Positions 1 to 64,000 are shown, counted from the first letter of the stretch. The stretch: DNA of 64,000 nucleotides from an uncultured Chloroflexia bacterium (GCA_963765765.1 CAVXYC010000019.1:346055-410054); one strand, 5' to 3'. Translations and numbers: made by a program. Notes: generated by a model from the letters alone, not told the origin.

Positions 1-1
1 C

Positions 2-1019
2 TGCCCGCATCGCGGCGCCAGCATGGTCTACGGGATCCCTGAGGATGGCGGCTTGCGCTGTCCGTACCACGGTTGGAAGTTCTCCGAGGAAGGCGCGTGC
101 TCTGGAGCAGCCGGCCGAGCCAGAGGACAGCACCTTCAAGCACCGAGTGCGCATTCCCGCTTACCCGGTCCAGGAGATGGGTGGGCTGATCTGGGCGTAC
201 CTCGGGCCCGCACCGGCGCCAATTCTCCCCAAGTTCGACCTTTTTGTTCGCGATGACATCAAGCGGTCCATCGGCATCACCGTGCTGCCGTGCAATTGGG
301 TGCAGATGATGGAGAACTCGCTTGACCCTGTCCATCTCGAGTATCTCCACGGCATGCTGACGAATTACACGCTCAAGAAGCAGGGCAAGCCCCCGTCGGC
401 GGCGGTGAAGCATCATCTCAAGATTGGCTTCGACGTGTGGAAGCACGGTATCTCAAAGCGTCGCCTCCTGGAGGGTCAGGCCGAGGATTGCGACGATTGG
501 ACGCGCGGGCATCCGATCCTGTTTCCCAACATTCTGGCGGTGGGCGACGAAAGCTGCCCTGAGTACCAGATCCGCGTTCCGATGGACGATACGACCACGC
601 TCTACTACTGGTACAACACAAGCCCGTTGGGCCCCGGTGAGGAAGCTCAGAAGCCGACGGATATTCCGATCTGGGAGAACCCGTACCAGCACGACAATGG
701 CCGTCTCGTGGTCGAGACTGTCAACGGCCAGGACATGATGGCGTTCCTGACGCAGGGGCCCATCTCTCTGCGCGAAGCCGAACGCCTGGGAACCTCGGAT
801 AAGGGCGTCATCCTGTTCCGCAGCGTCATGTTTGAGCAGATGGAGAGGGTAGCACGGGGCGAAGATCCGCTCGGTGTGCTACGCGATCCGGCGGAGGATG
901 TGATCATTCGCATTCCGCGCGAGAACAAAGCGCACTACGTGGTGGGTGAGTTCATCGCCGCCGACGACGAGAACATGCCGGCCGCGATCAAGAAGGAATT
1001 TACGGGGATCACTCGGTAG
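2..1019 (+). CDS. Rieske non-heme iron oxygenase alpha subunit (phthalate 4,5-dioxygenase/LigXa-like), 5'-partial, frameshift near 100
   Basis: CPHRG...CPYHGW Rieske motif in frame 2 joins the 45..1019 ORF, which carries the mononuclear Fe motif ENSLDPVHLEYLH, plus GQD and ERLGTSDKGV. Confidence 0.9.
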   Translation, partial: ARIAAPAWSTGSLRMAACAVRTTVGSSPRKARALEQPAEPEDSTFKHRVRIPAYPVQEMGGLIWAYLGPAPAPILPKFDLFVRDDIKRSIGITVLPCNWVQMMENSLDPVHLEYLHGMLTNYTLKKQGKPPSAAVKHHLKIGFDVWKHGISKRRLLEGQAEDCDDWTRGHPILFPNILAVGDESCPEYQIRVPMDDTTTLYYWYNTSPLGPGEEAQKPTDIPIWENPYQHDNGRLVVETVNGQDMMAFLTQGPISLREAERLGTSDKGVILFRSVMFEQMERVARGEDPLGVLRDPAEDVIIRIPRENKAHYVVGEFIAADDENMPAAIKKEFTGITR

Positions 1020-1040
1020 GCTCTTAATAGGCTGAGCTTT

Positions 1041-1072
1041 GGAACGCCCGGGTCCGACCGCCCGGACGTTCC
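1041..1072 (+). terminator. Hairpin downstream of the Rieske gene
   Basis: GGAACGCCCGGG...CCCGGACGTTCC inverted repeat about 20 nt after the stop; no clear U-tract. Confidence 0.4.
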
Positions 1073-1201
1073 GGTCCCCGGGAATTCCTCATCCCGGTTC
1101 GCCTGTTGGTTTAAGGTCGGTTCTGACGTGTTGACGTCTCGAGCGAGTTCCTCAGCGGGACGCACTGTCGGCCGTTTATCGATCGCACGCATGGGGAGCT
1201 C

Positions 1202-2067
1202 ATGATTCATAGGCGACGAGCTATTGCGCTGCTCGCAGTGTCGTTAGCATCGCTCAGACTGCCTTTGCGGGCTTTGGCGGAGCCTCGGGCAGACGATGCG
1301 GGCGAGCCCTCGGATGGCGTTGTTCGAGCGCTTGCGCGCATCAACAGTTATCGCGACGCCGCGGGTGTCTCACCTGCCGACCTCGACCAGGCTCTGATGC
1401 GCTCCGCGGGCGGCCATGTGGCCTATTACGAGCAGAACCTTAATGCGGGCATGGCAGGGCTCGGCCTGCACCAACAAGCCCCGGAACGCCCGGGCTTCAC
1501 CGGGGTGACCATGGGGGAGCGGGCGAGCGCCGCCGGTTACCCGGTAGGCCTGTCACCGAGTTGGCCGGATTTGGCGGCCTTGTGGCTGCGGTGGACTGGG
1601 CTATGGACACTGTCAATCACCGCTTGCCCCTCATTCATCCGAGCGCGCTGGTCATGGGCCTGGCGGAGTCTGTCACCAGCGGCTTCAACGTCATTGCAGT
1701 GGGATTGCAGCGCGGGCTCGGCTACGCGGAGCTGCCCTCGTTCTACCCGGCGGATGGTGCCGGCAACGTTCCGTTGCACTGGGATGGCGGCGAAGCGCCT
1801 GATCCCGCGCCCGACCTGCCCCGCCCTCTCGGCTATCCGATCACCGTGTGTTTCGGGCTGGGACAAAAGGTGGAGTGGCAGGCACTGGAGCTACGCGGGC
1901 CAGATGACCAGCCCGTTGCAGCAACTGTGCGGGAAACTCCGTGGATGAGTGCCGCGACACTCATTCCGCATGAGCCGCTGGCTCATTCCACGCGTTACGT
2001 GGTGAAGCTAAGCGCCCGGGTTGACGGGGCTGATGCCAGCCGCGAAACGTCGTTCCAGACGAGGTAG
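1202..2067 (+). CDS. Secreted CAP/SCP-domain protein with C-terminal Ig-like domain (frameshift ~1550)
   Basis: Tat-like HRRRAIALLA signal; LARINSYRDAAG, LMRSAGGHVAY, ERASAAGY, W-MDTVNHRLPL CAP motifs; LIPHEPLAHSTRYVV Ig-like tail. Confidence 0.75.
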
Positions 2068-2139
2068 AGAAAATGAGACAGGGACCACCGGACTGGACTT
2101 GTCCTGCGGTCCCTGCAGTCGCTTAAGACCTAGTCTCCA

Positions 2140-3453
2140 CTAGCCAACTGGGAGGATCAGCTTCTCTCCTCGTCTGGCCGACTCACCAGCCTCGTTAGCA
2201 ACGTCCCACGGATCGTCATCAGGGCCAATGATGATCTCTTCTGATCGAATCTTGTTCCAGGGGATTGTATCGCTAAGGCCAGGTGGCTCAATGCCGTTCT
2301 GGAGATTTCTGGCAGCGGTGATGAGCTGCTGACGTAAGCGAATGATCGCCGCGTCAGCGGGGTAAAGCTGCTCCTGCGTTCGGTCGTAGATCTGGCCCAT
2401 GCTCTCCGTCATGGCGTAGTCCTGCTCAGGAATCGGCCAAATTCCCGCGTAGAATGTGCGCTTCTGGGCCGCGCGATCGATCATGTAGTCGTTATCTGCC
2501 CTCTTCAAGCGCATGGACGGATTGGCGGGATCCATCAGCATGGAGCGCTCTTGAAATGCGATGCGCTCGTCCGCGGTGAATGGGCGGTCTTCGTTGTACT
2601 GAACATGGATGCGGAAGCAGTTGTAATCGTCAATGGGAACGGCATTGAGCATGGTTCCCGCACGACCCTGCGCCGCGATGAATGTGTGCTCTGGAAGCAC
2701 GTGGCAGTTAATGCGAATGTGCTTGTTGCCCTTGTCCGTGGGACGCACGGCGATGAGTCGGAAGCCGTATTCCGTATCCTGGACATCGATTTGAGCGTAC
2801 CGATACTTTGCTCGAATATAGAGCGAATATTGTGGCGAGCAATAGCCGGGCTTATCGGTCTCAATGCCGACAGGATTCAAATCCTGGTAGTAGGTGTGCA
2901 GTGTGCCAAGGTGAGTAGAGTCGATGTTTCCTTCAACACTCTGGAGCCAATTGCAATAGATCGGTACGCGAGCAACCATGACGTGCTCTGGCTTCAGGTG
3001 GTTGTAGACGAAGCTGGGCGGGCTGGGGCGCTTCTCGGGTGGCCCCATATACGTCCAGCACAATCCCGCGGATTCGATAACCGGATAGGCTCGCATTCTC
3101 ACGCGATCTTTGAAATCGTTCCCCGGCGCGTCCGATGGCGCGTCAATGCACTTGCCCTCGGGATTGAACTTGAACCCATGGTAGATGCAGGTAATGCCGG
3201 AGCCCTGGTTGAGACCATAGAATAGCGATGCGCCTCGGTGGGGACAGTTCTCCTGGATAAGACCTACGCGTCCATCGGAATCCCGAAACGCAATCAGCTT
3301 CTCGCCGAGCAGTCCGACGCGAACGGGCGGCCCCTCCGGCTCGGGAAGCTCCTGGCTCAGCAGAAACGGCTGCCAGTAACGACGAAAGAGCTCGCCCATG
3401 GGCGTGCCCCGATCGGTCCGCGTGACGAGATCATTCTCTTCACGAGTCAGCAT
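2140..3453 (-). CDS. Rieske oxygenase alpha subunit (phthalate 4,5-dioxygenase-like)
   Basis: GTPMGELFRRYW N-terminus, CPHRG/CIYHG, EGNIDSTHLGTLH, EQD; intact 437 aa. Confidence 0.92.
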   Translation of the reverse strand: MLTREENDLVTRTDRGTPMGELFRRYWQPFLLSQELPEPEGPPVRVGLLGEKLIAFRDSDGRVGLIQENCPHRGASLFYGLNQGSGITCIYHGFKFNPEGKCIDAPSDAPGNDFKDRVRMRAYPVIESAGLCWTYMGPPEKRPSPPSFVYNHLKPEHVMVARVPIYCNWLQSVEGNIDSTHLGTLHTYYQDLNPVGIETDKPGYCSPQYSLYIRAKYRYAQIDVQDTEYGFRLIAVRPTDKGNKHIRINCHVLPEHTFIAAQGRAGTMLNAVPIDDYNCFRIHVQYNEDRPFTADERIAFQERSMLMDPANPSMRLKRADNDYMIDRAAQKRTFYAGIWPIPEQDYAMTESMGQIYDRTQEQLYPADAAIIRLRQQLITAARNLQNGIEPPGLSDTIPWNKIRSEEIIIGPDDDPWDVANEAGESARRGEKLILPVG

Positions 3454-3688
3454 CCAGCGACCTCCTGGCTTGGTGCGTCAACCGTAGTTGAGGTCTAGTG
3501 GAGAGTCAAGAATTGAGAGAAGCTGGAGTGCGATTGGACCCGTGCAACGATCAGTTTGACAAAGACAATCGGCAGATTTACGGATAGTCGGGCGAATCCG
3601 CGTAAGGGCAGCCTTTGGGCCGGGCCGACAGGATGTCGGTAGTCCAAAGGCCTCGATTGCAGTCCGGCATATAATTTCCGCGCCCTCC

Positions 3689-5585
3689 ATGTGCGGAATC
3701 TGCGGCGTATTTAATTTCGGTCGCTCCGAGCCGGTCACACCTGAGCTCGTCGAAGCGATGTCAGACACCATGCTTCACCGTGGTCCGGACGACGGCGGAC
3801 TTTACATGTCGCTGGATCATCGCGTGGGGCTGGGTTTTCGTCGCCTCAGCATCGTCGACCTTGCCGGCGGCCATCAGCCGATGGCCAACGAGACGGACGA
3901 TGTCTGGATCGTGTTCAACGGCGAGATCTACAACCACGCCGATCACCGCGCGGAGCTGGAGCGACGCGGCCATCCGTACCGAACCCGCTGCGGATACTGA
4001 GACGATCGTCCATCTCTACGAAGAGTACGGGGCGGACTGCGTCGACCTTCTCCGGGGAATGTTCGCCTTTGCCATCTGGGACGAGCGCCGGCGACGGCTG
4101 TTCATGGCACGCGACCGCATCGGTATCAAGCCGCTCTACTACACCGTGCGCGATGGCGTCTTCCTATTCGCGTCTGAGATCAAGGCGCTGCTATCCCATC
4201 CACTGGTTTCGCGTGAGCTTGATCAGGAGGCTCTGCATCACTACCTGACATTCGCGTCTACGCCGGCTCCCTTCACGCTGTTCAAAGGCATCCAGAAGCT
4301 GCCTCCCGGGCACACCATGACTGTTTCGGCGGGCGGAGAAATCTCCACGCGGCGTTACTGGGACCCTGCTGCCTTTCGCGGGGATGATCCGCCACGGCCG
4401 GAGTGGGAATACGTGGAGCGCCTACGCGAAAAGCTGCGTGAGTCGGTCAAGCTGCGTATGATGAGCGACGTGCCATTCGGTGTGTTCCTGAGCGGTGGGC
4501 TTGATTCCAGCTTGAACGTGGCGCTGATGAGCGAGCTGATGGATCGCCCGGTGGATACGTTTTCGGTCAGCATCGAGGGTGACGAAGTCAGTGACGAACT
4601 TCACTGGGCTCGCCTGGTGGCGAAGGAATTTGGCGCGAATCACCACGAGACCACGATTAGCGATCAGACATTCGTCGATTTCTTCCCGAAGATGGTGCAC
4701 CACCAGGACGAGCCATTAGCTGACCCTGTGTGCGTGCCTATTCACTACGTCTCCGAGCTGGCGCGAAAGAACGGTACGATCGTGGTCCAAGTCGGCGAAG
4801 GATCTGACGAGCTCTTCTGTGGCTACACGGGCTGGCAACGTTACCTCTCGTTCTACAGCCGCGCCTGGAAGCCGTTCATTCGGATGCCGGGCCTACTTCG
4901 CGGCGCTGCCGCCACGCTCGTTGGACCGGCGCTGTCTCCCACACGACGCGATTTTCTGGATCGAGCCGCGCATGACCGTGAGCTGTTCTGGAGCGGCGCG
5001 ATAGCGTTCTGGGAATCGGAGAAGCGGGACTTGTTGCAGGATCGCGGAACGGTAACGCTGCCGTGGACTCGTTCGATGTTATCCGTGCGCACCTTGACCG
5101 CCTTGACAGCATTTCGCCGGGCAGGATCAGCTTCATCGGATGACGTTCCTGGAGCTGAATCACCGCCTGCCTGAGCTCCTGCTTATGCGCGTGGACAAGA
5201 TGTCCATGGCCCAGTCCATCGAAGCCCGGGTGCCCTTTCTCGATCACAAGGTTGTTGAGCTGGCGCTGAGTATCCCCTCGTCTCTCAAATACCGTGACGG
5301 TGAAACGAAGTACGTGCTCAAGCGCGCGGCGGATGGCATTCTTCCGCGCGAGATCATCTATCGCCAGAAGGCTGGCTTCTGCGGATCGTCTCGAAACATG
5401 CTTTCGCCGCGCCTGCTCGAATTCTCGGAGCAAGTCATTCCAGATTCATCGATTATCCGAACCACTTCAATCTCCCGGTCGTCCAGATGCTTCTGAGTGA
5501 TCAGCGTGAAGGGCGGGCGGACAACAGTTTCAAGATCTGGAATCTGCTCAATCTGGCGCTCTGGCACCAGCATTGGTTCGAGTAG
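3689..5585 (+). CDS. asnB: Asparagine synthase (glutamine-hydrolysing) family amidotransferase, several frameshifts
   Basis: MCGICG Ntn start, HRGPDD, FNGEIYN, RDRIGIKPLYY, LSGGLDSS, GEGSDELF, RVDKMSMAQSIEARVPFLDH. Confidence 0.92.
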
Positions 5586-5674
5586 CTGAGTGCGCGCAGC
5601 GCATTAGAGTGCGCGCAAGGATCGCCGCTTCTTGTTCGCGTCGTTCGCCGATCGCATGGATCAGCCCACCCGCG

Positions 5675-5802
5675 TCCCTGTCATTCTGAGGGACGAGGAA
5701 TCTCAACGGACTGGATGCGTCTGGTGGCGAGAATAGCGACTCGTTCTCCGTTGAGTGCCTGCCGATTTCCGTCAGATGCTTCGTCCCTCAGAATGACAGG
5801 GA
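5675..5802. repeat. REP-like inverted repeat (GTCATTCTGAG...CTCAGAATGAC type)
   Basis: TCCCTGTCATTCTGAGGGACGA at 5675 and its reverse complement at 5781-5802, between convergent genes. Confidence 0.8.
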
Positions 5803-5934
5803 GACGGATAGTCAGACAAAGTTACTGGTGACGAATCCGGGCGGAATGCGGCGATGCTCACCGGGTGGCTGGGGTGTCTGATTACGTTAAGGACGAGCCG
5901 GAATTCATCACGGTTGCAGCGTGACATTTGCCAC

Positions 5935-8352
5935 TTACGCGCCGGTTGGCTCCGGGGCGGCCTGAGGTGTCTGCAGATGGCTTCGGTCGAATGGAGCCGC
6001 CGCGTGAGCGGACTTCCTACGAGCGATCAGCTGAAACAGAGCCACAACACCGCCGTGACGGCTGACACGGCCGATCCGACATAGAGGCTGGACGGGATGT
6101 AGCGTAACTCCACCCGATGTGCCCGGGTCCAATGCAAGGCCGTACAGCGCGAGATTGGACCTGACCAGCGTCCAGGTTGTCCGTCCACCCAGGCTTCGCG
6201 TTCGGGAAGTAGGCTTCTGAGATCACGAGAGAAAACCGGGCTCGATGAGCCCACGTCCAGCGTCAACTCGCCCCTCGGCGTGTCACGCTTCACCACTCGA
6301 GTTCAGGGCCTTCATCGCAGGCGCCATTTAGTCTGGGAAGGTCGGCCACGCCACGATCACTCGTCACAACAACAGCCTGTCGCGATGGATCGAACTTGCT
6401 GTCCCGCATGGACCGTGCGGCGCGTGAATCCGTAGTGACACGCTCCACGTCGCATACCAGAACGGCTCGCGGAAGCGCGCTAGGGTTCTAATAAATCTTC
6501 CAGATGCGTGTTGATTGAGCGACAGGAAAGCGGGCATCCAGATCTGTGCAGCTATGGATATGCGTCACGTTCAGCGCGTTCAGCAGGGTCAGCCGTTTGG
6601 GGATTCCGGCGGTGCCGATCTTTGGAAACCCGGATGGGTCCGCCGATGCCTTCACCATGCACCAACGAAGCATAGTCCGCGTATTTGCGTAAGAAGGCCG
6701 AGTTGTATCCATCTACGGTAGGGATCTGGAGTCCGATCATCGAGTTCGGCGTAATCGACTGTTGACAGAGCTGACAGCACTCGGCCGGCATGGAGTGGCT
6801 CGAACGCCTGTACGGCTTCCGGGTCCTTCCAGGACCGCTGATGGTCAGAAACTGACCGGCGAAAGCCGGATACGTCCAGTGCGACAGGCCTCCAGCAATC
6901 AACAGCGCTGGAGCAGCCCGACGGGTGACCAGCCAATAACAAGCAACGCTAGTAGGCCGAATCCCTGCAGCGTGAGTAGGCTGACGTTCAACCCGCCCAG
7001 GAGCGGCCTTGCAGCCAGGTCCTCAGCAACACGGACGCTGGCTGGAGCGCAACGAGCGCCAGGACGAACGCGGCAACTGCCACGCTGTAAGCGACCGCGC
7101 CTATCGAGGCAGTTTTTCCCCTCCTGACTCGCCGGGCGAGCGCATCGAGTCCCAGCGCTCCAAGCACGGCCACGGCCAAGGCAAAGACGGCTAGAAGACG
7201 TGACGGAATCCTGAAGCCTGGGAGAAGCAAGTAATGGATTCGGTAGACAGGAAGATCTTCTCCGAATGCAAATGCGAGTGAACCAATCGCCACGATGCTG
7301 AAAAGCAACACATAGCGACGATTCCGCGCGAGGAACGCGAATGGGGCAGCCGCAACGAGCAAGAAGCCCACGTACGAGCATTTCTCCCAGAATGCGCCGG
7401 GAAGTCCGTCCTGGAACTGTTTGCGGAAGTCCCCAAACGAATTCGGGAACAGAATGGTCCAGAGATGGGACAAGGACAGGGAGCCCTTGGTTGATTGATC
7501 GAACGAGATCCCGCCACCACGTCCCGCTTCCTGCATCAAACGGAGCATGGCAGAGCCTGGAATCCGCTCAGCCCAACAAAGAGGATGGCCAGCACGATAA
7601 GCTGACCAACTGGCTTATGCCTTGTGAAGCGAGCCGATGACGGGCCAACCGGCCAGGCCGCCTGAAAACCGGCAATGAGTGCAATCAGCCCTAGCGCGTA
7701 GACCGATGGCTGACTAGCTCCAGCGAGAAATTGCACTATCAACGCGATAACCAGGCCGGGATGTGGCAGGAGCCGGCCTGACTCGATGGAACGGAGGGCC
7801 AAAGTGGTGACCTGCTGGCATCCAGCAGAACCCATAAATCAGTAGCAGATGTCCACCAAAGACGCGCGGCATGGACACACCGCCAAGCATGACGCCTATC
7901 CTGCACGAGCGCCGCCAGACGGCTGGAGCCGACCTGACGGCACAGCGCGTAGGTGCCGCGCCGAGCAGCACCAGGTGCATGGCGAGGCTCCACATAAAGA
8001 ACGCGCCGAGCTCTAAAGGAAGGGGCCGAAGCAGCCAATTAGGCGGATAGAAGACTCCCGCCTGGATATCGGCCTGGGCTGGAAATCCGCTGAACACATA
8101 TGGGTTCCAGAGCGGGAGCTGCCCCTGAGCAAAAGCTTGTCGGTTGAACGCTTCCCAATTGAACGGCTGATCCATGTCATGCCCGATGACCAATCTGCCC
8201 GTGGTCAACGGATCGCGCAAGACGTAGCCCACGAGCGCGACCAAACAGAGCACTGCCAGCGCGTCTTGAGAGGAGAGTCGCCGGCGCTCCCTCGCCCCCT
8301 GGGAGAGGGTTGGGGTGAGGGGCTCACGGATGGTTCCGAGGGGATCGGTCAC
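5935..8352 (-). CDS. YfhO-family membrane glycosyltransferase (GT-C), heavily frameshifted
   Basis: GQLPLWNPYVFSGFPAQADIQAGVFYPPNWL, YVG, PGFRIPSR, DGYNS, NPSALPRA, HRVELRYIPSS motifs spread across frames. Confidence 0.8.
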
Positions 8353-8381
8353 CCCACCCGCCCTCTCCCAGGGGGCGAGGG
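8289..8381. repeat. Palindromic REP/RPE-like element
   Basis: CCCTCGCCCCCTGGGAGAGGG ... CCCTCTCCCAGGGGGCGAGGG perfect arms. Confidence 0.8.
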
Positions 8382-8410
8382 GGCCCAGACGGTGCGTCTC
8401 GATCTGCGCC

Positions 8411-11400
8411 TCAGAACATGATGAGCAACCAGACAACCAGGATTACGGCAGAAACTACACTGCCGATCACGAGTGACTGAGGCTCAAACGAAAGCTCGAT
8501 TTGATGCTGGCCTTGCGGAACCGAGACGGCCGTGAACACGATGTTGGCTCGGAGCGCCTCATCGGGCTGGCCCAACCAGGGCCTTACGCTCGCGGTAAAA
8601 CGCGTCGTTGATCACCAAGAGGCCATCTCCCGTCGCGGAAACGTCCATGGCGAGATATCCATCGGAGCGATCGGTCGCTCAAGTCACCACGCTCGTAGAT
8701 CCGCCACACATCTCTAATGGAGGGAGAAACGGTCGCTTGAATAACGGCTTTCTTTCTGAAATCAAAATTCTTCTCGGTGATGATCTGCGCAGTCTCGGCG
8801 TTCGAGCGGACTTTCACGCGTCGGACACCCAGAGCGCGTGGAAGTGCAACAGGACTTCGATAGAGCTGCCAGTCTCGGACGCATACAGACGCTCGAACGG
8901 AGCACCAGGATCATCGCACGCCTACTTGTTGGCCGTTTCATTCCCTGCGAGTAGCTGGATCTGACCGTCGTCGCACGCCGCCCGGGTGGCGAGGAGAGGG
9001 CCAGCATGTCCGTGGTCCCGGCGGCAGCGCCCACCGATCGTAGTGGCTCAGTGTTGCGCGCGAGGTGGGTTGGCCAGTCGGGATCTTGAAGATGTTTGCC
9101 GCGTCGCGCTGCCTATCCAGAAGAGCAAATTCGTTTCGGCCATCGCCGTCGAAGTCGCCGACCGCGAACGAAATGCGGTACGTCGGACTCCCGGGCGGCG
9201 GACGGAAGTATTGCGGTCCAATAGGCTCGAGTTGGGCGGTCTGGCCCGACATCCGAACACGCGCTAGACGAATAGTGAAGGTGTCTCCATGCCGATAGAG
9301 CAGTGCCACGCTCCCTGATGGATACGTCAGGTCGGGCGGAACGGGTGCCATCGCGGTCACTTCCGAACCTTCCATGGAGTCCATCGTGCCACTCGCCAGG
9401 AGAGGACTCTCGTCGGCTCCGACCCGGTACAGGCCCAATTGAGCCTTATCTCCTCGTCCACGCTTCATGATGGCCAATTCATCCACGCCATCGCCGTCGA
9501 CATCGACTGGCGCCATTCCGTGCCGAACTACCTCCTGGCGAATTTCCACGGGGGTCGAATCGACTCGCACGCGCTCGGGAGGAGTCTCGCTAACTAGACG
9601 ATAGGCCGCCATCTCGGGTCGGTCGTCGAAGAGAACGACGACGAGGTACGGGGTCGGGTCGTCTCGGAAGAACCGGCCGACGGCAGCGGCGACCGGAGGT
9701 TCCGGTAGTCGCGGCGCCGATGCCCCCCGATCGACATTGGCATTCTGAGCGCGGGGCTCGATCCCGCGGCCGAGGACGGCACCTTTGTCGACCTCGGCAA
9801 GAGCCAGAAGATCGGGCGAGGCGAACTCCGGGCCACGCTCCTCGCACGACGGTCCCATTGCATACACCTGAACGGTGGGGCCAGGGCGATCCCTGTCAGG
9901 CAAGTTCCAAAACGGACCATAGACTTCGTCAGGATCCCAGGGCAGGTCGCCATTGCGACCAGCGCTGAATTGAGTGAGCAGCTTTCCTCGCTCGCGCAAA
10001 AGCCGCAGGTTCGGCTCCAACTGATCGGGCACGTCGTTTACGCTGAGGTCGAAGCTGCTAATTGCAACCACATCTCCACACCCGTGACCCGTCAGCTCGT
10101 CAGCGATGCCATCAAGCGAGATGTGGGAGATGGGGACGCGGCCATCGAGATCCGCCCGCAAGCGGTTGATTTCCGCGCTGACAGTCCCGGGGAGGGCGTG
10201 GGCGGTTGCTCGGACGTGGCTGGAGGGCGGCAGCGTGCTCTGGATCCAATCATGCGCGACGACTCGGGTATCCGGCTGCACAAGCAGCCAACTGGATAGT
10301 GACAGGTTTGCCGCGGGTTGGGCGAGAGCCACCACCAGTAGCGCTGTGGCGGCCTTTGTCTGCCAGGCAACCGGTAGGAAGCGCGGAAACGCGTACAGTC
10401 CATATCCAGCGCAGGTGGCAAGGAACGGCATTAACGGAATAGCGAAACGCACCCAGAATCGTTCCTGAACCATCACGAGAAGTACGTAAGCCGCGAAGGA
10501 GCTACCGAGCAGCGCTGTCTCCAACGGACGTCGGCGAATGAGCAGGCAGAGGCCCCCGCACGCGAGGAGTAGTGGCACGGGGCCGAAGCCCTGCGCCAGC
10601 GACGTCAGGTACAGTCGCGTGACCGGGACATCGGCCTGGCCCCGTTACTGGGCCGAGACCGGCCTTGGACATATGGCCCCGCAGGGACAACACTGCATCT
10701 CGAAATCGGGGCCAGGTCGATAGGCTTTCAATAAGGCCGCTCTGGACGCGGAGAATCTCCGCTGTAAGGGAGCTCTGACCGAAGACAGATTGGGGACTCA
10801 GGATTACGAATGCCCCAGCGACAGCGACCGACATAACTGCAAGGACAACCAAAGCCGTTCGGTACAACTCAAGCCGGCGCAGTCGTCGCTGACGGAGGAC
10901 GAGAGCGACAATGGGCACAATTGCGACCACAGACACGGCATCGCGAGTGGCGGCAGCCGCTGCGGCGCACACGCAACAAGCCAACAACCGCCACAGACCG
11001 CCGCGCAAGAAAAATCGCGCGGAAGCATAAACGGCGAGCGAGGCGAAGAACATGGCCGGTACCGTGCTGAGGGCGTAATGAGACTCTCGCACATGGGCGA
11101 AGCTCGCACTGAGTAGCAGCGCACTCAATAGTCCGACCGGCGTACCGAGCAGATCTCGAACAGTCAGCAGCAAGACCAGGACAGTTGCCGCTCCCAGAAT
11201 GGCCGATGTAACCCGGCCGACAGCATACGCGCGCGCGAGCGTGGGATGGCTCTCGGGACGATCCCCTTGTAGGATCGTTTCGGCGGACTCAAGCGGTCCG
11301 CCCAGGAGCCCTAGGCGGTCGAGCGCCAGGTACTCCACGGTGAGAAGATGGCGGAATAGCGGTGGCTGATTGGTGTATTGGGAGCTGAAGTCCAGTTCAG

Positions 11401-11617
11401 CAGCAGAAGTAAGACCGTACTCGACGTAGTTGACCTCGTCTGGGTGCAGCCGCCAGGGTAATTGCCAGGTTATGCCCCAAAGCCGCAGCCCTAGTGCCAG
11501 CCCGACTACGAGCAGGAGCATCCAGGTATGCCCAACGGCAGTTCGACTCGTGGAGCCAGGAGCGTCAGAGCGCGTCAGCGTCGCCGGGGGGCCCGCTCGT
11601 AGAGCGGAAGTCATCAA
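8411..11617 (-). CDS. ArnT/PMT-like (GT39/GT83) membrane glycosyltransferase with FG-GAP repeats and a YfhO-like C-terminal domain; frameshifted, possibly more than one gene
   Basis: LRLWGITWQLPWRLHPDE, multiple TM helices, DTRVVAHDWI; DVDGDGVDEL and GDFDGDGRNEF; then YRSPVALPRA...RANIVFTAVSVPQGQHQIELSFEP-TM, stop at 8411. Confidence 0.65.
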
Positions 11618-12612
11618 CGAGTCAGTAGCATGGTAAGAAGTTTGCAGGTGGAAGTGGGCTCAAGTGCCGAGCGTCCGCTCAGTCAAGGCTTGGCGGCCAC
11701 TACTTCGAGAGTTGATGATACCCAAGTTTGCAGCGCGGCAACCATCCGCCACTGCGGCTTCAAGGCGTCCCTAATTTGAGTTAGATGGTCGTCAAAGCGT
11801 CAGTGGGGGATTGTGATCATCGTTGCCCCGAGGTACTTGCATGGAGCCCAGAATCACCGGGTAGAAGCCTGGACGGCGGACGACGACGATCAAGTCTGGG
11901 CTCGGTCCTCCTCGTCCCACGGTGCGGATCTCTGAGTAACTTCTGTGACCTCAAGTATCGCAGCCGACGAGGCGGGGGTGGGTGGGGGAGAGCTCCGCAA
12001 GCAGACGTCCGGTGCCGGCTCGACCGAGGGCGAGCCATACCTGGTGCGGAGTTCGCGTGGTGCCACCAGCGGTGGAATCGACTCGTCGCCCTCGGGAACT
12101 GTTCGCCGTCTGAGCCCATGTACATTTCGTAGTGCTCTCCAGCCGCGATTAAGCGCCTCGAAGGTGCAGCGGGTGAGTGAGTGAGGGAGACCGGAGCTAC
12201 TCCCTCGGGGGATCGCCCGACTCATGCCTGATACTGTAGGATCAAACGAAAAGAGATTTTGAATCGACGGGTTCGGCAGCCGAGTTCTGTACTCCCCGCG
12301 CTGATGAAACTTAACGGCCCGATCGGATCGAGCTCCAATTAAATTCGACGAGCAGATGGCCGCATACTAAGTGGTGCGGGGAGATGCAGTATTTGCTCGA
12401 GGCCTCTGCAATCGTCTGAAACCTACTGTGAACTCTGCAGCGATTGACCCGATGCGCGGTGGTCAGAGCACTATCTCAACATTAGACGTCGGGGCAACTC
12501 GAACCGAAGGCTGACCCTAGTGCTCGGAGAGATGCAGGTGGCGCATACGTAGTTCCGCGCCCGGAAACAGTTCGTGCTGGCGTAAGAGTTTGCGCTTCAC
12601 TTCCTCAGGATC

Positions 12613-14775
12613 ATGACCTCAGCTGCTCTGCCGTTGATACACGAAGCTCCCTCTTTCAGCCAGAAGGTCTGGCTTACGATAGCTGTAGTGGCCCTCGTGG
12701 GTCTCTTGACAGCCCCACTACCAACGGCCTGGATCGGGCTGGCAGCTCTCGCGGCTATTCTGCTTGGTCGGGGCCGTGCACTGGTCGGGGCGGGTGCCGG
12801 GCTGCCCTATTGGCTCTCAATAGCCCCGTACATCGCGGGCGCGCTGGTAGGGTATGCAATATCAATCCGTCCTGGCGCCGCCGAAATCCGCCTGTTCGGC
12901 ATCCTGGCTGGCGTCGCGGCGTCCACGCTGGTTTTTCTGGCCGCGACGTCACCGGACGGCGCCAGGCGAGTCGCCGGTGTCATGCTTGGTATCACTATTG
13001 TCGCCACGCCGATCATGTTCTTAGTGGTAACACCATTCCTCCTTCCGCTCGATCGCTTGCCCAGCGGCTTGATCGGATGGGCTGGTGTTTTAGAGCCGAT
13101 TCGTCAGCTCATTTTGGATCAGGATGACGTACTGCAGCGGTATCGACTCCGCGCTTCGGGCCTGGGCACGCTTTCGGCATTCGGCGTCGGACTGACGCTG
13201 GGGCCGTTAATGACTGCGCAAACGCGCAAGACTCGCGTGCTGGCCAGCCTGGTGTTGCTCTACTTCGGCGTGTTTCTCTTGTTGGCAGGAAACCGCGGGG
13301 CAATGCTGAGTGCGGCTGTGGCAACGGTGCTCCTCTTTGCCGGACGCATGCGCTGGCTTCTCGCTGGTGGGGTAGCCACCGCTCTGGGCGTGCTGCTTAT
13401 CATGAGCGGACTAGCACTTGCTGGTAGTGGGCCGGGTGATCACGTCCTAGGTGTGCTTTCCAGTCCCATTACCGACCTCGGCTCCATACAGCGGCGCGTG
13501 GAGTTCTGGGATAACTTGTTTTTCCTTCTGGGCGATTTTCGCTTTACGGGCGTGGGCCTAGGCGTTCGTTCGGTCCAGGAGATCTATGAGACGTATTTCA
13601 TCCCCATCGATCCGCGCTTCAGCCACTCCCACAATATCTTTCTCCAAACGTATCTGGAGCAAGGTCCGCTCGGCTTCATCGGCCTCGTCGGACTCGTGCT
13701 GATTGGCTTGGTGTCAGCGTGGCGAACGCTTGCTCGCATCAATCGCCCGGATTCCAGATCAGCCATCGTGTCGGCCTCCGGGGCCCTGCTCGTGCTTCTT
13801 GTGGCTGGACTCACCGAGATTGTCGCGCTCACGGCTATCGGTATGGTTATGCTTTTCTCTGCTCTGGCGCTTCTCGTGGTCGGTGCTCGTCTCGAGTTCG
13901 AAACCAAAACGACACTATCGAGTTCGGTATCATCCCGACCTTCAGTGGCCAAGGTGATCGCCGTCGTCGGCGTAGGCCTCATTTGTGTCGTGTTCACTTT
14001 GCCGCTATTCGTGCGCGCTCAGCCACCGTCCACGGCATCTTCCTCAGAAGTGCGGGTGAGTTTCGTGGACCGACTTCTCGCTGCAGTTAATCTCAATCAA
14101 GGCGCCGTTGAGGTCACCAAGGCGAGCATTGGTGTGGATAGGCCGCGAGCGGAGCGCGACGAACGACTGGCGGACGCGGAACAATTACTCCTCTATGCGA
14201 TGGAACGAGATCCTTCCAACCTCGCCGTGTACCGCAATCTTGCCGTGGTCCACGCGGTCCAATCGCAACGCTCGGCCGCTCGTCGACTACTCAACGATGC
14301 TCAGTCGCTGACTGATCCTGATGACAAACGTACGACGTTTCAACTCGGGCGCCTGTACCGCGATAACGGCGATGTCTCGAGAGCGATCGATGCGTGGACT
14401 CGTGCTGGGGCAACTCGACAACTAATCTCCTGGGGGGCCACCGCGCTTCGACGAAGCCAATGGCGAACGGCGATAGATGTGAACGTCGCAACAATTCACG
14501 TGGCGCCATCGGAGCGCTTGCCGTGGCACGGCCTGGCAGTTGCGGTCGAGCAGACGGACGGCCAGTACGTTGCCGCGGCCACTATGGAACAGCTGGCTGC
14601 TCAATATCCAAGCGTGCCTTGGCCGTATCTCGAAATTGGAGACCTCTCCAGGGATCATGGGAAGCCAGCGCAAGCGCAGGAGTGGTATCGGCGAGCCGCC
14701 GTGGTCGCGCCCGAGGAGCCCGCCATTCAAGATCGACTGGCGGACATCGGGCAGACGGTCCAGGCGGATCAGTGA
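12613..14775 (+). CDS. O-antigen ligase (Wzy_C) family protein with C-terminal TPR repeats
   Basis: NRGAML, RRVEFW, FTGVGLG, HSHNIFLQTYLEQGPLG motifs; TPR-like C-terminus. Confidence 0.85.
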   Translation: MTSAALPLIHEAPSFSQKVWLTIAVVALVGLLTAPLPTAWIGLAALAAILLGRGRALVGAGAGLPYWLSIAPYIAGALVGYAISIRPGAAEIRLFGILAGVAASTLVFLAATSPDGARRVAGVMLGITIVATPIMFLVVTPFLLPLDRLPSGLIGWAGVLEPIRQLILDQDDVLQRYRLRASGLGTLSAFGVGLTLGPLMTAQTRKTRVLASLVLLYFGVFLLLAGNRGAMLSAAVATVLLFAGRMRWLLAGGVATALGVLLIMSGLALAGSGPGDHVLGVLSSPITDLGSIQRRVEFWDNLFFLLGDFRFTGVGLGVRSVQEIYETYFIPIDPRFSHSHNIFLQTYLEQGPLGFIGLVGLVLIGLVSAWRTLARINRPDSRSAIVSASGALLVLLVAGLTEIVALTAIGMVMLFSALALLVVGARLEFETKTTLSSSVSSRPSVAKVIAVVGVGLICVVFTLPLFVRAQPPSTASSSEVRVSFVDRLLAAVNLNQGAVEVTKASIGVDRPRAERDERLADAEQLLLYAMERDPSNLAVYRNLAVVHAVQSQRSAARRLLNDAQSLTDPDDKRTTFQLGRLYRDNGDVSRAIDAWTRAGATRQLISWGATALRRSQWRTAIDVNVATIHVAPSERLPWHGLAVAVEQTDGQYVAAATMEQLAAQYPSVPWPYLEIGDLSRDHGKPAQAQEWYRRAAVVAPEEPAIQDRLADIGQTVQADQ

Positions 14776-15037
14776 CGACCCTCAAGCACTCCGGTGCCGC
14801 TTGCACCTTGCGGGACCGCTGTGCCGCGGAGGGCCTTCGTGAAACTCCAGCAGCACAATGGGCCGGAAGGCTAACAGACCCGGCCAGGCGGGGCAGGAAC
14901 CTGTTCGCTCTGAGGTCGCGGAAGCGTGGGCCAGTGCAGGTCTCAGGGTTCGAACGACCGTGGCAATCGGTGAATCGCCAGCCAGTCACGCGGCCCGGAG
15001 CATCGACGAACGCCATTGACAAGAACCCCAGTCTCGC

Positions 15038-16387
15038 GTGACGCGATTCGCTCGGGCCAGCGTTGGTAGCCTGCTGACGCTGGGCTTCGGACTAGTCGCC
15101 GGAATATTCATCAATCGGTTGCTCGGCGTCGAAGGCAGAGCCGCGTATGCGTTGGCCGTCCGGACCGCGGGTGTCGTCGTCGCGGTCGCCCAGTGGGGCA
15201 TTCCGGAGGTCATGCTCGGCTCACTTGGTAGAGGCGGTACTCAGTCGGCGGCGGTCATTGGCTCCGCGCTGGCACTGGCCGTCACGACGTCCTTGGTCCT
15301 GAGCGCGGCCTTTCTGGCGCTCGCTCCGCTACTGGCAGATTCGCTACTCCAGGGGCTACCGTCGTCGATGCTCGGCCCGGCGGTCGCCTCCTCCGTCTTT
15401 AGTGTTGCCTACATCATCCTCCGACGGGTGATTCAGCTTCGCGGCCAGCTTTTGGTCTACAACGCCTTGGACCTGCTGAAGGCGGTCGTTTTCCTGGCGT
15501 TGATCGTCGCCATGGTCCTGTGGTCCGCGGACCAGCGGGCAGGCGCCATTACCGCGTACCTGTTTGCCGAGGCGATACTGACGCTCCTCGCCGGTGCCTT
15601 CGTCTTATGGAAACTCGATCGTTTTTGGAAGATCGATCCTGGGGTTTCGGTAAGGCTCGTTCGATCTGGCTTCCTGGTCCAGATTGGCATCATCGCCATG
15701 TTCTTGGCCGGTCAGGCAGGCTTGTTCGTCATCAACGTCTACGGGTCGTTGGCAGACGTCGGTTATTATGCGACGGCTCTCGGATTGGCCACGTACGTGA
15801 CCTTTGTATCGGTCTCGATCCGCTCAGTTCTGCAGTCCAGGCTGCCCAGTGTTGGGGCACAGCCCCATTCCGTCGCGACTCTGACCGCGACGATCACCCG
15901 ACACACCTTCATCTGGCTGCTCGTGGCAGCCGCTGGTCTGGGTCTCATTGGAAAGCCTGTAATAGTGCTGCTCTATGGAGAGGAGTTTTCACCTGCCTAC
16001 CTGCCCATGCTGTATTTGCTTCCCGGCATGGTGTGCTGGGGCCTCCAACAGATCCTGGCCAGCTACTTCAACGCCCTCAGCGAGTTTCGAGTGGGAACGT
16101 TGGGAGCCTGGGTCGTCGCGATCGTGGGTATAGGACTCCAGATAATCGTGACGCCGGTACTTGGTGTGACGGGTGCTGCGGCTGCGCTGTCGCTTGGCTA
16201 CGCTACAGCTCTGAGTGTGTACATCGTCCTCTTCTGTCGCCACAGTGGGTTTGGCTTCTCGACCCTGCTACCGTCAAGTACTGAGATTAGGAGCTACCTC
16301 ACCATTGTCCGAGGCAGGCTCAACTCTGACTCCGCGAATCCTGAGGACAGCAGTGCGGCAAGCACGCCTATTCGCTTCGAGAGCTGA
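15038..16387 (+). CDS. wzx: Oligosaccharide flippase (Wzx/MATE-like)
   Basis: RLLGVEGRAAY, VGYYATA, LLYGEEF, PVLGVTGAAAA; about 12 TM segments. Confidence 0.85.
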   Translation: MTRFARASVGSLLTLGFGLVAGIFINRLLGVEGRAAYALAVRTAGVVVAVAQWGIPEVMLGSLGRGGTQSAAVIGSALALAVTTSLVLSAAFLALAPLLADSLLQGLPSSMLGPAVASSVFSVAYIILRRVIQLRGQLLVYNALDLLKAVVFLALIVAMVLWSADQRAGAITAYLFAEAILTLLAGAFVLWKLDRFWKIDPGVSVRLVRSGFLVQIGIIAMFLAGQAGLFVINVYGSLADVGYYATALGLATYVTFVSVSIRSVLQSRLPSVGAQPHSVATLTATITRHTFIWLLVAAAGLGLIGKPVIVLLYGEEFSPAYLPMLYLLPGMVCWGLQQILASYFNALSEFRVGTLGAWVVAIVGIGLQIIVTPVLGVTGAAAALSLGYATALSVYIVLFCRHSGFGFSTLLPSSTEIRSYLTIVRGRLNSDSANPEDSSAASTPIRFES

Positions 16388-16461
16388 CTGCTCAACGTTG
16401 ACGATTAAGTGTGTATGCTGGCTTGGATGCGGGCGGGTTCGCGTTTCGCGGACGGAGCCGG

Positions 16462-17691
16462 ATGAAAGTTTCGCTATTCTCCATTGACCCCCTCGGGCGC
16501 GGCGGAGCCTACACCTCGGCGCTGGCGGTCTACACCATGCTTAGAGAGTGGGGACTCGACCCACGCCTCTGGTACTTGAACGCGGGATTATCAGAGGGTC
16601 TGACGCCGAAGGAGCTTCTGCGGAGAGGCAGGCTCTGGGACTGTCGTGACCAGGAGCGGAGAGGAATTCCCGGTGTCGCGGTGGGCCACGTGGCGGCTCG
16701 CCTCCCGGCGCTGGCCTACAACTGGTGGCCATACCCGATCATTCGCCGACGTGTGGCCGAGTACGACATGCACCTTGTGCTTGGTGTCCCGGTGTGCGGC
16801 GTGACCGCGGCATTTTTACGCACGCCCTACGTCTGCTGGACTGCGACCCTGCTCGGTGACGAGCTCAAGGCGAGGGCGAAGGGTGGCGAGCAGCTTGCTC
16901 GGGACATGCTCACGTCTCCTCTCTGGCAATACATGGCGTGGCAAGAGCGGCTGGTGCTGAGGCGGGCGGCGCGTGTCCTGGCGGTGAGCGAAGAGACCGC
17001 GGATCGTATACGGGCCACCGTGCCGGGCGTCGCGTCTAAGTTAGAGGTGCTCTCGTGGCCGATTGATACAACGTTGTTCCGGCCCGCTGATGCCCAGCGA
17101 TGCTCTCAAACAGACTCATCTCGTACTCTCATCACCGTCGGACGGTTGGACGATCCTCGGAAAAATATCCTGAACCTCCTAAGGGCTATGCCCGCTGTCC
17201 GAAAGGTGCTTGGGGACGTGCGGCTCAAGCTCGTTGGTGCTGGCGGTGATGCGGTCCTCGCTACGGCCAGTGGTGTCCCTCTGGACGGCGTGGAGGTCCT
17301 CGGTCGCCTGCCTGATGACGTGCTAATCCGTGAGCTTCAAGCTGCCGATCTCTTCATCTTGCCCTCGCTCCAGGAGGGGCTCGGTCTTGCCGTCCTGGAA
17401 GCGATGGCCTGTGGACTCCCTGTAATGAGCACACCAAGCGGTGGGCCGGAAGCGCACGTGCGAGACGGGCAGACGGGTTTTGTTACGCGCGGATTCTCGG
17501 CTTCTACGCTTGCTGATGCAGTGATTCAGGCTCTGGATGATCCGGCAGGGTTGCGAGCGATGGGCAGGCGTGCCCGAGAAACTATCGTTGCCGAAAGTGG
17601 GCGCGAAGTCGTCGCCGCGCGGCTTAGGGCGACCCTCGAGCGCGTGTATCGGAAAGCGCCCAGCGAATTAGTGGGAGGACAACAGCGGTGA
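16462..17691 (+). CDS. Glycosyltransferase family 4
   Basis: VGRLDDPRKN, ADLFILPSLQEGLGLAVLEAMACG. Confidence 0.92.
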   Translation: MKVSLFSIDPLGRGGAYTSALAVYTMLREWGLDPRLWYLNAGLSEGLTPKELLRRGRLWDCRDQERRGIPGVAVGHVAARLPALAYNWWPYPIIRRRVAEYDMHLVLGVPVCGVTAAFLRTPYVCWTATLLGDELKARAKGGEQLARDMLTSPLWQYMAWQERLVLRRAARVLAVSEETADRIRATVPGVASKLEVLSWPIDTTLFRPADAQRCSQTDSSRTLITVGRLDDPRKNILNLLRAMPAVRKVLGDVRLKLVGAGGDAVLATASGVPLDGVEVLGRLPDDVLIRELQAADLFILPSLQEGLGLAVLEAMACGLPVMSTPSGGPEAHVRDGQTGFVTRGFSASTLADAVIQALDDPAGLRAMGRRARETIVAESGREVVAARLRATLERVYRKAPSELVGGQQR

Positions 17692-17975
17692 ACTCCAACC
17701 CGGCTACAGTTCCGACGTCAGGCGTGAAGACGACGATATACCCTACCTCGCGCGAATCATCGGTGATGAATTAGGTGAATCGAAAAGTGTCGAGAGCGAG
17801 GGAGTGGGCCGCGTGAGCCTCTTCATGTCGGGCGCCTCGGGTGCACTCGAGATCGTAACTGGTCCAGTGGGTCGAACGAGCGCGGCTGGCATCGTTGCAT
17901 CGTTGCCGTTTACGACGGTTTGTCCAGCAGCGTCGGCTAGCGCTGGTAACTAGGGCACGGAGTCGAGCGACCAGC

Positions 17976-18025
17976 GCAGTATCGTAGAGCGGGCAAGCCA
18001 AATCATGCCCGCTCTACGATACTGC
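17976..18025. terminator. Perfect 20-bp hairpin (GTAG-REP-like) directly after the msrB stop
   Basis: GCAGTATCGTAGAGCGGGCA / TGCCCGCTCTACGATACTGC. Confidence 0.7.
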
Positions 18026-18026
18026 A

Positions 18027-18449
18027 TCAATTGTCAGGATTGAGCTTGAGCGAGACCGAGTTGATGCAGAACCGTTGCCCTGTCGGCATAGGGCCATCGT
18101 CAAACACGTGCCCCAGGTGACCGCCGCAGGCCTTGCAGGTGACTTCCGTTCGGACCATGCCATGGCTAGTGTCGTCGTGAAGGTTCACCGCTTCCCGGTT
18201 GATCGGCTCCCAAAAGCTGGGCCAACCCGAGTGTGATTCGAACTTAGTGCCCGACTTGAACAGCTCGGCGCCACAAGCAGCGCAGACGTAGGTGCCGTTT
18301 GCCTTGGTCTGGACGTACTCCCCGGTGAAAGGACGCTCGGTGCCCTTCTCACGCAGGATGTAGTATTGTTCCGGCGTCAGTTCTTGTCGCCATTCTTCCT
18401 CGGTCTTCTTTACTTCTGCGCTCACGTTTGGCCCCCCAATGGTCAGCAT
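18027..18449 (-). CDS. msrB: Peptide methionine (R)-sulfoxide reductase
   Basis: [45 protein letters not shown]. Confidence 0.97.
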
Positions 18450-18717
18450 GCGTGGATCTCGAGAAACCGCTGATATTAAGTATAGGCGGATGTATCAGGT
18501 CTCTTATTCGACCAGCGTCGTTAAGGGCCGAAGCGGCATCATCAGGCAAACCTACGGTATCATCGCGCCCAGCATCACAACGCGTGTCCCGAACGCGCGC
18601 ACCGTCGTCGCTCCAGTCAACTCCGCGGGGTGACCCGTTCCCGATTGTCTTGAGATTGAATCCCGTCCACGACCCGAGCCCGCGGCGTCCACACCCACAG
18701 GGATGCGCGGTATGGCC

Positions 18718-19644
18718 ATGAGCAGCGCGGCAGTTTCCTCAGCAGCGAATGTCACGTCGCAGCCAGCTCCAACGGAGCTCGGAGCGACGATCCTTATTCC
18801 CGCCTATAACGAAGAGGACGGGATAGGTCCCGTCCTGGATCAGCTCAATCGGGTCATGAGGGAGTCTGGCATCGAGTACGAGATCCTCGTCGTCGATGAC
18901 GGCTCGCGCGACAAGACGGCCGAAGAAGTTCGAAAGCATGACGTGAAGCTTGTTCAGCATACGGTAAACCGCGGCTACGGCGCGGCGCTGAAGACCGGAT
19001 TGCGCCAGGCGCGCCACGAGCTCATTGTCATTACCGATGCCGATGGTACGTATCCTAATGAGCGGATTCCAGAGCTCATTGGCGAGATGCACGATTGCGA
19101 CATGGTCGTAGGGGCGCGAACCGGGGAGAACACGCACGTGCCGCTCGTAAGAAGACCGGCGAAGTGGTTCATCACTCGACTAGCAGAGTCGATCACCGGC
19201 TCTGAGATTCCAGATTTGAACTCCGGCTTGCGGGTTTTTCGAAAGCCGCTGGCGATGGAGTTCTATCACCTCTTCCCGAAGGGCTTCTCGTTCACGACCA
19301 CCATCACACTCGCCATGCTGACCAATGACTATCCCGTCAAGTTCATCCCGATCGATTACCACGCGCGGGTTGGCAACTCGAAAATTCGGCCCATTCGCGA
19401 TACGGCGAACTTCATTCACCTGATTCTCCGTACGGTCATGTACTTCGCCCCATTGCGCATTTTTCTTCGGCTGGCCATCTTGCTGTTCGCGGCCTCCATT
19501 GCGGTCGGCGCGTACAGTCTTATCGCGCTCGGACGGCTCATGGACGTTACCGTGGTGGTTCTGGCAGTTGCGGGCCTGCAGGCTGCCATGACGGGGATGC
19601 TGGCCGATCTGGTGGACAAACGAATTCCAAGAGGGCGGCTGTGA
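18718..19644 (+). CDS. GT2 polyprenol-phosphate glycosyltransferase (DPM1-like) with 2 C-terminal TM helices
   Basis: IPAYNEE, VVDDGSRD, NRGYGAALKTG, TDADGTY, DLNSGLR. Confidence 0.92.
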   Translation: MSSAAVSSAANVTSQPAPTELGATILIPAYNEEDGIGPVLDQLNRVMRESGIEYEILVVDDGSRDKTAEEVRKHDVKLVQHTVNRGYGAALKTGLRQARHELIVITDADGTYPNERIPELIGEMHDCDMVVGARTGENTHVPLVRRPAKWFITRLAESITGSEIPDLNSGLRVFRKPLAMEFYHLFPKGFSFTTTITLAMLTNDYPVKFIPIDYHARVGNSKIRPIRDTANFIHLILRTVMYFAPLRIFLRLAILLFAASIAVGAYSLIALGRLMDVTVVVLAVAGLQAAMTGMLADLVDKRIPRGRL

Positions 19645-21407
19645 CGCTGACCCAACAACATCGAGACGAAACTAGAGTGCGCGATCTGACCCATGTGTAC
19701 CTGGAGCGCGCACTCAGCCAAATTCCGCGAATCCTCTCCCTGCAGGACCGTAACCCGTTCTCGCCAACGTACGGGTCGTTTCACCGACCGTACTGGCTGG
19801 ATAAGACCAGCGACTTTCCGGACGCTCTCGCGCAATTCGGCGTGCAAAGCTTGGCGATCGTGTACGCGCACGAGATGCCCGGCAATATCTATTACAAGCA
19901 GCCCAAGATCCGCGACTGGACCATCGCGGGTCTAGAGTACTGGGCGCGCGTTCAGCATGCGGACGGCTCGTTCGACGAGTTCTATCCTTACGAGCGTGGC
20001 TGGGCCGGCCCCACCGCGTTTACCTGTTTCGCGGCGATCGAGTCTGTGCGATGTCTTGGTGATGATCTGCCGACTCATTCACGGGAGCGAGTGCTGGACG
20101 CGATTCGAAAGGCGGCGCGTTTCATCGCCGCTGGCGAATCAGAGGAAGATCACCTCGCGAATCATCACGCCATTGCCTGCATGGCCGTCTGGAAGGCGCA
20201 CGAGCTGCTCGGCGACCCCGCGCTCAAAGATGGCTTCGAGCGGCTCTGGCAAGGCTTCCTACGATATCAGCAGCCCGAAGGGTGGTCGATCGAATACGAC
20301 GGTGTGGACCCTGGATATCTTTCTGCCACGGTATCATTCCTGGCTAAGGTCTATCAGACACATCCCACGCCGGAAATTCTTGCGGTGCTGAAATCAGCAG
20401 TCGAGTTTGCAAGCTACTTCGTGTATCCCAACGGGTACTACGGCGGTAGCATGGGCAGCCGACAGACGCTGCACTTCTACCCCCACGGGTTCGAGGTGCT
20501 GGCTGATGAGATTCCATTGGCTGGGAGCATCGCTCAAAAGATGCTGGAGGGACTGGATCAAGGTTGTTTGGTGCCACCAGAGATCATGCCCGACCGCTAT
20601 CTGCCGTATCGGGTGGCTGAATACCTGCAGGCCTATCTCGATGCTGAGCCACGCTCAGCGGAGCTGCCGAAGCTCCCATATGAGCGCGCACCATTTACCC
20701 AGTGGTTTCGCGGCGCACGCGTGTATGCACGGCGAGGTGAGCGTAGTTACTTGCTGGTGAACCTTGCCAAAGGCGGCGTTATTAAGTTGTTCGATGTACA
20801 GACCGGTGCGCTGATCTTCAATGATTGCGGGATCCTGGGAAAACTGCAGGACGGTGCGTTGGTCAGCTCGCAGTGGGTCGATCCTCGGTATGAGGTGAAC
20901 GTCTCAGATGAGATGGTCCAGGTTCATGGCTCGCTGCAGAAAATGCCGTCCACCAAAACGTTCACGCCGCTCAAGATGGCGATGTTTCGCGGAGTCCTCA
21001 CGGCTGTGGGCTGGAACGGCCCAGCATCGCACATGATCAAGGGCGGCATTCGCAAATTGCTGATGCTGGGAACGAGGCCAATACCAGTGCAGTTCCGCCG
21101 TCAGATTCGCCTCGACGGCGACAATCTGCTGGTGACCGATCGTCTTGAGCGGACCGGCGCGGCGCTGTTCGCGTCGCTCATGATTGGCGACGAGTTTGCC
21201 GTGCGGTACGTACCACAGTCACGGTATTTTCAGGCGCAAGAGCTTGGAGTCAATGGTCTGCGACCGAGCCATGCACACATCGAGCAGCTCAACTCGCGCG
21301 GGGCGCTGACGGTTGTGCGCCAGGTCGACCTGGACGCTGGCGTCCTCCGAACGGAGATCGGCGATACGTCGCTGCCGCTAGGCGAGCTTCAGGCGATAAG
21401 CAATTGA
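19641..21407 (+). CDS. Hypothetical protein, probable alpha/alpha-toroid (heparinase II/III-like or epimerase-like)
   Basis: Intact 588-aa ORF coupled to the GT2 gene; QHADGSFDEFYP, ANH, QQPEGWSIEYDGVDPGY. Confidence 0.7.
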   Translation: MTLTQQHRDETRVRDLTHVYLERALSQIPRILSLQDRNPFSPTYGSFHRPYWLDKTSDFPDALAQFGVQSLAIVYAHEMPGNIYYKQPKIRDWTIAGLEYWARVQHADGSFDEFYPYERGWAGPTAFTCFAAIESVRCLGDDLPTHSRERVLDAIRKAARFIAAGESEEDHLANHHAIACMAVWKAHELLGDPALKDGFERLWQGFLRYQQPEGWSIEYDGVDPGYLSATVSFLAKVYQTHPTPEILAVLKSAVEFASYFVYPNGYYGGSMGSRQTLHFYPHGFEVLADEIPLAGSIAQKMLEGLDQGCLVPPEIMPDRYLPYRVAEYLQAYLDAEPRSAELPKLPYERAPFTQWFRGARVYARRGERSYLLVNLAKGGVIKLFDVQTGALIFNDCGILGKLQDGALVSSQWVDPRYEVNVSDEMVQVHGSLQKMPSTKTFTPLKMAMFRGVLTAVGWNGPASHMIKGGIRKLLMLGTRPIPVQFRRQIRLDGDNLLVTDRLERTGAALFASLMIGDEFAVRYVPQSRYFQAQELGVNGLRPSHAHIEQLNSRGALTVVRQVDLDAGVLRTEIGDTSLPLGELQAISN

Positions 21408-21452
21408 TGAGCGTGACGCGCTGCGGCGCTTCGCGCCCCCTGAGCTCCCGCA

Positions 21453-22440
21453 ATGATTGAAACAGATCTGCAGGTCGATGCTCCAGCCATCGCCGAGACA
21501 AACGTGACCCCGGGCGCGGATACCTGGGCGCCGTGGCGGAATCGCGGGCTCCTGATTCGCATCGGCGATCTTCATAGTCGTCACGAGCGCCATCGTTGTT
21601 GGGCTCATTGGCTGGGTTGGTGCTCGGGACGTGGCGAGCCTCATCTCCGGGGTCAACCCGCAGCTCATGGTGCTGGCGACGTTGCTCACACTGACCCTCC
21701 CGGTTGTGCATGCGTGGCGATTCCGCACCGTGCTGAATGCCATTGGCTACAAGGTCTCCTCGCGCCGGTCATTTCATCTCACTATGGCGGCCTGGCCAAT
21801 CAGCTCCATCACGCCATCCAAATCGGGTGACCTCATCAAGGTCTACTATCTCCGAAAGGAGGTTCCAGCCACAGTCTCAGCCGGAAGCATTTTAGCCGAG
21901 CGAGCCGTGGATGTCGCGGTGCTGGGAGCCATGTCGTTGGTGGGATCGCTCTTTTTCGATCGACCCGCGATAACGATCTTTTCAGGTCTCATCTTGCTGG
22001 GGATGGCTGGCGTCTTCATCGTTGCGCCGTGGACGCGTCGCTTTCCGCTGAAACCGGCCTGGCGAGAACGAGTCGACCTTGTGCTTTCCAGTACATATGC
22101 GCTGTCACGCTCGCCATCGCTCCTTTTTACCACGTTGAGTTTGACCCTGCTGAATTGGGCGACTACGGTCTTGATAGCCTGGATACTGTTCCGAGCCGTG
22201 GATGCGAATGTTCCCTTGCTTTATACGTTTGCAGCTCTGCCTCCGGCCCTGTTCGCGGGCCTGATGCCCTTCACGCTGGGTGGCATGGGAACCCGCGACT
22301 CCGTCATCATGCTGCTGTTTGAGGGGTATGCAACGACCGCCCAATCTTTGACGGTCGGGATCCTGTACTCCTTCTTCGGACGGTGGCTCCTGTCGATCCT
22401 CGGCATACCGTTCCTGCAGCGACTCATCAAGGAAGGTTAA
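21453..22440 (+). CDS. Lysylphosphatidylglycerol-synthase TM domain / flippase-like (UPF0104), frameshift ~21570
   Basis: AWRF, ITPSKSGDLIK, AERAVD, PFTLGGMGTRD. Confidence 0.85.
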
Positions 22441-22512
22441 TCGCGGCGGCAAGTCTCTTTCGTCTTCGAAAGAGTACGTTGCCGACATCGCTGCCGCGCG
22501 ATCTCGCGTCCT

Positions 22513-22641
22513 ATGCCTGAATCCACTCGCTCAGCCTGGATTGCCGTTTTCTGGATGGCAATCGTTGTGGGTAGCTATCTGATCGTGAGTCTGCGGACTG
22601 ATATTCCCCGTTTACTGGGGCATCTCACCGGATCGCTGTGA
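22513..22641 (+). CDS. Small single-TM protein (42 aa)
   Basis: MPESTRSAWIAVFWMAIVVGSYLIVSLR...; its stop overlaps the next GTG (GTGA). Confidence 0.5.
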   Translation: MPESTRSAWIAVFWMAIVVGSYLIVSLRTDIPRLLGHLTGSL

Positions 22642-24512
22642 CACTCCTGGGAAACGTCGCCGACCTCGTTGTCTTTCTGTCGATTGCCGTTACGGCGATT
22701 GGGCTGGGACGCTGGGCGCTCACGCTCTTCGGCATTGAGCCGGCGAATGTCTGGGACGATCTGGTCTTTTCACTCGCTTTAGGTCTGGGCGTTTTCTCAT
22801 TGTCGGGAGCCGTGTTGGGGCTGATAGGTTTTCTCCGCTGGGAGATTGCCTGGGTGCTCTTCCTGGGGATGCTCGCGGTAGCTGCCTTGCCGGCCATGAC
22901 GTTGTTACGCACATGCTGGTCGGAGCTGAAGATCAGTGTCCCAAAGATGCATGGAATCTCGGCCATGGTGACCGGATTCATCGGGCTGATCGTCATTCTT
23001 TATTTCATCTCCGCGTTCCATCCGCCGATCGAGGGCGACACGCTTGCCGGATATCTGGCCACGCCCAGGCGCTACGTGCAGTTCAGCCGTATTGCCCCGC
23101 TGCCAGCAAGCTTCTATGACGATCTGCCACTCAACGTTCAAATGCTCTCCACCTGGGCGCTGCTCTTGCGAGGCGACGTGCTGGCGCAGCTCCTGGTTGG
23201 ATTCGGATTTGGAATCGCCTGTCTTGCTGTCATTACGGCGCTCTCCAGAACGATCTTCGGCGGCGGCGTCGCCGCGTGGGCGTCACTGGCATTCTTAAGC
23301 TTAGGCGCGGTCTCCTACGCCAACGATTCCACAAAAATTGATGTTGGCTGGGCTTTCTTCGATCTCGCGTCGCTCCTGGCCTTCAGCTATTGGTACTTCG
23401 CCCGCGGTGATTGGCGCTGGCTGATGCTGGCCGGTGTGCTGGGTGGGCTGGGCCTGGGCTCCAAGTACACGGCACTGTTCACGATGGTCCCTCTTGTCGC
23501 CGCTATTGCCTGGCGGACGTTGCGCTGGGATCGTGGCGATATCAAGCAGCTCATCAGCCGATGGGCCTTGTACCTCGCGCCGTGCATGGCGCTAGGTGGC
23601 ATCTGGATGCTCAAGAACGCGCTCTACGTCGGCAACCCGGTGTACCCGCTGTACAACAAGCAGATTCTGGGATACGCGGCGGAGTCGCCGCCCAATCACG
23701 CATCTGGTCTGCTTGGCATGATCACCATCATCTGGGACATGTCCATGGGGCCATTCGCGTTTGGGTTTGGGAAGACGGTTGGCCCGCTTCTTCTCGCGTC
23801 GGTCCCACTCGTTCTGCTCTTGAAAAACCGCGATCGAAAGCTCTTTCATCTGCTGGCATTCGTCGGCATTGGGTATCTGCTCTGGTACGTGGGAGTGCAG
23901 CGTGACCGAAACTTCTTGCCGCAGCTTGCTGTTCTTGGCATCTGCGGCGGGTACGCGCTGCGAGGATTCACAAGTGCCGCCAGCCCATCGCGGTACGCTA
24001 TAGCGGCGCTGGCGCTTTTGGCGCCGATCTACGCGCTCGCCACCTACAGTTGGGTCCATGTGTACCGCATGGCTCCGGTGCCATACATCATCGGATTGCA
24101 GGATCGAGAAGCGTACCTGCGGCGTAACCTTCTGGAGTGGTACCCCAGTTATGATGCGATGCTCTTCATCAACACGTATCTGCCGACCAACGCGCGAATC
24201 ATCGGTCTGCATAACGGGAACGGCTACTATCTGGACCGGGAATACATACTGTCCGATGACGTGGAGGGGCGGGTGATCCATGACGTCACGACGGATCGCG
24301 AGCTTCTCGCAGCGCTGAGGGCGCGTCGCATCACGCACGTCTTTATCAATGACTATGTGGTTCAACAGTGGCGCATGGGCTACGGCGGAAAGCAGGGCTA
24401 CACGGAGTCCCTCGTTGAGCAACCCGACTTTCAATCGCGTTATATGACGCTCGTATTCGACGAAGCCGACCAGCATCTCTACGAGCTACGCTACCCGCCG
24501 GAGCTTGGATGA
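22638..24512 (+). CDS. ArnT/GT39-like (DUF1420-like) membrane glycosyltransferase
   Basis: PPIEGDTLAGYL, KIDVG, GSKYTA, KNALYVGNPVYP, many TM segments. Confidence 0.82.
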   Translation: MTLLGNVADLVVFLSIAVTAIGLGRWALTLFGIEPANVWDDLVFSLALGLGVFSLSGAVLGLIGFLRWEIAWVLFLGMLAVAALPAMTLLRTCWSELKISVPKMHGISAMVTGFIGLIVILYFISAFHPPIEGDTLAGYLATPRRYVQFSRIAPLPASFYDDLPLNVQMLSTWALLLRGDVLAQLLVGFGFGIACLAVITALSRTIFGGGVAAWASLAFLSLGAVSYANDSTKIDVGWAFFDLASLLAFSYWYFARGDWRWLMLAGVLGGLGLGSKYTALFTMVPLVAAIAWRTLRWDRGDIKQLISRWALYLAPCMALGGIWMLKNALYVGNPVYPLYNKQILGYAAESPPNHASGLLGMITIIWDMSMGPFAFGFGKTVGPLLLASVPLVLLLKNRDRKLFHLLAFVGIGYLLWYVGVQRDRNFLPQLAVLGICGGYALRGFTSAASPSRYAIAALALLAPIYALATYSWVHVYRMAPVPYIIGLQDREAYLRRNLLEWYPSYDAMLFINTYLPTNARIIGLHNGNGYYLDREYILSDDVEGRVIHDVTTDRELLAALRARRITHVFINDYVVQQWRMGYGGKQGYTESLVEQPDFQSRYMTLVFDEADQHLYELRYPPELG

Positions 24513-24569
24513 CGCTGTCCGCGATGCGGTTGGGAAGTCTTCAGGGTCAGAGTTGGTTTCAGCGACTGT

Positions 24570-25986
24570 TTGATCATCGAAGATGACGGCTTCGCCCCGC
24601 ATGGCCTGGTAGATCGACTGCAACCGGTTGGCTGGATGCCGTTCGGTTACCTCGCGCTGGCTTCTGTCATCGCCGTCTCCATCTATGGCTTTTCGGAAGT
24701 TCCAATTGGACCGGGGCACTTCATTCTCACCGCGATCGCGCTGGCACTTGCGGCGGTTTCGTTGCTGTATCCGGCATTAGGCATCGTGTTCGTGATCGCT
24801 GCCGTGCTCATCATGCCGCCAAGCACACGCATTCCGGGGCTCGGGCCGCTGTCGCCCAACCTGCTATTTTCCGCGTGCACAGTCCTCGGGTTCCTGGTCC
24901 GGCTCGTTCGCGATCGACGATCGCTGGCGTGGTCACGATACTATTTCGCCCTTGTCCCGATGCTGATCTGGCACGCGGCGTCTGCACTGTTCGGGTACGG
25001 ACCACAATCACTATTCTTCCTGCAGACCTTCGTTCAGGGCACTCTCCCATTCACAATTTCGAGTACCGCGCAACGCACGCGGCCGATGCTGATCTTAGGG
25101 CTCATTGGGCTCGTCACGGCCTACACCGCGCGCAGTCTATACCTGCTGGTGGTGGAAGGGGTTCCCGTCGTGCTGGAATCCTTACCCGCACTTCAGCGGT
25201 GGGCTGGGCCCTCTGCGTTACGGACACACGCTTTATGGCGACCCCGCGACGGTGCTGGCATGGGTCGCGAATCTCATGGTCGGTCTTACGTTAGGTCTCT
25301 TCGTCTTTGCGCGTGGCTGGCCAAGTCGCTGTTTCTTCTTCATTACATTCGTCGTCGCCATGCTTATCGCCTGGATGAGTCTCGCGCGTGGCGGAATGAT
25401 TGGATCGACGATCGCTGTCCTTGCGGTAGGAATAATGGCGATACGGGCTCGCCAGTGGGTACCCATGGCCATTGGCGCAAGTGCGGCGGTGATCATCGGA
25501 GTATTCGTGTGCTCGTGTTTGCCATTGCTGCCGCACCTCATGGAGACGATGGGTATCGATCTTGGCGGCGGAGGTGAGACGCGCGGAGGGATGCTCGTGG
25601 AGGGCGTTTCACGATTCACAGGGCCCGGGGTCCCTAACCTGTTAATCGGGGACGGACCCGGATCGCGTCTCGGATACCACAGCTACGTAATCAATTCCGC
25701 AGTTGATTACGGCTTGCCATTCCTTGGGTTAGTCATTCTGACGTTTCGGCTTCGTCATTCAGAACGGCGCACGGCTCGTCCGTCTTGTCAGGCGCGGGCG
25801 GAGCCGCTGGTCCATGGGGCGGCGGTCGGTCTTTTCGCCGGCGCGATTGTGGCGATCTTCCAGGCGGTATTCGATACCACGCTACGCGTAGCGGGTTATG
25901 CCATGGTGTTCTGGTTCCTGCGGGGAATCGAGGCGAGTATCTTCTCAGCAGCCTTTCGTCGGAAGAGTGAGCACTCCGTTCGCTAG
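24570..25986 (+). CDS. O-antigen ligase/Wzy polymerase-like membrane protein, frameshifted
   Basis: SLARGGMIG, LLIGDGPG, YHSYVINSAVDYGLP, multiple TM segments. Confidence 0.7.
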
Positions 25987-26029
25987 GGCGCCAGTAAGAA
26001 GAGCGGACTGGCGCGCGCACCGTTTGATT

Positions 26030-26182
26030 GTGCGAGTGTTCAATATCGTCGTTGTCATTGCGGCCGCCTGGATGATCGCCATCAACGCCGCCTTCTACGT
26101 GGCAGTCATCCGCGAGTTTGCCCCCGAGCTTTTCGGCATCACGGTCTGCTGGCGCGTGGCTGATAGAGCATGCGCATGTTGA
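26030..26182 (+). CDS. Small single-TM protein
   Basis: VRVFNIVVVIAAAWMIAINAAFYVAVIREF; same position relative to a GT-C gene as the 22513 ORF. Confidence 0.4.
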   Translation: MRVFNIVVVIAAAWMIAINAAFYVAVIREFAPELFGITVCWRVADRACAC

Positions 26183-26202
26183 CGAGGTCGGGCACAGGCG
26201 TC

Positions 26203-28206
26203 ATGTCTGGACTGTGGCGATCCCGCGGCGTTCCAGCGATGCTGGAAGCCGTCTCGGTGTGCTCCACTTGGCGGGAAATTGGCGAAGACCGTCGCAGTCC
26301 AAACGGGGGCCGGGCCGATTCGACCCTCAAGTGCGGCCAAGTTAGCCGTGCTGCAATCCTCATCACGTCGCCATCGCATGCTCCGCATACGGTTATGGTT
26401 TGTGGATTCTGAAACGGCTGGGCACTTGCCGACCGGTACAGCTCGAACGGTCTGTGTTTGCCATTTTGCTCGGTGCGGGAGTGTTGACTTTCCTGGTACT
26501 GGGAATTGGCCTCGTCGGTGCGCTGACAACATTGATTGGCTGGATCGTCGTGTTAGCGGGTGTACTCTCGCGGCGTTCATGTTGCGGCGGTTGCGATTCG
26601 AAACGGCGATCACTGGTTCACTGAGAAAAGCCATCGCCAGATTCCGCCAGCAGGATCTACTTTCGCCTGGGGCTGCTGGCTGTTTCTCCTGCTGAGCGCG
26701 TCGCTCAACTTCCTCGCCGCTCTCGCTCCAGATCTCCGGCACGGACGTTCTCGCGTACCACCTTGCAATTCCGAAGCTGTACGTCGAAGAAGGTCGGATC
26801 CGGTACGTGCCGGGCGTTTACTACTCCACGGCCGCGTTTGGTCTGGAGATGATCTTCACCCTCGCCATGCTGCTCGGCTCACCGATCGCGGCGCAGGTCA
26901 TCCACTTCAGCTTTGGGATCATGGCTGCGTCCGTCGTATACTTGCTGGGCGCCCGAGTGTATTCACCGCGCGTGGGGCTGCTTGGGCGCAACGCTCTTCT
27001 ACGCGATTACCGACGTGAGCGTGCAGTCGAGCATCGCGTTAATCGACCTCGGCGCTGCCGCGTACTTGCTCGCTGGCATACTGGCGGCGCTGCGGTGGCG
27101 CGAGCAGGGCGGTCGCTGGATTGTGGTGGCGGCGCTCTTGGCAGGACTGCACGCGGGTACGAAGATGCCCAATCTCGCCGCCGCTGGCGCACTCTGGCTT
27201 GCAATGGCCATCGACGTCGCGATGCACCGACAGCTCAGAGCCGCGCTGCAGCCACTCGCCGTGGCCGCTGGGATCATTCTCGTTGTGGCGGCGCCCTGGT
27301 TCATCCGAAGCTGGGCCTGGACCGGAAATCCCGTGTACCCCTACCTAAACTCCGTGTTCCAGGGCCGGGATTTTTCCGCCGAAGCATCAGAGCGGCAGCT
27401 CGCCATTCAGTACTACAAGACCATTGGCGACCGGTCCCTGGATCGCCTGATTCTGGCGCCCATGCTCCTGACCTTTACGCCCGATGCATTCCGAAGCGGC
27501 TATCTGGGCCCGGTGTTTCTGGCTGCGCTGCCCTTTCTCTGGCTGTCCCCGGTTACGCGGAGCGTCCGATTCCTCCTCATCGTTGCGCTGATCTCACTGC
27601 CCGCTTGGTATTTTCTCTACCCTCGCCTGCGGACGCTGCTGCCCGCCATTGGCACTCTAGTCGGACCTGCGTCCGCCGCGCTTCTCGCGCTGCTCCGCAT
27701 CCACCCTCTCACCCGCGTGATCGCGGCCGTCAGTCTTGTGTTATGGCTATCTAACCGCGCTGGCCGCTAATGGGCGCTATCATCTCCCGGCTGTCCCCGT
27801 AGCGCTGGGCCTGGAATCACAGGACTCATTTCTGCGCCGACGACTGCCCCTCGCGGACTCCCAATTCTTCTGGTACGACGATTTCATGGCGATCAATCGA
27901 ATTCTTCCATCCGATGCGAACGTACTTCTCTGGGACACACGCGGCTACTACCTGGAGCGTAAATACATCTGGGCCAATTCCGTCGCACAGGGCCTCATTC
28001 CGCAAGCTCAGCAGGAGCGTCCTGCTGAGCTTGTGGAGGCGCTGCGTGGGCGTGGCACCACACACGTTGCCATGTTTCCAGGGGAGGCGTCCGCGACCTC
28101 CGATGTGCCCATTGAACGCCTTCAACGGACATTGCAGGCAAGTGGGAGTCTGAGGCCGATCTACCAGAGTGAGACGATGGTATTGAGTGAGTTGATTCAG
28201 CGATGA
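26203..28206 (+). CDS. ArnT/GT39-like membrane glycosyltransferase, paralog of 22638; frameshifted
   Basis: DVLAYHLAIPKLY, LIDLG, GTKM, RSWAWTGNPVYPY, RGYYLER, LRGRGTTHV. Confidence 0.75.
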
Positions 28207-29153
28207 CCCGCTGGCTCATTCGCCTCATCGGAATCGCGATATTCCTGGTTCTGCTCTCACGCCTGGATGTCGGCCAGCTTCAGCAAATGCTCCAGCGTAC
28301 TGATGGCTTCGCCGTGGCCCTTGCAATCGGCCTGGTCATCCCATTCTTTGCCCTCAAAAGCTGGCGTTGGCAGTTGTTGCTGGAGCGCGCCGGAATCAAC
28401 GTATCGATCGGACAAAGCCTCTGGCTGTACTTCATAGGACTCTTCGCCGGGTACGCCACTCCTGGCCAGGTCGGCGAGGCTGTCAAGGCGATGTATCTTG
28501 CTCGTTCAGGCCACGCCATGGGTCCGGCATTGGCAACGATTGCGCTCGATCGCATCCTGGACATGCTGCTTCTCGTGGTGCTGGCTGTCCCTGGCGTGCT
28601 ACTGGTTGGTGAGAGCCTGGGTCTGGACCGCTTATTCACACTAGCTGCGCTGGTGCTGGCCCTGGGAGGGTTGATTCTAGGGCTATGGATCATTACATCC
28701 CCGGCCCGACTGGAGCCTCTGACTCGCCACTTGTCATTACTCCGCTACATGCCGGAAAAGCTTACGTGCGTTTTTCAATCGCGTGAGGGTTCTAGTTCAC
28801 TGAGCTTTGGCACAGTTGCACGATCCTGGTCACTCTGGCTACTCACGCTGGCCGCATACACCGTTCACTACGTACGGTTCTACGTCCTGCTGCTGGCCCT
28901 GCATATCAGTGCGCCGCCACCTGTGCTGGCGTTCGTGGCTACACTCGCGTTGGTATCGGTGGTGGCGCTCGTTCCGGTCACCATCATGGGCGTGGGAACT
29001 CGCGATGGCGTCCTGGTGCTCGCCGCCGGCGGATTGGGACTGAGCTATGAGGAAGCTGTCGGATTCTCGCTTCTCATTCTCCTGACTTATCTCGCAAATC
29101 TCGCTATCGGCTTTGTGTGCTGGATGGGTGATCGGTCGGTGGTGAAGGCGTGA
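28203..29153 (+). CDS. LPG-synthase TM domain / flippase-like protein
   Basis: KSWRWQ, TPGQVGEAVK, DRILD, PVTIMGVGTRD. Confidence 0.88.
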   Translation: MTRWLIRLIGIAIFLVLLSRLDVGQLQQMLQRTDGFAVALAIGLVIPFFALKSWRWQLLLERAGINVSIGQSLWLYFIGLFAGYATPGQVGEAVKAMYLARSGHAMGPALATIALDRILDMLLLVVLAVPGVLLVGESLGLDRLFTLAALVLALGGLILGLWIITSPARLEPLTRHLSLLRYMPEKLTCVFQSREGSSSLSFGTVARSWSLWLLTLAAYTVHYVRFYVLLLALHISAPPPVLAFVATLALVSVVALVPVTIMGVGTRDGVLVLAAGGLGLSYEEAVGFSLLILLTYLANLAIGFVCWMGDRSVVKA

Positions 29154-30412
29154 GCGACAGCGTGACGGAAAAGGTCCTGTACGTTCACCTGGGCGGCGAG
29201 TTCGGTGGAGCTCCGTTCAGCATGATCCAGCTCGCTAAGTCCCTGCCGCCCGATGAGCTGGAGCCTGTGCTCATCTTCTCTAGTGATGGTCCGGTGGTTC
29301 AGTACGCACGCCACCTTGGACTCCAGGCCCGGGTGGTTCCATTCCGGGATAGTTTGTTTTACGGAGCCCATACGTCGTTTCAGCCCATGATGGTCGCGCG
29401 ACTGGCGGCGACCATGCGACCGACTGTCCGTCGACTTGAGCGCGTTATGGCGGAAGAGCGCCCCGCTATGGTTCATCTCAACACCATCGTGCTCGTGCAG
29501 GCAGCGCTGGCAGCTCGTCGGCATGGTGTCCCAATCATCTGGCATGTCCGCGAGGTGCTTGGTGATCTGGCGCTAGTCCGTGCGCTTCAGATTCGCCTCA
29601 TCACATCTCTCGCGACGCGCATCATCGCGAACTCAAATGCTTCCGGTGCGCCGTTCGCAGCCAGCGGAAAGGTCGTGCGCGTCTACAACGGCATCGACAC
29701 GGAGCAATTTCGCCCTGGTTCTACCGCGGAACGGGCGCAGATTCGCGCCGAGCTCGGACTCCCAGAGGATGCCCTCGTCGTTGGAATGATTGGAAGCGTC
29801 CAACAACCCAAGGGGCATTTCGTCATGCTGGACGCCCTCCAGCATCTCTGTGACCGATTCAGGGACGTTCGTCTTTTGCTGGTCGCGGGTGGCGTGCCCG
29901 AAGGCTATGCGGAGTCATGGAAGGGCCGCGTCAAACGTGTGTTGCACAGACCATATGGCTTGCTCGAGGATATGCTCGAGCAAGCCGAGAAGCGTGGGTT
30001 GCGGGGTCAAATCCATGTAACCGGATATCGATTGGACGTTCCCCGCATGCTCTGGGCCATGGATGTTCTGGCCTTTCCGAGCCAGAAGCCCGAAGGATTT
30101 GGGCGCCCGATTGTGGAAGCCATGTCCGCGGGACTTCCGGTAGTTGCGGTCAATGTCGGAGCGAGTCCGGAGCTTGTGCTTCACAGCGAGACCGGACTCT
30201 TGGCGCCGCCTGGTGATGCCCGCGCCCTCGCAGACGCGCTTGGCTGGATCCTGACCCGCCCGGATCTGCAGATGTCTATGGGGCGGGTTGGTCGAGAGCG
30301 CGCCGTCGCAATGTTTTCGGAATCTGAGTACACCGCGTCGGTGCTTCGCGTCTATCGCAAGGTGTTAGCGGATGCGCGGGTGCAAAAGCCGGCTTCCGGA
30401 GCACATCGCTGA
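29150..30412 (+). CDS. Glycosyltransferase family 4
   Basis: GGAP, WHVRE, YNGID, KGH, PEGFGRPIVEAMSAG. Confidence 0.92.
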   Translation: MSDSVTEKVLYVHLGGEFGGAPFSMIQLAKSLPPDELEPVLIFSSDGPVVQYARHLGLQARVVPFRDSLFYGAHTSFQPMMVARLAATMRPTVRRLERVMAEERPAMVHLNTIVLVQAALAARRHGVPIIWHVREVLGDLALVRALQIRLITSLATRIIANSNASGAPFAASGKVVRVYNGIDTEQFRPGSTAERAQIRAELGLPEDALVVGMIGSVQQPKGHFVMLDALQHLCDRFRDVRLLLVAGGVPEGYAESWKGRVKRVLHRPYGLLEDMLEQAEKRGLRGQIHVTGYRLDVPRMLWAMDVLAFPSQKPEGFGRPIVEAMSAGLPVVAVNVGASPELVLHSETGLLAPPGDARALADALGWILTRPDLQMSMGRVGRERAVAMFSESEYTASVLRVYRKVLADARVQKPASGAHR

Positions 30413-30779
30413 CAAACCCGGCTGTGTCGGCGCGACCTCAGTAAACAGTCATCTCTCGACTCGGCTCATGGTCGCCGTCCTGGTTGCTCTTGGGCTACTC
30501 GCGGTGACCCTGGGAGCTATGAATCTCGATGGCCCGTCGGGGTTCGACGAGGGTATTGATGCTTCGGCACTGCTGCTCATGCGTAATGGGCTTCTCCCGA
30601 ATCGTGATTTCTTTCATGCTCAGGGGCCACTGTTTCTCTTCTTAGTCATGCCCGCTTTTATCTTCGGTGGCGAGACGTTGACGCTGCCCGCGCGGGCGTG
30701 GCATTGGCATTCTTTACGGCCACGACACGGTCCAATTCGAATCGGGATGGCTCAACCAATAGGCCGTGAGTCAGGCTGA
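30372..30779 (+). pseudogene. Truncated N-terminal fragment of an ArnT/PMT-like glycosyltransferase
   Basis: TM followed by FDEG...GLLPNRDFFHAQGPL, then coding signal is lost. Confidence 0.55.
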
Positions 30780-30932
30780 GCCTCGCCAGGCAACGCCTTT
30801 TGTCTATTCGGCCTTTCTGACGTTGGCCGAGACCATTGATCTTCGCTGTGCTAACCGCATTAGTCTAACCGCGCTGTCGAAAGTGCGTTCCCTCGATACC
30901 GGTGAAGTCGCATTTCGTTCACTTTGATAGAA

Positions 30933-32273
30933 ATGGGAATGAGATTCGGGATCAGCGCGGTTTTGGCCGTCGTGGTTGTTGTGTGCGGGATTGTCATCCA
31001 CTCCATCGGCTACGCCGCAGAAATAGATCTCGGAGGCCCGGAGCGCTCGCCCGGGGATGAGATCAGTTTTATTGGGCCCGATGGCGGACTCTGGCTGACA
31101 CAGATCTCCCGTGGATCTATGCGCCTGCTTCTGGCGCAGGGCGAGTTCGCAGACTATTTCTGGGCACCCGACGGAAGCCGCATAGCGTACATCGCGGCGG
31201 ATGGAAGTCTCTCGACCCTCGAGGTTGTGTCCGGCAAACGCGTGCGACTCAGTGATGCGTCTGTTGGCGAGGTGGAGTGGTCGCCGGGCAGCGAGCAGCT
31301 GATTTTCACGCGCGATCAGCATCTCTGGCTCACGGCGGCGCGCGGTGGCACGGCAAACAAGCTTACTGAGTGGAGTCCCACTGGTGACGATCGTCTCGCG
31401 GAGCTCCTATGGTCCAGTGATGGTCGGTTCGCCGTGTATCAAATGAGTCGCGAGCAGGGAACCCGCGAGCTTGCCGTCGTTGACGTAAAAGCTCGCAAGA
31501 CCCAGACGTACCAGCTCGCCAATACATTCGGGGCCACGGAGGCCGCCGCCGTTTCTCCCGATGGGCGAACCATTGTCGTGCCTCATTGGCAGCAGGGCGA
31601 GAGCTCAGATTCAGTCTGCCGCCGATTTGGATCACCGTTGACCGCCGCCGCTTCTACCCTGGATGGCAGCGCGCAGCTCACGCAGGTAATTGAGACAGTA
31701 AGCTTGCCGGGTATGGAACGACACGCCATAGCGTGTTGGCCCCTGAGTGACGCCGAAGCGATTGCCACGGGCTGGTTTCCCCCGTCGTTCGTACGAGATG
31801 GCCAGGTGGCGCTGGTTTCAGCCATCGATGCGCCGTCCGGAATTGTTGCGATCGATCGCTCTGGTGGAGTTATCGATCCGCGCACACTGAGCCTCGTGAG
31901 CCTTTCGGAAGAGGGTGGCAGCATCGCGCGGCGCTATCCCACAGAAGTGACCTCGAACGGGCGAGTTGCCGCGGTGGCGTATCGTCAGGACGTCGTTCAG
32001 AGCCAAGGGGTATGGTTTTCAATCGAGCTTCACGTTGTGGAGCCGTTCGCTGAAGGTGGTTCGCGTCGTGACGTGATACTGCGAGACGGGTGTTTATGTC
32101 CGGACGATCGGTCTGACACCAACGTGTCAGACCTGCGTCTATCCGCCGATAGCCATCGTGTAGCCTTCACATACTTCCAGAACGGAGTCAATCGAGTCGC
32201 TGTCGCATCGCGCAGTGGGGAGGTTGCAATTCTCGGCGACGGTGAGCGTCCGGTGTGGCGGCCCAGCGAGTAA
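30933..32273 (+). CDS. Secreted TolB-like (PD40) beta-propeller protein
   Basis: Signal peptide; WAPDGSRIAY, WSPGSEQL, WSSDGRF, VSPDGRT, PVWRP. Confidence 0.8.
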   Translation: MGMRFGISAVLAVVVVVCGIVIHSIGYAAEIDLGGPERSPGDEISFIGPDGGLWLTQISRGSMRLLLAQGEFADYFWAPDGSRIAYIAADGSLSTLEVVSGKRVRLSDASVGEVEWSPGSEQLIFTRDQHLWLTAARGGTANKLTEWSPTGDDRLAELLWSSDGRFAVYQMSREQGTRELAVVDVKARKTQTYQLANTFGATEAAAVSPDGRTIVVPHWQQGESSDSVCRRFGSPLTAAASTLDGSAQLTQVIETVSLPGMERHAIACWPLSDAEAIATGWFPPSFVRDGQVALVSAIDAPSGIVAIDRSGGVIDPRTLSLVSLSEEGGSIARRYPTEVTSNGRVAAVAYRQDVVQSQGVWFSIELHVVEPFAEGGSRRDVILRDGCLCPDDRSDTNVSDLRLSADSHRVAFTYFQNGVNRVAVASRSGEVAILGDGERPVWRPSE

Positions 32274-32324
32274 GAGGACGCAAATTTGCGCGGTAAGTCC
32301 GTGCTACTATGGGGAGGTTGGCAG

Positions 32325-32906
32325 ATGGCGGTAATGGTTCGAGGATATTTGGTATTAGCCTTGGTCATGCTCGGCGCTCAGCTCACAACTGGTTCGGCCG
32401 CCGCCGCGCCAGCGAGCGACTACGCGCGGGTAATTGAACGGTACGGCGCCGCAATCCGAGAGGATTCAGCTCCTACAGCCCCGGTGCTCATGAACGCAGC
32501 CTGCAATGACTCGTACCTGATCATTGGGTCCAATGGTCCCTGGAAGGAAGTATTCAGTGTCGTTGGCGTTCCGGACGAGGAGAGCGAAACTGAAGAGAAT
32601 GACGTGTTCGGATGGATACTCGCCGAACATACTGTCATCGGCGAAGATCCAGGACCGATTGATTGCGGTGCATCCCCGACTTATCAAGCCGGACGCATGG
32701 TTCAGAGCTCGACTGAAAGCGGTTGCATGACGCTTCGATCTGAGGCGAGTTTTGGAGCGGGCGAATCAGACTGTCGTCCAGATGGCACCCCGTATGAGGT
32801 GGTCGGCGGTCCAGTCGGTGGTGGGGACGAATGGTACGAGGTGCGTCCCACATCCGGCGGACCAAACGGTTGGGCCCGCGGTCGAGAGCTGTTCCCCATC
32901 CCCTAG
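32325..32906 (+). CDS. Secreted protein with SH3b-like domains
   Basis: Signal peptide; IRED...W..V...FGWI and LRSE...YEVVGGP..WYEV...GWA. Confidence 0.55.
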   Translation: MAVMVRGYLVLALVMLGAQLTTGSAAAAPASDYARVIERYGAAIREDSAPTAPVLMNAACNDSYLIIGSNGPWKEVFSVVGVPDEESETEENDVFGWILAEHTVIGEDPGPIDCGASPTYQAGRMVQSSTESGCMTLRSEASFGAGESDCRPDGTPYEVVGGPVGGGDEWYEVRPTSGGPNGWARGRELFPIP

Positions 32907-32939
32907 CCTGAGGCCAGTCTCAATGCATGGATCGGTGGC

Positions 32940-33302
32940 TTGATGGCGCGCGTACTCGTTGTTGACGACGACGTGAACATCCGCGAATTTGTCAGCCTTG
33001 CGCTCATCGGTGAAGGCCACGAGGTCGAGGTCGCGTCTAACGGGGCCATTGCACTTGATGTGGTTCAGGTAACGACACCCGACGTCATTTTGCTCGATAT
33101 GCGAATGCCAGTGATGGACGGTTGGCAGTTTGCCTCCGCCTACCGCGAGTTCCCCGGTCCAAGGGCCAGAGTCGTCGTTATGACCGCGGCTCGTGACGCA
33201 GCTCGCAGTGGAGCGGAGATTAGCGCTGACGGGAACCTCGCCAAGCCATTTGAGCTCGACGACCTGTTGGATCTCGTGGAGCGTCTAGCTGCAACTGTTT
33301 AG
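32940..33302 (+). CDS. Single-domain response regulator receiver
   Basis: VLVVDDD, LLDMRMPVMDG, MTA, KPF. Confidence 0.93.
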   Translation: MMARVLVVDDDVNIREFVSLALIGEGHEVEVASNGAIALDVVQVTTPDVILLDMRMPVMDGWQFASAYREFPGPRARVVVMTAARDAARSGAEISADGNLAKPFELDDLLDLVERLAATV

Positions 33303-33335
33303 CCCGTTTGCGCTCCCGACCTGACGGGGTTCCGC

Positions 33336-33917
33336 CTAGTAGTCGAGCCCTCGGCGAGCTTGATGACCCTCGTCGAACGGGTGCTTGATCTTCTTCATCT
33401 CGGTGACTAGGTCTGCAAGTGGGGTCAGCTCGTGAATGAACTGCTCGTCTGCGTCATGACCGGTGAGAAGCAGATTCTGGCGGCGTGGACGCGATTTGAT
33501 GAGGTCGATCACCTGCTCCAGGTCAATCTGACCCTGGCTGATGGCGCCGAGTAACTCATCAAGGATGATCAGCTCATACTTACCGCTGGCGATTTGCTCG
33601 CGCGCAATTTCAAGGCCCTTCTGCGCGGCCTCGCGATGTGCTTCAAATGGGTGGGTATCGCCGAGAATGTTTACGAAGCCGATACCAGTCCAGAGGAGCT
33701 CAAAATCGGGTTGGAGCCGCCTGGCGCCGACGATCTCCCCCATGGGCTGGCCCGGCGGCCATTCGCCGGATTTCGTGTACTGAATCATGGAGACTTTCCA
33801 GCCGCGACCGACAGCGCGTAGCGCCATTCCAAACGCCGCGGTGGTCTTTCCTTTTCCCTCACCGGTGTAGATCATTACCAGACCAGGGAGGCCGCGTTCA
33901 TCGTCCTGAGCAGTCAT
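33336..33917 (-). CDS. cobO: Cob(I)yrinic acid a,c-diamide adenosyltransferase
   Basis: YTGEGKGKTTAAFG, ILDE, LTG, ADLVTEMKKIKHPF. Confidence 0.95.
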   Translation of the reverse strand: MTAQDDERGLPGLVMIYTGEGKGKTTAAFGMALRAVGRGWKVSMIQYTKSGEWPPGQPMGEIVGARRLQPDFELLWTGIGFVNILGDTHPFEAHREAAQKGLEIAREQIASGKYELIILDELLGAISQGQIDLEQVIDLIKSRPRRQNLLLTGHDADEQFIHELTPLADLVTEMKKIKHPFDEGHQARRGLDY

Positions 33918-34031
33918 GCCCGGCATTATCGCAGTTCACCGACCAAGGCGCTCCGCGCAGTGTGAATCTAACGGATGTTTACGCTCGATGCGCCTAGGCG
34001 TAGGGTCACGTCCAACGTATGGGCGGTGGGT

Positions 34032-34928
34032 TCAGCCGATCGCGATTGATAGACCGTGGTTCTTCCGTCGGCCTGGCTTAATTTGGCCGGGTCTGACTCG
34101 AACTGAGCTGAGTCCGCCCTCGGAGTTGATTCGTGTCCGGACGTTTTCTGGGACAACGATCTCGAGATTGGAAGCCCCGCCTCGGATGGTCGCGGAGGTG
34201 GACTCACTGAGCGACGGAAGGTAGATGGTGCTATTTGATGCACCTACGTCTAGGGCGAGTCGCGTCACATTGAGCTCGCGGAGATCGACCGTGGATTCAG
34301 ATGCGCCAATCTTCCCTTCGATCTCTAGAGGAACACCGGCCGCTATTTGGAGTGTCATTGGTGCAGTGCGCGGGTCGTCATTGCGGTCAGTAAAAGGATT
34401 CATGCGCCAGAATCCGGGAATTCCCCTGCCGCCTGTCAGCTCCAGGTCTAATCGCCCTACGCCGTCGCGCACACGATAACTCGGAGTATTGCCTTCACCA
34501 CCCTGCCAGCGTGCCAGGGTACCCGGCTCTTGCAGCGCCCCTATATTCAAGTGGGCGCCGCCAACGGTAAAGCTGACCACCGCGCGATTAGCGCCATTGA
34601 TGCTCTGAGTCTGGATAGTATTAATTCGCGGCCCCGGCTGCTGATGCGTATGCCACGGTGGCATGCGCATCCAGCTATTGGAGCTGAAGATGACCGTCGC
34701 GATGATGGCGAGAATGAGGGCCCCCCAGGGAGCCCTACGCGTGATAAGCGCCTCCACGCCCAGAGCAATGAATATCAATGGCCAGTACTGGAAGACCCCG
34801 CGAACGGTTTCCCAGGAGATATATCCGAGGTTGAGGGCCAGCAATGTGGCGCCGAGCCCGATCAAGAGCAGCGGGAAGACAATCGGTCGAGAACTATTCT
34901 CCCGTGAATACGGCGTTTGAACCGACAT
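34032..34928 (-). CDS. LiaF/DUF5668-like membrane protein with beta-solenoid ('toast rack') domain
   Basis: LLLIGLG..LL.LNLG, YWPLIFIALG, GASESTVDLREL, GASNSTIYLP. Confidence 0.75.
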   Translation of the reverse strand: MSVQTPYSRENSSRPIVFPLLLIGLGATLLALNLGYISWETVRGVFQYWPLIFIALGVEALITRRAPWGALILAIIATVIFSSNSWMRMPPWHTHQQPGPRINTIQTQSINGANRAVVSFTVGGAHLNIGALQEPGTLARWQGGEGNTPSYRVRDGVGRLDLELTGGRGIPGFWRMNPFTDRNDDPRTAPMTLQIAAGVPLEIEGKIGASESTVDLRELNVTRLALDVGASNSTIYLPSLSESTSATIRGGASNLEIVVPENVRTRINSEGGLSSVRVRPGQIKPGRRKNHGLSIAIG

Positions 34929-34936
34929 TCGCTAAA

Positions 34937-35437
34937 TCAGCGTCGAATCCGCCGTGTAAGAAGCAGCGCTCCAACACAAATCAAGACGGCCGGCCAGAAG
35001 ATTCGCCAATTCCACCACCAGAGCAGCCCCATGTTTTGAGCCAGGAATAACACACCAAGCGCTATCAGAATGAGACCCGCCCAGGTCTGACGCTGTTCTC
35101 GATGCCGCCAATGATCTCCACGGCCAATCATAGGAGTTTCGTGCATTGGGCTCGTTCCTTCGCGCGTTGGGTCCGTCATATCTCCATCCTCCTCTCCAAC
35201 GGCGCCTTCGCTCGCTATGACACTCTCTCGCACCGGTACGATGAAGCTCATGGCGATATAGACGAAGATACCTATGCCATTAATGAGCGCAGCGATGATA
35301 AAGACGAGACGAACTAGTGTCGGATCAACGTCAAAATAGTCTGCCAGTCCGCTGGCCACTCCGGAAATCATCTTTCCGTCGCGATTCCGATACAGTCGCC
35401 TGGGCAGTGTTGCCAATGCTTCATTCCTCTCGTTCAT
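34937..35437 (-). CDS. pspC: PspC domain protein with DUF5668-like TM tail
   Basis: RLYRNRDGKMISGVASGLADYFDVDPTLVRL; FWPAVLI. Confidence 0.9.
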   Translation of the reverse strand: MNERNEALATLPRRLYRNRDGKMISGVASGLADYFDVDPTLVRLVFIIAALINGIGIFVYIAMSFIVPVRESVIASEGAVGEEDGDMTDPTREGTSPMHETPMIGRGDHWRHREQRQTWAGLILIALGVLFLAQNMGLLWWWNWRIFWPAVLICVGALLLTRRIRR

Positions 35438-35450
35438 GCGCTATGAACTT

Positions 35451-35477
35451 GACGATGCGGAGTACGGCATTGTTGCA
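35451..35477 (-). promoter_or_regulatory. ECF-sigma promoter for the pspC operon
   Basis: Minus strand TGCAAC-N17-CGTC just upstream of the ATG at 35437. Confidence 0.7.
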
Positions 35478-35541
35478 CTGGAGCAAGGACGGGGCGTCGG
35501 TTTCGGGCCAACCACGGATAGCCCTAATCGTTCCTCCGGCG

Positions 35542-35568
35542 TGCAACAATAACAGCGGAACTTACGTC
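35542..35568 (+). promoter_or_regulatory. ECF-sigma autoregulatory promoter
   Basis: TGCAAC-N17-CGTC just upstream of the sigma ATG at 35584. Confidence 0.7.
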
Positions 35569-35583
35569 GTAATCGGTAAGACC

Positions 35584-36246
35584 ATGACAGAGCCAGATTT
35601 AGAGCTCATTCATCGGGCCCAGCAAGGCGATCGCGCGGCAGTGGCGGAGATCGTCGGTTTGCAGCAGCGGTACGTCTACAGTGTCGCGATGACAATGATG
35701 CGCAACCCAACGGACGCGGCCGATCTCACGCAGGAGGCCTTCATTCGATTGATGCGCGCCCTGCCGACCTACCGAGCCGAGACGAAGTTCACGACCTGGT
35801 TGTATCGACTGGTGGTCAACCTCGGGCTCGATGAGCTGCGGCGCCGATCCCGCCGGATCGACCCGATGACCTTGGACGATGATGCCGCTCCGGATCCGCC
35901 AGACCCGTCACTCGCCGCCGATCCGCTGCATCACGCAACGTTATCCGAAGATGCCGAGCGGGTACGGGCTGCCGTACAAGACCTTCCTATCTCACAACGT
36001 CTAGCTCTGACGTTCTATTACTTCGACGATATGACCTACGAAGAGATTGCAAACGTGATGAATGTGCCGCTCAATACCGTGAAGAGCCACATCCACCGCG
36101 CTAAATCAAAACTTGCCGTCGCACTGCGCGATGAGGAGTCCAGCGTAGCCGACAGCTCGAGCACGGTCCAACCGCACGAGCGCTCACGGCAAGATTCTGG
36201 ACGCGGCACGCTTCGCTTTGCATTCGTGGGGGCCAGCGGCGCATGA
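35584..36246 (+). CDS. ECF RNA polymerase sigma factor (SigW/RpoE-like)
   Basis: DAADLTQEAF, FTTWLYR, MTYEEIA..NVPLNTVKSHIHRA. Confidence 0.93.
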   Translation: MTEPDLELIHRAQQGDRAAVAEIVGLQQRYVYSVAMTMMRNPTDAADLTQEAFIRLMRALPTYRAETKFTTWLYRLVVNLGLDELRRRSRRIDPMTLDDDAAPDPPDPSLAADPLHHATLSEDAERVRAAVQDLPISQRLALTFYYFDDMTYEEIANVMNVPLNTVKSHIHRAKSKLAVALRDEESSVADSSSTVQPHERSRQDSGRGTLRFAFVGASGA

Positions 36247-36803
36247 GCGAGCAACGGTGTGACGCAAGGCTTTCTTGCGAAGATGCACGGCAGCTCTTGA
36301 ACGCCCGTCCAGATTTGGAGTCAGCCGCGGCCGAACTCGAGACGCACTTGACTGAATGCTCTGCCTGCACTGATTTCCAGAACCTGCAGCACGTTCTCGA
36401 TCGCCAGCTCACGAGGGCCCTGGTGATGGAGCCTCCGGCGTGGTTGACGGCCTCCATCCTTGATGAGCTCAATCCCGCTAAAGCGGTTGCGTGGTGGGCG
36501 CGTCCCAGGATCAGTCTGGTTCTGCAGTGGTCATTCTACCTGCTGTTGACCGGCGGGCTCGTTTTGGGGCTGTTTCTTCCAATGGAGAGCGTATCCGGTT
36601 GGATGGAGACGATCCTGGCGATCCCATCACAGCTCGCTGTGGCATTTGAAGTGCTCATTGCTGTGGTGGGGCTGATTCCTCTGGACACGTTCGCAGGTCT
36701 CGTTGACTATTCAGCGTGGCTGTACGAAGCCGTCGCACTTGCGCTCGTCTTCTGGTGGCTTCGTCAGGGCAGCTCAGCTCGCGAACAGCGTTCTCTAGCC
36801 TGA
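36243..36803 (+). CDS. Zinc-binding (ZAS, zf-HC2) membrane anti-sigma factor
   Basis: SCEDA...HLTECSAC (Hx3Cx2C) plus TM helices; coupled to the sigma gene. Confidence 0.85.
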   Translation: MSEQRCDARLSCEDARQLLNARPDLESAAAELETHLTECSACTDFQNLQHVLDRQLTRALVMEPPAWLTASILDELNPAKAVAWWARPRISLVLQWSFYLLLTGGLVLGLFLPMESVSGWMETILAIPSQLAVAFEVLIAVVGLIPLDTFAGLVDYSAWLYEAVALALVFWWLRQGSSAREQRSLA

Positions 36804-36857
36804 TTCAGCGTCTCAAACGGTTGAGCCAGCGTTGCGCCAGCGCGCTGGCTCCGTCAT

Positions 36858-37607
36858 TTACAGATGGGCGCCGCCATCCGACGCCAGCATCTGGCCCGTC
36901 ACGTAGTCTGAATCAGCGCTGGCGAAGAACACGAACGACGGCGAGAGCACCGCGGGGCCGGGCCGTAGCCCTTTCCGTGAGCGCGCTTTATCGCCGAGGG
37001 TCTGTCGGTCGAATTCATCCAGGGCATCCGTCATTCGCGTTTCGGCCACGGGCAGGATGCAGTTCACCTGAATGTTAAGCGGCAGCAGCTCTTTAGCCGA
37101 GATCTTGGTGAGCTGCAGAATACCCGCTTTCGCCGCTCCGTAATCGCTGAGACCTGGGACGGCCCTAACTCCGGCCGGTGACGTAATGTTGATGATCTTG
37201 CCGCCGTTGCCGCCCTTCATGAAGCGATTCACAATGACCTGAGTACAGAAAAACGTGCCAAGCAGATGTGTGCGAATGGTGTCCTCGAACTCCTCCGGGC
37301 TCTTCTCCAGCAACGGCGTTAAAGCAATGCCGCCCGCGTTGTTGACCAGGATGTCCACCGTCCCGAAAGCCTGGTCGGCAGCTGCTGCCATGCGTTCGAC
37401 TTCAATGTAGCTTCCGACGTCGAAGAGGCCACCGGCGGCTTCGCCGCCCAATTCCCTGATCGACTGGATTGATTCATCGAGAGCAGCCTGATCCGACTGG
37501 CCGGTGACAAAGACCGTGGCGCCCTCACGCGCGAACTCCTCGGCCACTGCCCGGCCAATCCCGCGGCTGCCACCGGTGATCAGCGCTACTTTGCCTTCAA
37601 GCTTCAT
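36858..37607 (-). CDS. Short-chain dehydrogenase/reductase (FabG-like)
   Basis: TGGSRGIG, NNAG, YGAAK. Confidence 0.93.
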   Translation of the reverse strand: MKLEGKVALITGGSRGIGRAVAEEFAREGATVFVTGQSDQAALDESIQSIRELGGEAAGGLFDVGSYIEVERMAAAADQAFGTVDILVNNAGGIALTPLLEKSPEEFEDTIRTHLLGTFFCTQVIVNRFMKGGNGGKIINITSPAGVRAVPGLSDYGAAKAGILQLTKISAKELLPLNIQVNCILPVAETRMTDALDEFDRQTLGDKARSRKGLRPGPAVLSPSFVFFASADSDYVTGQMLASDGGAHL

Positions 37608-37859
37608 ATTGTCCTCCTAGATTAGGAACGACAGTTTAATCTCGCACGCCAGTCGCTTGCGGAGCTCGGTGTGACATTCATAAGCGACCGGTTCCGCGAA
37701 ACTCATATCCCGACGCATTGGGACCAGCGAGAGCGATCCGTACCATCAAGTCACGGCAGCCGAGCCGCACCCGCTACGCCTGGCGTGGTTGACGGCCCTC
37801 ACAGACGGCGCTACTGTAGGCCCACGCACTCTACAAACGTAGCCTGGAGGCCATCGGAC

Positions 37860-38915
37860 ATGCCAGTCATCGACTCTGATGCGCACGTCATCGAGACAGA
37901 AGCCACCTGGGAATACATGACCGGGGCGGATAAGAAGTTCAAACCAACCATGGTCAAGCAGGAGATTGACGGTGGGGGGGAACGTAACTTCTGGTTGGTG
38001 GACGGTCGGCTTCATAGCTCGCGCGTTCAAGTGCAAACGGGTGGCCTGGATCAAGGTGACCACGTGCCAACTCCGGATGACGCGAGATTGCTCACCGATG
38101 TTGGCGCTCGATTGCGCCACATGGATGAGCTGGGGACGGATTACCAGATTTTGTATCCCACGATATTCATCCTCCCTGTGACCAAGCGAGCAGATGTTGA
38201 GCTCGCCCTTTCACGCAGCTACAACCGTTGGATGGCCGATGTGTACGCTCAATCCAACGGCCGGCTCCCGTGGACTGTGGTCCCGGCATTGCTGAGCATG
38301 AATGAAACGTTGGAAGAGCTGCGCTTCGGTAAGGAGCACGGCGCGTGCGGTGTGTTCCTTCGGGGGCTCGAGTCGGGTAATCGCATGCTCTCCGACCCGA
38401 CACTCTTCCCGCTCTATGAAGAGGCGCAGCGCCTGGATCTCTCCATATGCGTCCATACGGGCAACTCCAGCTTTGAGCTGATGGACCTCTACCCGGATGA
38501 GCCTGGCTTCTCACGCTTTAAGCTGGTTGGGATTGGCTCGTTTCATCATGTGCTGTTCAATCAGATCCCTCAGCGATTCCCCACACTCCGATTTGGCTTC
38601 ATCGAGCTCAGCGCCCAATGGCTCCCATATGCGGTTCGAGATCTGAATCGACGACTGCAGCGACTGGATCGCGGTGAGCAGACCGATGTGCTCAAGGATA
38701 ACCGGGTTTGGGTGACCTGTCAGACGAACGACGACCTCCCGTTCATCATGCAATACGTAGGTGATGACAACCTGCTGATTGGTACGGACTACGGCCACGC
38801 TGACACGTCAACGGAGATCTTTGCGCTCCAGACGTTTCGCAAGCAGGGCACGGTGAGCGATGAGACCGCTCGCAAAATCCTGGATGACAACGCGCGCGCC
38901 TTCTACCATATTTGA
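37860..38915 (+). CDS. Amidohydrolase_2 family protein
   Basis: IDSDAHV, YNRW, VHTG, GTDYGH. Confidence 0.9.
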   Translation: MPVIDSDAHVIETEATWEYMTGADKKFKPTMVKQEIDGGGERNFWLVDGRLHSSRVQVQTGGLDQGDHVPTPDDARLLTDVGARLRHMDELGTDYQILYPTIFILPVTKRADVELALSRSYNRWMADVYAQSNGRLPWTVVPALLSMNETLEELRFGKEHGACGVFLRGLESGNRMLSDPTLFPLYEEAQRLDLSICVHTGNSSFELMDLYPDEPGFSRFKLVGIGSFHHVLFNQIPQRFPTLRFGFIELSAQWLPYAVRDLNRRLQRLDRGEQTDVLKDNRVWVTCQTNDDLPFIMQYVGDDNLLIGTDYGHADTSTEIFALQTFRKQGTVSDETARKILDDNARAFYHI

Positions 38916-38937
38916 AATCCGCCAGGAGATTGCGTCT

Positions 38938-40200
38938 ATGAAACTTTCACGAACGATCCCGACTGTGCTCCTGGTGAGCCTGATGGCGATAACGGCTTGT
39001 GCTGCGCCGAGCGCGCCGGCTCCCGCCCCGTCGAAGAACGATGCGTCCAAGGCATCGAGCGCGAGCGCGGGCCCGGACGCCGAATGGGAAAAGATTGTCG
39101 AAGCGGGCAAGCAGGAAGGCAAGGTCCTCATTTACGGGGCTCTTCTAGGCGGTCCGGAGGGATCGGCAATTGCCGAAGAGTTCCGCAAGCAGACCGGTAT
39201 TTCGGTGGATTTCGTCGCAGGGGCTGGCAGCCCGCTCTATCAGCGGATCCGCGAGGAGCTAAAAGGCGGCGGCATCGGCTGATCTGTTCGAGGGCAGCCA
39301 GCCGTGGCCCAGCATCATCCAAAAGGACGGTTATTTCCTCTCGATAAGGACAAGCCGTTGCCTGTGTTGCGGAACGAGAGCTCCGCTTTTCCGGTGAATC
39401 CAGCGATGATGGCTGAGGGCGGGGAGTTCGTGATCAGCCGCTATGGGGGAAATGTCGGGCACGTCATCGTCAATAGCAGGCTTCTTCAGCCGTCCGAATA
39501 TCCGAAGAGCTTGAAAGAGATCGCCACGGAGCCACGGTTCACGGGAAAGTTGGCTGGGTGAACCCGAAGACCACGGGTGACGTCGCGTACAAGTGGGTGC
39601 AGTGGGGCTACAACGCCGACTCGTTCTCGCTGGAGGACGTGTGGTCGATCTACGCCAAGCAGACGCCGCTCATGCTGGCAGTCCCTATGGACGTCGGCGG
39701 TGCCTCGGCCGCGGCGAAGCCTCGGTCGGAGTCACTACCGGCACGATCGAAAATCTCCTGGAAGCTGGTGCGCCTATCAAGGTGATTCTTTTCCCCGACG
39801 TACCGTTGTCGAAGGCGTAGCGGGCATGGGGCTGGTAAAGGATGCGCGCGCATCCCAACGCCGCGTTGGTATTCATGAACTGGGTCCTGAGCAAACCAGG
39901 CCAGCAGGCGATCACTACGATTGCAAAAGTCCGAAGCATCCGGAAGGATGTACCTGAGCGGTACGCCGCCAGGTGTGAATCCCGAAATATCGGGGGGCGG
40001 GAAGCGCGGTCCCGACGTATCTGATGACTGGAGCGCAGGCCGAGCTCGCTGGCGATTTCCACGCCGCAGGGGTGTTTCAGACGTTGCCCGACGGCATCAG
40101 CCAGGCTGATTTCCTCAAGAAGTGAATGACTTATGTGGCCGACTGGGAAACCAAGCGTGGCGGCCCGCAGAAGCAGCAGATCAAGCTCGAGCCTGGTACA
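38938..40200 (+). CDS. ABC-type extracellular solute-binding lipoprotein (Fe3+/thiamine-like), frameshifted, end approximate
   Basis: Lipobox ITAC; WEKIVEAGKQEGKV; HPNAALVFMNWVLSKPGQ. Confidence 0.75.
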
Positions 40201-40345
40201 GTCAAGCAACCGAGCCGCATGCTGGGAGGCTTGTCGGCTCGGACGTTAGGCCAGATCCGATTGTGCATCTCTCGACGCCGCATTAGGCCTCGACGTCGAG
40301 AGATCCCAGTCCACCCATACGGGATGCCACTACGCCTGCTCTGTC

Positions 40346-41337
40346 TTAGCCCTGAGTGACCGACCGGAAATAAGGAATGGTCCGCTGGAGCCCGTCCACG
40401 AGAGGAACCTTCGGCTCCCAGCCCAGTAGACGCTGAGCACGGCCGATATCCGGCTTGCGAACCTTAGGATCGTCCACAGGCAACGGCCGATGCTCAATGG
40501 TGCTGGAGCTGCCCGTGAGCCGAAGCACTTCCTGGGCTAGCTCAGCCACCGTGAACTCGCCAGGATTCCCGACGTTTACCGGGAAGTGGATGTCTGGCGC
40601 GGAGTCAGAGTCCAGTGACGCATCGGCCTGTGTGGAGGTCCGGTATCGTCGTGCAGCAGCAGCTTGAGGATTCCTGAGATCAAATCATCTACGTAAGTGA
40701 ATGAGCGCGTTTGCTCACCCTGGCCGTAGATCGTTAGTGGCTCACCCTGGAGAGCCTGAACAATGAAGTTGGAGACCACGCGGCCATCGTCTGGACGCAT
40801 GCGCGGACCGTAGGTGTTGAAGATTCGAACGATGCGCGTATCGAGTCCATGGTAACGGTGATATGCCATGGTCATGGCTTCAGCGAATCGCTTCGCTTCA
40901 TCGTAGACACCGCGGGGTCCCACAGGGTTGACGTGTCCCCAGTAATTCTCGGGCTGAGGATGGATCTGCGGGTCGCCGTACACCTCTGACGTTGATGCGA
41001 GCAGGAAGCGCGCCTTCTTGGCCAGGCTCAAGCCAAGCGCTTTATGTGTGCCAAGGCTTCCCACCTTCAGAGTGGGGATGGGAATCCGCAGGTAGTCGAT
41101 TGGGCTGGCGGGTGAAGCAAAGTGCACCACCACGTCCAAATCTCCAGCAAGATGCAGGAACTCAGTGACGTCCTGCTTGACGAAGCGGAAGCGCTCATCA
41201 CCAAAGTGATGTTCGAGGTTCTCAACGCGTCCGGTGATGACATTGTCAAAAACCACGACGTCATGATTGGCCTCGAGCAGGCGGTCAGTGATGTGCGAGC
41301 CCAGAAAGCCCGCGCCACCCGTGATCAAGCAGCGCAT
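40346..41337 (-). CDS. UDP-glucuronate decarboxylase (UXS-like), frameshift ~40620
   Basis: [53 protein letters not shown]. Confidence 0.92.
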
Positions 41338-41473
41338 TCGTTCAACCCTTCGGAGTCGTCAGTCGTGTTACGCGGTGCCGATGCGCCGCGCTGGGGAGAC
41401 CACGGCTTTCAACCAGTGCCGGGTTTCTGTGCACATTATCGACGTACCGCTGTGGATACTTGAGTGGATCCGG

Positions 41474-42346
41474 TCAACGGCCAGTTGTGACCGGGGGAAA
41501 GAGATCCTCGTCCTGCTCATCCTCGGCAGCAGGCGGTATGACACGGAGTAAATTGGTTTTCGCAAATGCCACCCGATGAAGGTGAGTTGGTAGTAGCCGC
41601 CAATGACTGTCGGGCTGAATCTGGGTCTTGTGACAGAGCAACGCACGCATCCGCGTTTCGCTGTGCTCGCCCACATCAACGACGAGCGTCACAGGCGTGG
41701 GCGGAATTTCAACGGACCGTTCCCGCTGGCGGTTCATCCTCTGCTCAAGCTTGGATGTGTCCAGACCTTCCTCGCTCATGAGCTCCATGATCTCACTCCA
41801 AGCGCGCGGTACCGACGCCATCACGTAGACACGCTCGGGTCGGAATGGGTCGCCCGGCAAGTCTGCCTTTGGATCCGAGGCTAGCTCAACTCCGCGCATG
41901 GTGGATCGATGGGACATGATGTGATCCGGATGCCCGTATCCACCCCACTCGTTGTCCGTGACGATGACCCGAGGACGAAGGTCGCGAATGATGGCAGCGA
42001 CTTTCCTGCCCGATTCTTCGAGATCGGCGTTGCAGAACGCTTCTGGGTGCTTGTTTGATTCGGTGCCGGCCATGCCTGAGTCACGGTAACCAAGCATGTA
42101 CAGCTCCGATACCTGAAGCACCTCACAAGCTGCGTGGAGCTCCCCTTTTCGGATCTCGCCCAATCGCGGAAACGCCTCTTCATAGACGAGGTCGGGATCG
42201 TGGATCTCTCCCTCTTCTCCGCCCGTGCAGATAATCACCGCCGTGCGCCGCCCTTCAGCGGCTAGCTTGGCCAGCAGCCCGCCGGTGGCGCTGCTCTCGT
42301 CGTCTGGGTGGGCGCGTACGCAGAGAAGATCAACTGGTTGAGTCAT
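41474..42346 (-). CDS. PIG-L family deacetylase (Mca/MshB-like)
   Basis: AHPDDE, TGGEEGE, GYRDSGM, GGYGHPDH, HKTQ. Confidence 0.88.
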   Translation of the reverse strand: MTQPVDLLCVRAHPDDESSATGGLLAKLAAEGRRTAVIICTGGEEGEIHDPDLVYEEAFPRLGEIRKGELHAACEVLQVSELYMLGYRDSGMAGTESNKHPEAFCNADLEESGRKVAAIIRDLRPRVIVTDNEWGGYGHPDHIMSHRSTMRGVELASDPKADLPGDPFRPERVYVMASVPRAWSEIMELMSEEGLDTSKLEQRMNRQRERSVEIPPTPVTLVVDVGEHSETRMRALLCHKTQIQPDSHWRLLPTHLHRVAFAKTNLLRVIPPAAEDEQDEDLFPPVTTGR

Positions 42347-42448
42347 AGGCAGAATGCACCTGAATGTAAGATTCTTTCCGAAATTGTACCGCGCGGCTGA
42401 GCGACGGGATGCCGTGGTTTCAGAATGTGGCTGAGCCAGGTCTCTTAT

Positions 42449-42570
42449 CGGTGGGACAGGCGGCTCTGCCCAGTACGGTTTTAGTTAATCGGTGGAGGCC
42501 CACCGGACGGGGACTCCGCTCCGCCTCCGTAACTAAACCGTAGTCTTGGGCAGCGACGCCTGTCCCGCCG
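42449..42570. repeat. Long imperfect inverted repeat (REP-like)
   Basis: CGGTGGGACAGGCG..TGCCCA.TACGGTTTTAGTTA vs TAACTAAACCGTA..TGGGCA..CGCCTGTCCCGCCG. Confidence 0.7.
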
Positions 42571-42687
42571 TTGACAAGTCGCTTAGCTAATCCGTGTTGC
42601 CTGAGCCCATTCCCCGGCCCATCAGCCACCCAGATGGCAACCGATCGAGAAGGGGCCAGGAAGCTCCACCCTACAAGCGGGAGCCGA

Positions 42688-43659
42688 CTAACTAAATACT
42701 GGCATCACCTTTGCCGCGAAATCCTCGAGCGTCTTGCGTTCGAAAGGTCGCGGAGTATTGAAGTTGAGGTGCGTGACGCCAATGTCACGCCAGCGACCCA
42801 CAATGTCAGTCAGCTCGCTGATGCTGCCGACGAAATGGCTGTCGCGCGCCTGCTCCTCGGGCGTTGCATAGCCCTCGACCAATTTGAATGCGGGATTCGC
42901 GGTCATGTGCGACACCTGTCGATCAATAAATCGCTGCGCCACCGCCTTGTCCTCGGTCAGTAGGAAGGCACCCTGTGTTGAGAAGCTCAGGCTGCCGAAA
43001 TCTCGGCCGGCCTCCTCGCAAAATCCACGCATGCGCTCCTTGAGCGATTTCACGCGCTTGATGGCTCCGAGGGCATTCCACTCATCAGCGTACCTGGCTG
43101 CCACGCGCATCGTGCCCGGGTGCGTTCCGCCGACCATGATTGGAGGATGGGGCTTCTGCAGCGGTTTGGGGAAAAACGGCGCGTCATGAACCTGGTAGTA
43201 CTTGCCCTCGAAGGTCGTTCGATCGTTCGTCCAGAGCGCCTTGATCAGCGCTACCGCTTCATCCAGACGATCGATGCGCTCCTGGACGGTGTCGGGATAC
43301 GGAAACCCATGAATGTCGTATTCCCGGCGATTGCCGCCCGCGCCCATACCAAGCACCGCACGGCCGTTGGAGGCGTGATCGAGGGTGGCGTGGCTCATGG
43401 CGGTGATGACTGGGTGGCGCAGGAGATTGGCCTGAACCATGCACCCCAAGCGAATGCGCGAGGTGCGGCCGGAGAGCGCGAGCAGCGTGGACGGAGCGTC
43501 GAGCCGATCCTGGTCACCGCCACGGTCGACGACGGGCATCAAGTGATCGGACGGATAGAACCCGTAGTAGCCGCACTCCTCCACTACCGCGGCCGCATCC
43601 ACGTGTCCCTGCCAGTTGAGCCCGCCCGAGCCGCCAACGCTGAACTTCATCGCCGCCAT
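42688..43659 (-). CDS. LLM-class flavin/F420-dependent oxidoreductase
   Basis: SDHL, TSRIRLG, RHP, TLDHASNGR, FEGKYY, PKPLQKPHPPIMVGG, ARYADEWN. Confidence 0.92.
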   Translation of the reverse strand: MAAMKFSVGGSGGLNWQGHVDAAAVVEECGYYGFYPSDHLMPVVDRGGDQDRLDAPSTLLALSGRTSRIRLGCMVQANLLRHPVITAMSHATLDHASNGRAVLGMGAGGNRREYDIHGFPYPDTVQERIDRLDEAVALIKALWTNDRTTFEGKYYQVHDAPFFPKPLQKPHPPIMVGGTHPGTMRVAARYADEWNALGAIKRVKSLKERMRGFCEEAGRDFGSLSFSTQGAFLLTEDKAVAQRFIDRQVSHMTANPAFKLVEGYATPEEQARDSHFVGSISELTDIVGRWRDIGVTHLNFNTPRPFERKTLEDFAAKVMPVFS

Positions 43660-43791
43660 GATTCAGACCTCATTTCTCTCGATCGGGGATCGCGCTGTGA
43701 AGCGCGGACGCTGAGCATGATACATCCAGCCAGACGAGCGCACGTCTTCGCCAGTTGGGATTTGCGTCCCGCTCATGCCGAGGTCAGGGTG

Positions 43792-44763
43792 CTAGCTGAA
43801 GGTCGGCATGACCTGCGCTGCAAACTGCTCAAGCATCTCGCGCTTGAACGGACGCGGGGTCTGCAGGTTAAGGTGGGTGACGCCTATCTCGAGCCAGCGA
43901 CCCACGATGTCTATCAGCTCACTGGCGCCGCCCACGAAGCCCGCTTCTCGGGCGTGCTCTTCAGGGGAGCTGTACCCGGGCGGCACCTTATACGCCGGAT
44001 TCGCGGTGATGCGGGCAACGTATCGATCGAAAAAGCGCTGCGCCTCGGCCTTGTCTTCGGTGAGCAGAAATCCGCCTTGCTTGGAGATGCTCAGTGTTGC
44101 GAAGTCACGGCCCACTTCGCTGCAGATCTCGCGCATGCGCTCCTTGCGTGCTTCCACGACCTTGAGCGCGCCGAGGGAATTCCAGTTGTCCGCGTACTTT
44201 GCCGCCACGCGCATAGTGCCGGAGTGCATGCCGCCGATCATGATCGGCGGGTGGGGCTTTTGGACTGGCTTGGGGAAGAACGGCGCGTTATGCACCTGGT
44301 AGTACGTGCCCTCGAATGTGGTAGGGCCCTGGTTCGTCCAGAGGGCGATGATCAACGCCACCGCCTCGTCCAGACGACCGATCCGCTCCTCCACGGTGTC
44401 CGGATAGTAGTAACCGTTGATGTCGTACTCACGACGAGCACCGCCGGCGCCCATACACAGGTCCGCCCGACCGTTGGAGGCCAGATCGAGCGTGCAGTAC
44501 ATCATGGCTGTATTGACCGGATGTCGCAGCAGGTTGGCCTGAATCATGGTGCCCAGTCGGATGCGGGACGTTCGGCCCGACAGCGCAAGCAGCGTGGACG
44601 GCGCATCTAGGCGGTCTGGCTCACCACGGTCCACGATGTTGGTCAGGTGATCGGATGGGTAGAACCCGTGGAAACCTAAATCCTCGACAGCCGCGGCGAC
44701 TTCCAGGTGAGCAGGCCAACTAAGGCCGCCAGAGCCACCAACACTGAACGTCATCGCTGCCAT
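43792..44763 (-). CDS. LLM-class oxidoreductase, tandem paralog
   Basis: Same motifs and length; clearly similar to the 42688 gene. Confidence 0.92.
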   Translation of the reverse strand: MAAMTFSVGGSGGLSWPAHLEVAAAVEDLGFHGFYPSDHLTNIVDRGEPDRLDAPSTLLALSGRTSRIRLGTMIQANLLRHPVNTAMMYCTLDLASNGRADLCMGAGGARREYDINGYYYPDTVEERIGRLDEAVALIIALWTNQGPTTFEGTYYQVHNAPFFPKPVQKPHPPIMIGGMHSGTMRVAAKYADNWNSLGALKVVEARKERMREICSEVGRDFATLSISKQGGFLLTEDKAEAQRFFDRYVARITANPAYKVPPGYSSPEEHAREAGFVGGASELIDIVGRWLEIGVTHLNLQTPRPFKREMLEQFAAQVMPTFS

Positions 44764-44888
44764 AATCAGATCCCATCCTTACGCTGGGGATAGCACCGCA
44801 AGCCGCTGACGCCGGGCATCATACATCTGGTGCGCGGTCCACGGTTCTGTCTCAGCACACCTATAATCGGGCGAAGGAGGCCAGCGAT

Positions 44889-45707
44889 ATGGCTTCAATC
44901 GTGGCTGGATTCGGCGTTCCGCACAATCCGGGTAACCCCGAAGCGGTGCTCAAGGGCGCTAAGGAGATTGGTGCGCTCTACGAGAAGGTGGCCGATGAGG
45001 CGCGCAGAGCTGACCTGGACGCGCTCATTGTCTTCAGCTCAGACCACCTGAACACATTCTTCCTCGACAATCTGCCAATCTTCAGCGTGGGCATCTCAGA
45101 CCATTCGGCGGGGCCGAACGACGATACCGAGATGCCGCGCTACTCGGTGCCAGTGCATGAAGCTTTGGCCGCTCACCTGCGCTCGCATGGCCTGAGTGAG
45201 AGCTTTGATCTGGCTGTCTCTCAGGAATTTGAGCTGGACCATTCTTTTATGGTGCCGCTTCATTTCATCACGCCCGGCGTGACCGTGCCGATTGTGCCGC
45301 TCTTCATCGGGGGAATCGTGGCGCCGCTACCGAGAGCGCAACGCTGCCTGGAGCTGGGGCAGATGGCGGCGCGCGCGGTGGAAGCCTGGCCTGAGAATCT
45401 ACGAGTTGGCGTGCTGGGAAGCGGCAGCTTCTCGTTGGACATCGGCGGCAACAAGGGTGCACGAGATACATTCAACGGATTTCCGGATCCAGAATGGATG
45501 CGCATAGTCATCGAGTGCCTGGACTCGGCCGATGTGGATCGACTGGTGGACGGGGCTACCGATGCGCAGCTCGACAAGGCCGGGAACGTGGCCGGCGAGA
45601 TCCTGAATTGGGTAGCCATGCTGGGCGCCACGGGTGGGCGCAAGCCGGCCGTGCTGGAGCCACTAAAGGGGCGCGGAGAAGCGTGGGCGGCGTGGCGATG
45701 CGAGTGA
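44889..45707 (+). CDS. Class III extradiol dioxygenase beta subunit (LigB-like)
   Basis: GVPH, SDHLNTFFLDNLP, LDHSF.VP, GNVAGEILNW. Confidence 0.88.
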   Translation: MASIVAGFGVPHNPGNPEAVLKGAKEIGALYEKVADEARRADLDALIVFSSDHLNTFFLDNLPIFSVGISDHSAGPNDDTEMPRYSVPVHEALAAHLRSHGLSESFDLAVSQEFELDHSFMVPLHFITPGVTVPIVPLFIGGIVAPLPRAQRCLELGQMAARAVEAWPENLRVGVLGSGSFSLDIGGNKGARDTFNGFPDPEWMRIVIECLDSADVDRLVDGATDAQLDKAGNVAGEILNWVAMLGATGGRKPAVLEPLKGRGEAWAAWRCE

Positions 45708-45743
45708 TCCCTGAACGTTGCGCACGAAGTGTGGAGATTGCGA

Positions 45744-46010
45744 ATGAGCATCTACGCTGTTCATAAGATCTGCCACCTGGTGGACAAGGACCCCGACTTT
45801 CGCGATCGAGTGCTGGGGAGTCCGGCAGAGGCTTTAAGTGAGTTCGCCTTGACCGATGCCGAGCGAGCTGCGTTTCTTGCCGGCGATGTACGGACGCTGC
45901 ACGATCTGGGCGCCCATGGCTTTCTGCTGGGTCGGCTTGCGCGCTACGGCGCGTTTGGGCTGGATCGCAATAACTACGTCACGCGGATGAAGGGTGGTCC
46001 GGGAGAGTAA
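45744..46010 (+). CDS. LigA-like small subunit
   Basis: MSIYAVHK, DPDFR, LTDAERAAFLAGDVRTLHDLGAHGFLL. Confidence 0.8.
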   Translation: MSIYAVHKICHLVDKDPDFRDRVLGSPAEALSEFALTDAERAAFLAGDVRTLHDLGAHGFLLGRLARYGAFGLDRNNYVTRMKGGPGE

Positions 46011-46088
46011 GCCAGTAGTCTACTTGTGCTGAATGTGACAGTGCGACACTTGCAGATCGAACGCTCAACACGGGATTGAGGAGATTTT

Positions 46089-46916
46089 ATGGCGAGAGTT
46101 GTTGCCGGCTTTGGTGTGCCGCACAATCCGGCTGCGCCGGAGCTTGTGCGCAAAGGTGGGCCGGGCAGTGAGGTCAAGACACTCTATGGTGCTATCGAAG
46201 AACAGGTCCGTAGGGCTGAGCTTGACGCCCTGATCGTCTTCAGCTCAGATCATCTGAGCACGTTCTTCCTCGACAATCTGCCGATGTTCAGCGTTGGAGT
46301 GACCGCTTCTACTTCGGGGCCGAACGACGGTACGGTGATGCCACGTGTAACCGTACCGATCCGCGAGGACCTCGCTGCACACGTGCGAGAACAGGGCATT
46401 CAGGACGAGTTTGATCTGGGGGTCACCCAGGAGTTTGAGCTGGATCACTCGTTTCTCGTGCCGCTCCACTTTTTGACGCCGACAATGAACATCCCCATCG
46501 TCCCCATCTTCATCAGTGGCATCGTGAAGCCGCTGCCGCGGTCTCAGCGCTGTCACGCCCTGGGACAGTCCATCCGATCGGCCATTGAGCAATGGCCCGA
46601 GGACCTGCGCGTGGGGATTATCGGCTCGGGCAGCATCACGCTCGATATCGGTGGCGACAAGGGCAAGTCGGAAGGCATTCAGTCATATCCGGATCCGGAG
46701 TGGACCAAGGTGGTGACGGATTGCCTGGACAATGCCGATGTGGATCGCCTTGTCGCTGGAGCGACGGCAGCTCAATTAGACGCCGCCGGTAATGTTGCCG
46801 GGGAGCTTCTGAATTGGATTGCCATGCTAGGTGTCATTGGCGCCTGTAAGCCGGATGTGCTGGAGCTTCGCAACTATGGCGGCGCGGCGTTCGCATCCTG
46901 GCGCCTGGACGCGTAG
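46089..46916 (+). CDS. LigB-like extradiol dioxygenase, second copy
   Basis: Paralog of 44889 with the same metal-ligand motifs. Confidence 0.88.
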   Translation: MARVVAGFGVPHNPAAPELVRKGGPGSEVKTLYGAIEEQVRRAELDALIVFSSDHLSTFFLDNLPMFSVGVTASTSGPNDGTVMPRVTVPIREDLAAHVREQGIQDEFDLGVTQEFELDHSFLVPLHFLTPTMNIPIVPIFISGIVKPLPRSQRCHALGQSIRSAIEQWPEDLRVGIIGSGSITLDIGGDKGKSEGIQSYPDPEWTKVVTDCLDNADVDRLVAGATAAQLDAAGNVAGELLNWIAMLGVIGACKPDVLELRNYGGAAFASWRLDA

Positions 46917-46939
46917 GCAGGTGGAGACTTGATGACCTC

Positions 46940-47203
46940 ATGAGCGTCTACAACGTACTCAAGATATGCCGACAGGTTGACCGTGATCCGCTTTTCCGCG
47001 AGCGCATCCTGGGCGATCCCGCCGGCGCGATTGCCGCATTCGATTTGACCGACGAAGAGCGGTCGGCCTTTCTGTCGGGCGACGTGAAGCGCCTCCACGA
47101 TCTGGGGGCGCACGGATTCCTTCTTTCTCGCCTCGCCGCCCACGGGGTGGTGGGCCTCACTCCTCGGGACTACGCTCTCAAGCTCCGCGGGCCGATGGAG
47201 TAG
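46940..47203 (+). CDS. LigA-like small subunit, second copy
   Basis: LTDEERSAFLSGDVKRLHDLGAHGFLL. Confidence 0.8.
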   Translation: MSVYNVLKICRQVDRDPLFRERILGDPAGAIAAFDLTDEERSAFLSGDVKRLHDLGAHGFLLSRLAAHGVVGLTPRDYALKLRGPME

Positions 47204-47223
47204 GTCAATCACCTTCAAGGATT

Positions 47224-47280
47224 TCGCGACCCCTCACCCTAACCCTCTGCCAAAGGGCGAGGTTAGGGTGAGGGTCGCGA
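47224..47280. repeat. Palindromic REP-like hairpin, same family as 8289
   Basis: TCGCGACCCCTCACCCTAACC...GGTTAGGGTGAGGGTCGCGA. Confidence 0.75.
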
Positions 47281-47340
47281 GCGCCCCCGATCAAAGGCGC
47301 CCTCAACCTTTTCCAACACTCACAGCGAGGAGAAACGTAC

Positions 47341-47742
47341 ATGCCAGTCGAACGCATACAGCCAGCAGGCCTCTCACAGCCCACAATGAACGCCGGTCAG
47401 CCCAGTTATGCGCACGTGGTGAAAGCCGGCAACACCGTCTATATCTCCGGCCAGGTGGCTCGCAATGGGCAGGGAGAGATCGTTGGAATCGGCGATATCG
47501 AAGCGCAGGTCACTCAGGTGTTCGAAAATTTGAAGACTGCTATGGCGGCGGTCAATGGAGATCTCCGCAATCTGGTGAAGGTGGTGATCTACCTGACCGA
47601 TCCGCGCTTCCGCGACGCGATCCGACTGATCCAGCCACGATACCTGAGGGATGAGCTGCCGGCGAGCACGATGGTCATCGTCAAGGGCCTCGCCTCGCCG
47701 GAGTATTTGGTGGAGATTGACGCCATTGCGGTAGTGGAATAA
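47341..47742 (+). CDS. RidA/YjgF family protein
   Basis: YAHVV, YISGQ, QVFENL, PAST, LVEIDAIA. Confidence 0.92.
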   Translation: MPVERIQPAGLSQPTMNAGQPSYAHVVKAGNTVYISGQVARNGQGEIVGIGDIEAQVTQVFENLKTAMAAVNGDLRNLVKVVIYLTDPRFRDAIRLIQPRYLRDELPASTMVIVKGLASPEYLVEIDAIAVVE

Positions 47743-47794
47743 GGCCGTCAGCGTTGTGCCAAGCGTGCGTAGCAAGTAATACTCGGATCTTTCC

Positions 47795-49101
47795 TTGAGT
47801 CTGTCCCTCGCCATTATTACGAAAAATTCCGATCGGTATATCGAGCGGCTCCTGCGGGCCGGGAGAGCAGTTTGCTGACGAGCTCGTTGTAGCGGTCGAC
47901 TCAACGACGACTGACCGCACGGAGGAGGTCTGCGCTAGGTATGCCGATAGGCTCTTCCGGATCGAACCGAGCGGGCCTCCTGCGGCGCACGGCATAGCGT
48001 ACGTGGAACAAGCGCTGGCCTGGCTAAATGACCAGTGTACCTGCGACTGGATTCTCCGCCTGGATGATGACGAGCTTCCAAGCGCGGGGTTGGTCGAAGC
48101 ATTCCCGCGACTCATGCAGGAATCGGCTGATCACCCATTACTGGCTCCGACGAAGGTGGGTCGTCGGCCGAGATGAAGCGACCTGGCTGGGAGGACTTCC
48201 CTGGTGGCCGGATTGGCAGCTACGGCTCTTCCGTAATATCCCGTCAATTGTGCGCGTGCCCGGGCGACTCCATTCCAGCTATGAGATCCAGGGCGAAGCA
48301 CGCTTCGTCTACGACGGTTCCATCTACCACTATGACCTCGTGTACCACCCACTGGTACAGCGGCAACAGAAGGTCAAGCGCTATGACCGGCTATCGCAGT
48401 CCAACCGTGTTGCACAGCTCTATCTGGTCGCTGACGACCTGCCTCGCGACGATCCGCCGGACCCGATACTCCCCATACCCAGCGGGGACCCGCCCTTTCA
48501 GCCGTCGACCCAGCAGCATGACGGATTCGACGCCCAGCGTGCTTCCGAGCGGCGAGCCGAGTCCGCTTCGCTTGAGGATGTCCGCCGAGCACGCTTGTGG
48601 CGCTCCGACCTCAATGCTTACCAAAACGATCCTCAAAACTTTCGGGCAGGACTACGCGCGGTCAATTGCCCGGTCACGATGACAGTGGGCGAGATCTACT
48701 TTGTTGATGTTTGGGTAAGAAACGAGAGCCCCCTGATCTGGCCGTCTCCCGGTACCGGCATCTCCGACATGATCGTCACCTACCACTGGCATCACCGGTC
48801 AGGGGAACCGTATGACTTCCCGGAGCTCCGAACACGCGTTCCGCATACGCTGCGGTCAGGTGAGTCAACCCATATTCCCGTGCTGGTCCAGGCCCCCGTT
48901 GTGCCGGGCTGCTATCTCCTGCAGTGGGACCTGCTCATTGAGCAGGTCGCCGGGTTCTCGACGCGTGGGTGGCAATCGCCCTACTCCTCGGTCCATGTCC
49001 TGGACGACGCTTCATCCACGCTTCAGCGCGTAGCGAGTGACTTGTATGCAAAGTCGATCATGGATGAGCGATCCGCTGATTCGAGTCAGCCTGACGACTG
49101 A
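47795..49101 (+). CDS. GT2 glycosyltransferase with C-terminal Ig-like (NBR1-like) domain, frameshifted
   Basis: LAIITKNS, VAVDSTTTDRT, DWILRLDDDE, WPDWQLRLF; VRNES...YHW...APVVPG.YLLQWDL. Confidence 0.75.
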
Positions 49102-49204
49102 CCAAGACGGAAGGCGTCCAACCCCGCATTCTTAAACCTTGGCTCAGAGCCTGTTAGGTACTTTTACGTGGGGTCAAACCCGCCGAGCTGGGGGAACGAC
49201 AACC

Positions 49205-49328
49205 CGAGCCTCTCGTAGCGCGGTGGTCTTGTGCCCCGCGCAATGGAGATTCCCGGGCCTGCGGACCCGTTCGAACACTGAGATCCTGCGGCGCGCGGTG
49301 CACAAGACAGCCGCACTACGAGGACTCG
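49205..49328. repeat. GTAG-type REP doublet (inverted)
   Basis: CGTAGCGCGGTGGTCTTGTGCCCCGCGC vs GCGCGGTGCACAAGACAGCCGCACTACG. Confidence 0.7.
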
Positions 49329-49445
49329 AGATCGTGGGCACACCGGGCGCTACACCTACGAGGTCTTAATTCGACGCCAGCCACTCTGCCGTGCTTACGC
49401 AGGTCGGCTCTGGGGCTGCGGCCTGTCTGATCGAGGGGAGGGTCA

Positions 49446-50491
49446 TTACGGCTCGGCCACCTTGCGCGCGAATAGCGCTCGCTGACGCAGCAGCCGCCGC
49501 GCATCTCTCCGGGCTCCTCACGCTGAGGTACCAGTCGACCGTGCGCTGCAGCCCGGCCTGAAACGTGACGTTCGGCTCCCAGCCCAGGAGCCTTCCGCGC
49601 GAGCGCATTGTCGGCCACGCGATTCAGCGGGCCGGTCGGCATCTCCGGACGGGTCACGATCTCAGCCTGGTGCCCGACCAGGGCCAGCACCATGGCTGGC
49701 GGCATCCCGAACGCGAATCCGCTCCATGGTCCCGAGATTGACGGCGGTGCCGTCGTCGATCGTCTCGGCGGCCCGTAGTGTTCCGGTGACGATGTCGTCC
49801 ACATAGGTCCAGTTTCGGATCTGCTCGCCCGTACCCCACACCTCGAACGGGTCCTGCCGGGCAACGGCCTTCGCGATCAGGGCGATGACCGCGTGATTCT
49901 CCTTCGCGCGCGGGCCGAAGACGGTGAAGTACCGGCAGGAGGCGGCCTTCAACCCATGCTCGCGATGGTACGCTCGCAGCGTCAGCTCGCCCATGAGCTT
50001 GGCCCAACCGTACAGGTTGTCGGCATCGTACGGCGGTCGTACCAGATCCTCCGTCAGGTAGAGCTCCTCGGCGGGGTCGGTCTGCAGGTAAGTTGGGGTA
50101 GACGCAGCCAGACGAAGCGTAGACGACCTTCTCGACGCCCGCTCTGAGTGCCTCGCGAAAGACGCAGACCGTCCAGCGCGAGATTGGCGGCCGGTCCTGC
50201 CTGGCAGGTGTCGACGTAGCCGCGGCCGCCGTGATCCGCTGCCAGGTGGAAGACGACCTCCATCCCCTCAACCGCCCGGCGAGCTACTCCAGGCTCATGC
50301 AGGTCGGCTTCGACAAGCTCGATGGCTCGGTCGGCAAGGTGTCCGCGAATATGCTCGATCGAGCCGCTGCTGAGGTCGTCGACGACGCGGACCGAGGTAC
50401 CGCGCTCGACGAGCGCGTCCACCAGATGCGAGCCGATGAAGGAGGCGCCGCCAGTGACCAGGACCCGTCGCGCCTTCCACACGTCATTCAT
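49446..50491 (-). CDS. NAD-dependent nucleotide-sugar epimerase/dehydratase, frameshifted
   Basis: VTGGASFIGSH, FHLAADHGGRGY, ASSGCVY, YGWAK, VWGTGEQIRNWTYVDD. Confidence 0.85.
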
Positions 50492-51469
50492 GGCTGGCCG
50501 CCGCGTCGCGCCTGCACCGCGCGGCACAATCGCGTGAACTGCGGCTCTTCCTGCCGCGCGAGCAGATCGAGAGAACGCAGGGCGGAACGGGCGGTCTTTC
50601 CAGGCCAGGTACGCCTCGTACTCCGCGTCGTGGTGCTGCAGGTGGAGGAGATACTCGGCCAGCTCTTGCGGCCCTTGAAGTCGGCGGTGTTGATGTAGCA
50701 GTGGTCGCCCGGCGCGAACGTCTCGACGTTCGGGGCGCCGAGGTAGACCGGGCACCGCGCCGGCCACGCAGCGGATCGAAGAACTTCTCGCTCACGTAGT
50801 CCTCGGTGATGGCGTTCTCGAACGCCAGGTCGAACTTGTAGTTGGCGATGATGTCCAGCTTCGATGGTCGCCACTGATCGTCGGGGATGTCACGGTTGCG
50901 GAGGATCTTGCCGTAGGCGTGAATGTCCAGGTAGCGCATCAGCTCCGTCGCGTACTCGATCCGGCCGCTCCGATTCATGCCGCTGGAGATGAAGAGCGTG
51001 ACCAGATTCTCGGCCGGCTCTTCGGTTTCGGCGGCTTCGCATCGCCGCGATGAGGTTCGCACCGTCGATGTAGTAGGACGTGTAGGCGACGATGCACGTC
51101 CGCATCGAGCCGGTAGGTCATCGTGAGGTCGAACTGGCGCATGTACGCCGGGTCGCGCAGCTGGGGGTAGTTCGCATCGCATTCGAGCGACCACGCCACC
51201 CAGAGCTGCCCCGCCGCTTCCGAGTGCGGCGGCTCTCGGAGCGAAGGGATGTGGAACACTACCGCCGCGCGCATCATGGTAGAAGCGCCGGTCGGTGGTG
51301 AGCCGGCAGCCGTCCGGGAGCGGCACCCCGTCGGTCTCGATCGGCCTGGCCCCACATCGTGTTGTAGAAGAGGATCAGCGTTTCCCTGGTCGCTCGGCTG
51401 CCGTCTCATGAAGGGGGCGGCCGCGACGCCCAGTCGGCGCTGCAGCGCTTCGAGCGTACGCTGCAGCAT
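50488..51469 (-). CDS. Alpha-1,3/4-fucosyltransferase (GT10), frameshifted
   Basis: AVVFH, WSLE, FDLTMTYRLDAD, YKFDLAFENAITEDYVSEKF, PVYLGAPN. Confidence 0.88.
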
Positions 51470-51545
51470 GACCGGTGAGTCCGGCTGCCATCTACCGCGT
51501 CCGCCCCGGTGCAGCCGCGCCTTCGGCGATGGGGCCGATCCGGTG

Positions 51546-53050
51546 TCAGCGCGGTCCCGCGAGCGGCCACAGCTCCACGGGTACTTGCTCGTGGTGAAGC
51601 CAGCGCTCCACGCCAGGCCCCGTCCGGGTCGCGCGTCAGCCTGCACGTGACGCCGCGACGCCCCTCGATGACGAGCGTGCGCGGCCGTCACGCTCCTCGT
51701 CGACCCGCCAGGTCTGCTCCCATTCCGTCCGACCATCGCCGATCCTGCCGCCGGGCAGGAGCTGCCAGCACGCGCTCGTCAGAGCCGAGCGCCGGTAGAG
51801 GAAATAGCGCGCGCGCAGCAGCTCAGCCTCGGCCTCCGGGGCCGCCGCCACGGCCTGCTCCATGTCCACCCGACCGTCCCATAGCTCCGCGGAGCTCGCG
51901 CAGCGCTTCCAGGCAGACGGCCTCGTGCACGAAGCCGGGCACGTGCAGGTTCTTCCCCCAGGCGGTCCATCTCGCCCCGGTGCGATGGTGGAAGATGACC
52001 CGCCCGTCGAAGTCGTGCTGCAGCAGGACATCGGCGAAGTTGGTGTCTCCCGGACTCACGAGACCGGTGATCCACTCGGGCCGCGTCGGCGGCATGCTGT
52101 ACGGCTGGTCCAGCATCCGCCACGCCATGTGGAACGTCTCCTTGTCGCCGTTGACGTGGCGATAGTAGAAGTCGGAGTGCTCGTTCAGGTGCAGGGTGAG
52201 CTGGAGGGCGTCCCAGCAGCGCTCCTTGTCCAGCGACGATCTGCCCGCTCTCGAACTCCGGCTCGTCGCGGTACTCCACGCGGCAGATGTCCCAGATCTC
52301 GCGCTCACGTCCCAGGTTGCCGAGGTCAGGCCAGAAGACGGCGCCCGTCGCTCGATACTCCGGCCAGGTCAGCAGCTCGGCCGGGTCGATCAGCGGCACG
52401 TTGTCGGCGTCCAGGAGGATCACCTCCTTGAACGGGCTGTGGACGATCGCGTACGGCTTGCACTCCCAGCCCCCGGCGATGCGCATCGGATGGCGACGCT
52501 GGACCTCCTGCGCGTCGACGCACTCGACGTCGAATCGCCGTAGCAGCTCGATCATCCTCGGCGACATCTCATGCGGACCGAGGTACCAGACCTGGATCGG
52601 GCAGGCGGCAGCTCGAGGACCCGCCGCAGCACGGTCAGGCAGACCCAGGCGTTCGTGAAATGCTCAGGCCCACCGGCCACGATGACGATGCCCGCTCCCG
52701 CGAATCGGTCAGCGGGATACGGCGGCGCTGGATGCTCTTGCCTCGTCCTGCAGTCGATGATAGTGGGCGTACTGCTGGGCACGAACCACGTCGGCACGCG
52801 ACGGCGCGGATACACGGTCCCGCTGCCTGCGCAACCGAGCCGGGCTGGCTGGGTCCAGGGCTTGAGAACGCGCCTGTATCCCTCCAGGACGCGGGCCCGG
52901 TGCTCGAGCCGCTCGATGTCCGCTCGGACGCTGCTCTTGTTCGAGCAGCACCCGCCCGTGCTGCCGGAGCAGCCGATCGAGGAGCCAACCCTGTCCCGCG
53001 ACCAGGAGCCCCAGGGCAACAGACGCGCGCAGGACTCGGGACAGCCTCAT
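51546..53050 (-). CDS. GT71 (Mnn2/Mnn5-like alpha-mannosyltransferase) with N-terminal membrane anchor, frameshifted
   Basis: GIVIVAGG, LPIQVWY, KPYAIVHSPFKEVILLDADN, GAVFWPD, EFESGQ, GDKETF. Confidence 0.85.
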
Positions 53051-54313
53051 GGCCCACAACTGCGCACCGGGCGCTGCCGAGCGATCGCGGGACAGGAACC
53101 AGGAGGCGGCGAGCCGCACGGACTCGTCGCCGTCGCGGCAGAGCCGTCTCAGCACGAGCCTGACTCTGGGGATCTGAGCGAATGTCGGTCGTCGGCCTGG
53201 GCCAGGACCCGCGCGACGTAGGCGCGGTCAAAGGCCCTTGGGCTGCGCGACTGCCCGATCACTCTCTGCGACCGTCTCGTCCAGCGATCGTGGTCCGGTC
53301 ACACGCCAGCCCGCGATCTCCGGCGGCTGCCTCTTCACCGCCAGGCAATTGATGACGCTCTGGGGCTCGAGCTCGCCAGGCTGCACCGGGATGAGTCGCC
53401 CCGGCTCGACGCTGTAGCTGGTATATCCGTACCGATCGAGCGCGGCCTGGAGATCAGCCGCGCGTATCGCCGAAGAACTGCAGCGTGTGCGTGTTCGACT
53501 CGTAGAGCACGATCGGCGCGTTGGGGCCGGATAGCAGTCCGGCCATACCGCGAATGGCGGCCAGCTCGGCGCCTTCGACGTCCAGCTTCACGGCGTCCAC
53601 CCGGTCCCATCCCAGCCGGCCGAGCAGCCCGTCCACCGTCAGGGCGGGGACGGCGATCGGGTGCCAGCGTCCGCGCCTGGATCATCGCGGGCGAGTCTAT
53701 GACAGATCGATTCGCGATGGTGCCCCACGGGCCGTTGGCGAGGAACTCGATGCTCCCCTCGAGATCGGTGACCGCGCCGTGCACGACGTGCAGCGAGTCG
53801 AAGCGGTTCCGGGCGGCACTCGCCTCCAGAAGGCGGACATGGCGCGGCGCGGCCTCGACACATAGCGACACGGCACCCGAGCGCGGCGGCGGCGAGCGCA
53901 AACGTGCCGACGTGGCCGCCAAGGTCCAGAACCGTGTCGCCCGGCCGCAGAGCGTCGAGCAGCACGTAGTAATCGTCGAGGAACCAGGACTCGCCCGTCA
54001 CGATGGCGTCGGTGATGGGATCCATCCACCGTGGGTCGAGGGCGACCTCGAACGTGATGCCGTTCCTGAGGGTTACCGTCCGAAACACCAGCGCGTCTTC
54101 TGGCAGTGCCTTCCGGCACAGGACGAGGATCAAGCACCCCGGTCCCCAGGCTAGATCGTTCAGTGCGCGGTCTACACGAGCCAGGCGGCTGTGGAGGTCA
54201 GCGTAGACTTGCACAGTTCCGTCGTGCCGGCGGAGCAGCCAGTACGCCAGCCCAGACTGGACGATCGCCAGTGCCCACGGAGCGACGCGGATCGCCGTGG
54301 CGGCTAGTCCCAT
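53047..54313 (-). CDS. FkbM-family methyltransferase with N-terminal TM, frameshifted
   Basis: LDLGGHVGTF, VEAAP, TVDGL, VKLDVEGAELAAIRG. Confidence 0.85.
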
Positions 54314-55142
54314 CGTCTCTCACCTCCGCGATCCATTGATCTCGCGGTCACGTCACCTGGGCCCTGAGGCTGGGCAGGCTCCTCTTGAGTCTTACTGCTC
54401 AGCAGGTCGCGTTGAAGCTCGCGATAGAACTCCAGCGCCCACGCCGGGAGGAGCGCCTCCGGACCACCCTCGAAAAGGGGGCGACGGGCCAGGTAGTCCT
54501 CGAGCGCCTCGCCGTTGCCCTGGTGCGTCCAGGTGTGTCCGCGGTCGCGGCTGGCGCCCCGATGACGCACCGCCAGGAAGAGCTCCGGGGCGCGCACGGG
54601 CAGCACCGTCGCCGCCGCGTCTCAGCTGGTCGAGCAGATACCAGACGTCCTCGTCGAACCGTACGGGCCGGAATGGCCGCGCCTCCCAGTCCTCGCGGGC
54701 AAAGAGGAGCGTCGCGCCGGGGGCGTTTACGTCGATCGACCGGCGAACCTCCCAGCGGGCCACGTCGAAAAACAGGAATGGCATCAAGAACGCGAGCGTC
54801 GGCCGGCAGACCTGCTGGCGGTTCGCCACCACCGAGTCGATCATCGTTTCCAGGAAGCGCGGCGCGTACCAGTCGTCGTCGTCCATCTTCTGGCAGAGCG
54901 GGCCGCGCGCCGATCTCCACGCCCCGATTGAGCTTGGTGCCGAGCGGGGTTCCGGGCGCCAGACGAACGAGGCGGCCACCGAGTGCCGCGACGGTCGGCT
55001 CGTCGACTGGGAACTCGTCACCGTCGTCGACGACGATGAGCTCACGGTGCGGGTAGGTCTGGTGCGCATAGCATCTGAGCGCGACCGCCAGGAAACGCGG
55101 CCGATCTCGGGTGGTGAGGATGACGGACACCGGCGGAGCCAC
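54304..55142 (-). CDS. GT2 glycosyltransferase, frameshifted
   Basis: VSVILTTRDR, QTYPHRELIVVDDG, LGTKLN, MDDDDWY, ED, RHRG..HTW. Confidence 0.85.
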
Positions 55143-55260
55143 CCAAAGCGTCGGTCACCAGTAGTGCTCGATAGGCGAAGTGATCGAGCGCCGTCCCGGC
55201 ACCTTCGCATCGCCGGGGCGGCGCTCGTGTCACTTCAGCCAAGGATCAGAGCTTACCGCG

Positions 55261-55571
55261 CTAGTTGATACTGTTAAGGCCGACGCAAATGACTTCGCCG
55301 CTATTCATACCGATGGTGTGCCGCCCTGCGCCGATGCAACTCGCGCAGTCTGAGACACACTGTCCGAATTCCCGTCCCTGAAGACGATCTCACGAACTGG
55401 TGGCAGACACTCCTGACAGATTGCTGGTGTGATCTGCGCGTCGGCGCTTCGGCCGGTGAAGACACTCGCCAACGCGGCACCCGCCGCCCCCGCGGCGAAT
55501 CGCTTCAGCGCCGAGCGCCGCGACACGCCACTGGCCAGGGCCTTGGCCAGCTCGTCAAACTGCTTGCCCAT
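55261..55571 (-). CDS. Tat-signal Cys-rich small secreted peptide, frameshifts ~55400
   Basis: GAGGAG RBS; MGKQFDELAKALASGVSRRSALK...ADA, then ICQE.CHQF...GQCVSDCASC...VICVGLNSIN*. Confidence 0.7.
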
Positions 55572-55649
55572 TAATCAGCTCCTCTCTCTCACTGGCTGAC
55601 ACGTCGAGCTTCGCCATCCGAAGGCTCCGAACCCGCGCAGCATAGCACC

Positions 55650-56809
55650 ACGTCCACGACGCCAGTATGGAGACAGGCATCACGCTACGTCTCGCCGCGG
55701 GAATTCGCGGACCGGTCACCGTCGGGCCGGCCGCGAGGGCCAGGATGGCGTCAACCCCAATGGCGACGTCCGCCTCGATCACGCCCTCGCGTCGATCATG
55801 AAGGCGATCGGCGTAGCGAACATGCCGTACTCGCGCGAGATCTCCCAGCGACGCTGGAGCACGACCGGGAACGTCAGCCCATGCTCGGCGACCTTCGTCC
55901 CGATTCGCCTCCGGGTCGCCACGGCTCACCATCAGGACCTGGAAGTCCGTGGCGCGGCGATGGACCTGCCTCGAGCCTCGGGCGCAAGCACGTCGCACGG
56001 CCCGCAGGCCGGATCGGAGAACACCAGCAGCACCCGGCGTCCGCGGAACTCGTCGAGCGCCAATTCTCCGCCGTCGACCCGCGGCAGGCGAAATGTCGGC
56101 GCCACCGTTCCGGCTTCCAGACCGTTGCGCAGGATCTGGCTGGAAGCCAGCGAACCAAATCGCCCGCGCGAAAATCCCGTCCGCGGAGCTGCGCCGCCAT
56201 CACGTCCCGCCCATTGCCGGCCGTGCGTTCGCCAAATGCAGCACGTCCTGGCGCCCCGACCGCGAGCGGGCTTGCTGTCTGCCCCTGCTCGTCGATGAGG
56301 TAGCCCATCGGCGTACCCTCCACCCGGTACATCTGTGCGACCTCGCCGCCCTCTTGCAGCAGGACCGGCACTCGGACGCCGTGACTGCTCCATGAGTCGC
56401 TCGGTTTTCATCGGCGGCACCGGTCGAGACGATCAGGGGAACGGGCGGCCGTCGTCCGGCCGCGGATCGAGCCGGGCCAGGTCAGGCAGCATCTGGCGAC
56501 AGAAGCTGCAGCCCGGGTCGAAGAAGATCAACAGCACGCGCTGACCCCGCCACTGCGAGAGGGTCACCGTGTCGCCGGATCAGGGTCGGCAGGGCGAAAT
56601 CGTGAGCGACGGAGCCAACGGGCAGCCCGCTGGGTAGCTCGTCATCATCCACCGGTCTCCCGGTCAGCTCGGCGAGCTGTCGCCTCCAGTGCCTCGATGC
56701 GCAAGAGCAGCCGACCGTTCTGGATCAGGAGCTGGTACCCGAACCAGCCTCCGAGCCCCACGACGCCCAGCGACGACGCGGCACGAAGCGCGCTGATGAT
56801 CTTCGACAC
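55650..56809 (-). CDS. Membrane-anchored tandem thioredoxin-like (TlpA/MauD-like) protein, frameshifted, end approximate
   Basis: TM + QLLIQNGRLL; GLPVGS.A.DF.LP...FFDPGCSFC...GTP; GLEAGT.APTF.LP...FSDPACGPC...ATP. Confidence 0.8.
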
Positions 56810-57019
56810 GATGAACCATCCCGGTGCGGGTGGCGCATGCCGCGCAGCGGACGCCCACGTGTGACGTCCGCGGCGCGGACAGCCGCGAATCCAGCGCTAG
56901 TATACGGGGCGCCGACGGTCCCAGCCACGCGATGCTCGGGCGGCGGGAGTAACGGACCAGTGCGTGCTCGCGAGCTGTCTGGAGCGCTACCATCGCATCC
57001 AGCGATCGATAGGCGGGCG

Positions 57020-60000
57020 CCGATGCCAGGGGGCGCTCTACGTCCATGCAACGGCACATCGACTGTGCCTGAGGGCGACCCATCGCCGATTCAGCTACCG
57101 CTCCGAGCGAGCGCGGCAGAGCCGAGCCAGCAGCACGAACGCTCACCTCGCGCACAATCGCGCGTCCTGGCAGCATCCAGAGCTGATCGGCGCGGCGGAC
57201 ATCGCAGACTGCCGGCAAGCGCTCGATGCTGTCGAGGACTTCCCGACCGTGTGCCAGGACGACGGCTCGGCACTGCTCTCCGCCGTCGATCTACTGGCGT
57301 CCCGACCTCGTCGATGACGATGTCGTCGCCGGACCTGGAAGCGCTCCTCAGCCGAGCGTCGCTGTCGAGTACGACGTACGAGCATGCGGCGGAGGTGATG
57401 ACCTATCTCCTCGCTACTCCCGCCCGCGACCGGGCCGTGGCGGCGATGCTGCAGCCTGCTGGCTCGATCCGACCTTGCCGAGTCCGCCTACGATGCGCTG
57501 GTGGATGCCCTCGCGTTCGCCGCGTCGTGGGCCACTCAGCTCACTCGACCTCGAAGCGCTGGTCGGGGTCGTCGAGCATGCGCACCTGGAGCGTCACCGT
57601 ACCGCCTGCTCCGTACGGTCATCGAGCCGGTGATCTTCGCGGACCTGAGCGCTGTATCAGCTCCGCTCCTGGAGCGCGTGCTCCAGACTTCCGCGACCAT
57701 CCTGACTTGAAGTATCTGCTCTACTATCTCTCGGGGCGTCAGACGTCCGCCACTTGCTCGGCAGCGGGCAGCCTCGGCGATACGTGGGCGGTTTCCGCTG
57801 CACGGATCGATCGCCGAGACGCTCGGGAGCGGAGCGTCACCGTCCTGGTCGTCCAGAACATCGCCGACAGGCAGGGCGACGAGATCATCCGCGTGGTGCC
57901 GTTGCTCGAGTCGCTCCTTGACTTCAACCCGCAGCTCGAGGTCGTGCTGATCACGAACCGCGAGTACCTGTACGGGCATTCGCGCCTGACGCTCGTGCCG
58001 ATCGACGACGAGGTCGGCATCGAGGCCGTGCTGCGCGACCGATTCGACGTCGTGATCGACTTCTACGAACCGATGGTCCCGCAGGTGAACCACCGACGAC
58101 CTCGAGCATCAGGTGCAGGCGCACGTTCGTGTCCACCCCCCGTGCCTGCACATCACGAGCTCGAGAAAGGCTGGAACCATTTCGTCTACCAGCGGGTGGA
58201 CGTCGCAGGGGCGCGCCTATGCCGAGGACCTCGGGCTCGACGACAGCGGGTCAACAACGTCTACGAGACCACGTTCCGCCTGATCGCGGAGCTCGGGCTG
58301 CCGCTGCGCCTCGGCGAGGAGCCACCGGATGCGGACTCGGTCATGGCCAGCCTCCCGTTGCCTCGAAGCCGAGGCGGCCTGGTCCGCGTTGCTGGCGCAG
58401 AATGTGCAGGGTCGTCCCGGTTGCGCTGGTCTGTCCGTTCGGGGGTACCGAGCCGCTCAAAGGGTACGTGGAGCGCCAGGCCCATGGCCTGGCGGCCCGG
58501 CTTCGCGAGCTGATCGACGAAGGGTTCTACGTCGTTCTGCTGCCGAACGGGATGCCGTGGGGATCGGCCCGGCACGCGCGCGACGTCGTCGAGCTGTTTG
58601 CCGACCTTCCGAGCAGACGCATCGTCGTCGTGGCGCCGGACCCCGCCGACGGGGTCGGGGAGGTGACCTACCGGCACGCGGGCACGCACACCGTTCCGTA
58701 CGCCAGCTACCAGATGCGCCTCGTCACCTACTTCGTTCGCTTCGCGGACCTGATCGTCACGGTCGAAGGCTGGATGGTCCACGCCGCATCTTGCCTGGGC
58801 AAGCGCTACCGCATCCTGATGCTGCCGTACTCCCACCCGTCCGAGTGGCATCCGTACGGCCGAACGCTCCAGCAAGCTCTCGGTCGATTCCCGCCTCTCC
58901 TCCCGCCGCTGGAGGATGCCGGTCTCCCGCCGCTCCCGGAGCAGCCGCGCAAGTTCGTGCTGATCTCACTTCTCCGGAGGCTCGGCGGGAGCTGGCGATG
59001 CGCAAGCGGTTCCGCTGCTGCGCCTGGCGCTGCAGAGCGAGGATCGGGACGTGCGCCTGGCGGCGGCCTCGGCGCTTGGGCGCTTCTCGCGGACCTGAGA
59101 TCGACACCGCCTTGCGCGACCTGCTTGCCGATCCGGCGTACCGCGTGCGCGCTGCGGCGGCCGGAGCGCTTGCTCGATCGGTGGGCGGAGCCAGCCCCGC
59201 GGCGAGACCAGCCTTCCACGCGAGCAGCTCGAGGCTCATCGGCGGATCGGGGAGGACGCACGGAGTCTGGGCTGGCATCCTGCGCCTCGGCGAGAGCGCC
59301 CGCCCGGCGCTCGAGATCGCGCTGCATGACGACGACCCGGTCATCCGACGCGAAGCGGCGAATCGCAATTCGGGCCCTGGATCATCGTTCCGCCATAACC
59401 TCGTCAGCGGCGGCATCCGCGGAGTCACGGGGTGTTCGCGCGATGCTACGCGCGTGCTCCGTGCTGGAGAAGACGGCTCGCACCGGTGCACACGGCTTCC
59501 TGCGCGGCCTCGGCCGCCGTCCGTCCCGTCCCCGGTCGCCCCCCGAGCCAACAACCAACGGTGCTCATCCTGACTCCAGTCAAGGACGCCGCCGACTGCC
59601 TGGACGACTACTTTCGACTGTCTTCGCCGACTGACGTACCCGCATCACTTGATCTCGCTCGGCTTCCTCGAGAGCGACAGCTCAGACACGACCTTCCGCG
59701 ACCTCCAGCGCCACGCACGCGCGAGCCGCGGAGCGAGTTCCGGCGGGTCGAGGTGTGGAAGAAGGACTTCGGCTACCGCATCCCGCCGGGTGTGCCGCGC
59801 TGGGCGCCCGAGATCCAGGTGGAGCGGCGCAGGGTCTGGCGCAAGAGCCGCAACCACCTGCTCTTCCGGGCGCTCGACGACGAAGCGTGGGTGCTGTGGC
59901 TGGACGTGGACGTCGTCGAGTACCCGCCCGATCTGATCGAGCGGCTGCTGGGCACCGGGAAGGATATCGTCCAGCCCCACTGCGTGCTCGACTACGGCGG

Positions 60001-60359
60001 TCCGACCTTCGATCTGAATGGGTGGCGCGACCACGGGCGGCTGCACCTCGACGACTTGCGCGGCGAAGGCGAGCTGGTCGAGCTCGACGCGGTTGGCGGG
60101 ACGGTGCTGCTGGTGCGGGCGGATGTGCACCGCGAGGGGCTGGTCTATCCTCCGTTCCTGTACGGAGCGGCCAACCCGCGCGTCCGAACGGGCCGCGCGC
60201 AGTATGTTCGAGGGCAGCATTGCGGGCGAGATCGAGACGGAAGGCCTCGGCATCATGGCGCGCGACATGGGCTATCGCTGCTGGGGGATGCCACACTTCG
60301 AGGTCATCCACCGACGGAAAGTGACCGACCAGCGCGAAGGGGCGGCGCGGCTCCCATGA
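57020..60359 (+). CDS. Multidomain glycosyltransferase: GT9-like + HEAT repeats + GT62 (Anp1/Mnn9-like); heavily frameshifted, start uncertain
   Basis: QGDEIIRVVPLL, ADLIVTVEGWMVHAASCLGK; EDRDVRLAAASAL, DPAYRVRAAAA; VLILTPVKD, ISLGFLESDS, SRNHLL, WLDVDV, FDLNGW, LDAVGG, VHREG, IETEG. Confidence 0.7.
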
Positions 60360-61599
60360 ACACGCCACGACCTCGGCTCCTGTATCTCAGCCCCGTCGTT
60401 CCCGCCACTACCGGAAACGGCCTGGCCATGCGGGCCGGCATGGTGCTTCGGCTTCTGGCGAGCCAGTACCGAGTCTCGCTGCTGGTCGTCCGCCTCTACC
60501 CGCCGTTCCAGGGCCCTATTCCCGCGGCCATCGCCGACGTCTGCGACGAAGCCGTCACGATACCGGCCGAACCGTGTGAGCCGACCGGCGGCGTCGTGGC
60601 CTTCACCGCCTGCGGCGCCTGCTCGGCCGCCTCGCGCTGGGCCACGCTCACCGCGCCGACGGCAGGATAGTGGCGGCGGCCCGGGATTTCCGCGGCCGCC
60701 GGTTCGACGTGATCCACGTCTTTCGGCTGGCGATGCTGCCCTACGCTCGGCCGTACCTCGATCGGGCAGCATCGCCAGCCGAGCGGCACCTGGACCTCGA
60801 CGATGTCGAGTCGATCGACCAGACGGCGCGTGGCGGAGCTGTACCGCGCCAACGGCCACGCGACGATAGCTGACTCCGAGGCGGGGGCTGCCCGTCGTGC
60901 CGCAACCATCGAGGACGAGGTGATGCGCGATTTCGATCGAGTGTACGTGTGCTCGGAAGGCGATCGAGCCACACTCGCCCGGCCTGGCGGTGCACGAGTC
61001 TGCGTATTGCCAAACGCACTGCCACTGCCCGCCCCGCTACCACAACCCCGGGAGGGCGAGCCGTTCACGTTCCTGTTCATCGGGACGCTCGGCTACTATC
61101 CGAACGAGGACGCGATTCTGTACTTCTGCACACATGTCCTCCCACTCATTCGGGAGGGTGCCACGCGGAACATTCGCGTGATCATCGCCGGCTCCGGCGA
61201 CGCACCCGCGCTTCGACAGCTCATGGGGTCGCCAGGCGTGCAGCTGATCGGCCCGGTGCCGGACGTGGCAACCGCGTATCGTGAGGCTCGACGCGGTGGT
61301 CGTACCCATCCGAGCCGGCGGTGGAACGCGTATCAAGGTGCTGGAGGCGTTCAGCTATCGACGACCCGTCGTCGCAACGTCGCTTGGTATTGAAGGAATC
61401 GCCGCTGAGCCGGACCGGGCATTTCCTGCGAGGCGACACGCCGACCGAGCTCGCTGAGCAATGCATCCGATTGCTGACCGATCCACGACTCGCCGAACGA
61501 CTCACGAATGCGGCGTATGACCTCTTTTATCGTGACTACACAATGGAGGCCGCGGCACGCAGACTCGCCGCCTGCGACGCTGAGACCGTAGGGCCGTGA
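60356..61599 (+). CDS. Glycosyltransferase family 4, frameshifted
   Basis: GNGLAMR, LDLDDVES, FIGTLGYYPNEDA, GGGTRIKVLEA, GIEG. Confidence 0.85.
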
Positions 61600-61742
61600 A
61601 TGATTCAAGCTCCGAGCCATAGTGCTTGTCGACAGACTTGTGGATCAGTTGGATACAGGATGGAGCGCAACGACACACAGCCGCGTCTCGCGCGAGACTG
61701 CGACCGAAGCGCAGGCAGCCGGGCCGGAGCCCTGGCGCCACG

Positions 61743-62939
61743 ATGAGTGCGAGTCCCGCGTTGTCCGCCCTGCGCGTTCGCGGTCCTTTTCTGGGCTCCA
61801 GCGGCTATGACCATCATGTCCGCGAATTCGTTCGGGAGCTACACCGCCAGGGCGTCGCTATTGAGCTGATTGACTTGCCGGAGTGGGGCCCCAGCCGACT
61901 TCCCGACGAACTCCGGGACCGCTGGTTCGAGTCTCTCAATGAGCCCGTGGCCGCATCAGTGAGTTTGCACTTCTGCATGCCCCACCAGGTAAGGCCGTTC
62001 CCGAACACCGCGACCGTGAACTACACGATGTTCGAAGCGACCCGCATCCCGGTTATCTGGGCGGCATACAGTCGTCAGTGTGATCTGGTTGTCGTACCGA
62101 CCGAGTCCTCCCGCGATGCCTGGCTCGCCGCCGGCGTGCGGTCGGAACGACTGCGCCTCTGCCCGCTGGGCATCGCCCCGGATATGTTCGGCAACGAGGT
62201 GGAACCACTCGCCCTACTTGACGCCGTCGGGGAGCCGCTCAACCGCTATCGGGTGCGCTTCCTCAACGTCTCCGAGCTCGGGCCGCGCAAGAATCTCACG
62301 GGGCTATTGCGGGTCTGGCTGCTAGCCACCACGCGTGCCGACGACGCCGTGCTGATCATCAAACTGAGCCCCTTCTCGGCCGATCGCCTGGCCCTATTCC
62401 AGGCGGAGCTCGACGAGCTTCAACGAAGTCTCGGAAAACGGCTTTCGGAGGCAGCGCCCGTCCATTTTCTCAAGGAACTGTATGCGGATCGGCAGATGCC
62501 CCGCCTCTACGCCGCGGCCACGCACTACATCAGCCTCTCCCACGGGGAAGGCTGGGACCAGGCGATGATGGAGGCAGCAGCCTCCGACCTGCGGCTGATC
62601 GCACCTGCGCATAGCGCCTACCTGACCTATCTCGATGGGACGGTTGCTCGGCTGGTGGCGAGCCAGGAGGTTCCCGCCAGCTTCATCGACGTGGACGGCC
62701 TCGAGACGCTGTTCACGGGCGCCAGTTGGTGGGCGCCAGACGAACTCGAGGCAATTGCCGCCGTGCGCTCCGCCATTAACGGCCGCGACCAGCCGGCGGC
62801 CTCCGCCCGCGATCGGGTACGACGCCAATTCACCTGGGAGCAGGCCACGCGGCGGCTGATCTCCATCCTGGCTGAAGTCAGCACGCCTATGAGGCGGCCA
62901 TGGCTGTGGAAAGGGCTGCCGTGGAACAAGCGCTCGTGA
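61743..62939 (+). CDS. Glycosyltransferase family 4-like
   Basis: SGYDHHVR, YTMFEAT, PRKNL, LSHGEGWDQAMMEA, FTWE. Confidence 0.88.
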   Translation: MSASPALSALRVRGPFLGSSGYDHHVREFVRELHRQGVAIELIDLPEWGPSRLPDELRDRWFESLNEPVAASVSLHFCMPHQVRPFPNTATVNYTMFEATRIPVIWAAYSRQCDLVVVPTESSRDAWLAAGVRSERLRLCPLGIAPDMFGNEVEPLALLDAVGEPLNRYRVRFLNVSELGPRKNLTGLLRVWLLATTRADDAVLIIKLSPFSADRLALFQAELDELQRSLGKRLSEAAPVHFLKELYADRQMPRLYAAATHYISLSHGEGWDQAMMEAAASDLRLIAPAHSAYLTYLDGTVARLVASQEVPASFIDVDGLETLFTGASWWAPDELEAIAAVRSAINGRDQPAASARDRVRRQFTWEQATRRLISILAEVSTPMRRPWLWKGLPWNKRS

Positions 62940-63215
62940 ACATCGTGTAGGTCTGCTCGGCCGGAGGCCTGTCCGAGGTCGGAGGCTGCCAACGGTCCGA
63001 AGCACGCGGCTTTATGCCGAAGGCGGATATTCAACTCGCGGCCGTCCTCGCACATCCATTAAGGTCTTCAACTCGCCTGTGAGCTACGGTCGGCAGTCCT
63101 CCTAACGCCAGGAGGCTAGCGATGGTACTAGCCCGAACGCGCAGCACGGTGGGACGTGCGCTCGGAAGTCGGACCTACGGTGTATTGCGAATGAAAAGGC
63201 TCAGGGGCTCCGAAT

Positions 63216-63965
63216 TTAATTGACGGTCGCGCGTGGCGGCTCTATCATCGCTCGGGTTTGCGCTGGATGAACCGCTGAATCGAGCGCTCGATTGGGGAGC
63301 CTGCTTATGACGCGCATTATTTCCTGGCTAGGAACATCCGCCGCTTTGACGATGATGATTGTACTCACGGCATGCTCGCCAGCGGCGGCGCCGAGCCCCA
63401 CGGCGGCTCCCGCCAAACCCGCTGCCGCCACGTCACCCGTGACCGCCGCATCTCCAGCGTCATCTCCTGGTGCCGCGGCTGCATCTCCCGTGGCTTCGCC
63501 TGCCGCCGCCGCGTCGGCTCCAGCCGCGGCCGCGGCGCCAAAGCCGGTTTCGAAGCTTGCAGATTTCCCGACGAAGCCTATTGAGATAATTTAATTGACG
63601 GTCGCGCGTGGCGGCTCTATCATCGCTCGGGTTTGCGCTGGATGAACCGCTGAATCGAGCGCTCGATTGGGGATCCTGCTTATGACGCGCATTATTTCCT
63701 GGCTAGGAACATCCGCCGCTTTGACGGTGGCGGTTGTACTGACAGCATGCTCCCCAGCGGCAACGCCGAGCCCCACTGCGGCGCCCGCCAAACCCGCCGC
63801 CACCACTTCACCTGTGACCGCCGCATCCCCAGCGTCATCGCCAGGTGCCGCGGTTGCATCACCGGGGCCTTCGCCTGCAGCCGGCGCGTCGGCTCCAGCC
63901 GCGGCCGCGGCGCCAAAGCCAGTTTCGAAGCTCGCAGATTTCCCGACGAAGCCTATTGAGATCAT
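63216..63965 (+). repeat. 375-bp diverged direct tandem duplication (upstream region plus 5' part of tctC)
   Basis: Copies start TTAATTGACGGTCGCGCG at 63216 and 63591. Confidence 0.92.
63307..63594 (+). pseudogene. Truncated tctC-like lipoprotein N-terminus
   Basis: Lipobox LTAC, Ala/Pro linker, DFPTKPIEII then stop at the duplication junction. Confidence 0.7.
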
Positions 63966-64000
63966 CGTTCCGTTTGGTCCCGGCGGCGGATTTGATGCCC
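63682..64000 (+). CDS. tctC: Tripartite tricarboxylate transporter substrate-binding lipoprotein, 3'-partial
   Basis: FPTKPIEIIVPFGPGGGFD Bug/TctC N-terminal motif. Confidence 0.85.
   Translation, partial: MTRIISWLGTSAALTVAVVLTACSPAATPSPTAAPAKPAATTSPVTAASPASSPGAAVASPGPSPAAGASAPAAAAAPKPVSKLADFPTKPIEIIVPFGPGGGFDA

Follow-up and report, generated by a model that had tools for sequence, protein, structure and literature searches.

A common N-terminal module on a redoxin, an FkbM-family methyltransferase and a GT71 glycosyltransferase of a Chloroflexia glycosylation cluster: a probable portable membrane tether related to MauE-redoxin fusions

In bacterial VKOR, an extra membrane helix joins a four-helix, quinone-linked oxidase to a thioredoxin-like domain, and we know of no case in which this helix recurs on unrelated enzymes. 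Golgi type II glycosyltransferases, including the fungal GT71 and GT62 enzymes, possess a cytoplasmic tail, a membrane span and a stem region; GT71, Anp1/GT62 and GT10 enzymes of eukaryotes are of this Golgi type. The closest described relatives of the N-terminal module treated here are fusions between MauE (PF07291) and thioredoxin-fold domains: a 2026 preprint assigns to MauE a DsbB-like role and a fusion rate of 8.2%, and places its CXC loop in the periplasm (bioRxiv 10.64898/2026.03.05.709764). The cited passages of this preprint do not describe the helix or the motif considered below.

The window, a stretch of 64,000 nucleotides from an uncultured Chloroflexia bacterium, contains on its minus strand a redoxin, an FkbM methyltransferase and a GT71 glycosyltransferase that open with what profile comparison identifies as one homologous N-terminal module. 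The module measures ~45-60 residues and leads from a hydrophobic helix (PW...G-W, often PW...G-x-W) over the boundary motif R-Q-[NH]-G-R-x-L-L into an amphipathic helix with heptad-like spacing, followed by a disordered linker of 10-40 residues and the catalytic domain. Invariant in the module alignments are W, G and L in A1, and Q, G, R, L and E in A2. The redoxin starts with GTG at 56809-56807 (MSKIISALRAASSLGVVGLGGWFGYQLLIQNGRLLLRIEALE), FkbM with ATG at 54313 (MGLAATAIRVAPWALAIVQSGLAYWLLRRHDG...) and GT71 with ATG at 53050-53048 (MRLSRVLRASVALGLLVAGQGWLLDRLLRQHGRVLLEQEQ); for redoxin and GT71, positions and N-terminal sequences are as the sequence-only reading had written them.

All carriers in the window are broken genes. 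The double TlpA/AhpC-like redoxin gene (55723..56809, minus) comprises the module and two thioredoxin-fold domains recognised by Pfam on pieces, with the CxxC motifs DPGCSFC and DPACGPC. Residues 1-40 of its module (56690..56809, minus) form the hydrophobic helix with G-W, then IQNGRLLLRIEA; past a one-base frameshift near 56690 the coil resumes in another frame, where the intact orthologues P0001-P0006 read ...QNGRLLLRIEALERRLAELTG. At least eight frame switches interrupt the gene, which retains 80% in-frame identity to P0001 along the frame chain (orthologues are 358-423 aa long). The two domains and two CxxC motifs assign it to Redoxin/AhpC-TSA (PF08534, PF00578), the fragmented window pieces scoring just below the Pfam cut-off (24.5 vs 26) and a related redoxin in L046 reaching 104.5 bits. 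Directly after the redoxin follows a small ORF of 88 aa (55305..55571, minus) with a twin-arginine-like signal SGVSRRSALKRF, whose homologues elsewhere have Cys-rich mature parts and are located after the redoxin in L073, L127 and L131. A broken GT2 glycosyltransferase without the module comes next (54399..55154, minus; PF00535 on a piece).

The FkbM-family gene (53081..54313, minus; PF05050 and frame chain) has at least three frame switches, and its C-terminal tail shares an open frame with the GT71 start. Its module (54170..54313, minus) is a diverged copy, RVAPWALAIVQSGLAYWLLRRHDG...LHSRLARVDRAL, and is the best genome match of an FkbM-type HMM. The family assignment (PF05050 / TIGR01444) rests on 30.7 bits vs 22.7 for the window piece, and on the 417-aa orthologue P0155 (62.6 bits with Pfam; 82.1 vs 37.7 bits with NCBIfam). 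In the GT71 (Mannosyl_trans3) gene (51561..53050, minus), module residues 1-40 occupy 52931..53050 (minus) on profile evidence, and the heptad-like stretch that continues it, ADIERLEHRARVLEGY, is read in another frame, to about 52870. This gene has at least six frame switches and a DxD motif, LLDADNV; its PF11051 piece scores 58.8 bits against a cut-off of 22 (L046 orthologue: 117 bits), its core piece of 122 residues is 91% identical to P0011, and a 123-residue query is 92% identical to P0009. Downstream (49662..51736, minus), Pfam recognises two further broken genes, for a GT10 fucosyltransferase and for an NAD-dependent epimerase/dehydratase; genome-wide HMM scans gave no module match at either. 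The divergent arm of the island (56837..62939, plus), drawn from Pfam and the ORF list, comprises ORFs without Pfam match (56837-59634), Anp1/GT62 and two GT4-type genes, none with the module. With so many frameshifts in the copies of the window, the function of the module genes in this organism is uncertain.

Could the likeness of two hydrophobic-plus-coil N-termini be due to chance or composition, or to a mis-called start? The stretches compared are short, composition is biased in membrane and coiled-coil segments, and single-sequence searches were weak, one of them giving redoxins only. Profiles gave a clearer picture. An HMM built from 10 redoxin/MauE-fusion modules, with no GT71 among them, was scanned against 130,564 six-frame pieces of the genome and found the redoxin (E 2.1e-19) and the GT71 N-terminus (0.0011), the next match being at 1.2; reciprocally, an HMM of 18 GT71 orthologues, the window's own row left out, found GT71 (3.6e-13) and the redoxin (4.7e-7), the next match being at 0.24. 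Alignment of the two profiles with hhalign gave a probability of 97.2 (P 3.6e-11, 47 columns). When columns were permuted separately within the hydrophobic and within the coil segment, none of 200 shuffles attained the real score (46.7; shuffled mean 9.7, maximum 16.6), so that the similarity withstands the shuffling against which it had beforehand been proposed to be measured. The GT71 N-terminus does not lie in a separate ORF, as might have been feared: module and GT71 domain share one ORF in 18 intact orthologues (about 480-545 aa) and in one of 404 aa. The composition-preserving shuffles, the uniqueness of the HMM matches in 6.5 Mb of six-frame space, an exhaustive protein search yielding almost only redoxin, FkbM and GT71 families, and the in-frame module of the 18 orthologues lead us to reject chance likeness and a mis-called start, which we regard as extremely improbable. 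By these sequence criteria the redoxin-GT71 similarity is far above chance, and the common module that had been proposed on unrelated enzymes is upheld. Within the window, the redoxin and GT71 modules are moderately similar (about 40%), and DNA-level comparison of the three modules gave no sign of recent co-conversion.

The "weaker version" formerly ascribed to FkbM is missed by both of these HMMs and recovered by a third. Its N-terminus is not among the 61 genome matches at E<=100 of the redoxin-side HMM and reaches only E 3.2 with the GT71-side HMM, but an HMM of nine FkbM-type N-termini from other sources finds FkbM (2.3e-9), GT71 (2.5e-5) and the redoxin (7.3e-4) ahead of the next genome match (0.12). 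With tblastn, residues 12-55 of the GT71 orthologue P0009 match the FkbM N-terminus at 54280-54149 (E 0.002).

A GT71-only profile searched over 1,835,955,588 proteins (E<=0.001; matches classed by local HMMs) gave 76 matches: 34 redoxins, five FkbM, three GT71 and 34 unclassified, the last mostly fragments <110 aa and including one obvious repeat false positive (P0198). Across 401 genomes of the phylum, a redoxin-type profile matched in 30; the 26 ORFs scanned from this search comprise 13 MauE+redoxin fusions, nine single-anchor redoxins, one ORF without family and three weak matches to unrelated transporters. Listing catalytic domains by HMM, as had been suggested, recovered redoxins and, besides these, no carriers other than GT71 and FkbM enzymes. 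The module sits at a constant position, residues 2-55, in 20 of the best 120 GT71 homologues, and more distant homologues (about 410 aa) begin straight at the catalytic domain. FkbM enzymes bearing it are that of the window, P0147, P0151, P0152, P0155, P0185 and those at L078 and L131. At L046/L124, FkbM has no module and is fused to GT2, which suggests that module and GT2 fusion are alternative ways of keeping FkbM with its partners.

The same locus shows the order redoxin (with module), GT2, FkbM, GT71 (with module), GT10; this gene order is found repeatedly in Chloroflexota, and Acidobacteriota possess a related cluster. A module-bearing redoxin lies <=10 kb from GT71 in four of 80 genome loci (L124, L126, L127 and L131), which include the first-, third-, fourth- and eighth-best GT71 matches. 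Wherever the context is visible, the GT71 and FkbM carriers sit in this conserved cluster. This supports the link between redoxin and glycosylation genes that the module had been thought to provide.

Profiles and 13 fusion ORFs indicate that the module corresponds to the fifth, last membrane helix and linker of MauE-redoxin fusions, a likeness that the sequence-only reading had already pointed out and that holds. Similarity to the module of MauE-fusion and single-anchor redoxins is direct for the window's redoxin and GT71, and for FkbM is seen only via orthologues. A thioredoxin-fold domain follows the module in the redoxin and not in GT71 (PF11051) or FkbM (PF05050); the latter two are new contexts of the module, not members of the redoxin family. 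Evidence on the origin also comes from one Chloroflexi genome, in which double redoxins with N-termini LPWGL...RQHGRLLLAQDELRERL match the GT71 profile at E 9.9e-16 and 1.6e-11.

The explanation that we prefer, with a probability of roughly 60%, is that the module came from redoxins and serves as a portable N-terminal device, at once membrane tether and stalk, which helps pathway neighbours to work together. It builds on the observed homology, distribution and synteny, and on a predicted helix and linker. The home of the module would be the thiol-redoxin family: in MauE-redoxin fusions it would form the connection between the thioredoxin-fold domains and the DsbB-like bundle of MauE, and stand-alone double redoxins would have retained it as sole anchor. 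Within one conserved glycosylation cluster it would then have been copied onto the non-redox FkbM and a GT71 clade, where its most likely role is to fasten the catalytic domain, by a flexible stalk, to the cytoplasmic membrane. Through boundary motif and coil, copies of the module would associate with each other or with a shared partner, and neighbouring enzymes of the pathway would thereby be brought to the same place. Insertion into the membrane, the way in which the module is oriented there, and any docking or oligomerisation are what we infer from these observations.

A more specific possibility is that the helix binds MauE, and that single-pass carriers, GT71 and FkbM among them, are recruited in trans to a MauE bundle encoded by a separate gene. 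The module directly follows a MauE domain in 13 of the 26 ORFs scanned, unfused redoxins keep it in the same form, and the genome does contain a MauE + double-redoxin locus (C20:602630-604149). However, no MauE four-helix domain with CXC loop was found before the module in the window, and no MauE gene is present in the window or in 160 GT71 loci (up to 10 kb flank); nor is there a rationale for a Leloir glycosyltransferase or a SAM methyltransferase at a quinone-linked thiol oxidase. We consider such recruitment improbable.

The predicted structure agrees with a tether and stalk. AlphaFold2 gives a single helix for residues 2-48 of the redoxin P0002 and 3-61 of the GT71 P0009, each followed by a low-confidence linker. 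By inspection, the coil (LLLRIEALERRLAEL) shows 3-4 hydrophobic spacing over about 2-3 heptads; its hydrophobic moment is 0.35-0.44, that of the hydrophobic half low (0.10-0.19). Mean Kyte-Doolittle values over 19 residues are 1.89 for redoxins, 1.77 for FkbM and 1.21 for GT71, whose hydrophobic half is marginal as a membrane span (range 0.78-1.70; mean Eisenberg H 0.38). The GT71 copies have a conserved Gln within this helix, the redoxin helix has Gly-rich small-residue motifs. Neither a conserved RR nor an A-x-A site occurs in the 19-row alignment, and a twin-arginine or Sec signal peptide was rejected for GT71 and FkbM, the helix continuing unbroken into the coil.

The orientation of the tether is a more difficult question. 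In 14 of 14 five-helix MauE fusions the C-flank of the module and the CXC loop share one side of the membrane, and K+R counts (115 vs 47) favour a cytoplasmic CXC/redoxin side, which contradicts the periplasmic placement in the preprint (bioRxiv 10.64898/2026.03.05.709764). The N-flank of GT71 is basic, without any acidic residue (+2.6), and its C-flank near neutral (+0.8), charges that would put the catalytic domain outside (N-in). The donors required by GT71 and FkbM, GDP-sugar and SAM, are cytoplasmic and, to our knowledge, do not occur outside the bacterial cytoplasm. A conflict arises because the redoxins are held to be periplasmic: either orientation differs between carriers, or one location has been assumed wrongly. 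The flank charges, the homologous anchor with its supposedly periplasmic C-side and the Golgi-type families of the cluster (GT71, Anp1/GT62, GT10) would all suit an uncleaved export signal-anchor, which would make GT71 and FkbM type II proteins whose catalytic domains lie beyond the cytoplasm. Against this stand the cytoplasmic donors, the weak hydrophobicity of the helix and the Anp1, GT10 and GT2 enzymes of the cluster, which have no hydrophobic N-terminus, and we judge a signal-anchor very improbable.

Alternatively, the three modules might pair specifically via membrane helix and coil, forming one redoxin-methyltransferase-glycosyltransferase complex. GT71 and FkbM carriers adjoin a module-bearing redoxin wherever the flank sufficed (window, L046/L124, L131), and the boundary motif is conserved among carriers, which a passive anchor would not need. 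The Gln of the GT71 helix and the small-residue motifs of the redoxin helix are features that generally favour helix pairing, and in one genome the GT2-FkbM fusion stands in for the module. On the other hand, the moderate similarity of the window's modules and the lack of any sign of recent co-conversion speak against pairing, as do the opposite compartments required of the carriers if the redoxin is periplasmic: with differing orientations, the coil could not unite them in one complex. Specific pairing is possible but rather unlikely. Of the sequence-only reading, the homologous module, its counterpart in the MauE fusions and its link to glycosylation genes are supported; the single membrane complex that it envisaged has against it the missing MauE, the topology conflict and the marginal GT71 helix. 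Still more doubtful is a docking code by which double redoxin, methyltransferase and mannosyltransferase, on one membrane face, jointly process the adjacent small Cys-rich protein with twin-arginine signal. If true, disulfide formation and glycan tailoring would be physically coupled before or during export, in what would be the bacterial equivalent of the enzyme complexes of the Golgi, and either this redoxin family would face the cytoplasm or Leloir-type enzymes would act outside it.

The proposed tether can finally be set beside known systems. Like MauD (TIGR02661) and the TlpA/ResA-type periplasmic thiol-disulfide oxidoreductases, the redoxins have one anchor at the N-terminus, ahead of a thioredoxin-fold domain. 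Their domains match MauD and ResA models weakly, all below curated cut-offs; membership in MauD was rejected (P0002 73.1 and P0007 77.7 bits vs 188.6), and because the MauD model aligns only from position 43-44 on, the MauD N-terminus is not the module. VKOR offers the same succession of four-helix quinone-linked oxidase, extra helix, linker and thioredoxin-fold domain, but is a different protein family, and the likeness noted is one of architecture. Golgi type II enzymes resemble the module-bearing enzymes in having an N-terminal helix, flexible stem and catalytic domain, share the families GT71, Anp1/GT62 and GT10, and offer the idea of shared stems co-localising the enzymes of one pathway; they differ in that there is no sequence relation, the bacterial module, unlike Golgi stems, is marked by a strict sequence motif, and the bacterial catalytic domain is probably cytoplasmic. 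From the MauE fusions the window differs in that its module stands alone at the N-terminus without a preceding MauE bundle and, on GT71 and FkbM, precedes non-redox domains. In common with them it has the placement of the module directly before the redoxin domain and a direct homology, ...DGWFLIHLLRQNGRLLLRIETLERRLA in P0007 and likewise in the 13 fusion ORFs.

The redoxin, the FkbM methyltransferase and the GT71 enzyme of this window share more than neighbourhood: each begins with an N-terminal helix of about 45 residues, hereafter the module, in which a hydrophobic half and a heptad-like half meet at an R-Q-[NH]-G-R-x-L-L boundary. The genes lie in an island near the window's end, which is also the end of the contig, and the G+C content at about 49-62 kb (49300-61600) is 0.66-0.69, compared with about 0.59-0.61 upstream. 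The minus strand carries a double thioredoxin-fold redoxin (55723-56809), a small ORF (55305-55571), a GT2 gene (about 54399-55154), the FkbM methyltransferase (53081-54313), the GT71/Mannosyl_trans3 enzyme (51561-53050) and, following GT71 in island order, a GT10 fucosyltransferase and an epimerase/dehydratase; beyond 56.8 kb the plus strand carries ORFs without Pfam match and then Anp1/GT62 and GT4 genes. For the start codons the sequence-only reading is borne out, the redoxin beginning with GTG at 56809 and GT71 with ATG at 53050; FkbM starts with ATG at 54313. At the extreme contig end two nearly identical ORFs with Ala/Pro-rich N-termini stand in tandem on the plus strand (63292-63594 and 63667-63999), both beginning M G S/I L L M T R I I S W L G T S A A L T…, which may represent a duplication or an assembly repeat.

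The likeness of the redoxin and GT71 N-termini holds in both directions. Four sites in the six-frame translation of the genome match the regular expression Q[NH]GR.LL, and two of these are the N-termini in question. An HMM of ten redoxin-side modules (six redoxin orthologues, P0001-P0006, the MauE fusion P0007 and the fusions at loci L006, L008 and L009 of related genomes), from which GT71 was excluded, was searched against the genome's 130,564 six-frame pieces and returned the redoxin at 2.1e-19, the GT71 N-terminus at 0.0011 and the next match at 1.2. Conversely, an HMM of 18 GT71 orthologue N-termini, the window's own row left out, returned GT71 at 3.6e-13, the redoxin at 4.7e-7 and the next match at 0.24. 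Profile-profile comparison of the two modules gave a probability of 97.2 and a P of 3.6e-11 over 47 columns, and the real score of 46.7 was reached by none of 200 shuffles (mean 9.7, maximum 16.6) in which columns were permuted separately within the hydrophobic and the coil segment, so that the proposed kinship is significant against shuffled segments. When the redoxin N-terminus was used as a single query in word-index searches, the method proved too insensitive and recovered no more than close orthologues of the redoxin and one MauE fusion; the GT71 N-terminus had no usable match in a protein atlas. Recent gene conversion between the neighbouring modules was dropped as an explanation, given a mean column identity of 62% without long identical runs in the DNA alignment of the three module-coding stretches.

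The FkbM N-terminus of the window is detected by neither the redoxin-derived nor the GT71-derived HMM in the six-frame genome. FkbM enzymes with a clear module exist nevertheless (P0147, P0151, P0152, P0185 and the orthologue P0155, together with short fragments of the same type, all from the exhaustive search described below), and an HMM of nine FkbM-type N-termini ranks FkbM (2.3e-9), GT71 (2.5e-5) and the redoxin (7.3e-4) as its top three matches in the genome, the first match after these standing at 0.12. In tblastn, a GT71 orthologue finds the FkbM N-terminus at E 0.002 and an FkbM orthologue finds the GT71 N-terminus at E 0.009. The "weaker version" that had been seen on FkbM is therefore genuine yet diverged. 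In the window and elsewhere FkbM is a separate gene with the module; at L046:6637-8631 (= L124) GT2 and FkbM form a single ORF of 665 aa, which is without it. In the protein P0144 the C-terminus of a sigma-54 activator is linked with an FkbM-type module. This chimera is probably an artefact of gene calling or of a frameshift, yet it hints at a regulator of the cluster; at L073:7372-8748 a sigma-54 response regulator immediately follows GT71.

With the intact GT71 catalytic core as query 785 homologues were obtained, and among the best 120 of these the redoxin-derived HMM matches 20 (E<0.01), always at residues 2-55. These 20 are the closest relatives, mostly about 480-545 aa long, with N-termini of the form …LLPWALVAVQGWLVDRLLRQHGRxLLEQERL, and remoter homologues of about 410 aa begin directly with the catalytic domain. 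Because only the closest relatives carry it, the module is, as judged from these sequences, an add-on of one GT71 clade. Its presence in the orthologues also settles that the N-terminus belongs to the GT71 gene and not to a separate ORF, a possibility that had been raised. In the window, a single open frame (52712-53227, minus strand) runs without a stop from the C-terminal end of FkbM (…ESVRLAASWFLSRDR…) to the GT71 ATG, for which read-through, a gene fusion or an indel artefact may account; at loci L044 and L046 FkbM and GT71 are separate genes.

Frame changes cut the genes throughout the island. Chaining against intact orthologues reveals at least eight frame switches in the redoxin, at least six in GT71 and at least three in FkbM, with in-frame identities to the orthologues of 80%, 82% and 62%, respectively; the flanking ORFs at 43792-44763, 44889-45707, 46089-46916 and 61626-62939 are uninterrupted. 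The switches could reflect assembly indel errors or recent decay, and consensus errors fit better than a long decay because in-frame identity is high and only indels are found. No public sequencing runs covering 51700-57000 were found on which the switches could be checked, and the median longest open frame per 4 kb does not distinguish the broken island from its flanks, the high G+C content rendering this measure uninformative.

The carriers of the module are in the main redoxins. The redoxin-type profile (A2) has matches in 30 of 401 genomes of the phylum, and 26 ORFs were scanned from the fetched loci L012-L040, omitting the three weakest and seemingly out-of-frame ones (L036-L038). Half of them (13/26) consist of MauE (PF07291), the module and one to three redoxin domains, nine are single-anchor redoxins, one has no family, and three are weak matches to unrelated membrane proteins (an AI-2E transporter, a cobalt ABC permease and Yip1). 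In the exhaustive search, 1,835,955,588 representative proteins were compared with the GT71-only profile (A1), and 76 of them matched (E<=0.001). Pfam, applied to 75 of the 76, assigned a thioredoxin-fold family (AhpC-TSA, Redoxin or Thioredoxin) to 28, FkbM to one and an odd AAA-lid/HTH fragment to one; local domain-body HMMs divided all 76 into 34 redoxins, five FkbM, three GT71 and 34 unclassified, the last being mostly fragments under 110 aa and including one evident repeat false positive. A profile built purely from glycosyltransferases thus retrieves mainly redoxins. The carriers classified by these HMMs are redoxin, FkbM and GT71 enzymes. The observation of a shared N-terminal module is confirmed and extended. 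A Chloroflexi genome (G415 = G088) possesses double redoxins with GT71-type N-termini, LPWGL and RQHGRLLLAQDELRERL, matching A1 at 9.9e-16 and 1.6e-11, and redoxins of this type are a plausible source of the copy on GT71. The N-terminus of MauD was rejected as the source, as the MauD model aligns from position 43 only. Two further proteins, P0186 and P0142, have a clear redoxin-type module that continues into sequence without known family, in P0186 with a second helix and Gly/Ser-rich repeats once a redoxin domain has begun. Both are possibly further carriers or chimeras.

AlphaFold2 predicts the module, with moderate confidence, as a single long helix at residues 2-48 of the redoxin orthologue P0002 (12-row alignment, mean pLDDT 77) and 3-61 of the GT71 orthologue P0009 (18 rows, mean pLDDT 66), with a low-confidence linker before the catalytic domains (residues 47-56 and 60-84, respectively). 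The hydrophobic moment is 0.10-0.19 in the first half and 0.35-0.44 in the second, in which Leu/Ile/Val recur with 3-4 spacing. GT71 copies have a conserved Gln within the first half, the hydrophobicity of which (mean 19-residue Kyte-Doolittle) decreases from redoxins (1.89) to FkbM (1.77) and GT71 (1.21).

The surroundings of the module elsewhere resemble those in the window. A 36.7-kb contig of an uncultured Chloroflexi bacterium (L046/L124) carries a module-bearing redoxin, the GT2::FkbM fusion, a module-bearing GT71, an unknown gene, GT10, a further unknown gene and a second module-bearing redoxin, and L044 carries FkbM, module-bearing GT71 and GT10. Loci L073/L074, L127 and L131, of which L127 is labelled Acidobacteriaceae and L131 Acidobacteriota in the records, have a module-bearing redoxin, the small ORF, GT4-like and GT2 genes, Anp1 and a module-free GT71; in L131 and L078 the module is on FkbM. 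A module-bearing redoxin lies within 10 kb of a GT71 homologue in four of 80 genome loci, which include the first-, third-, fourth- and eighth-best GT71 matches. The island is patchy and was probably acquired, since the GT71-type profile found no additional GT71 carrier in 40 relatives of the source genome, a tally that takes in the unpublished genome G006, and had no match in the 92% complete genome G001 of the same genus. The cluster (49662-62939 in the window; L073; L078) unites GT71, Anp1/GT62 and GT10 (GT8 in L078), families typical of the eukaryotic Golgi, with GT2, GT4, FkbM and an epimerase. Because no integral membrane protein was identified among the ORFs scanned in these three stretches, direct protein glycosylation fits the cluster better than a lipid-linked polysaccharide pathway.

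A possible client of these enzymes is encoded right after the redoxin, at 55305-55571 (minus strand) in the window, L073:1309-1665, L127:5476-5889 and L131:3369-3668. The small ORF starts with M[SG]K..D.LA..LA.G.SRR.A..F, a twin-arginine-like signal; its mature part contains several Cys in the three other loci, two of which also have N-x-S/T sites. The copy in the window has two Cys only and may be frameshifted. From its sequence, this small Cys-rich predicted secreted protein is a candidate substrate on which the redoxin or the glycosyltransferases may act.

GDP-sugar, required by GT71, and SAM, required by FkbM, are cytoplasmic, and the side of the membrane on which each enzyme works is the main difficulty for a docking of the three enzymes into one membrane complex, as the sequence-only reading had it. 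A 2026 preprint (bioRxiv 10.64898/2026.03.05.709764) describes MauE as able to substitute for DsbB, as having four membrane helices with a CXC site in a loop predicted to be periplasmic, and as fused to thioredoxin-superfamily domains in 8.2% of entries. All 14 MauE-redoxin fusions examined have five helices, with the C-flank of the module on the CXC side; by that account, therefore, the redoxin domains would be periplasmic. The sugar enzymes would then possibly hold the module in the opposite orientation, or only peripherally, as their weaker hydrophobicity fits, and pairing through the coil would in that case be ruled out. It is also possible that the sugar enzymes face outward. Alternatively, the redoxin side may face the cytoplasm: Lys and Arg in the 14 fusions (L013-L034 and P0007) number 115 on the CXC/redoxin side versus 47 on the opposite side, so that by the positive-inside rule the former would be cytoplasmic, which contradicts the topology that the preprint gives for other MauE proteins (bioRxiv 10.64898/2026.03.05.709764). 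Complex prediction with the redoxin and GT71 N-termini (62 residues each; 12 and 18 rows; no controls) was uninformative (score 0.00, mark 0.32). Anp1, GT10 and GT2 of the same cluster are without an anchor.

The best-supported reading is the conservative one, that the module would be a redoxin-derived, portable tether and stalk, placing neighbouring enzymes at the membrane; the interpretation as a docking device is partly supported. The strict conservation of the motif across contexts, and an FkbM that is either module-bearing or fused to GT2, speak for a module that exceeds a passive anchor. A variant in which the module docks to MauE is less likely, because no MauE gene was found in the window or in 160 GT71 loci. 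The genome's own MauE (224 aa) and double redoxin (340 aa) lie on another contig in different frames (G000:C20:602630-604149, L041). The two overlap in a short repeat (…ARNAARGTRNAARG…) at the position that the RQQGR linker takes in fusions elsewhere, and the locus probably represents a single MauE-redoxin fusion that a frameshift has split.

N-terminal anchors are usually regarded as interchangeable greasy helices. The module is unlike such generic anchors in its strict signature, which MauE-redoxin fusions and stand-alone redoxins alike conserve, and in recurring outside redoxins, among the carriers identified, only on two sugar-tailoring families, in the same cluster in every case with visible context and in two phyla. 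It defines a searchable unit, about 45 residues long, for which neither Pfam nor NCBIfam has a model, ties a thiol-redox enzyme to a glycosylation pathway of the GT71, GT62 and GT10 families, and points to a small cysteine-rich predicted secreted protein as candidate substrate. The finding is one of domain shuffling of an anchor with a testable topology question, which bears also on the site of action of MauE-type redox systems; if the module is only a tether, it still provides a tidy case of domain shuffling inside one cluster. No description of the shared module was found in the literature; the fusion linker could appear in supplementary figures S2 and S4 of the preprint. Of the three enzymes only the redoxin belongs to the redoxin family, GT71 and FkbM being new contexts for the module. 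By sequence, its nearest counterpart is the fifth helix, with the linker, of MauE-redoxin fusions; in architecture it comes closest to the extra helix found in VKOR-thioredoxin fusions and to the tail-span-stem of Golgi type II glycosyltransferases.
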